Shown here: piece after piece, positions 1 to 61,549 of the stretch | Position numbering within the stretch: position 1 is the first letter of the stretch | Layout of the letters: the number at the start of each line of letters is the position of its first letter | Origin: a virus | Taxonomy: Duplodnaviria; Caudoviricetes | Virus record (IMG/VR): IMGVR_UViG_3300021225_000417 | Location: 1-61,549 of that record | Length of the DNA stretch: 61,549 nucleotides | Reading direction: 5' to 3' (one strand) | The notes under the pieces: model-generated | What the model was told of the DNA's origin: nothing | Seen by the model: only the letters and a program-made list of their open reading frames with translations | The model's database searches: none | Position numbers and translations under genes: made by a program

Positions 1-20
1 GGTTCCGCCAAGGTTCCGCC
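1..20. repeat. Terminal direct repeat (left copy); probable circular assembly overlap
   Basis: ggttccgccaaggttccgcc at 1-20 is identical to 61530-61549. Confidence 0.9.
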
Positions 21-245
21 AGCGAAGGAGAGGCGGAACTACAAGTGATTGAAATAAAAAGCAAAGCGGAACTGCGGAACCACATTTGGCGGAACTGGCG
101 GAACCTAGTTCCGTTTTCCCAACAAAAACAACGTTGCGGAACTGCGGAACTTCCGGGGGGTTATACATTAAGTATAACACCCTGCGCTCGCGGCGCTCGC
201 GCTCCGCCGGAGGCTCCGCGCTCACGGCCGCTGCGCGCGCCCGTT
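1..245. repeat. Putative replication origin: GCGGAAC iteron-like repeats plus AT-rich palindrome
   Basis: GCGGAAC at ~33, 66, 74, 89, 98, 136, 144; inverted copies at 2 and 13; palindrome gttatac-attaa-gtataac at 160-178; directly downstream of the primase-helicase gene on the circle. Confidence 0.55.
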
Positions 246-316
246 GGCGTGCGGGGGATTGACTGGACAGGGGTTGCCTTGGTTTATTAGTGCAATTGAA
301 GTCGGAGAGGATTGAT

Positions 317-688
317 ATGGGCATGCGGGCGAAGGGGACGCGGCACGGCGTCGCGGATGTCAGGACGATTGGCGACAGGGAATACGTCGTTCGCGCGGAC
401 GAGCGGCCTTTGGCGAAGAAGGGCAGATGGGAACTTTCGGAGTTCACGAATTGGCGAGGCGCCGCGTGGGTGTCGCTGAAGTTGTTCGACACGCACGGTC
501 AGGCGAGGAAGCGGGTCTATCAGATTGGTTACAGCCTTGAGTGCCGGAGGCTTGCGATGAATGTCAATTCGTGCGCCTTGCGTGATCGTTACCCGGAAAT
601 TTTTGATTGGGTCCTGGAGACGATGCGGGAGCTGCACCAGTCCGGCGAGCTGGACACTCCCGCCGGCCGCGAGGATGTTGAGCGATGA
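317..688 (+). CDS. Hypothetical protein (paralog of 2234..2548)
   Basis: ATG at 317 after GGAGAGG; stop overlaps the next start (ATGA). Confidence 0.65.
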   Translation: MGMRAKGTRHGVADVRTIGDREYVVRADERPLAKKGRWELSEFTNWRGAAWVSLKLFDTHGQARKRVYQIGYSLECRRLAMNVNSCALRDRYPEIFDWVLETMRELHQSGELDTPAGREDVER

Positions 689-2232
689 CCCGCGGCGTTT
701 ACTACAACGAGTTCGACCCCCGCGCTGCGGCGTGGCTGCGCGCTTTGATCGAGCGGCGCCTGATCCCGGCGGGTGAAGTGGACACGCGATCGATCGCCGA
801 CGTTCAGCCGGATGATTTGCGCGGGTTCACGCAGCATCATTTTTTTGCGGGCATCGGCGGCTGGAGCCGGGCGCTTCAGCTCGCGGGGTGGCCGGAGGAT
901 CGGCCGATATGGACGGGCTCGTGCCCGTGTCAGCCATTCAGCGTGGCGGGAAAGAGAAAGGGGACAGCGGATGAAAGACATGTTTGGCCAGATTTCTTCC
1001 GGCTCATTGGCGAGTGCAGAACTGCAGTCGTCATTGGCGAACAGGTTGCGAGCAAGGCTGGGCGCGAGTGGCTCTCCGGAGTGTTCGCTGATCTGGAAGG
1101 AGTGGGCTATGCCGGGGCGGGAGCCGATCTGTGCGCTGCGGGCGTCGGCGCGCCGCACATCCGGCAGCGGCTCTACTGGGTCGGCGTGGCCGACGCCGAA
1201 GGCGTCGGACGGCGAGGGCGGGCGAACGTCGAAGACGAAGGGCGGAGGGAACAGCCATTTGCCGATCCACGCGAGGGAAGCGGCGACGTGGTCGACGCCG
1301 CGAGCCTCGGACGGCGAGAAGGGTGGTCCGAACATGAGCTTCGGGGCCGGGGGCCAGCCACTGCCGGCGCAAGCAGCGGCGACGTGGCCGACGCCGACGA
1401 CGCGCGATGGCAAGGACGGCAGCTTCTGCCCGAACGTCCCGACGAACGCTCTGCTTGGTCGAGCGGCGTGGAGTGGCGACGGGGCGCCGACGGCAAAGAG
1501 AGGCGCGTTGGATGCCAGATTTGTCGCATTTCTGATGGGCTTTCCCCAAGCATGGGTGAGAGCAGGAATGACTGTCGAGAAGAGGCGAAGGGGGAAATAA
1601 ATGGGTGGAAAGATCAAACAAGCTCCCGACAAGATTTGCCAGACCTGCGGAGTGTCGTTCAATCGGACGAGATTTACCAGCGGCGTTTTGGAGGACCTGA
1701 CTCGGTATATGGCACGGAAATTCTGCAGCATCAGTTGCGCGGGAACCCTTCCAAATGTGACGAAGCAGGCGCTTCATCAGCGGGCAAGGGAATTCCGCGG
1801 GGAGGAATGCGAGGCGTGTCACGCGACGGAGAGGCTGCACGTTCATCACGTCGACCACAACCCGAGCAACAACGATCCGTCGAACCTGAAGACGTTGTGC
1901 GCTTCTTGTCATTTGAAACTTCACTGGGCGACTGGAAAGAAGGCGTCGAAGAAGCAGTCGGCCTGCAAAATCTGTGGAGAGCCTGCGAGCAAGTTGGGCA
2001 TGTGCCAGAAACATTATCAGCGTTTCCGAAAATATGGAGATCCATGCCTTACGAAACGCGGCAATGGATTGGGCGTATACTTTGTGAGGGAGGACTTGTC
2101 TGGCAATCTATCCCGCTGCTCACAACTAATCAGCCCAATCGAATAATGCTTTTGCGGGGCTTCGGTAACGCCGTCGTCCCGCCGCTCGCGGCCGAAGTAA
2201 TCAAGGCGCTCATGGACATTCTGGATCATTGA
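685..2232 (+). CDS. C5 DNA cytosine methyltransferase, alpha polypeptide (M.EcoHK31I-type)
   Basis: Motif I FFAGIGGW, IV GSCPCQPFS, VI GEQV, VIII PHIRQRLYW, X LRGFGNAVVP; motif IX absent from this frame. Confidence 0.9.
   Translation: MTRGVYYNEFDPRAAAWLRALIERRLIPAGEVDTRSIADVQPDDLRGFTQHHFFAGIGGWSRALQLAGWPEDRPIWTGSCPCQPFSVAGKRKGTADERHVWPDFFRLIGECRTAVVIGEQVASKAGREWLSGVFADLEGVGYAGAGADLCAAGVGAPHIRQRLYWVGVADAEGVGRRGRANVEDEGRREQPFADPREGSGDVVDAASLGRREGWSEHELRGRGPATAGASSGDVADADDARWQGRQLLPERPDERSAWSSGVEWRRGADGKERRVGCQICRISDGLSPSMGESRNDCREEAKGEINGWKDQTSSRQDLPDLRSVVQSDEIYQRRFGGPDSVYGTEILQHQLRGNPSKCDEAGASSAGKGIPRGGMRGVSRDGEAARSSRRPQPEQQRSVEPEDVVRFLSFETSLGDWKEGVEEAVGLQNLWRACEQVGHVPETLSAFPKIWRSMPYETRQWIGRILCEGGLVWQSIPLLTTNQPNRIMLLRGFGNAVVPPLAAEVIKALMDILDH
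971..1600 (+). CDS. C5 methyltransferase beta polypeptide (TRD + motif IX), nested in an alternative frame
   Basis: ATG 971 after AAGGGG; WPTP/WSTP/WPTP repeats; LDARFVAFLMGFPQAW resembles motif IX. Confidence 0.8.
   Translation: MKDMFGQISSGSLASAELQSSLANRLRARLGASGSPECSLIWKEWAMPGREPICALRASARRTSGSGSTGSAWPTPKASDGEGGRTSKTKGGGNSHLPIHAREAATWSTPRASDGEKGGPNMSFGAGGQPLPAQAAATWPTPTTRDGKDGSFCPNVPTNALLGRAAWSGDGAPTAKRGALDARFVAFLMGFPQAWVRAGMTVEKRRRGK
1601..2146 (+). CDS. HNH endonuclease nested within the methyltransferase alpha gene
   Basis: CEAC..LHVHHVDHNPSNNDPSNLKTLCASCH HNH motif; flanking Cys-rich Zn modules; GAAGGGGG upstream; starts immediately after the beta stop. Confidence 0.85.
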   Translation: MGGKIKQAPDKICQTCGVSFNRTRFTSGVLEDLTRYMARKFCSISCAGTLPNVTKQALHQRAREFRGEECEACHATERLHVHHVDHNPSNNDPSNLKTLCASCHLKLHWATGKKASKKQSACKICGEPASKLGMCQKHYQRFRKYGDPCLTKRGNGLGVYFVREDLSGNLSRCSQLISPIE

Positions 2233-2233
2233 C

Positions 2234-2548
2234 ATGCCAAATCGTGAAATTGCGCGCATGGGCGGCGTTGGAGTTTACCGAACTCCGCAGCCGCCGGCTG
2301 GCGCCAGAAAGTGGGTGAACTTTTGGGTTGTTGGATATCGAACTTATCCGGATGATTTTGGCGTTGAGGGGAGGCAGAAAATAAAATTCATGATTGGATG
2401 GAGCCTGACGGACTGGAAGCATTCGAAGACCGACGGATGGAAATGGATATTGCAAAAAGACCCGGTCTTCGCAAAATGGCTGCTTGATAATATCGAAATG
2501 GAGATGAGACAAAATGGCCCTGCACGAGCAATCAGTCGGGAAGACTGA
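2234..2548 (+). CDS. Hypothetical protein (paralog of 317..688)
   Basis: Tightly packed operon ORF sharing the WV..K..IG(W/Y)SL..P..F..W.L pattern. Confidence 0.6.
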   Translation: MPNREIARMGGVGVYRTPQPPAGARKWVNFWVVGYRTYPDDFGVEGRQKIKFMIGWSLTDWKHSKTDGWKWILQKDPVFAKWLLDNIEMEMRQNGPARAISRED

Positions 2549-3005
2549 CGAGTGGTATACGCCGAAATATATTTTCGACGCATTGGATTGTGAGTTCGAC
2601 ATGGACGTCGCGTCGCCTGAAGACAGAACGCATTGTTGCGTGCCGGCGAAGAAATTCATTGTGCGAGACAGCCTTATTGTCAGATGGAGCGGTTTTGTCT
2701 GGATGAACCCGCCATTTGGCGCACGAAACATGTTGCACTTTTGGCTGGATAAATTTTTTCACCATCACAACGGGATTGCTCTTGTTCCCGACAGAACGTC
2801 TGCGCCGTGGTGGCAGAGGCATGCGCCAAAGTCTGATGCCGTTCTTTTTGTTGCAAAGAAAATAAAATTCATTGGGGCCGATGGCGTCCCCGGAAAGTCT
2901 CCCGCGCAAGGGACTTGTCTCCTCGCGTCTGGAGAGCGGGCCACTGAAGCGCTTCGGCGAGCCGAGGCAAAAAGCCTCGGAGTTTTATTCAAAAATTACT
3001 ATTGA
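2514..3005 (+). CDS. Phage DNA N6-adenine methyltransferase (Dam-like phage family)
   Basis: DEWYTP, FDMDVAS and catalytic WMNPPF motifs. Confidence 0.85.
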   Translation: MALHEQSVGKTDEWYTPKYIFDALDCEFDMDVASPEDRTHCCVPAKKFIVRDSLIVRWSGFVWMNPPFGARNMLHFWLDKFFHHHNGIALVPDRTSAPWWQRHAPKSDAVLFVAKKIKFIGADGVPGKSPAQGTCLLASGERATEALRRAEAKSLGVLFKNYY

Positions 3006-3022
3006 AATGGAGATGATAAAAA

Positions 3023-3715
3023 ATGGCTCGCAGACCAACAGCGAAACTGCCGAAGGCTGACAAAGGCGTCGCGGTGACGACGCCAACAATTCCGTGGATG
3101 CAGACGCCCGGCATGTATCTCTCCGGGAGGTCATTTCTTGATGAGGCCGACGCGATAGAGGTCGAGATGGAGCTGAAGTGGGGCCGCGATCGGTTGCGGC
3201 TCCTCGTGTCGCAGGAGTTGCGTGAGAAGTTTGATCGGCAGCGATATCTCACCGCGCAGGCTCGGTGGTCGGGCGATCTCGAAGACGTCCGGCGCGAGGC
3301 GAAGCGCATGGCGACGGCGTGGCGCGCGCTCGACAAGGCTGCGGCCGCCGCCGGCGCCAATGAGCTGGACCCTGAGATCTGGGAGGTGACGCTGCATGAC
3401 GGCACGGTCGCCACGATCGTGAAGGACCCGACGTTCCTGTCGCGCGTCGTCGCCGACGGGCGCAAAATCAACGCCTACACGCTCGACGAGATCGCGAATA
3501 TGATTTCGGCGTTCCCCGAAATATGCAAGGCGAAGGCGGAATTCCCCGGGGCGGCGGTGACGCGCACAAAGACGCGCGTCGACGACCCTCTGCAAACCCC
3601 GCTCGGAGACAGCCCGGAAGGCATTCACGAGGCGACGCCGCCAATCGACGGCGTCGAGGGCTTTCGGGGAGAGGTCAGCCCCAAATCAATGCTCAATGAC
3701 GACATAGGATTTTGA
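3023..3715 (+). CDS. Hypothetical phage protein
   Basis: 230 aa ORF, GGAG RBS, host-like GC3 codon usage. Confidence 0.75.
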   Translation: MARRPTAKLPKADKGVAVTTPTIPWMQTPGMYLSGRSFLDEADAIEVEMELKWGRDRLRLLVSQELREKFDRQRYLTAQARWSGDLEDVRREAKRMATAWRALDKAAAAAGANELDPEIWEVTLHDGTVATIVKDPTFLSRVVADGRKINAYTLDEIANMISAFPEICKAKAEFPGAAVTRTKTRVDDPLQTPLGDSPEGIHEATPPIDGVEGFRGEVSPKSMLNDDIGF

Positions 3716-3716
3716 T

Positions 3717-4157
3717 ATGAACGGACGCACATTTTTCAGCAAGAGACGACAGCGCTGGCACGCCGAGATGCGCAGCCAAGGGAAGCGCATTCACCTCGGG
3801 TCGTATCAGTCGCGCCCCGAGGCGGAGGCCGCTCTGGCGGTCTCAATGCGGGACGCGGAGAGCGCGCGGGCCATGCTCCGCACCGGCGGGGAGAGCCTAT
3901 CGGAAGACGAGCTGCTGCGCGCGGAGCCGATCAGGCTGTCCCTCCACGGCGGCGGCGAGCTTGTGATTGATCGCGTCTCGAAAATCATCCCGGCGCACGC
4001 GCGCCTGTGCGCCAACACGCCGGTCGAGGCCACGATCCCGGATTACGGGGAGCGGCGCAGCGCCTTCGCCGGCAAAAGGATGATCGTCATGTCGCTGCCG
4101 CGCGTTCGGTTTTTGGAGAAGCCAGACCCCTTGGCTGCGGAAGCCCCCGCAGGCTGA
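3717..4157 (+). CDS. Protein with an N-terminal AP2-like DNA-binding domain
   Basis: FSKRRQRWHAEMRSQGKRIHLGSYQSRPEAEAA fits the AP2 pattern W.A......LG.Y....EA. Confidence 0.6.
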   Translation: MNGRTFFSKRRQRWHAEMRSQGKRIHLGSYQSRPEAEAALAVSMRDAESARAMLRTGGESLSEDELLRAEPIRLSLHGGGELVIDRVSKIIPAHARLCANTPVEATIPDYGERRSAFAGKRMIVMSLPRVRFLEKPDPLAAEAPAG

Positions 4158-4187
4158 CGGGCGCGGGGCACCTGTAAGCGAAACAAC

Positions 4188-4223
4188 AAAAAAGGCCCGG
4201 AGGTAGCTCTCCGGGCCTTTTTT
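4188..4223. terminator. Bidirectional intrinsic terminator
   Basis: aaaaaaggcccggag-gtagct-ctccgggcctttttt between convergent gene blocks. Confidence 0.9.
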
Positions 4224-4245
4224 GCGTCAGCGGGCTTTGGTATGG

Positions 4246-4482
4246 TCAAGTCTGAGCGTCCGCCTCCTGACGAAGCTCTGACATGACCGCGTCGACCAGC
4301 CAGTCCCGGTTGATTTTTCCGTCGCGAAGGCCGATCAGGATGGCCGCCATAGGCCGCGGCACCGGCGCCCGGCCAGACAGCCAGGAACGCACCTGACGAT
4401 CCGTGCAGCCGGCGATCACGCCGACGTCGCTGGAGTTCAGGTTGAGTTCCTTCATCACTTCGCGCAGGAGGTCAGGCGCCAT
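4246..4482 (-). CDS. Small HTH (XRE-like) DNA-binding protein
   Basis: LNLNSSDVGVIAGCTDRQVRSWLSG..PVP helix-turn-helix pattern. Confidence 0.65.
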   Translation of the reverse strand: MAPDLLREVMKELNLNSSDVGVIAGCTDRQVRSWLSGRAPVPRPMAAILIGLRDGKINRDWLVDAVMSELRQEADAQT

Positions 4483-4666
4483 TTTTGTCTTCCTCGCTCA
4501 ACAGAGCGTTCCTGACAGTCCGAATGGCTTCCGCCACGCGACCCTGATTTACTTCGAAGAGGGCCGCGAGATCGTGCTGCGCGATGCCCATAATCTCATA
4601 GGCGTAAACGACTTTGATTTTTTCGCGAATTGTCAGGGCGCTTTTATGTTCATGCTCGCGTTTCAT
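4472..4666 (-). CDS. Small HTH protein
   Basis: GIAQHDLAALFEVNQGRVAEAI HTH pattern; AAAGGGG RBS. Confidence 0.65.
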   Translation of the reverse strand: MKREHEHKSALTIREKIKVVYAYEIMGIAQHDLAALFEVNQGRVAEAIRTVRNALLSEEDKNGA

Positions 4667-4950
4667 TTTTATCCCTTTCCTTTGACACGCGCGAAGTCCG
4701 CGCGGCGATCGCCATGATGACGTCTCTTTCTGTCCAGTGATCCGCGACGTTGGATGCGTCGCGTCCGACGTAGTCGCAATACATTTTCCAGAGTTCTGGA
4801 TTGACCGCGTGGCACGGCTCCAGCCTGCCGATTGGCGCTCCTGATATCACTCTTTGTCCCTCCACTCCGTCATGAGCAGGATGATCGCGGCGGCAATTAA
4901 ACCGCCGACACCAAGAACCCCAAACGCGACCAGAATTGACGCGATGTCGC

Positions 4951-5604
4951 TCATTCCGCGCTCCTTTGGCTCCACGACGGCGTCGCGGTTTTATTTCTCT
5001 TGCCTCCAAAGTCAGTTCTCATTGGCATGATCAGGGCTACATAGTCCCAGTAATTATCTATATCTTCCGCGCCGAGAAGCGACCCAAAATTAATAATGGC
5101 CGGGCCAGATCCGTTGTGATGTATCACTGGGGGCTCTGCCCCCGAAGCCCCCAGCAGCCTTCCTATCTTCCTGAAAGACGCGAGATAGTCTGCATTAAAT
5201 TGCGCAAGCTCTCCGCTTGTTTCATGCGGGACTACACTACGCCAGTTTGGATACTCGCTTTTTATTGAAGGAAAAGACGTTGTGACGCCATTGCCGCTTT
5301 TGACGTGCGTCATGGAGAAGTTTCCTTCGCCTTTTTCTTCAAAAATTGCCTTATAGCACTTTGCTGTTGGCTTGAGTGCAGAGACAGCCCAATACGGAAT
5401 AATCACATTTATTTCTTTGGGATCAGCTCCCTCCAGCCATTGCGCGTCTTCTCTGAAGGCGACGAGGCGATGACCATCTGCTGCGACATAAATCACATGA
5501 TCTGGCGTTATTTCAAGAAATACCCCCTGAAGATAGGGTCGCGTTTCTTCTTTCCCCGCGACCATGTTTGCGGCTTTCAAGAGCATTGTGTTGAGCGTTA
5601 TCAT
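4951..5604 (-). CDS. DNA polymerase III beta-clamp-like protein (about two domains)
   Basis: ETRPYLQGV, VAADGHRL, YPNWRSVVP, FNADYL and IMPMR match DnaN signature segments. Confidence 0.75.
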   Translation of the reverse strand: MITLNTMLLKAANMVAGKEETRPYLQGVFLEITPDHVIYVAADGHRLVAFREDAQWLEGADPKEINVIIPYWAVSALKPTAKCYKAIFEEKGEGNFSMTHVKSGNGVTTSFPSIKSEYPNWRSVVPHETSGELAQFNADYLASFRKIGRLLGASGAEPPVIHHNGSGPAIINFGSLLGAEDIDNYWDYVALIMPMRTDFGGKRNKTATPSWSQRSAE

Positions 5605-5615
5605 TTTATTTTCCC

Positions 5616-5879
5616 TCAGTGATCCATGACGAACCAGCCGTATGCCGGGTTAAGAATGCGGAAGCCTTGCAGATATAAGTCGGCGGCCAGATTGCGCGCG
5701 GGGCGGTGGTCGACAGCTATCTTTCCGCCGACATGCTGCCAGTCTTCTGCGACGATGTTCTCGGCGAAGAATTCAATGGCCGCGTCAGACACGGGCTCGA
5801 ACATCCACACGGTCGCGAAGCCTTCGGCGTGGACAAGTATGTCGGCGTCAGCGGCATTGGGTTTTGATACAGACATCAA
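5616..5879 (-). CDS. Hypothetical protein
   Basis: GAGGAGG RBS; overlapping stop/start in the leftward operon. Confidence 0.65.
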   Translation of the reverse strand: MMSVSKPNAADADILVHAEGFATVWMFEPVSDAAIEFFAENIVAEDWQHVGGKIAVDHRPARNLAADLYLQGFRILNPAYGWFVMDH

Positions 5880-6076
5880 TATTCCTCCTCATTAACTCTT
5901 TCAGGTCCGTCGCAGCCATTTCCGCGTCGGTATTGAGCAACGCGCGTGCGCTCCAGCGCGGCGCCCGTTACGCCGCGTCGAATGATTTCATTTTCTGCGC
6001 TCTTGCGGGTTTTGTATATGCCGTCCCAAACGATGTAGAAACCACGCCCGACGCGCTCTTCGATCTTGTAGAACAT
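5876..6076 (-). CDS. Hypothetical protein
   Basis: MFYKIEERVG ORF in the leftward operon, GAGG upstream. Confidence 0.5.
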   Translation of the reverse strand: MFYKIEERVGRGFYIVWDGIYKTRKSAENEIIRRGVTGAALERTRVAQYRRGNGCDGPERVNEEEY

Positions 6077-6090
6077 CCGCGCCTCGTTGA

Positions 6091-6378
6091 TCAGTAGTCC
6101 CTGCCACGCGCGCGCAAGCATTCTGCGGCTCGGTGCAGTATCTTCCCAAAAGCCAAGAGGTTTTCGTCATCGGCCTGAAAAACAATACCAAGGATGTAAT
6201 CTTCGTCGCCTGTTGTTTTCCCAAAAACAGAAGGTCGAAATTTCCATTCGTCCGGAACGGGAAAATCCCGTTCAAAGTGTATTTCTTCTGCAACGACAAA
6301 GAGCCACGACATGACGTGTCCCCAGTCGTCGCCGTCATTCGTTAAACGGAACGCTAGTTTAAGGTCCTTAAGGTCCAT
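6091..6378 (-). CDS. Hypothetical protein
   Basis: GGGAGGGG RBS. Confidence 0.65.
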   Translation of the reverse strand: MDLKDLKLAFRLTNDGDDWGHVMSWLFVVAEEIHFERDFPVPDEWKFRPSVFGKTTGDEDYILGIVFQADDENLLAFGKILHRAAECLRARGRDY

Positions 6379-6394
6379 GATCCCCTCCCGCTTG

Positions 6395-6883
6395 TTACAC
6401 GCGTTGCCCGATCACGCCCCACGGCGCTTTCACCGCGCTCTTGATCGGGTTGGTTCCCGCCGCGTCAGCAATCAATGCGTCGCCCAGAGGGATTGCCGCC
6501 TGCGAGCCTTCGTCGGGATTGGCGACCCACCACTGACCCTCGGTCCAGACGTAGGTGAATTCAGTCCAGCAATCGGCCTCCGGCCACACGCCGGCGAGCG
6601 TGTCGGCAACAACGCCGTCGGTGTCTTTCTCGCCGCGGTCTCGACCGTAATAGACGCAATAGCCGGGAATGCTGTTATCGAAGTTGTGGCCCTTTGGCTT
6701 TGTGCATTTCGGCGCCAGTGACGACAAATCACCATGTTTGACGAGCGCCTCCGCCCTTTTCTGCGAATTGTAATGGTCCTGCAGGATGCGGCCGTTGTGT
6801 GAGAGGTATCCATCCCAGTGGCAGTAAATCCGCTTCCATTGGCCACCGGAGAGTTGGACGATGATGTCAGAGCGCGTTCCCAT
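6395..6883 (-). CDS. Conserved phage hypothetical protein (YCHWDGY family)
   Basis: MGTRS..IYCHWDGYLSHNGRILQDHY..YYGRDRGE..EFTYVW pattern, typical of a widespread phage early protein. Confidence 0.75.
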   Translation of the reverse strand: MGTRSDIIVQLSGGQWKRIYCHWDGYLSHNGRILQDHYNSQKRAEALVKHGDLSSLAPKCTKPKGHNFDNSIPGYCVYYGRDRGEKDTDGVVADTLAGVWPEADCWTEFTYVWTEGQWWVANPDEGSQAAIPLGDALIADAAGTNPIKSAVKAPWGVIGQRV

Positions 6884-6945
6884 GATGATTAATCCCCATA
6901 TGACATTTCGAGAGAAGTGTGGGCCGCCGCAGCGGCCCATCAACG

Positions 6946-7227
6946 TTACGCGGCTACCGGAACTTTTGCCTTGACGCGGACGGTCGTGATCAGGGTCGTC
7001 GAGGAAGCCTCGGCGATCTGGGCCGGGGTCAGGATCGCCTTGACCTTCTTCTGGTCGAGCGACGAGCGTTCCGACAGGGCGACGGTGACGACGCAGAAGT
7101 TGCCGACGACTTCCTCGACGCCGAGGTCGAGGATCGCCTTCTTGGCGACGTCGAGTTCCCTGGTCAGAGCATCAATCTCGTGCTTGAGGGAAGCGTATCG
7201 GTCGGCAAGATCAGCAAGGTTGGACAT
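6946..7227 (-). CDS. Hypothetical coiled-coil phage protein
   Basis: ATGGAGATTGACATG RBS/start; promoter directly upstream. Confidence 0.75.
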   Translation of the reverse strand: MSNLADLADRYASLKHEIDALTRELDVAKKAILDLGVEEVVGNFCVVTVALSERSSLDQKKVKAILTPAQIAEASSTTLITTVRVKAKVPVAA

Positions 7228-7274
7228 GTCAATCTCCATTTCAATCAGTGTGGGCAGCGCCTGCCCATGAACAG

Positions 7275-7327
7275 ACACTACTATGGAACTTTCTTCCGTG
7301 CAAGCGTTATTTGGAAGATAGTTCCAT
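7275..7327 (-). promoter_or_regulatory. Sigma70-like promoter with two GGAA-N5-TTCC operator-like sites
   Basis: TTGCAC-17 nt-TAGTGT on the minus strand; GGAACTTTCTTCC at 7285-7297 and GGAAGATAGTTCC at 7313-7325. Confidence 0.55.
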
Positions 7328-7564
7328 TTTTTTCGCCCACCACGGATCGTATGCAAACGGGATCTGACACCAGAGCCCGGAGCCGTCATCCGCCGAGAAC
7401 AGCTCCGGGCGGTTGACCAGCCTCTTGTCGTCCAGCATTTCGCGCATGACGCGCCGCGAAGCCGGATCGACTTTCACGTAGAGGTCGCTTTCGTGATGCG
7501 CCATTCGGCATCCGGCGAACTTCAGTGTCTCGTAGACGCTGCATTCAAGTTCCATATTCACCAC
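7307..7564 (-). CDS. Hypothetical protein
   Basis: HESDLYV..IPFAYDPWW pattern seen in small phage/plasmid proteins. Confidence 0.6.
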   Translation of the reverse strand: MVNMELECSVYETLKFAGCRMAHHESDLYVKVDPASRRVMREMLDDKRLVNRPELFSADDGSGLWCQIPFAYDPWWAKKMELSSK

Positions 7565-7776
7565 CCCATTGTTATGTCCGGGCGCTCAAGCCACGCCACA
7601 CGCGGCAACGTCACCGGCTCCTCAGAAAGATACCTGCGATGCTGCGCGAAGATCAGCTTTCTACGAAGCTCGGCGCTGTATTCGCTATCAACCTGCGCCC
7701 TCTTCATCTTGCGATGGATCGCAGCTTTGCCATTAGGGTCCGCAGAATAATCGCATTTCAATTTTATGTGTTGCAT
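7558..7776 (-). CDS. Hypothetical protein
   Basis: Operon ORF; C-terminal VTLPRVAWLERPD resembles MSLPRVRFLEKPD of 3717..4157. Confidence 0.55.
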   Translation of the reverse strand: MQHIKLKCDYSADPNGKAAIHRKMKRAQVDSEYSAELRRKLIFAQHRRYLSEEPVTLPRVAWLERPDITMGW

Positions 7777-7786
7777 AGCCTTTTCC

Positions 7787-8005
7787 TCACGCCGCTTTCA
7801 TCTTGGTGTAAATATCATTCACGCCTCTCAGGAATTCATAGAATTCTCCCTCTTCCATTTTATGCCTGAGAGCTATCAGAGCGACGTCAAGCTTGCGGCC
7901 AACGACGTGATCTTGCGGAACCGTTCCCGCGAGAAGTATGCATGCCTGCCGCAGCCGATCCTCTGACATGCCTGCGTATCGATATTGCGCATTTTGATTG
8001 TTCAT
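7787..8005 (-). CDS. Hypothetical protein
   Basis: GGAG RBS; operon position. Confidence 0.55.
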   Translation of the reverse strand: MNNQNAQYRYAGMSEDRLRQACILLAGTVPQDHVVGRKLDVALIALRHKMEEGEFYEFLRGVNDIYTKMKAA

Positions 8006-8038
8006 ATCAATTCACTCCGATTTTTACTTCCGCCACGG

Positions 8039-8293
8039 TTATCCAAAAAAACGAGGGTTCAGGATCATCTGCGCGTCAGTGTAGTTTCTTGCGCAGTAGT
8101 TTATCTGATTTATGTGTTCGGGATTATCAGGCTCCGCCTCCAGCCTGCGCGCCGCATGCAATAGCATCGCAATGCTCTCGTCACGCGCTTCTTTTATTCT
8201 CTGCGTCAGCTCTTCATTTGTCATATCAATATCTCCATTCAGGTCTTGCGGCGGGAAATACGCAGATGCATTCCAGTCAATGTTGATTGGCAC
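8039..8293 (-). CDS. Hypothetical protein
   Basis: Operon ORF; the internal ATG after ATGGAGAT (~8224) may be the true start. Confidence 0.55.
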   Translation of the reverse strand: MPINIDWNASAYFPPQDLNGDIDMTNEELTQRIKEARDESIAMLLHAARRLEAEPDNPEHINQINYCARNYTDAQMILNPRFFG

Positions 8294-8579
8294 GTCTTGC
8301 CTCCATTGCAGTCTTGTATTCAGTTGAATGCTTTGCGCGCTCTACCGCGTATTTGATCGCCTCCTTTCGCGTTCTGAACCTGATGTGATGGTTTCCGTCA
8401 TAAAGAAACCACTTCGCTCCAGCGCATGGATGCGTGATCACAGAAATGCATTTTTTGCTGTACCATGATGCGTCTGGTTTGATGACATAGACCGCAATCT
8501 CACTCCATCCATCACGGCGATCTTCCCGCATCGTGATTGCGCTGTCGATGGTCGTTGTGCGCACGTTGTCGATAAGCAT
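8277..8579 (-). CDS. Hypothetical protein
   Basis: ATGGAG RBS upstream of ATG 8579. Confidence 0.55.
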   Translation of the reverse strand: MLIDNVRTTTIDSAITMREDRRDGWSEIAVYVIKPDASWYSKKCISVITHPCAGAKWFLYDGNHHIRFRTRKEAIKYAVERAKHSTEYKTAMEARRANQH

Positions 8580-8626
8580 AGAAGACTCCATCTCAATAAA
8601 CATGATGATGACGTGGATGCTGGCGC

Positions 8627-8881
8627 TTATTCGGCGCCATGCTCCGCGACCCAGTTCAGGGCGCCGTAGGGGACGTAGACCTTGCGGGGCGCGCCATTGA
8701 GAAGGTCGTAGTCGCTGGCGTAGTCCTGCTTGCCGAAGAACACGATCTCACTGCGCATGACCTTCGCGCTCAGCCACGCCCGGGCGAGGCACTCGCCGAA
8801 AGACATCTCGGCGCTCCACCGGCCGTAAAAGTCCCAGGCCAGCTGCATCACGCCTTTGCGGTTGATAGTTACGTTCGTCAT
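8627..8881 (-). CDS. Hypothetical early protein
   Basis: VM..AW....SF..CL..AW..AK pattern common in first early genes; ATGGAGATTGAGATG start. Confidence 0.7.
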   Translation of the reverse strand: MTNVTINRKGVMQLAWDFYGRWSAEMSFGECLARAWLSAKVMRSEIVFFGKQDYASDYDLLNGAPRKVYVPYGALNWVAEHGAE

Positions 8882-8914
8882 CTCAATCTCCATCCAAATC
8901 ATCAGCACCTTCTC

Positions 8915-8943
8915 TTTTTATCGGAACTTTCTTCCACGGTCAA
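8915..8943 (-). promoter_or_regulatory. Sigma70-like promoter with the same GGAAGAAAGTTCC site in its spacer
   Basis: TTGACC-17 nt-TAAAAA on the minus strand; 13-mer at 8923-8935 identical to 7285-7297. Confidence 0.6.
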
Positions 8944-9004
8944 GCCCCATTCGCAATATTTTCGGGGAACACGTATCGTCGCCTTTTCGCCGGAGGACTT
9001 GACC

Positions 9005-9229
9005 ATGCCGACGCTCTTGCTAGACAAAACCGACCCCAAGACGCTCGCGACCGTCGTGGAGGTCGCCGCCGGCGCGCTCTGCCAGTTCAATTTCTCTTAT
9101 CACGACGGGCAGCCGGCAATTATCGAGGGGGAGAAATGCGACGCCCCGTGCGACTTTTGCCTCGCGCAGGCGTTCTACGTCGTTCACCGCATTGTCGCCG
9201 ATCAGAAAGAACAAACCAATGAGCAATAG
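9005..9229 (+). CDS. Hypothetical protein with a Cys cluster
   Basis: GGAGG RBS; C..CxxxCxxC. Confidence 0.6.
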   Translation: MPTLLLDKTDPKTLATVVEVAAGALCQFNFSYHDGQPAIIEGEKCDAPCDFCLAQAFYVVHRIVADQKEQTNEQ

Positions 9230-9527
9230 CCAATTGAAGTCTATCATTGAGCGCATCGAGCGTCTTGAGCTGGAAAAAACCGCCCTCGCCGAAGACATCA
9301 AAGAGGTCTATTCCGAAGCCAAAGGCACCGGCTTCGACCCGAAGATCATCAAGCAGATCGTCGCTATGCGAAAGAAGGACGCTCACAAGCGCCGCGAGGA
9401 GCAGGAACTGCTCGCCACTTACATGGCCGAGCTGGGAATGCTCGCCGACACGCCTCTCGGTCGAGCCGCCGTCGCGCGCGACCTCCCGGCCGCAAAGGAC
9501 GAAGCCCAACAAGAAGATGGGTTTTAA
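9219..9527 (+). CDS. gapR: GapR/DUF2312 family DNA-binding protein
   Basis: QLKSIIERIERLE.EK..LAEDIKEVYSEAKGTGFD.KII....RKKD..R.E...L..Y matches the DUF2312 consensus. Confidence 0.9.
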   Translation: MSNSQLKSIIERIERLELEKTALAEDIKEVYSEAKGTGFDPKIIKQIVAMRKKDAHKRREEQELLATYMAELGMLADTPLGRAAVARDLPAAKDEAQQEDGF

Positions 9528-9587
9528 TTTGTAAACGTGCTATTATATCAGGCGAGGGCTTCTGGCCCTCGTCGATCTGAGGTTGAT

Positions 9588-9959
9588 ATGGATATTACAC
9601 ACGACGATATGCTTCGTATGGAGGCCGAATTCGGTATACGCAACGGGGGGTGGACAAAGCTCGCCGTGGAATACCTCGGCCTCTCAATTCCGCTGCAGGC
9701 TGGATGGAAAGTCAGACTGATCGAAGAGGGTTCAAAGCCAGGTTCTCCGCATGACAACGGGCTGTCAGTCGAAGACTGGCGCTTTCTGCAGGGCGAGACA
9801 AAAGACGAACCCTTTAGTTGGAGAGTGACAGACGAGATGGAAATCAAAATGCGCCTTGATGCGCTCGACGCATTCGTTTCTGATCTACGAAAGAGAGCAG
9901 ACGCCGCGAAAGTCGAAATCAGGAAATTGCGCGATCAGCACGCGGGGGAGGAATGGTAA
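9588..9959 (+). CDS. Hypothetical protein
   Basis: GAGG RBS; GGWT..LG..PL..GW pattern. Confidence 0.6.
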   Translation: MDITHDDMLRMEAEFGIRNGGWTKLAVEYLGLSIPLQAGWKVRLIEEGSKPGSPHDNGLSVEDWRFLQGETKDEPFSWRVTDEMEIKMRLDALDAFVSDLRKRADAAKVEIRKLRDQHAGEEW

Positions 9960-10435
9960 TGGCTGTCGCACCGAAAAATTCTCCCGTCAAAAAGAACCCG
10001 GTCGGGCGCCCGACCAAATACAAGCCTGAATATTGCGAGAAAATCATTGAGCTCGCGAAGGAAGGGAAGGGCTGGGTTGCGTGGGCGCTCGCGTGCGGAG
10101 TAGATCGCCCGACGCTGTATGCGTGGGGTAATCAGCATCCTGAATTTTTGACAGCCCTCAAGGAAGCGAAGTTGCTTGAGCAGCTTTGGTGGGAGGAAGT
10201 TGGTCGATCTTCTGTGCACGCGAAGAACTTTCAGGCGGCTGTTTGGCGCACGTCGATGCAGGCGCGCTTTCGTGAGGACTACACGGAACGAAAGGTGCAG
10301 GAGGTTACTGGAAAAGATGGTGGCGCAATCAAGCACGAACACAATGCGTCGATTGACTTTAAGGCGCTGAATGAAGATCAGCGCCAACAACTACGAGAGT
10401 TATTGATGTTGGCGAAGAAGGGGGAAAAGAAATGA
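9959..10435 (+). CDS. terS: Terminase small subunit
   Basis: GRPTKYKPEYCE, HTH, W...HPEF, EVTGKDGGAI; lies upstream of TerL. Confidence 0.8.
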   Translation: MAVAPKNSPVKKNPVGRPTKYKPEYCEKIIELAKEGKGWVAWALACGVDRPTLYAWGNQHPEFLTALKEAKLLEQLWWEEVGRSSVHAKNFQAAVWRTSMQARFREDYTERKVQEVTGKDGGAIKHEHNASIDFKALNEDQRQQLRELLMLAKKGEKK

Positions 10436-10692
10436 CACTTGATAAAAACCGACACGCCCAGATGGATGCCTGTTCGAGCAAGATGCTGCAGGCATTGTCT
10501 GAGGCTGATATGGATTACTACACCGCAATGCACACTCTTGGCCTGTGCTTCGTTCAGTTACTCGTAGCAATTGAGGACACTAAAAAGGCGCAGGCTTGCT
10601 TCGTGGAAGTAATAGACGTCGTTTGCAAGACGATGCGAGCAACCGATGTTTTATTTTCGACAGATAGAAAAGAAGACACAACGGCTCATTGA
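10432..10692 (+). CDS. Hypothetical protein
   Basis: Coupled start/stop overlaps on both sides. Confidence 0.6.
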   Translation: MTLDKNRHAQMDACSSKMLQALSEADMDYYTAMHTLGLCFVQLLVAIEDTKKAQACFVEVIDVVCKTMRATDVLFSTDRKEDTTAH

Positions 10693-11309
10693 TGAACCCT
10701 CCTGTCGTTCACGCAATATTTCCGTGGCCGATCTTCACGGTTTTACTGGAACGCGATTTCTCTGAAGAAGAAATCGCGTTCGCGTGCACGCAGGATTGTG
10801 CATGGAATGTTGGCGGATTAATCAGCAAGGATCGTCGCGTCCTCGACAATCCTTGCCTCTCCAGCCTGCGCGCAATGATCCAGCAATATCTCGATCTCTA
10901 TGTTCAGCGCATCATATCGCCGCGCGATCCTATTGAAATTTACATCACGCAATCGTGGTTCAATCTCGAAAAAATGGGTATGTTTCATCACCAGCATTCA
11001 CATACAAACAGCATTGTTTCTGGCGTCGTCTATATCAGGACGCGGCCCGGAGACAGTGTCCAGTTCTATCGGGACAACCACCGTCAGATCATCTCGATTG
11101 AAGGCGTATCACGCGGTCCCTTCAATTCGGATGTCTGCAGCATCGGCGTTGAGACTGGAGAATTGATCCTCTTTCCCTCAGCCCTCGTCCACGGCGTCGA
11201 TCCGGTCGACAAAGATCGCGAGGAAGGGCGCCTCACGCTTTCATTCAACACCTTCGTGCGAGGCATCGTCGGAGACGAATTCGCATCCAACGCTCTGGAT
11301 CTGAAATGA
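10692..11309 (+). CDS. 2OG-Fe(II) oxygenase (TIGR02466-like)
   Basis: ITQSWFN, HQHSH, SGVVY, LILFPSALVHGV, RLTLSFN. Confidence 0.85.
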   Translation: MNPPVVHAIFPWPIFTVLLERDFSEEEIAFACTQDCAWNVGGLISKDRRVLDNPCLSSLRAMIQQYLDLYVQRIISPRDPIEIYITQSWFNLEKMGMFHHQHSHTNSIVSGVVYIRTRPGDSVQFYRDNHRQIISIEGVSRGPFNSDVCSIGVETGELILFPSALVHGVDPVDKDREEGRLTLSFNTFVRGIVGDEFASNALDLK

Positions 11310-12922
11310 TCGAAGATATTTCGATCGATGACGCTTTGATCGAGCTGGACAGGATCGACGCGGAAGAAAGCCTCGCCGCATTTGTGCGAATGGCGTGGCA
11401 TATTATTGAACCCGGAGCGCCATACGTCCACGGTTGGCACATCGACTTCCTGTGCGCTCATCTCGAAGCCATAGGCGCAGGCGCTGAGATAGATGATGGT
11501 GAGTATTACAATCGCCTCCTGATCAACGTCCCGCCGGGCGCTATGAAATCTTTGCTTACCAGCGTCTTCTTCCCGGCTTGGATATGGGGGCCGAAAAAAC
11601 AGCCGCACAAGCGCTTTCTCTGCGCGTCGCATTCGCAGTCGCTTGCGATCCGCGACAGCACAAAGATGCGCCGCCTGATTGTCAGTGACTGGTATCAGGC
11701 GCGATGGGGCGACCACGTGACGCTCACCGGCGATCAGAACGCCAAAACGAAGTTCGAAAACACCGCGACCGGCTTCCGCGAGGCTGTCGCGGCCGGCTCA
11801 ATTACCGGCTCACGCGGCGACATCGTCATCATCGACGACCCACACAGTGTCGAGGGCGCGGCTTCCGACGCCATGCGCGCGTCAACAATCGAGTGGTTTC
11901 TCGAAGCCGTCCCGACACGTCTCAACAACCCCGAGCGATCGGCGATCATCGTCATCATGCAGCGCCTGCACGAAGGCGACGTCTCCGGCGTCATCCTCGA
12001 AAAACAGCTCGGATACGATCACATCATGTTGCCGATGCGCTACGACCCGCTCCGCGCCGCTCCGACGCTGTTGGGCTTCGAGGACCCGCGCAGGGAGGAA
12101 GGCGAACTTCTCTTCCCCGATCGCTTCCCCGAGCGCGTCGTCGAGCGCGACGAGCGCGTCATGGGGCCATACGCGGCCGCCGGCCAGCTGCAGCAAAGCC
12201 CCGTGCCTCGCGGCGGCGGCATCATCCAGCGCGAGTGGTGGCAGCTCTGGGAGCGGGATAACTACCCGCAATTCGACTACATCGTCGCCAGCCTCGACAC
12301 CGCCTACACCACAAAACAGGAGAACGACCCCAGCGCCATGACCGTCTGGGGCATATGGTCAGGCGGCGACCAGACTGCGCAGATCACGCGCGCGCCGTCG
12401 TCGGATGGCGAGATGATGGCCGTGCTGGAGCGGACGTATCGGCAGGAGCATCCGAAGTGCATGCTGATGTATGCGTGGACCGAGCGTTTGGAATTGCACG
12501 AGCTGGTCGAGAAAGTCCGCGAGACGATGGACCGATGCGGCGCCGATCGGCTGCTGATCGAAAACAAAGCTTCGGGACACAGCGTTGCCCAAGAGCTTCG
12601 CCGGGTTTATGGTCACGAGGATTTTGGCGTGCAAATGGTCGACCCAAAGACGGCCGACAAAATGGCGCGCCTTTACAGCGTTCAGCATTTGTTTTCAGAG
12701 GGACTGATCTACGCGCCGGATCGATCGTGGGCCGACGCGGTAATAAATCAGGCGGCTCAATTCCCGAAAGGGAAGCATGACGATCTTGTCGACACGGTTA
12801 GCATGGCGATGCGCCACCTGCGCGACACGGGAATGCTTGTCAGAGGGTCGGAGTGGACATCTGAAATCGACGAAAGTCGTATGCATCACGGCGCTGCGCC
12901 GGAGCCGCTCTATCCAGTTTAA
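11306..12922 (+). CDS. terL: Terminase large subunit
   Basis: Walker A INVPPGAMKS, Walker B IIDDP, coupling MQRLH, nuclease SLDTA, IENKASG, FPKGKHDDLVD. Confidence 0.95.
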   Translation: MIEDISIDDALIELDRIDAEESLAAFVRMAWHIIEPGAPYVHGWHIDFLCAHLEAIGAGAEIDDGEYYNRLLINVPPGAMKSLLTSVFFPAWIWGPKKQPHKRFLCASHSQSLAIRDSTKMRRLIVSDWYQARWGDHVTLTGDQNAKTKFENTATGFREAVAAGSITGSRGDIVIIDDPHSVEGAASDAMRASTIEWFLEAVPTRLNNPERSAIIVIMQRLHEGDVSGVILEKQLGYDHIMLPMRYDPLRAAPTLLGFEDPRREEGELLFPDRFPERVVERDERVMGPYAAAGQLQQSPVPRGGGIIQREWWQLWERDNYPQFDYIVASLDTAYTTKQENDPSAMTVWGIWSGGDQTAQITRAPSSDGEMMAVLERTYRQEHPKCMLMYAWTERLELHELVEKVRETMDRCGADRLLIENKASGHSVAQELRRVYGHEDFGVQMVDPKTADKMARLYSVQHLFSEGLIYAPDRSWADAVINQAAQFPKGKHDDLVDTVSMAMRHLRDTGMLVRGSEWTSEIDESRMHHGAAPEPLYPV

Positions 12923-12935
12923 CAGGAAATTCAAG

Positions 12936-13151
12936 ATGATATTCGCCAATGCCGTTGTCGATGTCCTTGATGCGCCGCCGCCTCACGGCAAGGGGCTCGG
13001 GCGTTTTCGCGTCGAAGTTTGGGGCAAGGAGCCCCATGATTACGTGCGGGTGTATGAAATAACGGCCCGCGATGATAATATGGCGGCTCGCGAGGGCCTG
13101 GATCGTTTCTCCAAGGAGATCGGTGATCTCCTGAAAAAACAGGAAGAGTAG
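12936..13151 (+). CDS. Hypothetical protein
   Basis: AGGA RBS; fills the gap between TerL and portal. Confidence 0.55.
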   Translation: MIFANAVVDVLDAPPPHGKGLGRFRVEVWGKEPHDYVRVYEITARDDNMAAREGLDRFSKEIGDLLKKQEE

Positions 13152-13152
13152 C

Positions 13153-15579
13153 ATGCCGATGACGCCCGGGCTGAGCCCATCTATTCGCCAGCCGGGCGAA
13201 GAGCCGCAAGGGCTCGCCGCCGCAGAAGACATCATCGTCGAAATTGAGGAAGGCGCCGATCGCCCGGAGACGGACGAAAAAGGCAACATCCTGCGGATCG
13301 AACACCCGGATGGCTCGATCAGCGTTTCGCTGGATGGTCGCCCGGTCGAGAGCGCCGACGAAGCAATCAAGGCGCGCGACTGGTTCCGCAACCTCGTTGA
13401 CGAGGTCGATCAGGGTGAACTGAACCGGATTTCAGAAGACCTGCTGCGCGGCATCGGCGACGACCTGGACAGCCGGCAGGACTGGATCAATGATCGCGCG
13501 CAGGGCATCAAGCTGCTTGGCCTGACGATCGAGCTGCCGGGCCTGCAGGGCGCAACCGATGGCGCGCCGGTCGAGGGCATGAGCCGCGTCCGCCATCCGC
13601 TCCTGCTCGAAGCCGTCCTTCGCTTTCAGGCGAACGCCCGGTCCGAGCTTCTTCCGACCGACGGGCCCGTGAAGGTCCGCAACGACGCCGTCGACACGCA
13701 CGCGCCGCAGGAGCAGCTGGCGGATGCGCTGGAAAGCGATCTCAACCACTATCTGACGGCGGTTGACGAGGAATATTACCCCGATACCGACAAGATGCTG
13801 CTGATGCTTGGGTTCGGCGGCACGGCCTTCAAGAAGGTCTATTTCTGCCCGCTGCGCGGCCGCCCGGTCAGTGAGACGGTCGACGCCGAAGACTTGATCG
13901 TGAACAACGCCGCGACGACGCTGTCGAACGCCAAGCGCTACACGCATCGCGTCTACATGCGCCCGTCTACTGTGCGTCGCATGCAGATCCTTGGCGTTTA
14001 TCGTGACGTCGACTTGCATACGCCGGAGCAGCCGCAGCACGATGAAGTGCAGCGCGAGAAGGCTGAGCAGCAGGGCATTGCGTCCGATCCGGCAAATCCT
14101 GAAGATCGCGACCGTGAGATTTACGAATGCTACTGCGAGTTGGACATTCCCGGCTTCGAGCATAAATACCGCGGCAAAATTACGGGTCTCGAAATTCCGT
14201 ATCGCGTCACGATTGATAAATCGTCGCGAGAAATCCTGTCCATCACGCGTAATTATGATGAACCAACTGGCGAGGAAGGCGACGAGCTTCCGAAGGCGCG
14301 TGTCGACTTCGTGAAGTATGTTTTCGTCCCCGGCTTTGGGTTCTACGACATTGGCCTGCTTCACATTCTCGGCAACACCACCAATGCGGTGACGGCGGCG
14401 TGGCGCGAGATGCTCGACGCAGGCATGTATGCCAACTTCCCCGGCTTCCTGATGGCCGACACAGGCGGCAGGCAAAACACGAACATCTTCCGCATTCCTC
14501 CCGGCGGCGGCGCGCTGGTGAAGACGGGTGGCCAGCCAATCAATCAGGCGGTGATGCCGCTTCCCTACAAGGAGCCGGGCCCGGCCATGATGGGTCTGGT
14601 GACGAACATTGCTGAGACGGGCCAGCGCGTCGGCGGCACCGCGGAGCTTGCCGTCGGCGAGGGCCGGCAGGACGCGCCGGTCGGCACGACGCTCGCGCTG
14701 ATTGATCAGGCCACCAAGATCCTGAATTCGGTCCACAAGCGGCTGCACGCCGCGCAGGCCAAAGAATTCCAGCTGCTGGTCCGTTGCTTCCGGGAGCATC
14801 CGAAGAGCTTCTGGCAGCAGTGCCGCAAGCAGACGATCAAGTGGAATGAGCAGCTGTTCATTCAGGCGCTCAACGATTGCGAGCTGGTGCCGCAGGCGGA
14901 CCCGAACACGTCCAGCCATACGCAGCGCGTCATGAAAGTCATGGCCCTGAAGCAGCTGGCTGCGGCCAACCCCGCGCTCTACGACCCCGTGGCGGTCGAC
15001 ACGGCGGCGCTGAAGGCGATCGGCTGGAGCAATCCGGAGCAGTTCATGTCGCCGGCTGAGGCGCGCGCGCAGATGCCGCCGGAGGCGATGGCGAAGATCG
15101 AAGAGCTGAAGATCAAGAAGCAGGACGCCGACGCGCGCATGATGACAGCGCAGGCGAACGCCGCCAAAGTTCAGGCGGACATCGGGGCTGGCCAAGACGG
15201 CGCGCCGCAGATGGACCCGAACAAGATGATCGACGCCGAGCTGAAGCGCATGGAAATGCAGCAGAAAGCGGCTGAGCTGCAGATGAAGCGCGAGGAGATC
15301 GACGCCGAGCTGAAGCGCGTTCAGATGGAAATGCAAATGCGCAGGGCAGAAGATGCTTCCAGACTGCGCGAGGATATGTTCGTCCGCGAGACGGACCAAC
15401 TGGAAAACTGGAACCGGCGCAAGGATCGCGAGAGCGACGAGCGCATCGCCGCGGTGAAGCTGGCGCAAGACTTGATGAAGGCGCCGGACAGCGAGCGCCT
15501 CATGGGCAAAATTATCGACGACAAGACGCTTGGGCTGCTGAAGAGCGAAGAGCCAGCGCCACCCGGCTTTGGAGGGTAA
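13153..15579 (+). CDS. Portal protein (P22-like, coiled-coil C-terminal barrel)
   Basis: Position after TerL; HPLLLEAVLRFQA, GTAFKKVY, PGFGFY.IGL, APVGTTLAL; Q/M-rich C-terminal helix. Confidence 0.85.
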   Translation: MPMTPGLSPSIRQPGEEPQGLAAAEDIIVEIEEGADRPETDEKGNILRIEHPDGSISVSLDGRPVESADEAIKARDWFRNLVDEVDQGELNRISEDLLRGIGDDLDSRQDWINDRAQGIKLLGLTIELPGLQGATDGAPVEGMSRVRHPLLLEAVLRFQANARSELLPTDGPVKVRNDAVDTHAPQEQLADALESDLNHYLTAVDEEYYPDTDKMLLMLGFGGTAFKKVYFCPLRGRPVSETVDAEDLIVNNAATTLSNAKRYTHRVYMRPSTVRRMQILGVYRDVDLHTPEQPQHDEVQREKAEQQGIASDPANPEDRDREIYECYCELDIPGFEHKYRGKITGLEIPYRVTIDKSSREILSITRNYDEPTGEEGDELPKARVDFVKYVFVPGFGFYDIGLLHILGNTTNAVTAAWREMLDAGMYANFPGFLMADTGGRQNTNIFRIPPGGGALVKTGGQPINQAVMPLPYKEPGPAMMGLVTNIAETGQRVGGTAELAVGEGRQDAPVGTTLALIDQATKILNSVHKRLHAAQAKEFQLLVRCFREHPKSFWQQCRKQTIKWNEQLFIQALNDCELVPQADPNTSSHTQRVMKVMALKQLAAANPALYDPVAVDTAALKAIGWSNPEQFMSPAEARAQMPPEAMAKIEELKIKKQDADARMMTAQANAAKVQADIGAGQDGAPQMDPNKMIDAELKRMEMQQKAAELQMKREEIDAELKRVQMEMQMRRAEDASRLREDMFVRETDQLENWNRRKDRESDERIAAVKLAQDLMKAPDSERLMGKIIDDKTLGLLKSEEPAPPGFGG

Positions 15580-15585
15580 CAAAAC

Positions 15586-18500
15586 ATGGCTGATGTTCCC
15601 CAGCGCCTCGACCTCGGCCTCGGTCTCGGCAAAGCCGACCCGGAGGCGTATTTTCGCCGGCTGGCGCTCTACTCCTACGCCGTCGCGCCTCTCTTCCCGG
15701 GCCGCAGGCCAGAGGGCCAATACGCCCCGGGGCTGCGTCAATACGCCGCAGGCGGTCGCATCCTGCAGGACGAATATCCGACGAGCTACATGCCCGAAGT
15801 CGGTCGGCAGGTGATGGCTGACGGCGGCGCGCCGCTGTCTCCCGAAGATCAGCGCGCCATGACGCATTACGAAGGTGGACCGGGCGTCGTCGAGATGGCG
15901 CCCGTGAAGTTCCGGGAGCCCCTGTCTGGTTACGAGCGCGAATTGTTTCAGGCCCCGGCCGCGACCGCGCCCGTCCTTGAGGCTGGCCTTGAATTCGCGC
16001 CCTATCTGACGCCCGCCGCGCCGGCCTTGGCTGCGCGCGACGTTGTCGCCGGGCTGAAGCATGGCGACCCCGTAGAGCTTGCCACCGCCGCGCTTGGCGC
16101 GCCCGGGAAATACGCCAAAGCCGCAATCCTTGGCGCCGCCGCCATGATGCCGGAAGAGGCGCAGGCCACCTTCTTCGGGAGCGCGGCCAAGATGTCTCCA
16201 AAGATCCGGGAGGCGCTCGAAATGGCGAAGCGCGCCACTGCGCGCGGCATGTCCCCGGAGGGGACGTGGGCGCTTCACGGGTTCGCGCCGGACCCGGCCG
16301 GCAAGATGATCGGCGAGGTTTCCGACCTGCCGGCGCGATTGATCCCGTCTGGTTTGGAAAAATTTCGCAGCGGTCAACAACTTCCGCTTGGCGAACTTTT
16401 GTCGCATCCTGAGGTCTACGATCTTTATCCCGGTTCTTTTTCCTCGCCGGTCATTCCGTTTGATCGTTCACCGTCTCATCGCGGTTATTTCAATCAAATT
16501 AAAGACGAACTCGGATCAAATGTTCGTTTGAGCGATCGCGATCTGTTGGAAAACTTGCTGCACGAGCATCAGCACCGCATCCAGCACATTGAAGGCATGT
16601 CGCCCGGAACGAGCCCGGATGTGTTTCCGAGCGCGGAGAGACTTGCAGCGCCGCTGAAGGAGGACTTGCAATCCGCCAATGGCGCAATGGCGCTCAAGGC
16701 ATTCATGGAGCGCAATCCGACGCTGAAGCCAATTGACGCAATCATTGAGGCGCGCAAGGCTGGTATCCCGCTCGGGCCGCAGCCATTGAAATTTTCCAGC
16801 CTTGGGCAGGAGGAATTGCGCAACACGCAGGACCTGCTGTCCAGTCAAATCAATCGCATCTATGAGACGACGCCTGATCCATATCAGGAGTATTCGCGAT
16901 CGCTCGGAGAAGTGACAGCGCGCCTACCGGGCGAGCGACTGGAGATGTCTCCCGAAGAGCGCCGCCTATCCTATCCTTTCCCGGACCCAAGCCAGGTCAT
17001 CGTTCGCCCAATTTCTCCTGCGGTGTTGCCCAATCGACCAAACCCGCGATGGGAACGCGCGCGCGAAGACGCCCTCGCGTTGTCGCGCCAACTGCAGGAA
17101 CGGCCTCTGCCGCCCAGACTTGAAGAGTTGGTTTCGCCAGAAGAAGAAGCTCTTATGCAATATGCGCAAGAGCTTGAAGCGCAGAAGCGTGCGGGCCAAG
17201 CCATGCCGCCCGGTGGAGCGCTGCCGACGATCCGAAAAGACAAGGGTGGCTCCGTCATCAAGGCGGCGCTGAAGGCGCTCGGAAAGTTGATGCCGGAAGG
17301 GTCGGGATACGCCAGTGTTCCAGGCAAGCCTGCGCTCGTCAATCTGCCGGGTATCGGCAAGGTTGAGGCGCGCCCAATCCCTGCAATCGAAAGCGCGGCG
17401 GAAAAATATATGCAGTCGGCCGGACGCCCGGGCGAGCATGCGGTTTCTTCTTTTCCTGAATTCAATCCGGCCTTCGCCACGAAGGTCGCTGAAGCATTCG
17501 CCGAGATGAAGCATCGTCCCGGGGACCCGGCTGTCCGTCGCGCCTATGACGCGCTCATCGACGAGACGATGGCCCAGTATCGAGCAGCGAAGGACACAGG
17601 CATTGACTTTCGTTTCCTCAAAGAGGGGCAACAAGATCCTTACGCTGCGTCGCCGGCGCTGGGCTACGAGGACATCGTCAACCGGGGTCGGCTCTTCGTC
17701 TTCCCCACCGAGCAAGGGTTTGGGTCTTCTGGAGGCTTGATCGCCGACAACCCGCTCCTGAAGCGCGCCGGCCAGGTAGGAGACAAACCCGATGCAGTCG
17801 TCAACGATGCTTTTCGGATTGTTCACGATCTCTATGGTCACTTTGGTCCGGGCAATCCTTTCTTCCGCGCCCCGGGCGAAGAGCGTGCGTATCAACTCCA
17901 CTCGCGAATGTTTGGCCCGGAGGCGCTACCCGCCGCCACGCTAGAAACGCGCGGTCAGAACTCGTGGCTGAACTACGGGCCATATGGAGAAGCCAATCGA
18001 TCAGCGCTGGGCGCGGACACGCGCTTCGCCGAGCAGAAGATCGGCCGCATGCCGGAGTGGACGCAAGCGCCCGCTCCGGCGGTCGGCGAAGATGTCGAGG
18101 CTTACATCCGCAGCCTGACAGGCAAAGCCGAGGGCGGTGAAGTTGAGCGCAACGACCCAGACATGGTTTCCCGCGCGCTGGATCTTTTGTCTCAGCTCAA
18201 TCCCGTCGGCGCTGCGCAGGCGGAGACACTGCCCGGTGTTGTGGCGAAAGCGCTGGTTCGGAAGATTGTGCCGACCGTAAAAAATATGGCCAGAAAGGAG
18301 CCTGTCTTTCCGGGGGTCTACGGCAATCCACGCGAAATGGCTGCGGAAGCAGAGAGCCGCGTCGCGCCCGAAGACCCGATCATGAAGCAGCTCTTCGGCG
18401 TCACGCGACAAGATATCTTCGACATCGCCGCGCGCCGCGCCGGCAACACTCCTCCGGTTTTAAAGGCGCCGCCGGAACGCACGCGTGGCATCAATTACGC

Positions 18501-19398
18501 AGCAGAAGGTGTCATGACGCCAAAAAACGAGCGGCGGCTTTTGGACATTTTGACGGAGGGCGAGAAGCAGCCCGGCCTGCGCACGGGCATGATGCCTTGG
18601 TATTACATGGACCCGGTCTACAACCGCATGGAGCAAATGTTCGGTCCGGAAGAAGCCGCGAAGCGATATAATATTTTCAACACGACGATCGGCGCGATGT
18701 CGCCCGGTAGTCCCGTGCAGATTGAAATCAATCGCGGCCTCGGCGCGTATCACCTCGCGACGCAAGGTCGTATCGAAGATTTCCTGAATTATGGCGGCAA
18801 TCCGTCCGCCGCTCCGGAAGGAACACTGCCGTCATATGTGCGAGAGGCGATGCTTGGCCACCCGTATCACTCGACGTCGCAAGCGGGGACGCTGAAGCGG
18901 TTCTTCGAGACCGGCGAATACAAAACTGGTTCGCCAAAAGTCCCGCTGTATATTCAGGCATCCGGCGTGCCTGAAACAGGCTTTCAGACGACGCTGCCTG
19001 TGCCGGATGCGCATTACACGCGCATTCTCGGCATGCCTGACGTGCGCAAGACGGACAATCCCGGGACGTCAATGAAAATGGGCGAGTATCGCCCGATCGG
19101 CCCGTGGTTCCGCGAACGCGTCGCGAAGCGCGCGGACATGGAAGCTGTTCCGGCGCAAGCGCTTCTTTGGGGCACGGGGTCAGGCGCGACGGGCGTTGAC
19201 ACTCCAATCGGATCGCCGAAGCTTGAAATGCTCGCGCAGGAGATCGCGAATATCGCGCGCCGGCGTGGCGTCACTCCTGAGACGGCGCGAGACCTTGTCT
19301 TGCGGGGCGAGCTTTACGCTGACGGCGGCTCTGTAATTGACGACGCCATTCGTGTATCATCCAACGTCGCGAACACGCGAGAGCTTGAGGCGGCGTAG
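15586..19398 (+). CDS. Large polyvalent (multidomain) virion-associated protein with an LPD23-like domain
   Basis: LSHPEVYDLYP..LLHEHQHRIQHIEG..Y.RSLGEVTAR; second domain FRIVHDLYGH..GEERAY..ETRGQNSW; third domain SP..PKV..DAH..QALLW. Confidence 0.75.
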   Translation: MADVPQRLDLGLGLGKADPEAYFRRLALYSYAVAPLFPGRRPEGQYAPGLRQYAAGGRILQDEYPTSYMPEVGRQVMADGGAPLSPEDQRAMTHYEGGPGVVEMAPVKFREPLSGYERELFQAPAATAPVLEAGLEFAPYLTPAAPALAARDVVAGLKHGDPVELATAALGAPGKYAKAAILGAAAMMPEEAQATFFGSAAKMSPKIREALEMAKRATARGMSPEGTWALHGFAPDPAGKMIGEVSDLPARLIPSGLEKFRSGQQLPLGELLSHPEVYDLYPGSFSSPVIPFDRSPSHRGYFNQIKDELGSNVRLSDRDLLENLLHEHQHRIQHIEGMSPGTSPDVFPSAERLAAPLKEDLQSANGAMALKAFMERNPTLKPIDAIIEARKAGIPLGPQPLKFSSLGQEELRNTQDLLSSQINRIYETTPDPYQEYSRSLGEVTARLPGERLEMSPEERRLSYPFPDPSQVIVRPISPAVLPNRPNPRWERAREDALALSRQLQERPLPPRLEELVSPEEEALMQYAQELEAQKRAGQAMPPGGALPTIRKDKGGSVIKAALKALGKLMPEGSGYASVPGKPALVNLPGIGKVEARPIPAIESAAEKYMQSAGRPGEHAVSSFPEFNPAFATKVAEAFAEMKHRPGDPAVRRAYDALIDETMAQYRAAKDTGIDFRFLKEGQQDPYAASPALGYEDIVNRGRLFVFPTEQGFGSSGGLIADNPLLKRAGQVGDKPDAVVNDAFRIVHDLYGHFGPGNPFFRAPGEERAYQLHSRMFGPEALPAATLETRGQNSWLNYGPYGEANRSALGADTRFAEQKIGRMPEWTQAPAPAVGEDVEAYIRSLTGKAEGGEVERNDPDMVSRALDLLSQLNPVGAAQAETLPGVVAKALVRKIVPTVKNMARKEPVFPGVYGNPREMAAEAESRVAPEDPIMKQLFGVTRQDIFDIAARRAGNTPPVLKAPPERTRGINYAAEGVMTPKNERRLLDILTEGEKQPGLRTGMMPWYYMDPVYNRMEQMFGPEEAAKRYNIFNTTIGAMSPGSPVQIEINRGLGAYHLATQGRIEDFLNYGGNPSAAPEGTLPSYVREAMLGHPYHSTSQAGTLKRFFETGEYKTGSPKVPLYIQASGVPETGFQTTLPVPDAHYTRILGMPDVRKTDNPGTSMKMGEYRPIGPWFRERVAKRADMEAVPAQALLWGTGSGATGVDTPIGSPKLEMLAQEIANIARRRGVTPETARDLVLRGELYADGGSVIDDAIRVSSNVANTRELEAA

Positions 19399-19437
19399 CC
19401 TCCCCGGGACGCCGGGATTACTGGCCAGGAGAAGAAA

Positions 19438-20472
19438 ATGTCAGACGTCGCCAAAAAGGCCCGCGAGGCCATGAAAGCAAAAGCCCGCAGGCTGGCGGGT
19501 GAAAAAGATCAGAAGGTCGACAGTTCCGACTGGTCGCCGGCCGAGCCGCTAAATGCTGACGTAAAGACGGGCATGCGCCCCGTTGGCAAGGCGCGCGAAT
19601 ACAGCGCCGGCGGGATGGCTTCCGCGCGTCGCGCCGATCGCCGCGGCCGGAAGGCTGGCGGCAAGGTCATGGAGAAGGAAATCGGCGTCGGCATGGCCAA
19701 CAAAGACATGAAGGAAGCCAATGAGCAGCGCGAGGGCAAGAAACACATCGGCGGCATGAAGCGCGGCGGCGCTCTTCCCGAAGTCAAGGTCCCCAAGCCC
19801 GCTCGCGCGGCTGCGCAGCACTACAAGCGCGGCGGGAAAGCCGGCGGCGGAAGCCTGCCGAGCCCTGAGGAGGCGATGAAATCTGAGCAGCGGCTGGGTG
19901 GCTTGAGGGCCACGAAGGCGCCGGCGCAGTCCTTCTCCAAGGATCAGGCGGCCAGCTACGCGCGCGAAGAGGGCTACGCCGCCGCTGATCGGCGCGCGGG
20001 GCGCAAGCGCGGCGGCCGCGCAAAAGGCAAGACCGACATCAAGATCAACATCATCTCCGCCGGCGGCAAGCCGGGCCCGATGCCAATGCTGCCGCCTGAC
20101 GGCGCACCGACTGGCGGCGTCGCGCCTGTGCCGATGCCGGCTCCGGGCGGCGTTCCCGGCCCGATGATGCCTCCGGCGATCGCCGCTCCGCCGCCCATGC
20201 CGGCTCCGGGGCCCATGCCCATGGGCCGCAAGGCTGGCGGCCGCGTCTCGAAAGTCGCCTCGTCCTATAAGGACATGGAGGCTGGCGCCTGCAGCGGCGA
20301 GGGCCGGCTGCAGAAGACGGACATCGCCAAAAAGCATCGCGACGCGCCGGCAAGAAAGGCTGGCGGCCGCGCGCCGAAATCGTATCGTGGCATGACGGCG
20401 GGCGCTGAAAGCGGTAAGGGCCGACTTCAGAAGACCGCGATTGAAAAATCGCAGAGGGCTCGCGGGGCGTAA
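19438..20472 (+). CDS. Basic low-complexity protein with repeated RKAGG/KRGG motifs and a Pro/Met-rich tract
   Basis: AGGAG RBS; at least 7 xxxGG motifs; duplicated SY..M.AGA.SG.GRLQKT.I. Confidence 0.8.
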   Translation: MSDVAKKAREAMKAKARRLAGEKDQKVDSSDWSPAEPLNADVKTGMRPVGKAREYSAGGMASARRADRRGRKAGGKVMEKEIGVGMANKDMKEANEQREGKKHIGGMKRGGALPEVKVPKPARAAAQHYKRGGKAGGGSLPSPEEAMKSEQRLGGLRATKAPAQSFSKDQAASYAREEGYAAADRRAGRKRGGRAKGKTDIKINIISAGGKPGPMPMLPPDGAPTGGVAPVPMPAPGGVPGPMMPPAIAAPPPMPAPGPMPMGRKAGGRVSKVASSYKDMEAGACSGEGRLQKTDIAKKHRDAPARKAGGRAPKSYRGMTAGAESGKGRLQKTAIEKSQRARGA

Positions 20473-20484
20473 TTAACCCTGCGC

Positions 20485-20522
20485 GGGCGGGATGTCGTTA
20501 CCCCCTTTTCGACATCCCGCCC
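20485..20522 (+). other. Stable 13-bp hairpin with a pyrimidine-rich loop
   Basis: gggcgggatgtcg / cgacatcccgccc perfect inverted repeat. Confidence 0.7.
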
Positions 20523-20557
20523 AATAACAACATATAAGGGGAACAAAGGGGATGAAT

Positions 20558-20761
20558 ATGGGCGCGCAAACATATGCGTCGTTCTATGAGCACGAGCTGA
20601 GAAAACTTATTGAGATTGAAATAGAGAATGTGAAACAAAATATGTCTTTCGGCTCTATCCAGTCGTTTGAAGATTACCGCCACGCATGCGGCAAGATTGC
20701 GGGACTGCGCCTCGCGATTGAGTTGATGGCGGAAGCAGAAAAAATCTGCAGTCAAAGATAG
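20558..20761 (+). CDS. Conserved small head-module protein
   Basis: G....F.DY...CG.I.GL pattern typical upstream of phage GroES-like genes. Confidence 0.7.
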   Translation: MGAQTYASFYEHELRKLIEIEIENVKQNMSFGSIQSFEDYRHACGKIAGLRLAIELMAEAEKICSQR

Positions 20762-20781
20762 CGCAGACGAAAGGGGAAGTT

Positions 20782-21174
20782 ATGGCGAACATGCTAATGG
20801 ATCACTCTGTCGACCCAAAAGAGGAAATACTCAAGGCGCTTGGTGATATTTCGCAAATTGAGTTGTTCAACAACCAGATTTTGTGCGCAGTATACATCAG
20901 GCCCGAGAAAACAAAGGGCGGCATTATTTTGACGGATGGCGTCAGAAGCGAAGATCGCTTTCAGGGCAAGGTTGGATTGCTTGTCGCGATGGGTCCGTCT
21001 GCCTTTCAGGACGACAACGGCGAGTGGTTTAACAAAGCGACGTTCAACATGCATGACTGGCTCGTTTTCCGCCCGTCAGATGGCTGGAACATCACGATCA
21101 ATGGTGTTTTGTGCCGAATTTTGGGTGACACACAGGTCAAAATGCGCGTCCCGCAGCCTGATCTCGCGTGGTAA
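20782..21174 (+). CDS. GroES-like co-chaperonin
   Basis: EKTKGGIILTD mobile loop; VGLLVAMGP; DW.VF. Confidence 0.8.
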   Translation: MANMLMDHSVDPKEEILKALGDISQIELFNNQILCAVYIRPEKTKGGIILTDGVRSEDRFQGKVGLLVAMGPSAFQDDNGEWFNKATFNMHDWLVFRPSDGWNITINGVLCRILGDTQVKMRVPQPDLAW

Positions 21175-21185
21175 TGGAGAAAAAT

Positions 21186-22145
21186 ATGTCGAATGAAGCA
21201 GACGATATCGAAATTGTCCTTGAAGAGCAAAAAACAGAGGCAAAAGAAGAACTGAAAATTGAAATTACCGATGAGCCTGAGCCAAAAATAGAAAAAAAGG
21301 CTGAAGCGCCGGAAATTTCTCCGCAGGAAGGCATCAATGAGCTGAAGCGGCGCCTCGCTGAAGAGCAGAATGCGCGCGTCGAGGCTGAGCGCCGCATGCA
21401 GGCGGCGTATCAGCAAGCGCAGCGCGCCAAAGTCGACGTCACCGAGGCCCAATATCATCAAGTGGTCAGCGCCATCGAGACCATTGAGGGTCGGGCAAAG
21501 GCTTTGGAGGCGGCTTATGCCGAGGCCAGCAGCGTCGGGGACTACGACAAGCTGGCGCAGATCAATCGCGCCATGGTCGTGAACCAGGACCAAATGGAGA
21601 GGCTGCGCGCGGGCGAAAAGGCAATCCGCGAGCAGATCGAAATGACGCGCGCCGCGCCGGACGCGCAACCCATTCAGCCGGTCTCGCCGCCTCCGCGCGT
21701 TGATGACATGATCGAGGACATGGCGTCCAAAGTCACGCCACGATCGGCGGCTTGGTTGCGCGGCGCGAAGGATCACTTGCGAGACGAGAAATCCATTCGC
21801 AAGATGTTCAACGCGCACGAGGCGGCCGTGCTTGATGGCATTGAGCCTGACAGCGACGCCTACTTCGAATTCATTGAGCAGCGCCTCGGCATGCGCAAGT
21901 CCGCGCCTGCTGCGCCGCCGCCGGTCGAGGAAGAAGAGAGCGCGCTGTCCGCCGCCGCCGCGCCGGCGCCTGCGCGCCGATCCGCGCCGCCGCCCGCCGC
22001 GCCGGTCTCGCGCGGCGCGCCGCGCCCAGGCACGGTTCGCCTGTCGTCTGCGGAGGCTCAGACGGCAAAAGAACTCGGCATGACGCCGGAAGAATACGCC
22101 CGCAACAAGCAGGCGCTTATCAAAGAAGGCCGCTACGGCAATTGA
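21186..22145 (+). CDS. Putative capsid scaffolding protein
   Basis: Acidic N-terminus, coiled coil, Pro/Ala tract, C-terminal VRLS..E...A..LGMTPEEYA; upstream of the capsid gene. Confidence 0.7.
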   Translation: MSNEADDIEIVLEEQKTEAKEELKIEITDEPEPKIEKKAEAPEISPQEGINELKRRLAEEQNARVEAERRMQAAYQQAQRAKVDVTEAQYHQVVSAIETIEGRAKALEAAYAEASSVGDYDKLAQINRAMVVNQDQMERLRAGEKAIREQIEMTRAAPDAQPIQPVSPPPRVDDMIEDMASKVTPRSAAWLRGAKDHLRDEKSIRKMFNAHEAAVLDGIEPDSDAYFEFIEQRLGMRKSAPAAPPPVEEEESALSAAAAPAPARRSAPPPAAPVSRGAPRPGTVRLSSAEAQTAKELGMTPEEYARNKQALIKEGRYGN

Positions 22146-22159
22146 TGGAGATTGAAAAC

Positions 22160-22729
22160 ATGGCAAACATTACAGAAGCGGCCGCGAAGTTCGCGGAGAG
22201 GATGAAGTCAGAGCAGGCCGAAGACGCGCCGCGCGCGCCCGCGCGTCCAAAGTTGCGCGAGGATGACCCGCGCGCACGCGCCCGTCAGCGCGCGGAAGAG
22301 CTGCGGCAGCACGGCAGCAACGCCGCAAACGAGGCTCCTGACCCGCTTTACGTCGATCCGAACGACATCCCGGACGGCTGGTCCTATGAGTGGAAGATGT
22401 TCACGGTCTACGGCGCAGAAAACCCTGCCTATCAAATTGAGCTGCAGCGCCGGGGCTGGACTGCGGTCCCGCGCGAGCGCCATCCGCACATGATGCCGCT
22501 TGGCAGTAACGAGGCATTTATCATGCGAGACGGCCTGATCCTCATGGAGTGTCCCATGGAGATCGTCGAGGAGCGGCGCGCGGAGGAGCTTCGCGCGGCA
22601 CGCCAGCAGGTCCGCAGCAAAGAGCAGCAGCTCGCCGGCACGCCGGACGGGACAATGACGCGCGATCACGCCAAGGTGCGGCCGCAGATCAAAAAGTCCT
22701 ACGAGGCCATGCCGATCCCGGAGGAATGA
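22160..22729 (+). CDS. Conserved head-module hypothetical protein
   Basis: PDGWSYEW, GW..VP..HP, GLILM pattern. Confidence 0.75.
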   Translation: MANITEAAAKFAERMKSEQAEDAPRAPARPKLREDDPRARARQRAEELRQHGSNAANEAPDPLYVDPNDIPDGWSYEWKMFTVYGAENPAYQIELQRRGWTAVPRERHPHMMPLGSNEAFIMRDGLILMECPMEIVEERRAEELRAARQQVRSKEQQLAGTPDGTMTRDHAKVRPQIKKSYEAMPIPEE

Positions 22730-22730
22730 A

Positions 22731-22946
22731 ATGCATCCTGAAACTTTCGAATATGCGCAACCCACGCCGCGTCAAATTGAGACGATGACGAAATTGCGCG
22801 AGGCCGCCAAGTCTTACGCGGAAGTCGTCGAGGACCTCGTTCCTCCGGGGGGCGACAAGGATCATGTTTTGCGATCAATCCGATCGGCGGCCATGTGGGC
22901 CAACGTTGCCATCACGCGCTACGCCGATGGCGGGCCGCGCGGCTGA
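22731..22946 (+). CDS. Acb2/Tad1-like helical hairpin protein (candidate nucleotide-signal sponge)
   Basis: F.Y..P...Q......R..AK..A......P...K...L.....A.MWAN.AI.R. Confidence 0.55.
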   Translation: MHPETFEYAQPTPRQIETMTKLREAAKSYAEVVEDLVPPGGDKDHVLRSIRSAAMWANVAITRYADGGPRG

Positions 22947-22970
22947 TCGGGAATAACTGACCGTTCAATT

Positions 22971-22998
22971 GGGCCGCCTCTGGGCGGCCCTTTACTTT
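22971..22998 (+). terminator. Intrinsic terminator
   Basis: gggccgcc-tctg-ggcggccc followed by tttacttt. Confidence 0.7.
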
Positions 22999-23030
22999 GC
23001 GCTCTCTGTTTGCAATAATGTTGCCCAGCA

Positions 23031-23146
23031 GGCACACCGCTCGGCGCGGCAGCCGCATCCTCGCCCGGCGCGAGGCGAAACTTTTCCTCCGGTTCCATAG
23101 TCGCTCGGCGCGATGACAGAACCTCCTGTCAAAAGGAGAACCCGTC
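23031..23146 (+). ncRNA. Putative structured 5' leader of the capsid operon
   Basis: Three CGCYCGGCGCG hairpins; alternative stems covering the AGGAG RBS. Confidence 0.45.
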
Positions 23147-23758
23147 ATGCCGAACACGGCTCCAGGTTCGTATAACGGCTTTCAGCAGTATCGAGGCGGT
23201 GGCTCTGCCCCGACCTATGAGCAGGTTGTTGGCACGACTGCCTACAATGCTTCCGCCATTTACTTTGGCGACCCCGTAATCATCAATGGATCGACGGGCT
23301 ATATTCAGGTCGCGACGACGACCGCTGGCACGACCGGCGTTGCGCCGATCGCGGGCGTATTCGTCGGCTGCAAGTATCTCTCTGTCTCGCAGAAGCGCAC
23401 CGTCTGGTCGAACTATTGGCCGGGCAGCGACGTCGCTTCGACGCAGACTGTCGAGGTCTACTACGTCAATGATCCGAACGCGCGCTTCGCGGTGTGGTCC
23501 GACGCGACCGGCATCTCGCAGGCTGACGTCGGCTCGACGGGCGGCTTCAACATTGGCTCCGGCAATGCCTCAAATGGCATCTCGGGCGCCTACCTGAACT
23601 GGGGCACGTCTGGCGGCAACTCCGACAGCACTGGCCCGTTCCGCATCATTGGTCTCGTCGGCGACCCGCCGGGCACGAATGGCACGGAGTTCGGGCCTTA
23701 TGCGCACGTCGTCGTTGCCTTCAACAACGTCGCCACCAAGACCCTGGCCACGATCTAA
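23147..23758 (+). CDS. Putative capsid decoration/cement protein
   Basis: IYFGDPV, GVFVGCKY, V.DP..F; directly upstream of the MCP. Confidence 0.7.
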   Translation: MPNTAPGSYNGFQQYRGGGSAPTYEQVVGTTAYNASAIYFGDPVIINGSTGYIQVATTTAGTTGVAPIAGVFVGCKYLSVSQKRTVWSNYWPGSDVASTQTVEVYYVNDPNARFAVWSDATGISQADVGSTGGFNIGSGNASNGISGAYLNWGTSGGNSDSTGPFRIIGLVGDPPGTNGTEFGPYAHVVVAFNNVATKTLATI

Positions 23759-23771
23759 GGAGTAAGGACCA

Positions 23772-24683
23772 ATGGCTGTTAATCTTTCCGCCATCAAAGA
23801 CCTTCTCCTTCCCGGTCTCCGGGGGGTCGAGGGTAAGTATGAGCAGATCCCGTCGCAGTATGACAAGATCTTCACGAAGCACGACAGTAAGATGGCGCTT
23901 GAGCGCACCGCTGAAATGCGCTTCCTGGGTCTTGCGCAGCTGAAGACGGAAGGCGCTCAGACGTCGTTCGATAACGCCGCTGGCGAGCGTTATGTCTATA
24001 ACCAGGAGCACGTAGAAATTGCTCTCGGTTACGCGATCACCCGCAAGGCGATCGACGACAACCTCTACAAGAGCCAGTTCATGCCGTCGAACCTCGGCTT
24101 GATGGAAAGCTTCCATCAGACGAAGGAAATCTACGGCGCCAACGTGCTGAACACTGCGACGACCTACAATGCGTCGATCGGCGGTGACGGCGTTTCGCTG
24201 CTGAACTACAACCATCCGATTGATGGTGGAACGGTCGCGAACACGCCGCTCGTTCAGGTAGACCTCAACGAAGCTTCGCTTCTGAACGGCATGATCGCCA
24301 TCAGGACGAACTTCCGCGATCAGGCTGGCCTGAAGGTGTTCGCGCGCGGTCGTCGACTGGTGATCCCCGCGGCTCTGGAGCCAACGGCGATCCGCCTGAC
24401 GAAGACGGAGCTGCGTCCGGGCACCGCGAACAACGACGTTAACGCGATCATGATGACGGCCGGCGGGCTGCCGGAAGGCTACATGGTCAACGACTTCCTG
24501 ACGTCGTCCCGCGCGTGGTTCCTGCTCACGAACATTGATGGCCTGTCCTACATGGAACGCATCAAGTTCGAAAGCGACATGCAGGTCGACTTCGTGACCG
24601 ACAACCTGCTGGTGAAGGGTTACGAGCGCTACAGCTTCGGCTACTACAACTGGCGCGCGATCTACGGTTCCACCCCGACTTAA
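23772..24683 (+). CDS. Major capsid protein
   Basis: LLPGL, K.EG...FD, ALGYAITRKAIDDNLY, DGVSL...HP, L.IP..L, AWFL.T, ERYSFG...R; strong RBS TAAGGAG. Confidence 0.9.
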   Translation: MAVNLSAIKDLLLPGLRGVEGKYEQIPSQYDKIFTKHDSKMALERTAEMRFLGLAQLKTEGAQTSFDNAAGERYVYNQEHVEIALGYAITRKAIDDNLYKSQFMPSNLGLMESFHQTKEIYGANVLNTATTYNASIGGDGVSLLNYNHPIDGGTVANTPLVQVDLNEASLLNGMIAIRTNFRDQAGLKVFARGRRLVIPAALEPTAIRLTKTELRPGTANNDVNAIMMTAGGLPEGYMVNDFLTSSRAWFLLTNIDGLSYMERIKFESDMQVDFVTDNLLVKGYERYSFGYYNWRAIYGSTPT

Positions 24684-24696
24684 TGGAGGCTCCCTG

Positions 24697-25881
24697 ATGG
24701 CTATTACGGCATTCACAGGGCCTCTGATCTCCTTCGGAAGCGATCCCGGCACGCCCGGGACCGCCTTCGACGGGGGCACGTCCCTCTTCTATGCGGGCAT
24801 TGGTCTTCTCGACCAGCGCGCGCCCGAAGGTTACTACCCGGGTCAGGAACTCGGCATCGACGCGGTCGGCTGGCTGGGGACCAACTCCATCCAGACGGTG
24901 AACTTCAATCCGTCCACGCAGGCGGCGAACAACATCGCCGCCAGCCAGACGCCGCCTGTTGGCGCCGGTTCTCTGACGCTCGTCTCCTCGACGGCGGCGG
25001 GCATCACCGTCGGCTGCAGCGTCGTCAACCGCAATACCGGCAACACCGTCACCGGTGCGCTCGGAATTGACCTGCCGACGGCGTCTTCGGCGACCAGCAC
25101 GATCTCCGGCAATGTGTTCACGGCGGTTGGCGCAGTGACGGCCACGACGGCCTTCACGATTGGCTCCGTGCTTTCGGGCACCGGGGTCACGGCCAACACC
25201 ACGATTGTCGGGTTCGGAACGGGCACCGGCGGCGCCGGCACCTATTACGTCGACATCCCGCAGACCGTCTCTTCGACGACGATTACGGGACGCGCTGGCG
25301 TGAATGGCGTGCCGGTGATTGCGCAGGGCACGACGACGACGGTCGGTCTTTACAATCCGCTCTGCATGCTTGGGCGGAATGTGAGGATCACCACGGCGGC
25401 GACCGACAACACGGTCTACACCGTCAACGGCTACGATGTTTACGGCTTCCCAATGTCGGAAAGCATCACGGCCAATGGCGCGACGACTGTGTCGGGCAAG
25501 AAGGCGTTCAAGTATATCACCAGCGTCACCGCTCCTGCGGCGGGCACGCGCGGCGCGACCATCACGGTTGGCACCGGCGACGTGTTCGGCTTTCCTCTGT
25601 TCTCCGCTGGCTATCAGGCCATCGCGACAACTGCGGGAACCGCCAACAATCAGGACGTCTCCATCTTCTGGGGAACGCCTCCCTTGATTGCCAATAGCGG
25701 CGCTACGACGGGCTATCTCGCTGGCGACACGACGACGGCTTCCGCTACGACCGGCGACGTTCGCGGGACGTATGCCGTTCAGGACGCCTCGAACGGCACC
25801 AAGCGTCTGATCGTTTATCAGTCGCCCACGCCTGCTCTGATCAGCTCGCTGACGGGCACCTTTGGCGGCTCGCAAGCCTAA
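24697..25881 (+). CDS. Thr/Gly-rich virion structural protein
   Basis: Follows the MCP; G.D..G....E.I..G...V.G.K.FK.I pattern. Confidence 0.75.
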   Translation: MAITAFTGPLISFGSDPGTPGTAFDGGTSLFYAGIGLLDQRAPEGYYPGQELGIDAVGWLGTNSIQTVNFNPSTQAANNIAASQTPPVGAGSLTLVSSTAAGITVGCSVVNRNTGNTVTGALGIDLPTASSATSTISGNVFTAVGAVTATTAFTIGSVLSGTGVTANTTIVGFGTGTGGAGTYYVDIPQTVSSTTITGRAGVNGVPVIAQGTTTTVGLYNPLCMLGRNVRITTAATDNTVYTVNGYDVYGFPMSESITANGATTVSGKKAFKYITSVTAPAAGTRGATITVGTGDVFGFPLFSAGYQAIATTAGTANNQDVSIFWGTPPLIANSGATTGYLAGDTTTASATTGDVRGTYAVQDASNGTKRLIVYQSPTPALISSLTGTFGGSQA

Positions 25882-25893
25882 CAGGAGATCATC

Positions 25894-26103
25894 ATGGGTG
25901 CTTACAAGGGCAAGGCCAGCACGATCAAAGAAGCCGACGAGAAGACCGATGGCTTCAAGAAGGGTGGCGGCTGCATGAAGAAGGGCGGCAAGGCCGTCAT
26001 GTCGAAGGCGGAGAAGGGCAAGAAGCCGGCGCGCGCGTCGGGCGGCGGCGTTTTCTCCTCGGCCAAGAGCGGCTCGCCGCGCGGCAAGGCTCAGCACTAC
26101 TGA
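25894..26103 (+). CDS. Small Lys-rich protein with FKKGG/MKKGG/RASGG motifs
   Basis: AGGAG RBS; followed by a terminator. Confidence 0.75.
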   Translation: MGAYKGKASTIKEADEKTDGFKKGGGCMKKGGKAVMSKAEKGKKPARASGGGVFSSAKSGSPRGKAQHY

Positions 26104-26133
26104 GTTGCTGCGCCGATATCTTCGAGACAATAG

Positions 26134-26158
26134 ACGGGGGCCGCGCGCCCCCGTTTTT
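26134..26158 (+). terminator. Intrinsic terminator
   Basis: acgggggc-cgcgc-gcccccgt-tttt. Confidence 0.75.
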
Positions 26159-26172
26159 GCAGTGAGGCAATC

Positions 26173-26442
26173 ATGGCGAAATCACCAGCGTGGCAGCGTG
26201 CCGCCGGCAAAAACAAAGAGGGCGGCCTGAACGCCAAGGGGCGCGCTTCAGCGAAGGCGCAGGGCATGAACCTGAAGCCTCCGGTATCGAAAGAGCAGGC
26301 GGCGAAAAGCGACAAGGCTGCGGGGCGCCGGTCCTCGTTTTGCGCCCGCATGACCGGCATGAAGCGCAAGCTCACCGGCGCCGCTGCAGCTGCCGACCCC
26401 AACAGCCGCATCAACAAAGCTCTCAGAAAATGGGATTGCTGA
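26173..26442 (+). CDS. DUF6321-like basic phage protein
   Basis: SPAWQR..GKN..GGLNAKGRAS..RR.SFCARM.GM..DPNSRINKALRKW.C. Confidence 0.75.
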   Translation: MAKSPAWQRAAGKNKEGGLNAKGRASAKAQGMNLKPPVSKEQAAKSDKAAGRRSSFCARMTGMKRKLTGAAAAADPNSRINKALRKWDC

Positions 26443-26443
26443 C

Positions 26444-26617
26444 ATGACGAAACCGTTCTGGGAAAAAGACGCCCCAAAGGACGCCAAGAAGCGTGCTTTG
26501 AGCGCGAAAGGTGTTAAAATGGCAAAGGCAAAGGCGCGCGCCGCCGGGCGGCCATATCCCAATCTGGTCGATAACGTCGCCGCGGCGAGGGCCGGCCACA
26601 CGAAGGGAAAGAAATAA
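26444..26617 (+). CDS. Small basic protein (57 aa, absent from the ORF track)
   Basis: Translated by hand: MTKPFWEKDAPK...AKARAAGRPYPNLVDNVAAAR; TAATG coupling to the next gene. Confidence 0.7.
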   Translation: MTKPFWEKDAPKDAKKRALSAKGVKMAKAKARAAGRPYPNLVDNVAAARAGHTKGKK

Positions 26618-26964
26618 TGCAGCCGATCACTGTCACGGCGTCCGACGCTTCTGTTGCGCCAAAAGCCACGGGCCTGGTTCGATTTGATGATTGGGCCCCG
26701 GGGGACGTTGCCTTTCAGGTGACGGTTACGGGCACCGTCAATTATACCGTTCAGACGTCAATGGATGATCCGAACAGCCCGACCAATCCCGTTCCTCTTG
26801 GCTCTATGACATGGATACCTGCGACGGACACAAACGTCGTTGGCCAGACCGCTTCGAAGTCCAGCACATTTTCTGCCGCTCCGATTTTTGCGCGGGTGTT
26901 GCTGAATAGCGGAAACGGGTCTATTTCGGCAACCTTCCGCCAGAATAGCAATGGCCCGATTTAA
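26617..26964 (+). CDS. Virion structural protein (beta-rich)
   Basis: GTVNYTVQ.S.DDP; operon position. Confidence 0.7.
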   Translation: MQPITVTASDASVAPKATGLVRFDDWAPGDVAFQVTVTGTVNYTVQTSMDDPNSPTNPVPLGSMTWIPATDTNVVGQTASKSSTFSAAPIFARVLLNSGNGSISATFRQNSNGPI

Positions 26965-26977
26965 ATAAGGGGCGATA

Positions 26978-27660
26978 ATGGCTACGAGCGGCACATATAC
27001 GTTCAATCCGTCGCTCGGCGAGCTAACGGTCTACGCCTATCAGATGATAGGCGTGCGACCCACTGCTCTTTTGCAAGAGCATATGGACGCCGCGCGCATC
27101 GCAACAAACATGATGTTTACGCGGTGGAGCAATCAAGGCGTCAATCTCTGGCAAGTTTCTTTTACGACGGTTCCGCTGATTACTGGACAATCCAGTTATC
27201 AAGTTCCGTCGAATGTTGTCGTAATGCTTGATGCCTACATTTCGACTGCCACTGGTGGACCGGCTATTGATCGCGTGATCCTCCCAATCAGCAGAACGGA
27301 ATATGCCTCCTATCCAAACAAATCCCAGCAAGGATTTCCAACGACGTTCTGGTTTGACCGACAGCTAAATCCGAGCGTTTATCTATGGCCCGTCCCTGAC
27401 GGAAGCCAAACTTCGTTCAATTACTACGCTGTTCTTCGAATTCAAGATGCGAACCTTACTGGCACGCAGCAACTTGATATACCGCCTATTTGGTTGGAGG
27501 CTATGGCTTACGGCCTCGCCGAGCGTCTTGCAATAATCTGGGCCCCCGATAAAGTCGCACTCATGAAGCCTATGGCGGATGAGGCGTATCAAATTGCGGC
27601 GGCGCAGAATATCGAGACGGCATCACAGTATATCTCGCCCCAGATTAGCGGATACTGGCG

Positions 27661-27664
<4 letters not shown>
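26978..27664 (+). CDS. Head-tail adaptor (P22 gp4-like)
   Basis: MATSGT..F, W.NQG.NLW, ISR.EY...PNK..G.P, LWPVPD, GLA..LA. Confidence 0.75.
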
Positions 27665-32579
<4,915 letters not shown>

Positions 32580-34889
32580 TTGGCGACGTATTTCATTGAT
32601 TTCGCAGGCGGGAATGACGCAAATGACGGGACAACATTTGCGCTGCGCAAAAAAACCTATACGGGTATCACCCCGACTGCGGGCGATGAGGTGCGTTTTG
32701 CAAAGTCTCCAGATCCTCTTCCTATTGGCAACGCAACGTGGACGACTGGCGCTCGCCAAAGTGCCGTTAATATAGCTTCATCCACGAACGCGTCTCCGAT
32801 AGAGATTACCACGAGCGCAAATCACGGTCTCTCCGCCGGAAATTACGTGAGTATTATTTCGCATACGGTGAATACGAATGCGAATGGCTTGTGGAAGGTT
32901 GGGGCAGTAACTTCGCCAACTGTTTTTTCAATATTGCAAATGGATGGCTCTAACACCACCGGGAATGGTGTTGGGGGCGCAACCGGCACTAGCACAAACG
33001 TAACAAATTGCTTTGTAAAACTGGCTTCTCCGCTGACACAAAATGTCGCTTTGTGTGGAGGGTTAGGTCAAAAGATAAATTGGACAGGCGCTACAAATGT
33101 TACGCCTACAATAACAACCGCAGCAAATTCGTATAAAGAAGGATACGGAGGTCTTAGCATAGCCATAGCCGCCGCGTTCACAACAGGCGTCGCGGCATAT
33201 TATAACTTTCCCTCTGCGATTAATCTTTCAGGCTATCAACAGATTTGTTTTTCGATGAGGCAAACATCCGGAACAGTTGCTTCTGCGAACGATGTGACAA
33301 TAACTTTATGCAGCGGCACAAACGGAACAAGTCCGCAAAATACATTTAATATTCCGGCAATGCCAGCGCTTAATACCTGGATACCTGTAGTTATCAATCT
33401 TGGAACAGACCTATTTAGCTCAATCGCATCTATATCTTTTAATGTTGTAGTTGATAGGGGCGCGCAGACCTTTAACATAGACAATATATTTGCCAGCAAG
33501 GCGTCTGGCTCTAACGATGCTCTTAATCTCTCATCTCTTATCTCAAAATCGAGCGGAACCGGCGACGAACCGTGGTATGGAATTCAGTCAATAAACTTTG
33601 ATGCCGTTATGCTTTCTACCACTCTTTCTTATAGCCCTGAAAACACTAATATTGGAGGATATAGCAACGGCGTCACCGCAACAACCGCAACATATCGGAG
33701 AGAAACATTTCAAACCGCTCCTCTCGCAACAGCTATTACTGGAAATGCTTCTGGAAGCCTTGCAAACCCAATCATCTATTCTGGCGGATGGGATACGTCG
33801 ACAAGTATGACGACCCAAACAGGCATTAGTTATTACGACGGAGCACTTTCTGGGTTTAATAACCTCGGTAGCGGACTTGCCAATGGAATTGTCTGCACCA
33901 ATTTGTCGGGTTTGTCTTTTGATAAAATATATATATGCAGATACGATATTGGATTTCACGCTACTACATCTTCGTCTGCCATTAGCTTGGGAACTATGTT
34001 CGCGACTAATTGCCGCATTGGGGTGGCCTCTAGCAACAACGCTAATACTTTAAGCGCGACTAAATTGATACTCAATAATAACAACACTAGCATGTTTTTA
34101 TTTCCTGGAATAAACTGCTCTTTTCAAGACATTCAATCAAGCAGCGGAGGTCTTTCTTTTTCGACTTCATGCAACAAAATCACTATTGATAATTTAATCT
34201 CCGCAAATGGTATAATGGTCATTCAGACCGCTTCAAATTTTTATATAAAAAACTTGACCTGCAGGGAGAGCGTAAATAATTCTATCAGAGTTAATGGTTC
34301 GGTTGTTAACACTTTAATAGGCGCTGGAACGATTGATCTTCCCATCATTCTGAACCAGTCATATACCCAGATATACCTCAGCAACGTTACCATATCCTCG
34401 GCGACTGAAGTCGCTTATGCGTCTAATATTGTTGAGTCGTATGTATACTCCAATCGACACGACAACACGGACAACAATAGCTGGATTTGGCTACCTTATG
34501 GCACAATAAATCAGCAGTCTTCTGTTATAGACAGCCCCGCGACGACATCTTGGAGAATGTCGCCTTCGATTAGTGGTAATTCTTCCTTTAATCCCGTATT
34601 CATGAAATTGGCGACGGTTGTATGCGCAGCTAATTCTCTTGTTACGGTAACAGCAAGAATGCTCCGGAGTGACACGGGCCTGACAATGCGACTTATTTGC
34701 CCCGGGGGCCAAATACTCGGCGTTGTGAACGATGTCTTCTCTGACATGACCGCTGCCGCTAATACATGGGAAACCGTGACCATCACGTTCACGCCCACAA
34801 GACCCGGCGGCGTAAATATTTACGCTCATGCGTTTGGGGGAACTACTTTTAACGGATACGTGTGCAACGTAAACGCGTCTCAAGCATAA
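32580..34889 (+). CDS. Tailspike/receptor-binding protein
   Basis: YFID..GGND.NDG start; N/S/T-rich beta-helix-like middle; AT-rich; TTG start after GGAGG. Confidence 0.7.
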   Translation: MATYFIDFAGGNDANDGTTFALRKKTYTGITPTAGDEVRFAKSPDPLPIGNATWTTGARQSAVNIASSTNASPIEITTSANHGLSAGNYVSIISHTVNTNANGLWKVGAVTSPTVFSILQMDGSNTTGNGVGGATGTSTNVTNCFVKLASPLTQNVALCGGLGQKINWTGATNVTPTITTAANSYKEGYGGLSIAIAAAFTTGVAAYYNFPSAINLSGYQQICFSMRQTSGTVASANDVTITLCSGTNGTSPQNTFNIPAMPALNTWIPVVINLGTDLFSSIASISFNVVVDRGAQTFNIDNIFASKASGSNDALNLSSLISKSSGTGDEPWYGIQSINFDAVMLSTTLSYSPENTNIGGYSNGVTATTATYRRETFQTAPLATAITGNASGSLANPIIYSGGWDTSTSMTTQTGISYYDGALSGFNNLGSGLANGIVCTNLSGLSFDKIYICRYDIGFHATTSSSAISLGTMFATNCRIGVASSNNANTLSATKLILNNNNTSMFLFPGINCSFQDIQSSSGGLSFSTSCNKITIDNLISANGIMVIQTASNFYIKNLTCRESVNNSIRVNGSVVNTLIGAGTIDLPIILNQSYTQIYLSNVTISSATEVAYASNIVESYVYSNRHDNTDNNSWIWLPYGTINQQSSVIDSPATTSWRMSPSISGNSSFNPVFMKLATVVCAANSLVTVTARMLRSDTGLTMRLICPGGQILGVVNDVFSDMTAAANTWETVTITFTPTRPGGVNIYAHAFGGTTFNGYVCNVNASQA

Positions 34890-34899
34890 CGGGGTTAAC

Positions 34900-35082
34900 A
34901 TGACGATTTATCCAATAGTCGATCAAGCAATAGATGAGGCCGGCAAGCATCGCATTCGCCTTGACATAAATGGTAATTCAATCATGTTTAAATATGACGA
35001 GATGCCTAGCGAAGAGCAGCTTCAGAAAGATGCGGACGATTACGTAAAAATGATCACGCCTGCCGATCCTCCGACTGATTAG
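34900..35082 (+). CDS. Hypothetical protein
   Basis: GGGG RBS; operon position. Confidence 0.55.
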   Translation: MTIYPIVDQAIDEAGKHRIRLDINGNSIMFKYDEMPSEEQLQKDADDYVKMITPADPPTD

Positions 35083-35092
35083 GTGAAAGCCA

Positions 35093-35299
35093 GTGCCTCT
35101 CCCGACGCGCTCTCAGGTAACGACAGGCGATTATTCAAATCAAGCGCAGCCTGCTATTTACCTTGAGGCCAAAACTCTTTCTCCTTCTTCGTCAACGCTT
35201 GATTATAGCAATCAAGCGCAGCCTGCGGTTGGCCTACCTTCCACTGCCCCGGCTCCGTCTCAAAATTCTAATTTCTTTTTATTCTTCAATGTTTTTTGA
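35093..35299 (+). CDS. Small protein with duplicated DYSNQAQPA and C-terminal NFFLFF
   Basis: GTG start after AGGTG; internal repeat. Confidence 0.5.
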   Translation: MPLPTRSQVTTGDYSNQAQPAIYLEAKTLSPSSSTLDYSNQAQPAVGLPSTAPAPSQNSNFFLFFNVF

Positions 35300-35351
35300 T
35301 TAAACATGAAGTCTCAACAAGGTTCCATGTCTACAAGATAAGGAGAGTAAA

Positions 35352-35531
35352 ATGCCTGCAGATACTATTAGATACGCTCATGTGACAAACGAAGGCGTCG
35401 TTGCCGAGATTGTGGTGATCCCATATGAGTTGAGAACAGTCGCGCAGAAACCCGGAACGCGTTTGGTTTTTGATGTTCCAGAAGACGCTCAGGAAGGCTG
35501 GACGTATCAAGATGGCGTCTGGTCTGCCTGA
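35352..35531 (+). CDS. Small tail-fibre-associated protein (59 aa, absent from the ORF track)
   Basis: Translated by hand: YAHVTNEGVVAEIVV...AQEGWTYQDGVWS; TAAGGAG RBS. Confidence 0.65.
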   Translation: MPADTIRYAHVTNEGVVAEIVVIPYELRTVAQKPGTRLVFDVPEDAQEGWTYQDGVWSA

Positions 35532-35568
35532 CACGTAGCATACGCATTAATGAAGGGGGAATGCGACC

Positions 35569-37782
35569 ATGCCAGTGAGTGCAGACAGCGGCAAGGAATT
35601 CACGCGCCAAATGATGGCCGGTATCAAGCACGACAGGATGCTTGATATCGGCGTTGGTTGCGGCACCTACGCCAAACTTTTTCCAAAATCTTCGTGGGTC
35701 GGAGTAGAGGCGTGGGAGCCATATGTCTCTGAATTCGGCCTATTAGATCTTTACGAAAACCTTGTCGTCGCTGACGCCAGAACCGTTGATTATAATAGTC
35801 TCGGGCGATTTGATGTAGCCATCGCTGGCGACGTCCTTGAGCATATGACATCGGAGGAAGCGGCTGATCTCGTTGCGCGGCTCAAGGATGTCGCAGATTA
35901 TGTCTTCGTCAGCATTCCTCTTGGGCATTGCCCGCAAGATGCCGTCAACGGCAACGAATACGAGCGCCATATTGAGGATTGGAGCGACGAAAAGGTTCGT
36001 AAGGTTTTTGGCGAGCCTGTTGCGGCGCATATTGACTGGATTATTGGTGTCTATGTGTTCTCCAACAAGTCGGTTGCTGTTCCGAAGACGATCCATGTCA
36101 TTTGGGTTGGCGACGAAAGCATCCGTCCGGACAGGTTCATAGACAGTTGGCGTCATAAAAATCCTTCATGGTCTCTAAAAATATGGGGCAACAAAGAACT
36201 CGCGGAAACGAACTGGCAGAACAAGGCGCTGATTGATAGATATTACGCAGACGGGCAGTATTGCGGCGTAGCCGATCTCATGCGCTACGAGATATTGCTG
36301 AATGAAGGTGGATTTTGTGTTGACGCAGACAGTGAATGCGTCGCTACTCTCGATGACTTCCTGTTTCACTCTGATATTGTCTGCGCCTACGAGAGCGAGC
36401 AAGCGAGAGGCGGGACGGTTGCCGTAGGCAACATGGGCGCAAAAGCTGGCCTTCCATTCTTTCAAAGAATTATTGATAGCATCAAAGCGGACGAAAGTGC
36501 GCATGAGCGCCTCCCGTGGCTATCCACGGGCCCAACGGTCCTGACGCGCGAGATTGATGCCGACAGGCCAAATAGCATCAGCATCTTTCCGTCTTACACT
36601 TTTATTCCAAATCACTTTGCCGCCCCGGAATACGCCGGAGGAGGGAAAATCTACGCGAAACAATTCTGGGGCTCTACGAACAATAATTATGGCCGCATCG
36701 GCATGTATCGAAGCAAGCTAAAGATTTGCGTCTATTCAATCGCAAAAAATGAAGAGAAGTTCGTCGGTAGATGGGCGGGATCAGCCAATGGCGCAGATCT
36801 GATCTTTTTGGCGGATACCGGTAGCACTGACGGGACAGTCAATGAATGCGCAAAGCACGGCGTCGATGTGCGCCGCATCACGATTGATCCGTGGCGGTTT
36901 GACTATGCTCGCAATGCAGCGCTTGCGATGATCCCGGAAGACATAGACGTATGCATCAGTCTCGACCTCGACGAAGTTCTTTCCGATGGCTGGCGAGAAG
37001 AGATTGAGCGATCTTGGGCACATGACACGACCAGAATTCAGCACGCGTTCTCTTTCTCGCCCGGTCTTTATTACTACAATACGCGCATCCACGCCCGGCG
37101 GGGGTATTATTGGCGGCATATGTGTCACGAGATTGTTTGCCCCGCTCCCGGCGTTGTCGAGAGAATGGTCTTCAACGACAAAATTCTGATCTCTCACAAG
37201 CCCGACCAGACAAAGAGCCGCTCAGGCTATCTTGATCTTCTCGCCACTGCGGCAAGGGACGATCGGGCGTGCCCGAGAATGGCTTACTACTACGCCAGAG
37301 AGCTGAGCTATCGAGGGCTCTGGGCCGAATGCATTGCGGAGTTTGAGCGCTATTTGTCCATGCCAACAGCTGTCTGGAACAGTGAGAGATCCTTCGCCAT
37401 GAGAACCATCGCTCAAGGCTATGAAAATCTTGGCCAGCGGGATCGGGCAGAGGTTTTTTGGCTCAAGGCGGCGTCTGAGACGCCAGGTCAACGAGAGCCG
37501 TGGGTTGGTCTGGCGCAGCTTTATTACAATCAAGGGCGCTGGGATGAGTGCTTGAGCGCGGCGACGCGCGCATTGGCTATAAAAACACGAGAACTTGTAT
37601 ATACTGGAGACCCAGCGGCTTGGGGCGCTCAGCCTCATGATTTGGCGGCAATCGCGGCCTGGAACCTGGGTCTGATGAGCATTGCCGTTACTCAGGGCGA
37701 ACTTGCGCTGCAATTCTGCCCTGACGATCCAAGGTTAAAAGAGAACCTCTTATGGTTCCGAGGCGAGAAAAGGGCTGAGTGA
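35569..37782 (+). CDS. Multidomain SAM-methyltransferase + GT32-like (DXD) + GT2 glycosyltransferase + TPR protein
   Basis: LDIGVGCG, GDVLEH; VPKTIHVIW, ADLMRYEIL..EGG..VDAD; KICVYSIAKNE, DTGSTDGT, PWRFD.ARN, SLDLDE; TPR-like helices. Confidence 0.88.
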   Translation: MPVSADSGKEFTRQMMAGIKHDRMLDIGVGCGTYAKLFPKSSWVGVEAWEPYVSEFGLLDLYENLVVADARTVDYNSLGRFDVAIAGDVLEHMTSEEAADLVARLKDVADYVFVSIPLGHCPQDAVNGNEYERHIEDWSDEKVRKVFGEPVAAHIDWIIGVYVFSNKSVAVPKTIHVIWVGDESIRPDRFIDSWRHKNPSWSLKIWGNKELAETNWQNKALIDRYYADGQYCGVADLMRYEILLNEGGFCVDADSECVATLDDFLFHSDIVCAYESEQARGGTVAVGNMGAKAGLPFFQRIIDSIKADESAHERLPWLSTGPTVLTREIDADRPNSISIFPSYTFIPNHFAAPEYAGGGKIYAKQFWGSTNNNYGRIGMYRSKLKICVYSIAKNEEKFVGRWAGSANGADLIFLADTGSTDGTVNECAKHGVDVRRITIDPWRFDYARNAALAMIPEDIDVCISLDLDEVLSDGWREEIERSWAHDTTRIQHAFSFSPGLYYYNTRIHARRGYYWRHMCHEIVCPAPGVVERMVFNDKILISHKPDQTKSRSGYLDLLATAARDDRACPRMAYYYARELSYRGLWAECIAEFERYLSMPTAVWNSERSFAMRTIAQGYENLGQRDRAEVFWLKAASETPGQREPWVGLAQLYYNQGRWDECLSAATRALAIKTRELVYTGDPAAWGAQPHDLAAIAAWNLGLMSIAVTQGELALQFCPDDPRLKENLLWFRGEKRAE

Positions 37783-38039
37783 TGGACCACCAAACAATGT
37801 TTAACATCGGCATTGGCCTGATCAGCACTATGATGGGATGGTGGCTGAACAATGTTTGGTCCGCCCTCAAGGAGCTTCAATCTGTCGACAGAGAACTTGC
37901 TGAAAAGGTCGCCTCAATCGAAGTTTTGGTGGCGGGTAAATACGTCACCAGAGACGAATTCAATATGACATTAAATCAAGTATTTAGTAAATTAGATCGC
38001 ATAATTGACGCTTTGAACCAGAAGGTTGACCGACAATGA
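37779..38039 (+). CDS. Membrane-anchored coiled-coil protein (holin/antiholin-like)
   Basis: N-terminal TM segment, YVTR.E, KLD; upstream of the endolysin. Confidence 0.6.
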   Translation: MMDHQTMFNIGIGLISTMMGWWLNNVWSALKELQSVDRELAEKVASIEVLVAGKYVTRDEFNMTLNQVFSKLDRIIDALNQKVDRQ

Positions 38040-38413
38040 CAAAACTCAATGCAACCTCAATTACACGCTTGCGCGGCGTAGACGCCAATCTGGTCGCGCT
38101 GGCGAAGAAGGCTCGCGAGATCAGTCCGATCCCGTTTGAGATCACCGAGGGCCTGCGCACGGCTGAGCGTCAGCGCTACCTCGTGAAGACCGGCAAGTCA
38201 CGCACGATGAAGTCGTATCACCTGCGCGGAAAGGCAATTGATTTCGTCGCCATGCCGGCCGGAAAAGTATCGTGGAGTTTGCCGGACTACAAAACCATCG
38301 TCGAGAAGGCTTTCAAGCCGGCCGCCAAGGCGCTGGGATTGTCGGACAAGATCACATATGGCATCTACTGGAAGTCGATTGTCGACGGACCTCATGTTCA
38401 AATCGAGACGTAA
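38036..38413 (+). CDS. Endolysin, peptidase M15 family (L-Ala-D-Glu peptidase)
   Basis: ITEGLRT..RQ, SRTM.SYHL.G.AID, D.PH.Q. Confidence 0.88.
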   Translation: MTKLNATSITRLRGVDANLVALAKKAREISPIPFEITEGLRTAERQRYLVKTGKSRTMKSYHLRGKAIDFVAMPAGKVSWSLPDYKTIVEKAFKPAAKALGLSDKITYGIYWKSIVDGPHVQIET

Positions 38414-38424
38414 GGAGAAAAACT

Positions 38425-38607
38425 ATGCCTGCAATTTTCAAAAACTGGATGACCACAATCCCGGGGATTTTGATGTTTCTGAGCGTCGCGTGGCGCGTAT
38501 ATCAGAACAAGACGATCACGCAAGAAGACATCACCGAGGTTCTCGCGGCCTTTGGCTTCATTGGCGCCAAGGACTTCAACGTGACTGGCGGGGACCGTCA
38601 GGCGTGA
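38425..38607 (+). CDS. Holin
   Basis: KNW.TT..G, two hydrophobic segments, AKD; TAAGGAG RBS. Confidence 0.7.
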   Translation: MPAIFKNWMTTIPGILMFLSVAWRVYQNKTITQEDITEVLAAFGFIGAKDFNVTGGDRQA

Positions 38608-38840
38608 TTTCTTACGCCCTGAGCATCATCAGCAGCCTTTTCTGGGCTGCTGGTAAGCTTTTTGAGTGGCTCTACGCGCGCCAGCTTGTCGACGCCGGTA
38701 AGACGCAGGCGGAGCTTGAGGCGCTGAGAAAGCAGGTTCAGGATGCGCAAGTTGCTGTCGCCGCTCGCGAGGCTGTTCGGGCTGATGTCGCTCTCAACCC
38801 TGATGGGGTGCCAGACGACGACCCGTTCCTTCGAGACTGA
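38604..38840 (+). CDS. Inner-membrane spanin (Rz-like)
   Basis: GTG start; N-terminal TM then coiled coil; overlaps the lipoprotein gene. Confidence 0.6.
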   Translation: MISYALSIISSLFWAAGKLFEWLYARQLVDAGKTQAELEALRKQVQDAQVAVAAREAVRADVALNPDGVPDDDPFLRD

Positions 38841-38982
38841 CACGGGCTTCTGCCAGATTTCGCGGGCCATTTACTACAGCCGGCGCGACACGGCTCCGAC
38901 CATCGCTCAAATCCGCGAGCACAACGCGGTTGGCGTCGCGCTCAAATGTGGGTGGCTTCCGGCAAAAAAGGCCAAGCGATGA
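38743..38982 (+). CDS. Outer-membrane spanin lipoprotein (Rz1-like)
   Basis: Lipobox LMGC; DT..T..QI..HN...CGW. Confidence 0.7.
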   Translation: MRKLLSPLARLFGLMSLSTLMGCQTTTRSFETDTGFCQISRAIYYSRRDTAPTIAQIREHNAVGVALKCGWLPAKKAKR

Positions 38983-39167
38983 GCGAGGTCATAAATCTAA
39001 ATGAAGGAGCCGAGATCGTGATGCTTCGGCGTGAGCTTCGAGAGTGGCGCCGGCGGAACGACCTGGCTTATCAGGAAGGCTGGGACTGGCGAGCACGCGA
39101 GATCATTGCCCTCGAAATCAGGCGACTGAGGATGGCTATCCGGGAAAGAACCGGATCGCCGGCGTAG
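38979..39167 (+). CDS. Hypothetical protein
   Basis: ATGA overlap with the spanin stop. Confidence 0.45.
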   Translation: MSEVINLNEGAEIVMLRRELREWRRRNDLAYQEGWDWRAREIIALEIRRLRMAIRERTGSPA

Positions 39168-39217
39168 GACGCTCGGCCGATATGTGATAGGATCGCCCGG
39201 AATTTGGGGTTTCGGAC

Positions 39218-39967
39218 ATGACAACAGGTCTCAGCTACGCCGGCACGGTGGCCAACACCAGAAGCTACAAGACGCAAATCGCGACTATGGCGGTGGTCGA
39301 CGAGACTGACGTCAATTTTCTTGAGATCCTGCCAATGGCGATCAGCTATGCGGAAAACCGCATCTATCGCGAGGTGGATTTCCTTTTCACCTCGATCGCC
39401 ACGACGGCCTATTCATGCACAATCGGATCGCGCATCATTGCAGTTCCAAGCGGAACGTTCGTCGTCCCAGAGCAAATCAACATTATAACGCCATCGAGCG
39501 TCAGCGACCCGGACCTTGGGACGCGCAATCCATTGACAGCAACCACAAAGGAATTTCTTGATGCTGTATATGGTGTAGCGACCAGCAGGGGGCAGCCTCT
39601 TTATTTCGCACCATTCGACGACTACACCTTTCTTCTCGGTCCATATCCGGACCAGACATATACCGTCGAGATTGTCGGAACCTATCGCCCGCAAAGCCTC
39701 GGCGACGGAACCAACGGCACACAGACTACCACCTTCATCAGCCTTTATCTGCCAGAGCTGTTCATCATGGCGAGCATGATCTACGTCGCCGCCTATCAGA
39801 GAAACTTCAGCAGTGCGCAAGGAAATGATCCGGCAATGCCCGTGACGTATGAGACACAGTATCAGGCTCTATTGAAGAGCGCGCTCAACGAAGAGAACCG
39901 CAAGAAATTTGAGGCTGCGGCTTGGAGTTCGCAGAGCGTTTCCACCTCAGCAACACCGACGCGGTAA
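39218..39967 (+). CDS. Tail adaptor/tubular protein
   Basis: AENRIYR, G.P.YF, LGP.PD..Y.VE, T..S...P. Confidence 0.7.
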   Translation: MTTGLSYAGTVANTRSYKTQIATMAVVDETDVNFLEILPMAISYAENRIYREVDFLFTSIATTAYSCTIGSRIIAVPSGTFVVPEQINIITPSSVSDPDLGTRNPLTATTKEFLDAVYGVATSRGQPLYFAPFDDYTFLLGPYPDQTYTVEIVGTYRPQSLGDGTNGTQTTTFISLYLPELFIMASMIYVAAYQRNFSSAQGNDPAMPVTYETQYQALLKSALNEENRKKFEAAAWSSQSVSTSATPTR

Positions 39968-39973
39968 TAATTT

Positions 39974-42337
39974 ATGGCCCACGCGACACTAAAGCTTCTT
40001 CCCGGCGTTGATCAGAACCGCACGCTTACGCTGAATGAAGCCGCTATTTCATATTCAAATCTCGTGCGTTTTGTTTTTGACAAGCAGGGTATTGGTCTTG
40101 TTCAAAAGCTTGGGGGCTGGCTCCGATATCCGACGAATTCTTCTGCGTCAAATGTCGGAACTGTTTGCCGGGCTCTTTGGGCATGGGAAGACACAAACGC
40201 CAACACATATCTTGGCGTTGGATGCCAAGGCACCAGCGTCAATGGAAATGGCCTCTCAATTATTTTTGGTGGAACGCGCCAAATTATTACGCCGCGCACG
40301 GACATACAGAATTTTCAGCTTCCTCCGCTTTTCCCGGCATCTGTTGACGGAGTTCAAACCACAAGCGGCAGCGCGATCGTTCAAATAAACGCAACCGGCT
40401 CAAATGTAGATGATTACGACAGCGTCTATATCCAGACACCAATTGCTGTCGGCGGCCTCGTTCTTTTTGGGACATATTCGTGTTCGTATTTAAGTCCCGA
40501 TGCGTTTCGAATTGTTTCTACAGACGCCTTGGGAGACCCCAAGGCGGCAACATCAACCGTCGGCGCTCCCGGCGGCGGCGCGGTCCCGACTTTCGATGCG
40601 ACAATCGGCGATGCCCTGATCACCGTTACATTGACGGCGCATGGGTATTTGGCTGGCGATACGTTCTCCGTTATTGTTCCTGTATTTTCCGGATCAATCA
40701 GGATTTATGGCAATTACACCGTCGTGCAGGTCTTGTCGGCGAATACATTTACAATTAGAGCCGATAACTCTGCGACATCAATCGTTCCGACCAGCGCCGT
40801 CACGACCGGGGCATCGGCAACGATCACATTCCCCGGCACCTATGTTTTCTCTGCTGGCGACACAATAACGGTTGCCGGCGCGACGCCGGCCGGGCTGAAT
40901 ACTGCGGGCGCGACCGTCACCGCGGCGACGGCGAACACCGTCACCTACGCCAACGCGACTGCGGCGGGAAGCTACGCCAGCATTGGTGGCACAATCTTCA
41001 ACACGCTGACGCTCATGAACCTCGGGCGCGCGCGCTATCTTTTCTATCGCACGCCCGGCCCAATCCCGACAGGCACGGGTTACGGTGTCGCCGGATACGG
41101 CGCCGGCGGATACGGCACGGGCGTCACCGCTTCCGGGTCTTCTGAAGGATCGCCGATCGACGTGACAGATTGGACGCTTGATAATTGGGGCGACACGCTG
41201 GTCGCATGCCCGGTGGGCGGCGGCATTTATACGTGGCAGCCCGCAACTGGCTCGACCGTCGCGTCAATCATCCCGCAGGCTCCGCCCGTGAATGACGGCA
41301 TGTTTGTCGCCATGCCGCAGCGGCAGATCATTTCGTGGGGAACAACCTTCACTGGCATTCAGGATCCGCTGCTTCTGCGCTGGTGCGACGTCAACGCCTA
41401 CAACTCGTGGATTGCGCTGCCAACCAATCAGGCGGGCTCCTATCGCATCCCGCGCGGGTCGAGCATTATCGCATGCATTCAGGGTCCCCAGCAGGGCCTC
41501 GTGTGGACAGACCTCGCCGTGTGGGCGATGCAATATGTTGGCCCTCCCTACGTCTACCAGTTCAATGAAATCGGAACCGGATGCGGGCTGATCGCGCGCA
41601 AGGCAGCGACGTCAATGAATGGCGTTGTCTACTGGATGGGGCAAAGCCAATTCTTCCGCCTTGGGCCATCTGGAGTTGAGCCGATAAAGTGTCCGATCTG
41701 GGATGTTATCTTTCAGGATCTGGATCGGAACAATGTCACAAAAATTCGCGCTGCAGCCAATTCGCGCTTCAGTGAAATTGCGTGGCACTATCCAACAACG
41801 ACCAACGGCGGCGAAGTCAGCGCATACGTTAAATACAATATTGCGCTCGACCAATGGGATTTCGGATATGACGTCAGCGGCGTCAGCGCCGCCCGCACGG
41901 CGTGGATTAATGAAAGCGTTCTGGGTCCGCCTATTGGGGCTGGCGTTCTTAATTCGCAGAACCTGATCTATCAGCACGAAACAAGCCCTGATGCTGATGG
42001 CGTCGTTATGCCGTCCGAGTTCCAGACCGGATATTTCTCGATGGCGGACGGAGAGTTCAAGGTTTTCGTGGATCAGGTGTGGCCCGATATGAAATGGGGC
42101 TACTACGGAGGTCAGCAAATTGCGCACGTTCAGCTGACATTTTTTGTCGCTGATTATCCAGAGGGTCCGGTTCGCACATACGGGCCATACTCAATGACCA
42201 ATCAAACGCAATTTCTTACGCCTCGCTTTCGTGGGCGTTTGATGTCAATCAAATTAAAAAGCGACAACGTAGAATTAAACACGTTTTGGCGTATTGGCGG
42301 AATGCGCTATCGGTTTGAGCAGGACGGAAAGTTCTAA
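39974..42337 (+). CDS. Tail nozzle / P22 gp10-like packaged DNA stabilization protein
   Basis: L.PG, NLVRF, KLGGW, W.LDNWG, LRWCD, NQAG, WTD, CGLI, YWMG, R.RGR. Confidence 0.8.
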   Translation: MAHATLKLLPGVDQNRTLTLNEAAISYSNLVRFVFDKQGIGLVQKLGGWLRYPTNSSASNVGTVCRALWAWEDTNANTYLGVGCQGTSVNGNGLSIIFGGTRQIITPRTDIQNFQLPPLFPASVDGVQTTSGSAIVQINATGSNVDDYDSVYIQTPIAVGGLVLFGTYSCSYLSPDAFRIVSTDALGDPKAATSTVGAPGGGAVPTFDATIGDALITVTLTAHGYLAGDTFSVIVPVFSGSIRIYGNYTVVQVLSANTFTIRADNSATSIVPTSAVTTGASATITFPGTYVFSAGDTITVAGATPAGLNTAGATVTAATANTVTYANATAAGSYASIGGTIFNTLTLMNLGRARYLFYRTPGPIPTGTGYGVAGYGAGGYGTGVTASGSSEGSPIDVTDWTLDNWGDTLVACPVGGGIYTWQPATGSTVASIIPQAPPVNDGMFVAMPQRQIISWGTTFTGIQDPLLLRWCDVNAYNSWIALPTNQAGSYRIPRGSSIIACIQGPQQGLVWTDLAVWAMQYVGPPYVYQFNEIGTGCGLIARKAATSMNGVVYWMGQSQFFRLGPSGVEPIKCPIWDVIFQDLDRNNVTKIRAAANSRFSEIAWHYPTTTNGGEVSAYVKYNIALDQWDFGYDVSGVSAARTAWINESVLGPPIGAGVLNSQNLIYQHETSPDADGVVMPSEFQTGYFSMADGEFKVFVDQVWPDMKWGYYGGQQIAHVQLTFFVADYPEGPVRTYGPYSMTNQTQFLTPRFRGRLMSIKLKSDNVELNTFWRIGGMRYRFEQDGKF

Positions 42338-42690
42338 TGGCAACCCTTGATGATGTCGTGACGGTCCAGAAAAACGGGGTCATCGGCCTCAATAATCTTT
42401 CGACGACTGTCACATACCTTAATGGCGAGCAGACGAGCGCGACAGTCACTGCTTCGACGCTTGTCTTCGCAGGCGCCGGTCGTCTGGTGAATGTTTCTGT
42501 CGTAGTCGCCGGCAGCGCGTCCGGGTTTATCCATAACGCCGCGACGACGGCGCTCGCGGCTGCATCGAATGCGTTGTTTGCGACGCCGACGACGCCGGGT
42601 GTGTTTCAGGTTGGCCAACACTTTACCAACGGACTTGTGATTTCCCCGGGAACGGGGCAGTCGATCAATGTCACTTACTCAACGGATTAA
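42337..42690 (+). CDS. Virion protein
   Basis: TAATG coupling; G.GRL..V, F.NGLV.PG.G...V.Y. Confidence 0.65.
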   Translation: MATLDDVVTVQKNGVIGLNNLSTTVTYLNGEQTSATVTASTLVFAGAGRLVNVSVVVAGSASGFIHNAATTALAAASNALFATPTTPGVFQVGQHFTNGLVISPGTGQSINVTYSTD

Positions 42691-42693
42691 ATC

Positions 42694-43197
42694 ATGCCGC
42701 TGCACAAAGGAAAATCGCAAGATGTCATTTCGGAGAATATCTCTGAAATGGTGCGCGCAGGCCATCCCCAGAAGCAGGCGGTCGCGGCGGCATTAAATGA
42801 GGCGCGTCAGTCGAAGGCGCGCGGTGGCGCGTCTGCAAAAATCCACGTTGGCCCGATCCACAGTCCTGTCGCCGGACGAACTGACCACTTGCCGATCAAT
42901 GTCCCGTCGGGTTCATACGTCATACCGGCCGATATTATTTCCGCGATGGGCGAGGGAAACACGATGGCTGGCTTTCGGGTCGGCAACAAGATTTTCGGAA
43001 AGCAGGCTCTGGGCGACGAGCCGGGCGTAGAGATTGTCGCCGCAGGCGGCGAATATGTTATCTCGCCTGCAAACGTCGCCCGCATTGGCGGCGGCGACAT
43101 TGATCGCGGACACAAGACGCTTGATGAATTCGTGGTCGATTATCGGGCCAGAACGGTGAAGACGCTGAAGTCTTTGCCTGGGCCAAAGAAGGACTAG
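42694..43197 (+). CDS. Conserved virion protein with KARGG and two G[S/E]YVI half-repeats
   Basis: MPL.KG.S...IS.NI.E..QAVA.AL..AR; [22 protein letters not shown] and [17 protein letters not shown]. Confidence 0.75.
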
Positions 43198-43217
43198 CGC
43201 GCAAGAAGGGGGCCGCT

Positions 43218-43706
43218 ATGAATGACGTGAAGGTTCGCATTGGGGTGCCAGAAGATATGGACGCCGTCATGGAAATGGCGCTTCGGGTATGTGAGGAAAA
43301 CGGCATATCGGAGCCGAACATCCAAAAGATCGCCGCCGACATCTGGCCGTCGCTTCATGCCCACCACGGGCTTGTAGGCGTCGTTGGCGAGCCGGGCGGC
43401 CAGCTTGAGGGCTTCGTTTTGCTCAGACTTGGCACGATGTGGTATAGTGACAGTCCAATCATTGAGGAAAAAACCGTCTTCGTGCTTCCGGAGTTCAGGA
43501 ATGCACCAGGCGGCAGGGCAACAAAATTGTGCGAGTTCAGCAAGCAGGTTGCCGACGAACTGAAGTTCCCTCTGATTATCGGGATCATTTCCAATAATCG
43601 GACGAAGAGCAAGGTTCGGATGTATGAGCGGCTCTTTGGCGAGCCGGCCGGTGCGTTCTTCCTTTATGGAGCGCATACCGGCGAATGGAAGGCGGCGGCG
43701 GAGTGA
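43218..43706 (+). CDS. GNAT-fold protein (ejection-module acetyltransferase-like)
   Basis: FVLPEFRN..GG.AT.L, RMYER; position before the ejection proteins. Confidence 0.65.
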   Translation: MNDVKVRIGVPEDMDAVMEMALRVCEENGISEPNIQKIAADIWPSLHAHHGLVGVVGEPGGQLEGFVLLRLGTMWYSDSPIIEEKTVFVLPEFRNAPGGRATKLCEFSKQVADELKFPLIIGIISNNRTKSKVRMYERLFGEPAGAFFLYGAHTGEWKAAAE

Positions 43707-43733
43707 TCCGCGCGCACACAAGGAGAGCGCAGC

Positions 43734-46700
43734 ATGTGCGGTAAGGGCAGTCAATCTTCCTACGGCTCTCTGCCGCCACAGTCGATGCAGACCACCGTCG
43801 CCTCGCCGCAGGCGTCGGCGATGTATGGCCAGGCATTTGGGGCGGCGCAGGCGGCAGCGGCCCGACCCTTTACGCCTTACAGTTCCGACCCGAACGCCTT
43901 TGTCGCGCCGATCAATCAGCAGCAGCAGATGGCGATAAGCAACATCAACAAGGTCGCGCAAACTGGTCAGCCCTATTTTCAGGCTGGAGCCGGACTGACT
44001 GGCGCGGCCGGCACGACCTTCGTGCCGCAGATCGTCGGCAACTACATGAACCCCTACACGCAGGCGGTCGCCGCGCCGACGCTTGATCTTCTTCGCCAGC
44101 AGCAGGGGCGCGAGCTGGCGCAGCAGCAGGCGCAGGCGATCAAGGGCGGAGCTTTTGGCGGCGATCGTGCCGGCATTGAGCGCGCCGTCCTGCAGGGCCA
44201 GCAAGGCCTCGCCTACGGCAAGACCGCGGGCGACATTTTCTCCGCAGGCTACGCCCCCGCCATGGGCGCGGCGCAGGCGGATTTGCAGCGCCAGCTGCAG
44301 GCGGGCGGTCAGTTCGGTCAGCTCGGTCAAGGCGCGGCTCAGACGGCGCTCGCCGGCACGCAGGCGCAGCTCGGGGCCGGCACGCTGCAGCAGCAGACGC
44401 AACAGGCCGGGCTTCAGGCGCTCTACAACCAGTTCCTGCAGCAGCAGGCGTATCCCTTCCAGACGGCGCAGTTCCTGGCGAATGTCGCCGGCGGACTGGG
44501 CCCGCTCTATGGCGGCCAGACGTTCAATGCGCAGGCGCAGCCGTTCTTCTCTGACCCGCGGCTGAAGGACGGCGTCCGCGAGCGCGCCGCCGCCGGCGGC
44601 CTTGGCTACGACGGCCCGGAGCCGATCGGTCAGACCTATGATGGGCAGGACATTTGGCGCTACAGCAAGTTCGGTCAGCCCGAGATCGGGCTCATGGCGC
44701 CGCAGGTTCAGGAGCGCATGCCGGAAGCGGTGGGCGAGTATGGCGGCTATCAGACCGTCGACCTTCCCGCGGCGACGGATCAGGCTGCGGCGCTTGGGCG
44801 CGCGCGCATGGGCGGCGCGGTGAATGCGCCGGGCGATTACGCGCGCGGTGGATACGCCGCCGGCGGCGCGGGGCTGGTGTCGGGCGACATTGCCTCCATT
44901 CTGGCGGCGCACGAAGCGATGTATGGAGGCCTCGGCGGCGGCGCAGGCGGCTACGGCCCGAGCGGGCCGGCGATAGGCGGAGGCGCGGGGCTGACAATCC
45001 CGAAAGAGGGTATTCAGGCGGCGCAGAGCATTCACCGCCCGGGCGGCGCGCCGGCGCCGATGAAGTCGCGCGCGGCAGAGATGATGGAGGGCATTGGCGG
45101 CGCGGCCGACCTGGGTAAGAGCGCCAGTGGTCTCTACGATCTCTACCAGCGCGTCAAGGAAGGCAAGGCCGAAGGCGGATCAATCGACGACAAGGATGTC
45201 GTCCCGGCGCAGCTTGCCATCCCAACAGGCGAGATCCAGACGGCCAAGCCTTTGCACGAACCTACCGCCGGCGGCGCCGCCGGCGGCCAGTCGGGCGGCG
45301 GCCTGAGTGGCGCGCTCAGCAAGGCGGCGTCGATCGGCTCCAGCGCGGCGACGCTCGGTTCGCTCGCCATGCAGGCCGCGCCCTACGTCAAGACCGGGCT
45401 GGCGGCGCTCGCTGCCTTTTCCGACCCGCGCCTGAAGAGTGGCATTCGCGTCGGCATGGCCGACGGCGGCGAGGCGGACGAAGTTGAGCGCTACCTTCCC
45501 GCGCTGGCGCGCGGCGAGACCGGCGGCCGGAAGGACCCCTACTCGACGCTGGGTCCAATGACAAAATACGGCCGACCGATCGGAAAATATCAGGTGCTGC
45601 CGACCAATGTCCCGGAGTGGTCCGAGGAGGCTGGCTTGGGTCGACTGACGCCGGAACAATTTACCGGAAATCGCGACGCGCAGGAGGCGGTCGCTCGCGC
45701 CAAGTTCGGCGAATATCTGAAGAAGACCGGCAACCCGGAAGAAGCTGCCGCCATGTGGTTTGGCGGTCCCGGCTACAAGAAGCACATGGGCGCGAAGGAT
45801 GTGCTCGGAACGTCGATCCCGGAGTATCAGCGCCGGTTCCGCGCCAATGCGGGGATGGAGGGCGCGGCGCCGCTGGCTTACGCCGAGGGCGAGCGCGCGC
45901 CGGCGGGTGGCGGCCTCGACGCGATCGCGAAGAGCGCGCGCGCCGGCGATCGCGACTTCATGGCGAGCGCCATGCCCGACGAGGGCGAGACGATCAATCT
46001 GCCGCGCGCGGCCGGCGCCCAGCCCGCGCCGAGCGGCATTTCGGGCTTCTTCCGCGGCACCGCGCCGGAAGGCGTCGGCGAGAAGGCGCTTGACTTCCTG
46101 ACCAGCGAAAAATTCCTCGTGCCGGCCTTGAGCGGGCTTGGCGCGATGGCGTCGTCGCCGAGCCGCTATCTTGGCTCCGCCATCCTGCAGGGACTTGGCG
46201 CGGGCGCGGGCGCTTACATGGATGTCGCCGGCAAGGAGGCCGAAATCGCCAAGCGGCAGGCCGAGACGGCGCGCGAGCAGCAGATGACAAAAACCGAGGC
46301 GCAGGAGACGAAGAAGCGCGCGACCGAAGTCGCCGAGAAGCTTCAGGATGTCTACGGCAAGTCGATCTTCCAGAAGGGCGACATGTGGTTCGTTCGATTG
46401 GCGAACGGCCAGACGGTTTCGCTCTATGACTGGATGAAGAGCCCGCAGCAGGTATGGGGCGGCGAGACGACGTCTGGCGGCGCGGCTCCGGCCGGCGCGG
46501 GCAAGCCGATCGGCGTGACGCCGACAGAGACGGTCACGCCGGCGCCGGGCATCAATTACGGGCCCGCTTCGACGCAGTCGGCCAAAGAAGAACAGCGCGC
46601 GCTCTACACGCCAGGTGTGGCGAACGTGAAGAAGCAGTCTGCGGAATACATTGATCAGGTGAACCAAGGCGCGGCGGCGGCGACCGCGCAGCGCATCTAT

Positions 46701-47336
46701 CACAACGACATCGCCAAGATCATCGCAGACGCGTCGTCGGCGACGGGCGGGGGCGTCATGGGCGCCGGCGCAAACTGGCGCTCCAAGATCGTGAACGTCC
46801 TGAACACGGCGGCGCGATCGGCGGGCGTCATTGGTCCCGACCAGCAAATCTTTGGCGACAGCGACAATCAGCAAAAAATGCTCGAAAAGTTGGCTGGACT
46901 GCAGGCGCAGGCGGGCGTCACCGGCGCGGGGCAGAAGGCTTTCGCCAGCCTGCAGACGCTGATCGGCACCCTGCCCAATCTTGATCAGCCTCCGCGCGCG
47001 GCGGCGTTCAATGCCGCGTCCAATATGGTGAACAACCAGCGCCGGATTGATCAGCAAGCGCACGCGCAGGCATATGGCCAGAATAGCGGAGAGCTGTATT
47101 ATCGCGCCGGATCGGCGTTCGAGCGAGACAATGGACCGGCAAAATACACCGCCGAGCAGAATGCGTTGTCGAAAGTGATGCTGGACCCGGGCGACATCCG
47201 GAAAAAGCGGCCGAGCGGCGCGAAGGTCATGGAGGCGATGATTTCCGGCGCCGTGACGCCGGCGCAGATCGAAGAGTATTTCACGAAGAACTATAAGCTG
47301 AAGGGCATGAGCCGATATTTCACGGGAGCGCAGTAA
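43734..47336 (+). CDS. Ejection/DNA-transfer protein with an internal S74-like domain and a lysozyme-like domain
   Basis: Q/A/G-rich N-terminus (YMNPY, GAFGG.R); SDPRLK..GLMA.QV..P.AV; LARGETGG..GKYQ..P.W..Q...A..WF.G. Confidence 0.8.
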   Translation: MCGKGSQSSYGSLPPQSMQTTVASPQASAMYGQAFGAAQAAAARPFTPYSSDPNAFVAPINQQQQMAISNINKVAQTGQPYFQAGAGLTGAAGTTFVPQIVGNYMNPYTQAVAAPTLDLLRQQQGRELAQQQAQAIKGGAFGGDRAGIERAVLQGQQGLAYGKTAGDIFSAGYAPAMGAAQADLQRQLQAGGQFGQLGQGAAQTALAGTQAQLGAGTLQQQTQQAGLQALYNQFLQQQAYPFQTAQFLANVAGGLGPLYGGQTFNAQAQPFFSDPRLKDGVRERAAAGGLGYDGPEPIGQTYDGQDIWRYSKFGQPEIGLMAPQVQERMPEAVGEYGGYQTVDLPAATDQAAALGRARMGGAVNAPGDYARGGYAAGGAGLVSGDIASILAAHEAMYGGLGGGAGGYGPSGPAIGGGAGLTIPKEGIQAAQSIHRPGGAPAPMKSRAAEMMEGIGGAADLGKSASGLYDLYQRVKEGKAEGGSIDDKDVVPAQLAIPTGEIQTAKPLHEPTAGGAAGGQSGGGLSGALSKAASIGSSAATLGSLAMQAAPYVKTGLAALAAFSDPRLKSGIRVGMADGGEADEVERYLPALARGETGGRKDPYSTLGPMTKYGRPIGKYQVLPTNVPEWSEEAGLGRLTPEQFTGNRDAQEAVARAKFGEYLKKTGNPEEAAAMWFGGPGYKKHMGAKDVLGTSIPEYQRRFRANAGMEGAAPLAYAEGERAPAGGGLDAIAKSARAGDRDFMASAMPDEGETINLPRAAGAQPAPSGISGFFRGTAPEGVGEKALDFLTSEKFLVPALSGLGAMASSPSRYLGSAILQGLGAGAGAYMDVAGKEAEIAKRQAETAREQQMTKTEAQETKKRATEVAEKLQDVYGKSIFQKGDMWFVRLANGQTVSLYDWMKSPQQVWGGETTSGGAAPAGAGKPIGVTPTETVTPAPGINYGPASTQSAKEEQRALYTPGVANVKKQSAEYIDQVNQGAAAATAQRIYHNDIAKIIADASSATGGGVMGAGANWRSKIVNVLNTAARSAGVIGPDQQIFGDSDNQQKMLEKLAGLQAQAGVTGAGQKAFASLQTLIGTLPNLDQPPRAAAFNAASNMVNNQRRIDQQAHAQAYGQNSGELYYRAGSAFERDNGPAKYTAEQNALSKVMLDPGDIRKKRPSGAKVMEAMISGAVTPAQIEEYFTKNYKLKGMSRYFTGAQ

Positions 47337-49126
47337 TGGCGGACGTCAACCCTCTTTTCGACGCCGACGAGCTGGAGCGCGCGATCGGCGCGCAAGGCGC
47401 TCCCGAAGCTGCGGGCGCGCCGGCTGCGGCCGGGCCTGCTGCGGTGCCAGTCAATCCGTTGATGGTGTCAGAGGAGCCCGAGAAGGCGAAGACGCTGCCT
47501 GCCGAGGCCTATCGAGAAATGCCAGCCGCCGAGGTCGGCAGACGCGCGCTGGAGGCGCTACCCGGCAGCGCGCTCGCCCTCGTCAAGGGAACTGTCGAGC
47601 CATTTTATCCGGAGAACATCTCCGAGACAGCCACGGGCGTTGGCCAGATCGCCGCAGGCGCCGTGTCGAAGGGCGCCGGGGCCTTGGGGTTTGAGCAGGA
47701 CCCGCAAGAGAAGGCGCGCACAGAAGCCGCGCTCGACGCGCTGGTGAAGCATTACGGCGAAAAATACGGCAGCGTCGAGGGCGCGAAGAAGGCATTGGCC
47801 GAGGACCCGGCGAGCGTGTTGGCTGATCTATCATCCGTCATGACGCTGGGCGGCGGATCGGCGGCACGCCTTCCGGGAATGATTGGCGCGGCCGGGCGCG
47901 CGGCGCGCACGGCTGGGGAGACGATCGGACCGATCAGCGGCCCCGCCAAGGCGGCAGGCGCGGCGGCGAAAACGATATCGCCCGCCGTCAACGCGGCGCT
48001 GGCCGGTCTTTCCGGGACGTCCTTCTCGTCTCTGCAGGAAGCGGCGAAGTCGGGAGTGACGGGCGACAAGACATTCTGGCGATCGATGTCGGGCGAGATC
48101 ACGCCGGCGCAGATTGTGGATGACGTCCGCAGCGCGCTTTCGGAGATCGCGCAGGATCGCAGCACGCAATATCTGCAGGGCATGTCGACGCTGAAGGCGC
48201 AGCAGCCGCTATCTTTCTCGACCGTGGACAACGCCATCAACCGGGCAAAAAACACGGCCCAGTTTGGCACAATCAACATCAACCAGAAGGCGGCTGAGGC
48301 GATCGCGGAGATCGAGCAGAAGGTTGCGGAGTGGAAGGCGGCGGCGCAAGTCGACCCGATGTATCAAGGCATCGCCGGCTTCGATGCGCTGAAGCGCGCG
48401 ATCCACGATATTGGCTCGACCAATTACCGCGGAACGCCCGGCGACAAGGCGGTCGAGATTGTGCGCAATGCGGTGAAAGATGAAATCAAGCGCGTCGACC
48501 CGAAATACGCCGACGTTATGGAAAAATATCAGGATGCGACGGATCAGCTGAATGAATTGAGAAAGGAGCTGACGACAAACAAAGGAACGGTCGGACAGAA
48601 CCTTCGCAAGCTGCTCAAGGCGCAGAACGACAAATACAAAAACAACTTGCTGGAAGACCTGGCGAAAAAAGACCCGGATATTTTTGCGAAGATCGCCGGG
48701 CAGGAGGTCGCGCACGCGCACGGTCGCGCGGCCGGAGCGCTCGGCGTCGGCGGCCTGATCAGCATGCTGATGCAGGACCCGAAGGCTTTCGCGGCCGCGC
48801 TTCCGATCGCCGGGTTGAGCATGCCAAAGGTCGCCGCCCGCACTGCATACGGGACGCAGATGGCGACGTCTCCTGTCATCGAGGTGGGCGAAGCCCTTGG
48901 CCGTCGCTACGCTCCGAGCGTGGCAGGCGCGCAGCTTGTTGGCTCCGAGGAGCGCGCGCGCAAAGGCCGAGCCACAGGCGGCAAGGTGCAGGCGCTGACG
49001 GCGGCGAGACTGATCCAAATGGCAGACGCCGCGAAGAAGAACATCGGCAGGCAGACTGAAGAGATCCTGAAGGCTCCGGACGAGCATGTCGTCCGCGCTC
49101 TGGATATCGCGCAGAAACACATCTGA
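47336..49126 (+). CDS. Ejection/DNA-transfer protein
   Basis: Ala/Gly-rich; Y.E.YGS.EG.K.A.A.DP; GFDALKR.I; C-terminal RATGGKV. Confidence 0.7.
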   Translation: MADVNPLFDADELERAIGAQGAPEAAGAPAAAGPAAVPVNPLMVSEEPEKAKTLPAEAYREMPAAEVGRRALEALPGSALALVKGTVEPFYPENISETATGVGQIAAGAVSKGAGALGFEQDPQEKARTEAALDALVKHYGEKYGSVEGAKKALAEDPASVLADLSSVMTLGGGSAARLPGMIGAAGRAARTAGETIGPISGPAKAAGAAAKTISPAVNAALAGLSGTSFSSLQEAAKSGVTGDKTFWRSMSGEITPAQIVDDVRSALSEIAQDRSTQYLQGMSTLKAQQPLSFSTVDNAINRAKNTAQFGTININQKAAEAIAEIEQKVAEWKAAAQVDPMYQGIAGFDALKRAIHDIGSTNYRGTPGDKAVEIVRNAVKDEIKRVDPKYADVMEKYQDATDQLNELRKELTTNKGTVGQNLRKLLKAQNDKYKNNLLEDLAKKDPDIFAKIAGQEVAHAHGRAAGALGVGGLISMLMQDPKAFAAALPIAGLSMPKVAARTAYGTQMATSPVIEVGEALGRRYAPSVAGAQLVGSEERARKGRATGGKVQALTAARLIQMADAAKKNIGRQTEEILKAPDEHVVRALDIAQKHI

Positions 49127-49136
49127 GGCAGAAAAT

Positions 49137-49985
49137 ATGGCGACGCAAAATAAAAACCTAAATCAGCCTGCCTATAATTCGCTCGCTTGGGATACTCCGC
49201 TCAACAGCAATTTCGGTTCAATTGATCAGGCTCTTGGCGGCGTTTACACGGTTTCGTCGAGTGGAGGCACTGTTGCCCTGACGAAAGATAATGCGATCAG
49301 CTCGCGCGTCAGCATCACGGGAAGCCTCACGTCGAATTTGATCGTGACTATTCCAGTCAATACCGGCGGAACGTGGATCGTAACCAATTCGACGACGGAT
49401 GGCGTCGGCGGACCGTGGACCGTGACATTCAAGGTCGCGGGCGGCGCCGTCAACAATGTCGTGCCTCGAAATTACACCGATGTTTATTTCAGCACCGGCA
49501 CGTCAGTTGTGAGCGGAGAAATATATTCGGCCACGGCGCTTCGCTTGTCTATCCTGGGCGGAACGATTGTCGGAAATCTGATCGTCGATCAAAGCACATT
49601 GACAGTGAATAACGTCGGCACCGCAAACGCGCTACAAGTCTCAGGTGGAAATGTCACAATTGGCGGCAATGGCACGACGACCGGAAATTTGACGGCGCAG
49701 GGAAACGTTTCCGCATTCTCTGACGCGCGACTGAAAGAAGATATTCGAGAGATCACGGATGCGGTTGAGAAGCTGAAAAGCATTCGAGGCGTGACCTATC
49801 GAATGCGTGACGCACGCGAGCGGCGCGCCGGAGTTATTGCGCAAGAGGTCCAGACTGTTCTTCCCGAAGTCGTATTTGAGCACGATGACGGATATTTGCA
49901 TGTCGCCTACGGCAATATGGTTTCTATCCTCATCAACGCCGTCAAGGAACTGGCGCAGCGTATTGAGGCATTGGAGAAACGCTGA
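49137..49985 (+). CDS. Tail fibre/needle with C-terminal peptidase S74 chaperone domain
   Basis: FSDARLKEDI..GVIAQEV..PE.V..V.YG..LI.A.KEL. Confidence 0.85.
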   Translation: MATQNKNLNQPAYNSLAWDTPLNSNFGSIDQALGGVYTVSSSGGTVALTKDNAISSRVSITGSLTSNLIVTIPVNTGGTWIVTNSTTDGVGGPWTVTFKVAGGAVNNVVPRNYTDVYFSTGTSVVSGEIYSATALRLSILGGTIVGNLIVDQSTLTVNNVGTANALQVSGGNVTIGGNGTTTGNLTAQGNVSAFSDARLKEDIREITDAVEKLKSIRGVTYRMRDARERRAGVIAQEVQTVLPEVVFEHDDGYLHVAYGNMVSILINAVKELAQRIEALEKR

Positions 49986-50749
49986 TGACGATGGTCGCTT
50001 CTGGTCAGATTGATCTTGGCGGAACGGCGACGTCCGGCGGACTTAGCCGCTCAATCAATTTTGAATTTGGGTATGGAGCCAATCTCGGCGCCTATCGCGG
50101 CCTTCTTTACACGAACGCGAGCGGGTCTTCTGTTTTTCAGTTTCCGAATACGCTTAACAGCATCGGAATGAACGCTTTTTACAACTCGCGAAAAATTCCT
50201 TCAGGCTCGGCCACTTATTCATCAAGCGGGAATTTTTCTGTTCCAGCATACAATACTCTCACGGTAATTGTGCGGGCGGCTGGAGGGCAAGGCGGAGGGT
50301 CTAGAGGAAACAATACGTGCGTTGGTTTATATACAAGCGGTAGTCAAGGCGCGAGTGGCGGCAATTCTTCTTTTGGCCCATATGTTTTTGCGCCCGGCGG
50401 CGGCGGCGGCGGCGGCGCCATAGCTCAGAGCACAAGTGGATTTGCGGGAAATACTCAATCCGGATACGGGTATGGAGGGAATTTTTCTAATTTTGGCGGC
50501 AGTGCGCCAGACATTGCGGGAGTGGGTGGCGGCGGAGGAGTTTCTGTCTCCGCTCTTGTTAATCCGATTGCCGGAGGGAACGGCCCTCAAACTAATTCAA
50601 CCGTGTCCGTAACAGTAGGGACGGCGATATTTTCCGAAAATGGAGGAAACAATTTTGCCAATTTGCCATATTTTGGCTGTCAATACGTTAGCAGAGCTTC
50701 GGATGGAGGTGTCGGAGGAAATGGGAGTGTAGAGATTTCATGGTCATAA
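49985..50749 (+). CDS. Gly-rich distal fibre/adhesin protein
   Basis: SG.I, F.VP, GG.GG repeats, G.V.ISW end; AT-rich. Confidence 0.7.
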   Translation: MTMVASGQIDLGGTATSGGLSRSINFEFGYGANLGAYRGLLYTNASGSSVFQFPNTLNSIGMNAFYNSRKIPSGSATYSSSGNFSVPAYNTLTVIVRAAGGQGGGSRGNNTCVGLYTSGSQGASGGNSSFGPYVFAPGGGGGGGAIAQSTSGFAGNTQSGYGYGGNFSNFGGSAPDIAGVGGGGGVSVSALVNPIAGGNGPQTNSTVSVTVGTAIFSENGGNNFANLPYFGCQYVSRASDGGVGGNGSVEISWS

Positions 50750-50927
50750 AAATCATGCATAAAATCAAAATTATTATTTCTATATTAATATTGATCGCCA
50801 GCTTCATTAAGGGATTTTTGCGTGCTGCATCCAGATGAATTCGAAAAAATAATTAAACTGATCCGGTTCTTCGTCATGCTGGCAATTGTAATCTACGCCG
50901 CGAAGATCGGCAGACTATGCGCCCTGC

Positions 50928-51131
50928 TTATTCTTTCACACGCGGATTGACTGGCGGAGCCCCTGTGTAGCATATTTTGTAATGCTCTTCGCAATAAGGG
51001 CCCTTGTGCGTCTTCTTTCCGCAATAGATCGTTTGAAAGCCGGAAACATCTCCGGTGATGAAGCGGCAAGAATACAGCGTCAAGCGTCCCATAGTTACGC
51101 TTTGCGGAGGCTGCAATTCTTGCCGCTTCAT
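50928..51131 (-). CDS. GcrA C-terminal-like Cys/His domain protein
   Basis: L....CRFITGD..YCG....PYCEEH..ICY. Confidence 0.7.
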   Translation of the reverse strand: MKRQELQPPQSVTMGRLTLYSCRFITGDVSGFQTIYCGKKTHKGPYCEEHYKICYTGAPPVNPRVKE

Positions 51132-51137
51132 TTATTT

Positions 51138-51329
51138 TCATCTCTGACTTCTGCACTCCTCCAAAAGCTCCGTCTTTTTAACGCACTCGGTTTTACCGGT
51201 GGAGCCTTTGGAGTAATAGCCATTTGTGTCGATTGAGCATGACGCCAGAATGATTGTGATCACGGCCATTGTCGTCGTCAGGCAAAAGTATCTTTCGACA
51301 ATCACCGCAATCCTTGAACGCTTACGCAT
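51138..51329 (-). CDS. Putative small lipoprotein
   Basis: Hydrophobic stretch ending LASC; GAGGAGG RBS. Confidence 0.45.
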   Translation of the reverse strand: MRKRSRIAVIVERYFCLTTTMAVITIILASCSIDTNGYYSKGSTGKTECVKKTELLEECRSQR

Positions 51330-51514
51330 TACGCCTCCTCTGGTGCATTAACTCCGGCGAGAACATCTTTCTTTAATTCGAAGACAATCTCTTTGATGAC
51401 CTTCATCTCGAATTCGCCAACAGCACCGAGGCGATCTCGTATGAAGTTTGGCCGGCCCCACTGCTCAAGCAAGAGAACGACGCGCCTACGCTCCTCTTGC
51501 GCCTCTTTGGTCAT
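51329..51514 (-). CDS. Hypothetical protein
   Basis: MTKEAQEERRR; TAATG coupling. Confidence 0.5.
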   Translation of the reverse strand: MTKEAQEERRRVVLLLEQWGRPNFIRDRLGAVGEFEMKVIKEIVFELKKDVLAGVNAPEEA

Positions 51515-51962
51515 ATTGAAGTTCGTCTGCACGTTCTGCGGCCCTCCTCAAGGCATCAAGAGCGGTATATTTAGACTGCTCGCCAATTCTTGTGGCAATA
51601 TCTTCTACTGGTGAACCGACGCGAGGCTCTGGGACGGTATTTGATGGGCGATCATCCGTTCCAATTCCGCGTTGCTCGTAGGCAAGCAAAAACAAAATGC
51701 AGCATCCGGCATGAGCGAGATGCGTTATTCCGGTATCAGGGTCTACCGTCTCTCCTCTCCACCACGCCCACATGTGACGCATAAGAGCAGAAAACGGGCG
51801 GCTCCAATGCATACCAAGTTCCCAGTTCCGGCCGCCGTATTTCGCCGCTCCGTGCTGGAGAACCCAAAGGATCGGGTCCAACGCGTCCGGCGGCAAAAGG
51901 TGCCAAGGCAATTTACCCTGATCGTCTTTGCGCCCTTCGTGGAAATTTCCGCTTACACCCAT
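51486..51962 (-). CDS. dATP/dGTP diphosphohydrolase domain protein (DUF5664-like)
   Basis: K.D.GK....LLP, GA.KYG..NW..G, A..RH..AWW.GE..D..TG..HLAHA. Confidence 0.85.
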   Translation of the reverse strand: MGVSGNFHEGRKDDQGKLPWHLLPPDALDPILWVLQHGAAKYGGRNWELGMHWSRPFSALMRHMWAWWRGETVDPDTGITHLAHAGCCILFLLAYEQRGIGTDDRPSNTVPEPRVGSPVEDIATRIGEQSKYTALDALRRAAERADELQYDQRGARGA

Positions 51963-51971
51963 ATCAAACTC

Positions 51972-52211
51972 CTACTTGTTATTTGGGATGACTTTAATTT
52001 TGCCCACATATCTATGGTTAATCGCTGTCATCCCCCTGCTATTATCGCCTCCCGTGTGAGGGTCGCGATAAAATTCTTCTACGATTACGAAGTCTTCTTT
52101 CATTAGCACTTCGACAAAATGCGCAAGATCTTTTGCTGGATATTCCACGTTCATTTGATGAACGAGATTTCCAGAATAAGACGGCATGTTCATCGTAACC
52201 AAAAACCGCAT
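51972..52211 (-). CDS. Hypothetical protein
   Basis: GAGGG RBS; MRFL.TMNMPS..G..VHQ. Confidence 0.7.
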   Translation of the reverse strand: MRFLVTMNMPSYSGNLVHQMNVEYPAKDLAHFVEVLMKEDFVIVEEFYRDPHTGGDNSRGMTAINHRYVGKIKVIPNNK

Positions 52212-52254
52212 AATTCCCTCGTAACTCGTAGCGACGATCCTGATCGCTATTCAT

Positions 52255-52278
52255 AAAAGAGGGGGCGCGAGCCCCCTC
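52255..52278 (-). terminator. Intrinsic terminator
   Basis: gagggggc-tcgc-gccccctc-tttt on the minus strand. Confidence 0.75.
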
Positions 52279-52300
52279 CCATACGCAAAACGCGAACGCA

Positions 52301-52975
52301 TCAGCCGAAGTCGTCATCCGCAGCCGGAGCCGGAGCAGCGGCGGGCGGAGGAACGCGCGTCGAGCCAGTGGCCGGCGGGGACGCCGCCGCGCTGGAAGAC
52401 GCCGGCTGATTGGTGGACGCCGACGAACTACGCGGCTCGTGAACAAGGTCCTCCGGGCGGGCAACCCAATTGGTGATCTTGAACACGGGCGCGTAGTTCG
52501 TCGACTTACGGGCCCCCTCACCCGTGGTGATCGGCACGGTGTCGTCGAGAACAACGACCGGGAGCTTGCCCGGGTTGCTCTTCACGCCGGCCAGGTATTC
52601 GTCGTGAAGACCGTCGATACCGCGCACCAGCGCCTTGGCGTTGCCGGCGAATTCGCGGACGTCGCCGCCGCAGTCCTTGTGCAGCTTCAGGACAAGCCGC
52701 ACGCCGAGGCGGTGCTTGTCGCTCGGCTTCGCCGGCGTCTCGCCCTTGCCCCACACGGACATGGCGAAATCAGGGGCGCCGCCGGTATCGAAGTTCATCC
52801 AGCCGGTCTCAAGGTTTTCGAGATCGATCACGGCCTTGAAGGCGCGCGTAATGTCGACGTCCGTGTTCTCGCCATTGGCCCGATCGCGGCGGAACATGCG
52901 TCCCGCGCGGCAATCGAATTTGACGATCGGCAGGAAGTCGCCGCCGGTGCTTTCGTAATTGATGCCTAATGCCAT
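52301..52975 (-). CDS. Putative ssDNA-binding/annealing protein
   Basis: Next to the exonuclease; NY.P.F.I..WV.RP; flexible tail ending DDDFG. Confidence 0.6.
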   Translation of the reverse strand: MALGINYESTGGDFLPIVKFDCRAGRMFRRDRANGENTDVDITRAFKAVIDLENLETGWMNFDTGGAPDFAMSVWGKGETPAKPSDKHRLGVRLVLKLHKDCGGDVREFAGNAKALVRGIDGLHDEYLAGVKSNPGKLPVVVLDDTVPITTGEGARKSTNYAPVFKITNWVARPEDLVHEPRSSSASTNQPASSSAAASPPATGSTRVPPPAAAPAPAADDDFG

Positions 52976-53048
52976 TTTACAGTTTCCCTTTTACCCACGG
53001 CGATATAGCCCGCCGCATGCTCTTGCCCACGCGGGCGAAGCTCTCTGA

Positions 53049-53405
53049 TCAGGCGGCGACAAAAAATCCGTCGTCGTCAGCCGGCGTCGGCTTCTCGAAT
53101 GTCGGGATCAACGCCCGCTTGGCCTCTTCGCGCTCCTTGTGCGCCTCGACGCGCGCGCGCGCTTTTTCGACCTTCGCGTGCACCTTCTCCCATGCCTTGT
53201 AGGCGCGAGCCTCTTCGGCGGTCGCTTCGTTCAGCGCGATCTCGGCGGCCTGCAGGCGTGTCAGGCGCTTCACCGGCTTTGCTACGGCGCGCGCGCGGCT
53301 CTTCGCCTTCGCCGGCGGGCGGCCACGGCGGGCGGCGGTCTTCGGAGGGCGGCCAGGCTTGCGCTTGGCGACGACGCGCGTCTTGGTCTTCTTTGCTACT
53401 GCCAT
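53049..53405 (-). CDS. Histone-like basic protein with two AT-hook-like motifs
   Basis: KRKPGRPPK and RRGRPPAK; K/R/A-rich. Confidence 0.65.
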   Translation of the reverse strand: MAVAKKTKTRVVAKRKPGRPPKTAARRGRPPAKAKSRARAVAKPVKRLTRLQAAEIALNEATAEEARAYKAWEKVHAKVEKARARVEAHKEREEAKRALIPTFEKPTPADDDGFFVAA

Positions 53406-53418
53406 TGGATTTCCCTTT

Positions 53419-54168
53419 CTATATTCCCCAAATTTCAAAAACATGATGCCGCGTCACCGGATCGGAAAAGTAAAAACTGTCGACGTCGGGGACAGTCATC
53501 ATCGCAAGCTCTTTGGGGTCAGAGCTTTTTGAAAGAAAAGTCTGAATTCCCAGCGCTATCTTTGCGAGGGATTGGACATGCTGCTCAGCGTTTTCCAGCC
53601 GATAGGTGGCGCACTTTTTCGGGGTGATATATGTAAGTCGCGGCTCCAGAGTATTACTCTTTGCCGCAATGTATAGGGCCACCTGACGAGCGTGGTTCGT
53701 CGATATTTTTGAGGGTAGTGCATGCGTCGTCTTTATATCAGTGAGAATTTTGTGGTTCGACCACTCAAGATCGTAATAACCAATTAGAGGAACGGCAAGC
53801 CCTTCGACAAAATATTCGATTTTGCCCTGCACGCCCGTCGGCGGGCCATAGGGGCGCAATTCTTCCAGCCCGATCCGGACCATGTCCTGAACCGCCGGGC
53901 GCTCTTTATCCATGCGGTGATCAAGGCACATAGCCGTCAATTTTTCGAATTCATGCCTGGCGACAGACGCGCATTCGTCGGCCGAGGCTCCCTTCACCAG
54001 TCCGTGAACAATTCCAGCCTCGACGGCGGTCCCTCGATGCGCGGCGGCCCCAACCTGATTTTTGAGCCCCATGCATTTTGTCATGACAAATGCTGACGGG
54101 CTGCCGACGAACATGTTGCAGGAAGAGGGAGAAAGATGCGTGATGCCGAATTTTTCGAAGGGGTTCAT
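53419..54168 (-). CDS. PD-(D/E)XK exonuclease-like protein
   Basis: HLSPSS, GTAV, GYYD, DIKTT, RQVALY. Confidence 0.8.
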   Translation of the reverse strand: MNPFEKFGITHLSPSSCNMFVGSPSAFVMTKCMGLKNQVGAAAHRGTAVEAGIVHGLVKGASADECASVARHEFEKLTAMCLDHRMDKERPAVQDMVRIGLEELRPYGPPTGVQGKIEYFVEGLAVPLIGYYDLEWSNHKILTDIKTTHALPSKISTNHARQVALYIAAKSNTLEPRLTYITPKKCATYRLENAEQHVQSLAKIALGIQTFLSKSSDPKELAMMTVPDVDSFYFSDPVTRHHVFEIWGI

Positions 54169-54217
54169 GTTACCTCGATTTCAAATATTTTTATTTCTAG
54201 AGCAGTGTCGCTTTTTT

Positions 54218-54236
54218 CTGTCAAGCGCGTTGACAG
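54218..54236. promoter_or_regulatory. Back-to-back TTGACA -35 boxes in a divergent intergenic region
   Basis: ctgtcaa-gcgcg-ttgacag palindrome between divergent gene blocks. Confidence 0.55.
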
Positions 54237-54299
54237 GTTTTTCCCCGCATGACAGGGTATCGCTCTATGGGGTTTGTTGACATTGAAATGGAGATCGGG

Positions 54300-55031
54300 A
54301 TGAGCGCGCATCTGTTTGTCATCAGTAGAGAAGTTTTACACGCCGTCTCTTTTCAGGAGGTTAAAGAAACGGTGAAAGCAATGCATTCGGCTGGCGTCTT
54401 TAAGGCTCCATTCGAAGAAATTGATGTAATAATAAATGCCAATCTTTATGAGTTTCAAAAATTTGTTGAACCCAGATGGACGCCAGCTGACACAATTGCG
54501 GAAGATGAGTTTTTTAGTATGATTGTCAAATATATAAGCAAAAATGATGGGTATGATGCATATTTTTGTGCGAGGAACGATAAGCTGAGAAGGTTTGTTT
54601 CTCTGGAAGAGGCGATTGAAAAAGTTAAAAATAGTGAATTTACAGGAGATATCAAGAAATTTGCGGATGATTTAAGAACAACCATAGCTTGTATTTATGG
54701 AACATTGGTCGTTTTGCTTGCAACAAAAAACATCGAAAAACGCACGCATGAAACGCATATAAAAAAACATGCCTCCGGGTCCAAAAAAAGAAAATCTCAA
54801 TATAGATACTCTGGCATCACAGAGCTTCATATCGGCAAAATATCCGAGACTTTTAATAGCGACGGAAGCCGTGGTCCTGTCCGCCCTCATCTTAGACGCG
54901 GCCACGTCAGAAATCAGCGTATCGGAGAGGGTCGGAAGGATGTAAAGCAGGTCTTCATCCAGCCGGTGTTCGTCAACGCGGACGACGGGTGGATCGAAAA
55001 TCAACGGAAAGAATACAGGATCAAAGTATGA
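54300..55031 (+). CDS. Hypothetical protein with C-terminal PH.RRGH.R motif
   Basis: RPHLRRGHVRNQ..G.GR...K..FI.P..V; AT-rich N-terminal part. Confidence 0.7.
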   Translation: MSAHLFVISREVLHAVSFQEVKETVKAMHSAGVFKAPFEEIDVIINANLYEFQKFVEPRWTPADTIAEDEFFSMIVKYISKNDGYDAYFCARNDKLRRFVSLEEAIEKVKNSEFTGDIKKFADDLRTTIACIYGTLVVLLATKNIEKRTHETHIKKHASGSKKRKSQYRYSGITELHIGKISETFNSDGSRGPVRPHLRRGHVRNQRIGEGRKDVKQVFIQPVFVNADDGWIENQRKEYRIKV

Positions 55032-55489
55032 CAGACACATGCATCATGGGCGTCGACCCCGGCGCGTCGGGCGCTGTTGCGTTTTATTACCCGAAATATC
55101 CGCAACGCGTCGCGGTCTACGACGTTCCGATCGTCGGCAAGGAAATCAATTGCTCCGCCCTGATGCAGCTTGTTCAGACGCATGCGCCAGAGCTTGCCGT
55201 TATTGAGCTGGTTCACTCCATGCCCAAGCAAGGCGTGGCGTCGAGCTTTTCTTTCGGCATGGCCTTTGGCATGGTTCGCGGCGTCGTCGCTGGCGCCTTC
55301 ATCCCGACGTATCTGGTGTCGCCAACAAAATGGAAGAAACACTTTGGTCTTGATAGCGACAAGGAAAAGGCCCGCGCGCTTGCAATTTCCAAGTGGCCTG
55401 AGTGCGCGCACTTCAACAGGAAGAAAGATCACGGGCGCGCAGAAGCGGCTCTTCTGGCGCTTTATGGCTCGCAAGTCATAAGGGTATGA
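55028..55489 (+). CDS. RuvC-like Holliday junction resolvase
   Basis: GVDPG..GA, VIE.V, QGV.S.F.FG, P..WK, DHGRAEA. Confidence 0.85.
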   Translation: MTDTCIMGVDPGASGAVAFYYPKYPQRVAVYDVPIVGKEINCSALMQLVQTHAPELAVIELVHSMPKQGVASSFSFGMAFGMVRGVVAGAFIPTYLVSPTKWKKHFGLDSDKEKARALAISKWPECAHFNRKKDHGRAEAALLALYGSQVIRV

Positions 55490-55650
55490 TCATGGCAAAA
55501 GACGTTTGTGAAATGACTGTTCAGGAGCTTCGGCAAGAATGTCTGAGGCTTCGGGAGCGCATCAATTTAATCGTAGAGGCAGCTGCGAATAAGCTAGAAG
55601 AGAAAGGCTGCGTCGAGTGCGCGCAATCTATCCGCTCTCTGAAAGAATAA
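55486..55650 (+). CDS. Hypothetical protein
   Basis: ATGA overlap; C-terminal CxxC. Confidence 0.5.
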   Translation: MIMAKDVCEMTVQELRQECLRLRERINLIVEAAANKLEEKGCVECAQSIRSLKE

Positions 55651-55653
55651 GCC

Positions 55654-55956
55654 ATGACGCCTTACGAAAAGATCAAAAAACGGTGCGCTGAAGACCCAGA
55701 GTATCGCGAAAAATATCTTGCGATGAAGGCAAAGAATAATCAGGCAAGACGCGACAGGATCAAGGCGAAAATGTCTCCGGAAGAATTGGAAGACCGACGC
55801 AGGCGGAACGAAGAGAAGCGTATTGCGGCGGTGAAGGCGGCGCACGCGCGGCAAGGCCACAGGCTGACGCCAGAGCGGCACCCTGACCTGCCTGCGTGGA
55901 AAAAGGGAAAGCCGGGGCGGATTGTTTCGATGTGCGGCTGGCATGGGTGGAGTTGA
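55654..55956 (+). CDS. Hypothetical basic protein
   Basis: Operon ORF. Confidence 0.55.
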   Translation: MTPYEKIKKRCAEDPEYREKYLAMKAKNNQARRDRIKAKMSPEELEDRRRRNEEKRIAAVKAAHARQGHRLTPERHPDLPAWKKGKPGRIVSMCGWHGWS

Positions 55957-55959
55957 GCG

Positions 55960-56265
55960 ATGGCGCATCAAGATTATGAAGCCGACCGGGAAATCAATCG
56001 AGACATAAACGAAGGCGTGCGCTGGTATCTCATGGCGGCATACGCCTACTACATCAAAGACGCACCGATCGTTTCCGACGATTTCTTTGATCGCTTGGCG
56101 GTGCGACTACGCACTGCGTGGGAAACAATCGAGCATCCACACAAGCACCTGATAACCGAAGACGATTTGTGGTGCGGGTCGTTGCTACTGGCGGAAGATA
56201 AATATCCTAAAGAGATTATTGACGCCGCTATTCGTGAGGGGGCGGGTGGAGTTGACGATGTTTAG
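55960..56265 (+). CDS. Protein resembling the isolated N-terminal (Ia) subdomain of NAD-dependent DNA ligase
   Basis: AYAYY..D.PIVSD..FD.L. Confidence 0.65.
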   Translation: MAHQDYEADREINRDINEGVRWYLMAAYAYYIKDAPIVSDDFFDRLAVRLRTAWETIEHPHKHLITEDDLWCGSLLLAEDKYPKEIIDAAIREGAGGVDDV

Positions 56266-56349
56266 AAAAGCGATGTGGGCTTTTATCGTGCTAACCGCAA
56301 TCATATGGGCGCTTGTGCTTGGCGCTCCGAAGGATGGGGGGATTTATTG

Positions 56350-56739
56350 ATGGAACACCAATGGAAAGTTGGCGAATGGTATAAGACGCGCGGCGGAGAC
56401 GATGCGCAAGTTTTGGACGTGGATTTCAAAAATAAAGAAGGAGCGATTTTAGGAAAAATACGATACTCCGAAGAAGATGAGGATTACGGAACTTGGTATA
56501 AAGATGGAAATTGGAAACTTTGGTCGGAACACAAAAACGACCTCGTGCCACCCGTGGAGCGTAAAGAGCTTTGGGCAAATGTTTATAAAAATTGGTTATC
56601 TTGCCCGGAAAAAACAAAAGACGAAGCGAAAAAATCCGCCCTATCCGAATGCATCGGCATGATCCACATCGTTATTGAGGGCGACGACTTCACAGTTGAG
56701 AAGGTGACGGGATGGCCGAGCTGGCGCGCGAAGAACTGA
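56350..56739 (+). CDS. Hypothetical protein (paralog of 58643..59002)
   Basis: YKTRGG..A..G..W..DG..DL..W.NVY. Confidence 0.7.
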   Translation: MEHQWKVGEWYKTRGGDDAQVLDVDFKNKEGAILGKIRYSEEDEDYGTWYKDGNWKLWSEHKNDLVPPVERKELWANVYKNWLSCPEKTKDEAKKSALSECIGMIHIVIEGDDFTVEKVTGWPSWRAKN

Positions 56740-57005
56740 TTGAGAAGATGGCTGACGCAATGTTCGCATCTGACGAAGATGGGACATTAAGGGTTGACGT
56801 TATGGCCCGCGCCGCACTCGCAATCGCTGAGCCGGTGATACGGGAGCAGTGTGCGAGGATTGCGGATAAACATTCTTCGGAAGTTAGCGTAAGTAAGTTC
56901 ACGACAGCGACAAACGCTTTGTGCGCTCAAAAAATGGCCAAAGACATCGCCGCTGCTATTCGGGATAGCAGGAACTGCGTTCCAGAGGGAGGGAGGGAAA
57001 CATGA
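56712..57005 (+). CDS. Hypothetical protein
   Basis: RE.CA.IA..IAAAIR pattern. Confidence 0.6.
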   Translation: MAELAREELIEKMADAMFASDEDGTLRVDVMARAALAIAEPVIREQCARIADKHSSEVSVSKFTTATNALCAQKMAKDIAAAIRDSRNCVPEGGRET

Positions 57006-57730
57006 GTGACGATGTGGTCAAACGGTATAATGGTGCCAGACCGATACAGGCTCCGGCTCAACTGTTGGCGGATGCAATTCATGAAATCGAGGTTCTACGC
57101 GAAGAAAACGCGCGGCTGCAAGGATTGCTCCGAGAAGCGCACGTAAAAATGGAAGCCAACAACTTATGGAGCAATTTGCGACATCGCGTGGCCGCAGCTA
57201 TTCGGGAGGGAGAAAGGATGCCTAACATACCCAAAGAGCTTGCCTATCTCTGCACGCCTCATGCCGAACGCTTGTCGGACTTTGACCGCATCAACGAATT
57301 TTGTAGGGTGGGCAGAGAGGCCGTGAAATTGTTAGGTGAACAAGCTGCTGAGATCGAACGGCTAGAGCAAGAACGCAACGCCCTTCGCGAAGAAAACGCG
57401 CGGCTTCTCGCAGCCAACAAAGACCTTCAGCTTCATTTTGATGTAGTGATAGAAGACTTAAAAGAAGCAGAGGAAGAAAACGCGGGGCTTCGAGAGCAAA
57501 TTAATTCAGCCTATGACAAAGGGCGCGGATCGCTCGGCAAAGTCGTAGTGGCAGGACACGCGCTGTTCGTCTACGCGCAGAAAATGACGCATAAAATAAA
57601 GCACCATTCGCTTGAAAAATTATTTCCGTTGCCAGACGGCGAGTTACTGGCGTTTATTGAAGCGGTTAATGAAAGCAGTAATAGCGAACGCGCTCGCGCC
57701 GCTATTCGGGAGGGAAGGAAGGATGATTGA
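57002..57730 (+). CDS. Modular coiled-coil hypothetical protein (probable fusion of two cassettes)
   Basis: EI..LREENARL repeats; internal AAIREG followed by an in-frame ATG at 57218. Confidence 0.65.
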   Translation: MSDDVVKRYNGARPIQAPAQLLADAIHEIEVLREENARLQGLLREAHVKMEANNLWSNLRHRVAAAIREGERMPNIPKELAYLCTPHAERLSDFDRINEFCRVGREAVKLLGEQAAEIERLEQERNALREENARLLAANKDLQLHFDVVIEDLKEAEEENAGLREQINSAYDKGRGSLGKVVVAGHALFVYAQKMTHKIKHHSLEKLFPLPDGELLAFIEAVNESSNSERARAAIREGRKDD

Positions 57731-57995
57731 CATAGTAGATAGGCTTCGAGCTACTGCAGACTTCGGCATTCCCGACTACACGAACAGCAAATTACTTCGG
57801 GAGGCTTCCGATGAGATCGTCCGCCTGCGTGAGGCGTTGCAACGAATATCAAACCCCGACAATTGGGATGATGACGGCTGTTGGTTGGCGGACAGCTACC
57901 CGGACGAAATAGCTGAAGAGGCCCTTAATAGGCAGATTTATGACGATAATGAAACCCGCCTCAGCCGCCCCCTCTCTGGAGAGAACGAAAGATGA
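57723..57995 (+). CDS. Hypothetical protein (DIV.RLR..EA.DEI.RLR family)
   Basis: Typical small phage accessory module. Confidence 0.65.
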   Translation: MIDIVDRLRATADFGIPDYTNSKLLREASDEIVRLREALQRISNPDNWDDDGCWLADSYPDEIAEEALNRQIYDDNETRLSRPLSGENER

Positions 57996-58270
57996 GTAAC
58001 TTTTACAGAAAAAAGCCTGTTGTTGTCGAGGTAATGCGCCTTACCGATGAAACAATGTGGAAGGTTCGCGATTGGATTGGTGATCGCGTAAAAGAATGGT
58101 GTTGGGATGAAGTTGAAAAATACATATACATCAAAACGCTTGAGGGGAACATGTTAGCCCGTGAAGGAGATTGGATAATCAAAGGCGTAAAAGGCGAGTT
58201 TTATCCTTGCCAGCCCGATATATTCGAAATGACTTATGAACATCTCCAGCGTGGCGATGAGCTGGAGTAA
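57992..58270 (+). CDS. Conserved phage protein (RKKPVV..TLEG..GD.II.G..GE.YPC family)
   Basis: YRKKPVVVE, IKTLEGNM.A..GDWIIKGVKGEFYPC.PDIFE.TYE. Confidence 0.85.
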   Translation: MSNFYRKKPVVVEVMRLTDETMWKVRDWIGDRVKEWCWDEVEKYIYIKTLEGNMLAREGDWIIKGVKGEFYPCQPDIFEMTYEHLQRGDELE

Positions 58271-58448
58271 TCCGATGCGAAAACAACCTTCTAAGCGACG
58301 AATATTGGCGCGCTTTCGGCTTGGCAAATGGGTGGATGAAGTTGACATTGTGAGGCATGATCTGGATCTGCGGTATGGTTTTTACAAAGATCCGATTGAG
58401 CGGCATTTTTTGGGGCACATGGTCAGAAGAAAAAGGCGGGAGAATTAA

Positions 58449-58646
58449 ATGTCAGATGAAACTTATATAGGAGACGGCCTGTATGCGTCTTTCGATGGAT
58501 ATCAGATCAGGCTGCGCGCCCCGCGCGAGGGCGGCGATCACGTCGTATATCTGGATGACGCGACATTCTGCTCGTTCATGGACTACGTTCAGGAAGCTGT
58601 CGGGATTAAGATTGAAATCATGAAAGCTGGTGGAGAAAAAAAATGA
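58449..58646 (+). CDS. Hypothetical protein
   Basis: YIGDG.Y.SFDG..I.L..VYL. Confidence 0.7.
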   Translation: MSDETYIGDGLYASFDGYQIRLRAPREGGDHVVYLDDATFCSFMDYVQEAVGIKIEIMKAGGEKK

Positions 58647-59002
58647 CCAAGTATGAAAAGAATAAGGTGTATCCAACCAGAAATGGCGACAAGGCTATCA
58701 TTTACGATCTAAATTACCAGAATGTGGAGATTGGTAAGCCGCGAATGCTTGGGAAGGTCATTCAAAAGACATGCTCAGATGTTGCCAGGACATGGGACGA
58801 AAGCGGAAGAATTAATCCGGACGTCGTCCATGATCACGATATTATGATTGGATATTCATCATTCCACAATGTTTATTGCGATTACTTGGGCAATCCTCAT
58901 AAAAGTAGAGAAGAGGCGGATATACAAAAAGGGGCGCATCGTATCGGCGTTGTAGAAATCAGCGTATGGGAAGGCGAGATAACGACGGTGGTGCATAAAT
59001 GA
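58643..59002 (+). CDS. Hypothetical protein (paralog of 56350..56739)
   Basis: YPTRNG.KA..GK..W...G..D..NVY. Confidence 0.7.
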   Translation: MTKYEKNKVYPTRNGDKAIIYDLNYQNVEIGKPRMLGKVIQKTCSDVARTWDESGRINPDVVHDHDIMIGYSSFHNVYCDYLGNPHKSREEADIQKGAHRIGVVEISVWEGEITTVVHK

Positions 59003-59147
59003 CGTGGGTCCTCGCTCTCTGGATATACGGCGCCGGCGTCGTGACGCAGGAATATTCTTCGCGCGAGGCATGCGAGCGCGCGGCGAGAGAAATCCGGTCA
59101 AATGTAATCGGCGGGATGGGATACTCCTGCTCCCAAAAATAAAAAAA

Positions 59148-59172
59148 TAGACAGCGGTGTGAGCGCTGTCTA
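59148..59172. other. Inverted repeat upstream of the primase-helicase gene
   Basis: tagacagcg-gtgtgag-cgctgtcta preceded by an A-tract. Confidence 0.5.
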
Positions 59173-59293
59173 GTTTGGGAGGAAACGCCCAAGAAGGAGC
59201 GTCGCGCTTTTTATACGCCAATTTTCAAAAGGCGTGCAAGAGGCGACGCTCGAATATTTTGATATTACGTCACCCGAGCAAAGAGCCTCCAAA

Positions 59294-61489
59294 ATGCAAG
59301 AAAATTTTGACGCCGATTTTGCGTCCGTTTCACAATGGGCGCGGATGTATAGATCGTGCGGCCTGCAGGTTGTTCCCGCCAAGTCGCCGGCGGAGGTCAA
59401 GAGAAACGAAAGCTTCAAGCGCCCGGCGATCGCGTGGCGCGAACACGAAAAGCATTTGATTGGCGACGAACTTTTTGAGCAGTGGTATGGCGCAGGCGGC
59501 GAGTTCGCCAATCGTCAGAACATGGGCGTCATAACCGGCTCCTGCTCGGGCAATCTCCTCGTCATCGACCTCGACACCCACAAGCATCCGGAGGCTGACA
59601 TATGGTGGGGGGGCATTCACGCCGACCACCATGGCGGCGTCTTTCTGGAAACCGCCACGCAGACGACAGGCGGCGGCGGCAAGCAATATTTCTTTCGCGC
59701 GCCGGCTGGCGTGCGTCTCCCGACGACGAAGACGCCGATCGGCGTCGATTTTCGGGGCGAAGGCGGCTTCGCCATGCTGCCTCCGTCGAAGCACGACAGC
59801 GGCGGCTACTACCACTGGGATGACGGCTTCGAGCCCAACGAAGTCGGGATTGAGCTGGCTCCGGAGTGGCTGCTGGAGGAGGTGATCACGCTGGCGGCGA
59901 AATACGGCGCCGGCGGAGAGGGCTCTTCAGGCGCAAAAGAGAAGACCCCGACGCCGGAGAGGGCCACCGACGCCTTCGGCAACATCGTCGACGGGCGCGA
60001 AGATTACATGCACCGCATGATCTTCGCCGCGGTCGTCAACTCCTACCGCGACTGCCCGATCTTGCCCGACCCGGGCGAGCAGCAGCGCCTGATGCGCGAG
60101 TGCTTCAAGCTTTACGAGCTTCGCGTGAAATCCCGCCTGCGCGAGCCCGGCACACCCAACCACATCCTCCTGGAGCGCGAGGGACGCGGCCTGACGGTGT
60201 TCACGCAAAAGTGGCGCGAGACCGTCGCCCAATGGGACAACAAGATCGCGCGCGCGGCCGGCGAGCCGCCGCCAAAGAGGGGCGACGCGACGGCCGCCGG
60301 CGCTCCGGAGGCGGGCCCCGGCGGCGGGGCAGTCTCTTCCGACCCTGACGAAGACGGCTTTTCGGGCGGCCGGATCGAGGTCGCGGACCCGGAGGCGGAC
60401 GTCTACGAGCTTCTGAGCATCCGCGACATCATGAACATGCCGGACCCGGTCTATCTGGTCGAGGACCTGATCATGGAGCGCGCGCTCGGGTTTCTGTTCG
60501 CCGCGCCGGGGCTGGGCAAGACTTTCATCGCCAAGGGCATAGCACTGTCAATCGCCACCGGCCGCCCGGACTGGTGGGGGCGCAAGATCAGCCGCAAGGC
60601 GCCGGTCCTCTACATCTCTTCGGAGGGCGTGAACGACATGAAGTTCCGCATCGAGGCGTGGTCGCTCAGACACAAGACGCCCGTCACCGAGGGCGACATC
60701 AATTTCCATTTGCTGAAGGACAGCGTGAACTTCATGGACGCCGAGTGCGTCATGAAATTGCTGCGGACCATGCGGGCGGAATACGGCGACGCGCCGCCGG
60801 CGATGGTCATCGTCGACACGGTGTCGAGGACGCTGCCGGGCGCCGACGAGAACCTGCAGAAGGACATGACGCTCTACATCAAGACCTGCCAGGCGATCCA
60901 GGAGGCATTCGGGTGCGCCGTCATGGGCGTCCACCACACGGCGCGCGCCGGCGCGAACATGCGCGGCTCGACGGTCTTCGACGGCGCCGCCGACTTCCTG
61001 ATGTCGATTGATGTCGACGAGGAGACGGGGGATCGCTTTCTCGTCGCCCGCAAGATCAAGTCGGCGCGCGACGGCTGGCGGGAAGCTTTCACGCTGACGG
61101 AAGTGGCTGTCGGCATCGGGAAGTCGTCCCTCGTCGCCGAGCGCGTCACCGATCGCCCGCAGCCCGCTGGCGAGGGCTTCGGCGGCCGGCAGGAGATGGG
61201 AGGCGAGATCGTGGACGGGAAGAAGTGGCCGCACATGGATGTCTGCAAGGCCGTGCTGCGAGACCTGCAGCGCGCCTGGGACGAGGGGCGTCCGTGGAGC
61301 AGCAACAAGCAGACGCGCGAGGACGGGCGCTACGCGCCGTGGCTGATGAAGGACCGGTTTGGCATTGAGCCGGCGCTCGCCGAGAACATGATCCGCCGTT
61401 GGCTGAGCAACGACGTGATCTCGTCGGAGCTGCGTGACAGCAAAACCAAGATGAAGGGATTGCGCGTCATGAACGGGCTGCCGACGTGA
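59294..61489 (+). CDS. Bifunctional Prim-Pol primase + AAA_25 (RecA-like) helicase
   Basis: NMGVITG, VIDLD, T.GGG.QY.F, D.RG.GG..PPS.H; Walker A AAPGLGKT, EG, IVDT, VHH, RGS. Confidence 0.9.
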   Translation: MQENFDADFASVSQWARMYRSCGLQVVPAKSPAEVKRNESFKRPAIAWREHEKHLIGDELFEQWYGAGGEFANRQNMGVITGSCSGNLLVIDLDTHKHPEADIWWGGIHADHHGGVFLETATQTTGGGGKQYFFRAPAGVRLPTTKTPIGVDFRGEGGFAMLPPSKHDSGGYYHWDDGFEPNEVGIELAPEWLLEEVITLAAKYGAGGEGSSGAKEKTPTPERATDAFGNIVDGREDYMHRMIFAAVVNSYRDCPILPDPGEQQRLMRECFKLYELRVKSRLREPGTPNHILLEREGRGLTVFTQKWRETVAQWDNKIARAAGEPPPKRGDATAAGAPEAGPGGGAVSSDPDEDGFSGGRIEVADPEADVYELLSIRDIMNMPDPVYLVEDLIMERALGFLFAAPGLGKTFIAKGIALSIATGRPDWWGRKISRKAPVLYISSEGVNDMKFRIEAWSLRHKTPVTEGDINFHLLKDSVNFMDAECVMKLLRTMRAEYGDAPPAMVIVDTVSRTLPGADENLQKDMTLYIKTCQAIQEAFGCAVMGVHHTARAGANMRGSTVFDGAADFLMSIDVDEETGDRFLVARKIKSARDGWREAFTLTEVAVGIGKSSLVAERVTDRPQPAGEGFGGRQEMGGEIVDGKKWPHMDVCKAVLRDLQRAWDEGRPWSSNKQTREDGRYAPWLMKDRFGIEPALAENMIRRWLSNDVISSELRDSKTKMKGLRVMNGLPT

Positions 61490-61529
61490 TCCGGCGCTTC
61501 GGAAATCGCGATCGCGGCGCGATCACTGA

Positions 61530-61549
61530 GGTTCCGCCAAGGTTCCGCC
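61530..61549. repeat. Terminal direct repeat (right copy)
   Basis: Identical to 1-20. Confidence 0.9.

What the first reader, a model, noticed from the sequence alone, without database searches (positions are those of the whole stretch)
1601..2146. A complete HNH endonuclease gene nested inside the open methyltransferase reading frame
Seen: the 181-aa HNH ORF lies wholly within 685..2232 in another frame, directly after the beta-subunit stop (TAA|ATG). The alpha frame stays open through all 182 overlapping codons and reaches motif X. The HNH stop overlaps an alpha-frame ATG (TAATG, 2146) that could separately start the 28-aa motif X peptide MLLRGFGNAVVP.... So roughly three quarters of the alpha gene is dual-coding with two different nested genes. 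Inference: a homing endonuclease has inserted without intron or intein splicing by using the low-constraint linker of the alpha chain, with selection keeping stops out of the second frame. Alternatively the enzyme assembles from three pieces, or the HNH acts as a cognate restriction nuclease.
Basis: partly seen in the sequence, partly recalled or inferred. Interest (0 to 1): 0.75.

Follow-up and report, generated by a model that had tools for sequence, protein, structure and literature searches.

The report
HNH gene nested in two-frame methylase
A selfish HNH nuclease gene sits out of frame inside a phage DNA cytosine-methylase gene that already encodes two proteins in two frames, and the main methylase frame is kept free of stop codons so it can be read straight through; the trick was published in 2025 for other phage methylases, so this is a well-supported variant, not a new kind.

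Summary
Alpha (685-2232), beta (773-1600) and HNH (1601-2146) are as described, with TAA|ATG at 1600/1601 and TAATG at 2144-2148.

The open alpha frame over the HNH gene is not chance. None of 20000 synonymous shuffles is stop-free; 8.4 stops are expected.

An HNH-less close relative (L015) places the insertion at window 1557-2152, a net gain of 591 nt or 197 codons. The insertion sits between beta's motif IX and alpha's motif X. The overlapping target segment is partly duplicated.

Of 58 distinct members of this HNH family, 54 are nested with the host frame open. Three free-standing members carry 2, 6 and 9 stops in that frame (5.9, 7.0 and 9.2 expected).

A natural variant about 94% identical shows mostly synonymous changes in the HNH and beta frames. 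In the alpha frame its changes are mostly non-synonymous, with no new stop.

Best reading: a mobile HNH cassette that is translated through as a loop of the alpha chain.

The principle is published (ShiLan domain, Arsenault et al. 2025; M.EcoHK31I alpha/beta, 1995). This scan has already reported the same combination on other DNA. Added here: the HNH lies in the beta frame, 0-21 nt after beta's stop, usually behind a Shine-Dalgarno-like site.

No expression or activity data exist.

The parts
685..2232 (+). Alpha ORF of the C5 DNA methyltransferase (515 aa). It has the catalytic core with motifs I-VIII (aa 1-170), a stop-free linker, and motif X at the very end.
   Evidence: Pfam DNA_methylase on aa 75-170. 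phrog_363 over aa 1-512 against profile positions 7-315 of 327. In the AF2 model, aa 1-170 and 486-514 are confident. Foldseek's best matches are M.HhaI and M.HaeIII.
773..1600 (+). Beta ORF, nested in alpha in the +1 frame. It carries W-P/S-T-P repeats and the motif IX-like FVAFLMGFPQAW (1520-1555).
   Evidence: phrog_1008 'DNA methyltransferase', E 2e-33. The alpha frame is open over the beta relatives in 58 of 63 evaluable loci.
1557..2152 (+). The insertion, measured against the HNH-less relative L015. 596 nt replace 5 nt, a net gain of 591 nt or 197 codons.
   Evidence: In one search, L015 2701-2846 aligns to window 1411-1556 and L015 2852-2959 aligns to window 2153-2260. The protein alignment A2 shows the same site in 18 other alpha proteins.
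1588..1595 (+). Purine-rich Shine-Dalgarno-like site (AAGGGGGA), 5 nt before the HNH start and inside beta's last codons.
   Evidence: Read. A crude SD-like pattern is present in 34 of 54 nested family members.
1601..2146 (+). HNH endonuclease ORF (181 aa), in the beta frame directly after beta's stop. The HNH core is aa 82-108 (nt 1844-1924), flanked by Cys pairs.
   Evidence: Pfam HNH and HNH_3. 12 PHROG HNH families, best 3.6e-13. Invariant C13 C16 C42 C46 C70 C73 H82 H83 D85 N91 N95 C100 C103 H104 H108 across 35 sequences.
2131..2152 (+). Right-hand partial copy of the target segment (CCCAATCG...). It restores alpha's P-N-R...L lead-in to motif X and also holds the last HNH codons.
   Evidence: L015 reads DGVPNRVGRLRGFGN. 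The window reads DGLSPSMGE on the left of the insertion and QPNRIMLLRGFGN on the right.
2146..2148 (+). Alpha-frame ATG that overlaps the HNH stop (TAATG). It is a possible but unsupported restart for a 28-aa motif X peptide.
   Evidence: No SD-like site lies upstream. The equivalent residue is not Met in relatives.
2158..2181 (+). Motif X (GFGNAVVP) of alpha.
   Evidence: G494, N495 and A496 are invariant in 47 alpha proteins. Helix 486-514 has pLDDT 73-90.

Best explanation
The locus is a phage C5 DNA methyltransferase of the two-frame (alpha/beta) type.

- Alpha carries the catalytic core (motifs I-VIII) and, after a long unconstrained linker, motif X.
- Beta is read in the +1 frame inside alpha. 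It carries the repeat-rich recognition part and motif IX.

A mobile HNH endonuclease cassette has inserted just where beta's motif IX coding and alpha's lead-in to motif X overlap, and it partly duplicates that segment.

- In the beta frame the cassette ends beta and immediately starts the HNH gene, which is translated from its own Shine-Dalgarno-like site or by coupling to beta's termination.
- In the alpha frame the cassette has no stop codon. Ribosomes therefore read through it and add about 197 residues of loop before motif X, which still docks onto the catalytic core.

Selection on the methylase keeps the -1 frame of the HNH gene free of stops.

Shown here: the anatomy, the insertion boundaries, the non-random open frame, its recurrence across the family, and the substitution pattern.

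Inferred, not shown: translation of all three products, methylase activity with the loop in place, and homing by the HNH.
For: 1. Shuffle test. None of 20000 synonymous shuffles leaves the alpha frame open (8.4 stops expected). The same holds for 7 further nested HNH ORFs in 6 loci, including a Staphylococcus phage ORF at 35% G+C (11.1 expected, 0 observed). The control frame behaves as expected.

2. Boundaries. The HNH-less relative L015 has closely similar flanks (aligned) and gives a net insertion of exactly 197 codons. The alignment of 47 alpha proteins places the insertion between ...LLVDG and VPNRVGRLRGxGNA in the window and in 18 others.

3. Family survey. Of 58 distinct HNH proteins (at least 40% identity over at least 100 aa), 51 have a stop-free -1 frame and 3 more have only the host's own stop. 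The expected median is 7.05 stops, and the other frame has a median of 7. The host frames carry C5 motifs IV and X.

4. Natural negative controls. The free-standing members L107, L118 and L122 have 6, 2 and 9 stops in that frame, against 7.0, 5.9 and 9.2 expected.

5. Patchy distribution. Only 1 of 65 beta relatives (L062) carries the HNH.

6. A natural variant. Contigs of two separate metagenome studies bridge both junctions at about 94% identity. Of the 35 listed differences, changed HNH-frame codons are 14 synonymous and 10 non-synonymous. Changed alpha-frame codons are 6 synonymous and 20 non-synonymous, with no new stop. In beta's tail the figures are 7 and 1, against 1 and 7 for alpha over the same stretch.

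7. Position of the HNH. It lies in the frame of, and 0-21 nt after, an upstream ORF of at least 150 codons in 32 of 54 nested loci.

8. No splicing signature. Rfam finds no intron and Pfam finds no intein or Hint domain.

9. Structure. AF2 models the core (aa 1-170) and the motif X helix (aa 486-514) with confidence. The linker at 176-259 and the stretch at 354-422 score below pLDDT 50. The fold matches M.HhaI.
Against: - There is no expression, protein or activity evidence of any kind, and no RNA holder was listed for this stretch.
- In this 57% G+C genome, 2.6% of 182-codon windows in the -1 frame of other long ORFs are stop-free. On its own, the single-locus observation would therefore be less striking than the shuffle test suggests.
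- The alpha-frame ATG at 2146 leaves a three-piece enzyme possible in this particular phage.
- Parts of the insert (aa 290-350 and 423-480) are modelled as helices at pLDDT 53-78. The loop may be more than a passive spacer.
- 4 of 58 family members do not fit the nested pattern (3 free-standing, 1 degraded).
- The variant analysis used only the 35 differences that one search printed, out of 41 on that contig.
- Homing itself is inferred from distribution alone.
Confidence: 0.78

Rival explanations
1. Three-piece enzyme. Alpha's long form is not the functional one. Motif X is made as a separate 28-aa peptide, started at ATG 2146 by coupling to the HNH stop (TAATG), and it assembles with the alpha core and beta.
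For: TAATG at 2144-2148 is real. Split C5 methyltransferases can assemble from fragments (M.EcoHK31I alpha/beta, passages of PMC2836561 read).
Against: - This reading would need no open alpha frame through the HNH. Yet that frame is stop-free here and in 54 of 58 family members.
- In 20 of the 51 members measured, the HNH stop lies beyond the start of motif X.
- The Met is not conserved in relatives, and no SD-like site precedes 2146.
Confidence: 0.07
2. Domesticated partner. The HNH is not selfish. It is a working companion of the methylase, for example a restriction-like or methylation-sensing nuclease, or a packaging nuclease, kept nested for co-expression.
For: The family is almost always found inside C5 methyltransferase genes. 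The HNH is placed for translation right after beta. The HNH frame shows an excess of synonymous change.
Against: - Close relatives with closely similar flanks lack it (L015).
- Only 1 of 65 beta relatives has it.
- The same HNH family sits in divergent hosts and at another site in a single-chain methylase of a Staphylococcus phage.
- A selfish endonuclease is also expected to be under purifying selection while it is active.
Confidence: 0.1
3. Spliced element. The insertion is a group I intron or an intein that is removed at the RNA or protein level.
For: HNH genes are common passengers of phage group I introns and inteins (recalled). Distant relatives of this HNH do lie inside terminase inteins.
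Against: - There is no Rfam match in 1-4000 at E up to 1 apart from an unrelated sRNA hit.
- The HNH ORF fills 546 of the 596 inserted bases, which leaves no room for a ribozyme core.
- Pfam finds no intein or Hint domain in alpha.
- An intron would not need an open host frame.
Confidence: 0.03
4. Chance or decay. The alpha frame is open by accident in a G+C-rich genome, or the methylase is already dead.
For: 2.6% of comparable -1-frame windows in this genome are stop-free.
Against: None of 20000 shuffles is open. The pattern recurs in 54 of 58 family members down to 35% G+C. Motif X and the catalytic residues are intact. Free-standing members carry stops.
Confidence: 0.01

Closest known systems
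ShiLan domain and the Pacc40 gp60 insertion: hidden out-of-frame HNH endonucleases in actinophage DNA methylases (Arsenault, Gosselin, Gogarten 2025, PMC11855218; introduction, results and discussion read)
   Same: An HNH with flanking zinc fingers is encoded out of frame inside a phage methylase gene. The host frame has no stops. There is no intron or intein signature. The start of the insertion resembles the sequence that follows the insertion site. Distribution is patchy. The insertion is modelled as a loop.
   Different: - The host here is a two-frame alpha/beta C5 methylase, so three genes share the DNA.
- The HNH is in the second frame relative to the host (host +1). The paper describes the third frame.
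- It starts with ATG behind a Shine-Dalgarno-like site directly after beta's stop. The paper found no RBS and proposed leaderless GTG initiation.
- No Mycobacterium phage is among the 60 best of 275 phage records found with this HNH, so sequence kinship is not shown.
- The paper does not use the word cytosine, and I could not establish its methylase class.
M.EcoHK31I, a heterodimeric C5 methyltransferase with beta encoded inside alpha in another frame (Lee, Kam, Shaw 1995, as described in PMC2836561; passages read)
   Same: Beta lies entirely inside alpha in another frame. Alpha has motifs I-VIII and X. Beta has motif IX.
   Different: - According to that paper, alpha also holds the target recognition domain.
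- Here alpha's middle is predicted disordered and changes freely at the amino-acid level. The repeat-rich recognition part appears to lie in beta.
- M.EcoHK31I has no nested nuclease.
- Direct sequence comparison with M.EcoHK31I was not done.
Totally overlapping C5 methyltransferase ORFs of Streptococcus thermophilus 5093-group phages, a pneumococcal phage and Tn5252 (PMC5601072; one passage read)
   Same: Two methylase products come from the same DNA in different frames in phages and mobile elements.
   Different: No nested endonuclease is described there. Kinship to this family was not tested.
[quoted passage not shown]
   Same: A homing endonuclease is encoded in another frame of a translated host sequence. 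Distant relatives of the window's HNH do the same inside terminase inteins.
   Different: There the read-through peptide is removed with the intein by protein splicing. In the window nothing removes it.
Free-standing homing endonucleases that split a host gene (the phage T4 gene 39/60 cassette, as described in PMC5009743; passages read)
   Same: An endonuclease gene sits inside a coding region with neither intron nor intein.
   Different: In T4 the host gene is cut into two genes. Here the host frame stays continuous.

Membership tests
Hidden out-of-frame HNH insertion in a phage DNA methylase (ShiLan-domain type) | The insertion lies inside the methylase ORF and is absent from close homologues. 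| tested here: met
   L015 lacks window 1557-2152. 28 HNH-less alpha proteins stand against 19 with the insertion in alignment A2.
Hidden out-of-frame HNH insertion in a phage DNA methylase (ShiLan-domain type) | The host frame has no stop codon through the insertion. | tested here: met
   None of 20000 shuffles is open.
Hidden out-of-frame HNH insertion in a phage DNA methylase (ShiLan-domain type) | Another frame of the insertion encodes an HNH endonuclease with flanking zinc-finger-like Cys pairs. | tested here: met
   Pfam HNH, PHROG HNH families, invariant Cys and His columns.
Hidden out-of-frame HNH insertion in a phage DNA methylase (ShiLan-domain type) | No intron or intein signature. 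| tested here: met
   No Rfam intron match. No intein or Hint Pfam match in alpha.
Hidden out-of-frame HNH insertion in a phage DNA methylase (ShiLan-domain type) | Sequence kinship and frame relation to the ShiLan HNH itself. | tested here: inconclusive
   The frame relation differs: second frame here, third frame in PMC11855218. No Mycobacterium phage is among the 60 rows shown of 275 records. The ShiLan sequence was not fetched.
M.EcoHK31I-type alpha/beta C5 methyltransferase | Beta is encoded inside alpha in another reading frame. | tested here: met
   Conserved in 58 of 63 evaluable relatives.
M.EcoHK31I-type alpha/beta C5 methyltransferase | [quoted passage not shown] | tested here: met
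   Invariant FxGxG, PCQ, EQV, QxR and GNA columns in alpha. LMGFPQAW in beta. The motif names are recalled from the C5-methyltransferase literature.
M.EcoHK31I-type alpha/beta C5 methyltransferase | The target recognition domain lies in alpha (as PMC2836561 describes M.EcoHK31I). | tested here: not met
   Alpha aa 176-259 scores below pLDDT 50. In beta's tail, changes in the alpha frame are 1 synonymous and 7 non-synonymous. The repeat-rich part is in beta (phrog_1008). This is an inference from models, not an assay.
M.EcoHK31I-type alpha/beta C5 methyltransferase | Both polypeptides are required for methylation. | not testable with these tools
   Needs expression of alpha and beta separately and together.
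Group I intron carrying a homing endonuclease | A ribozyme core flanks the endonuclease ORF. | tested here: not met
   No Rfam match. The ORF fills 546 of the 596 inserted bases.
Intein | Splicing blocks (Hint fold) in the host frame at both ends of the insertion. | tested here: not met
   The only Pfam match on alpha is DNA_methylase.

The most novel reading that the evidence does not exclude
This HNH lineage may be a specialised 'frame-transparent' homing endonuclease. Its -1 frame is kept stop-free, so it can live inside any translated host sequence: alpha chains of two-frame methylases, single-chain C5 methylases, and (for distant relatives) the endonuclease slot of terminase inteins. In two-frame methylases it uses the second frame as its own expression slot. 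It ends beta and restarts on the same ribosomes, and a partial duplication of the doubly coding target lets motif IX (beta) and the lead-in to motif X (alpha) both survive the insertion. That would answer, for this lineage, the question the 2025 paper left open about how hidden endonucleases are translated.
Probability: 0.35. Interest if true: 0.65.

Novelty: new variant of a known kind. Interest (0 to 1): 0.5.

Why it matters
The locus shows a third way for a homing endonuclease to live inside a gene without destroying it. It uses neither RNA splicing nor protein splicing. The host simply translates through it. Here this is combined with a gene that already encodes two proteins in two frames, so up to 89% of one 1.5-kb gene is dual-coding.

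The family-level numbers (54 of 58 nested with an open host frame, free-standing members with stops) turn a published anecdote into a rule for one HNH lineage.

There is also a practical consequence. Gene callers record only one of the overlapping genes. The Staphylococcus phage record annotates only the methylase, and the Komagataeibacter phage record annotates neither the methylase nor the HNH. Methylases of unusual length may therefore hide nucleases.

Tried and rejected
- **Intron.** The Rfam scan of 1-4000 at E up to 1 gave only a weak, unrelated sRNA hit.
- **Solved relatives of the HNH.** phmmer against PDB sequences found nothing at E up to 1.
- **DNA-level relatives in named phages.** Only the alpha N-terminal 500 nt matched, at 66-71% identity. 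This gave no help for the boundaries. It did lead to Xanthomonas phage PhiXhv-28, where both frames are annotated as methyltransferase.
- **Expression.** No RNA holder was listed for 1200-2500. The one run labelled RNA-Seq was judged probably DNA. This says nothing about expression.
- **HNH-less allele in the reads.** One joint (1420 to 2164, side 29, depth 4.6) and one contig that starts to match at exactly 2153 appeared in X4. They hint at an HNH-less allele but are too weak to count as evidence. X2 and X3 gave identical figures and are probably one data set filed twice.
- **First script for beta ORFs.** My first script printed the wrong frame for beta ('beta_open' lines). I ignored those lines and used only the alpha lines.
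- **Complex prediction of alpha with beta.** Not run. It is a textbook split pair and a pass would not have changed my odds.
- **Literature.** Searches found no paper on an HNH nested in a two-frame C5 methylase. Supplements were closed, so the survey tables and repository of PMC11855218 may list relatives of this element that I could not see.
- **Methylase class of ShiLan.** The 2023 paper holds none of the terms cytosine, adenine, ParB, N-6 or C-5.
Full report
**What is there.** The window is a complete 61.5-kb virus record. At its left end three ORFs share one stretch of the + strand.
- Alpha is 685-2232 (515 aa).
- Beta is 773-1600, in the +1 frame.
- An HNH ORF is 1601-2146, in the same frame as beta. 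Its ATG directly follows beta's TAA.
- The HNH stop overlaps an alpha-frame ATG (TAATG, 2144-2148).

Alpha begins with the C5-methyltransferase catalytic motifs and ends with GFGNAVVP. Pfam recognises only residues 75-170. PHROGs matches the whole length to a 327-position methyltransferase profile, which shows that about 190 residues are extra. Beta matches a separate PHROG, also called DNA methyltransferase. The nested ORF matches twelve HNH endonuclease families. G+C falls from 0.72 in the beta overlap to 0.50-0.58 over the HNH.

**Is the open frame chance?** I permuted synonymous codons of the HNH ORF 20000 times. No permutation left the alpha frame open. The mean was 8.4 stops. The third frame has 6 stops against 5.8 expected. 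A fair baseline is less extreme: 221 of 8642 windows of 182 codons in the -1 frame of the other 28 long ORFs of this record are stop-free. The weight therefore rests on replication.

**Replication.** Relatives of the HNH were collected from four sources: viral contigs, species-representative genomes, named phages and one beta relative (L062). They gave 62 loci with 58 distinct proteins at 40% identity or more over 100 aa or more.
- In 51 of the 58, the -1 frame has no stop over the whole HNH ORF.
- In 3 more, the only stop is the host ORF's own end.
- The expected median is 7.05 stops, and the other frame has a median of 7.
- The open frames run for 276-764 codons and mostly carry the PCQ and GN(A/G/S) motifs of C5 methyltransferases.

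The set spans 35% to 55% G+C. It includes Staphylococcus phage CUB-EPI_14, where the record annotates only a 601-aa methyltransferase. It also includes Komagataeibacter phage phiKX1, where neither the methylase nor the HNH is annotated.

The four exceptions are informative. L107, L118 and L122 are free-standing genes, and L107 lies just downstream of an alpha/beta methylase. They carry 6, 2 and 9 stops in that frame, against 7.0, 5.9 and 9.2 expected. L161 is a degraded remnant. The open frame is therefore a property of nesting, not of the HNH sequence.

**Boundaries.** Beta relatives were found in 65 viral loci. In 58 of the 63 that could be evaluated, the alpha frame is open for 250 codons or more across beta. 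In the closest relatives alpha stops 14-32 nt after beta. Only one of the 65 (L062) has the HNH.

L015 is a close HNH-less relative. Its 2701-2846 aligns with window 1411-1556, and its 2852-2959 aligns with window 2153-2260. So 596 nt replace 5 nt, a net gain of 197 codons.

In L015 the same DNA encodes beta's WLMGFPIAW and alpha's LLVDGVPNRVGRLRGFGN. In the window the left copy keeps beta's FLMGFPQAW, which alpha reads as DGLSPSMGE. A right-hand partial copy (CCCAATCG..., 2131-2152) restores alpha's QPNRIMLLRGFGN.

An alignment of 47 alpha proteins shows the same site in 18 others, drawn from the 120 best of 7991 homologues.

**Selection by frame.** Contigs from two separate metagenome studies cover 1480-2199 and 1495-2182 at about 94% identity and bridge both junctions. 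I classified the 35 differences that were listed, out of 41 on that contig.
- HNH frame: 14 synonymous and 10 non-synonymous codon changes. 17 of the 27 substitutions fall on third positions.
- Alpha frame over the same stretch: 6 synonymous and 20 non-synonymous changes, with no new stop.
- Beta's tail: 7 synonymous and 1 non-synonymous change, against 1 and 7 for alpha there.

Alpha's middle thus behaves as a sequence that only has to stay open.

**Structure.** AF2 on the 47-sequence alignment gives a mean pLDDT of 62.4.
- The catalytic core (aa 1-170) and the C-terminal helix 486-514 are confident.
- Residues 176-259 and 354-422 score below 50.
- Helices of moderate confidence lie at 288-353 and 410-480.

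Foldseek's best matches are M.HhaI and M.HaeIII, over about 200 columns. This fits a loop that leaves motif X free to dock, but it is only a model.

**How the HNH is made.** In 32 of 54 nested loci the HNH lies in the frame of an upstream ORF of 150 codons or more, 0-21 nt after that ORF's stop. A crude Shine-Dalgarno pattern precedes 34 of the 54 starts. In the window, AAGGGGGA lies 5 nt before the ATG. The HNH stop lies a median of 18 nt before host motif X, with a range of -198 to +585.

**What is known.** Four published cases bear on this locus.
- Overlapping methylase ORFs are also noted in streptococcal phages and Tn5252 (PMC5601072).
- The nested, translated-through HNH was published in 2025 as the ShiLan domain of mycobacteriophage methylases, with a second case in Pacc40 (PMC11855218). 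The authors found no RBS and left open how the HNH is translated.
- A genome announcement already uses the term (PMC12613952, listing).

Earlier notes of this scan report the same combination in other genomes, and one of them led me to the paper. My searches found no paper on the combination with a two-frame methylase.

**Verdict.** It is a new variant of a published kind: a three-gene, two-frame locus in which a mobile HNH occupies the beta frame after beta and is read through in the alpha frame. Translation, activity and homing remain untested.

Noticed in passing
L130 2283-3185, L124 2899-3291, L177 2797-3192; also L125, L126, L129, L136/L137, L169: Distant relatives of the window's HNH lie out of frame (host +1) inside inteins of phage terminase large-subunit genes. 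The host frame shows the intein splicing blocks on both sides and has no stop over the HNH ORF (4.4-17.4 expected; 0-6 of 2000 shuffles open). [quoted passage not shown] In Brucella phage records an HNH feature overlaps the terminase feature at the match.
   Followed up: partly
L007 1384-3587: One phage methylase carries two nested HNH genes. An unrelated HNH (1916-2467) lies after motif VIII, with that motif duplicated downstream. It shifts the layout so that the alpha core and beta share one frame. The family HNH (2983-3504) lies before motif X. Both host frames are stop-free (11.0 and 7.3 stops expected).
   Followed up: partly
L062 1864-3579: In this relative the host frame carries both motif IX-like (FMMGLPDGW) and motif X (CGNGVVP) after the nested HNH. 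The division of labour between the two frames therefore differs from the window's.
   Followed up: no
window 1-160: A cluster of short repeats lies at the record's left end. GGTTCCGCCA occurs twice, 11 nt apart. GCGGAACTGCGGAAC occurs twice, 70 nt apart. There are perfect 10-12-nt inverted arms (11-22 with 95-106). This may be a protein-binding array near the genome end.
   Followed up: no
window 2514-3005: A second methyltransferase (Pfam Dam, DNA N-6-adenine methyltransferase, E 3.7e-13) lies 280 nt downstream of the C5 methylase locus, in a stretch of lower G+C (0.46-0.50).
   Followed up: no
L107 1402-3440: Here the family HNH is free-standing, directly after an alpha/beta methylase. It is in the third frame and overlaps only alpha's last codons. 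This may be a stage before or after nesting, like the neighbouring HNH genes of phages Tiff81 and Sashimi described in PMC11855218.
   Followed up: partly
P0049: A 358-aa protein, 99% identical to 68% of alpha, is on record from a 61803-nt contig. A near-identical virus seems to have had alpha called from an internal start, which shows how gene callers handle this locus.
   Followed up: no
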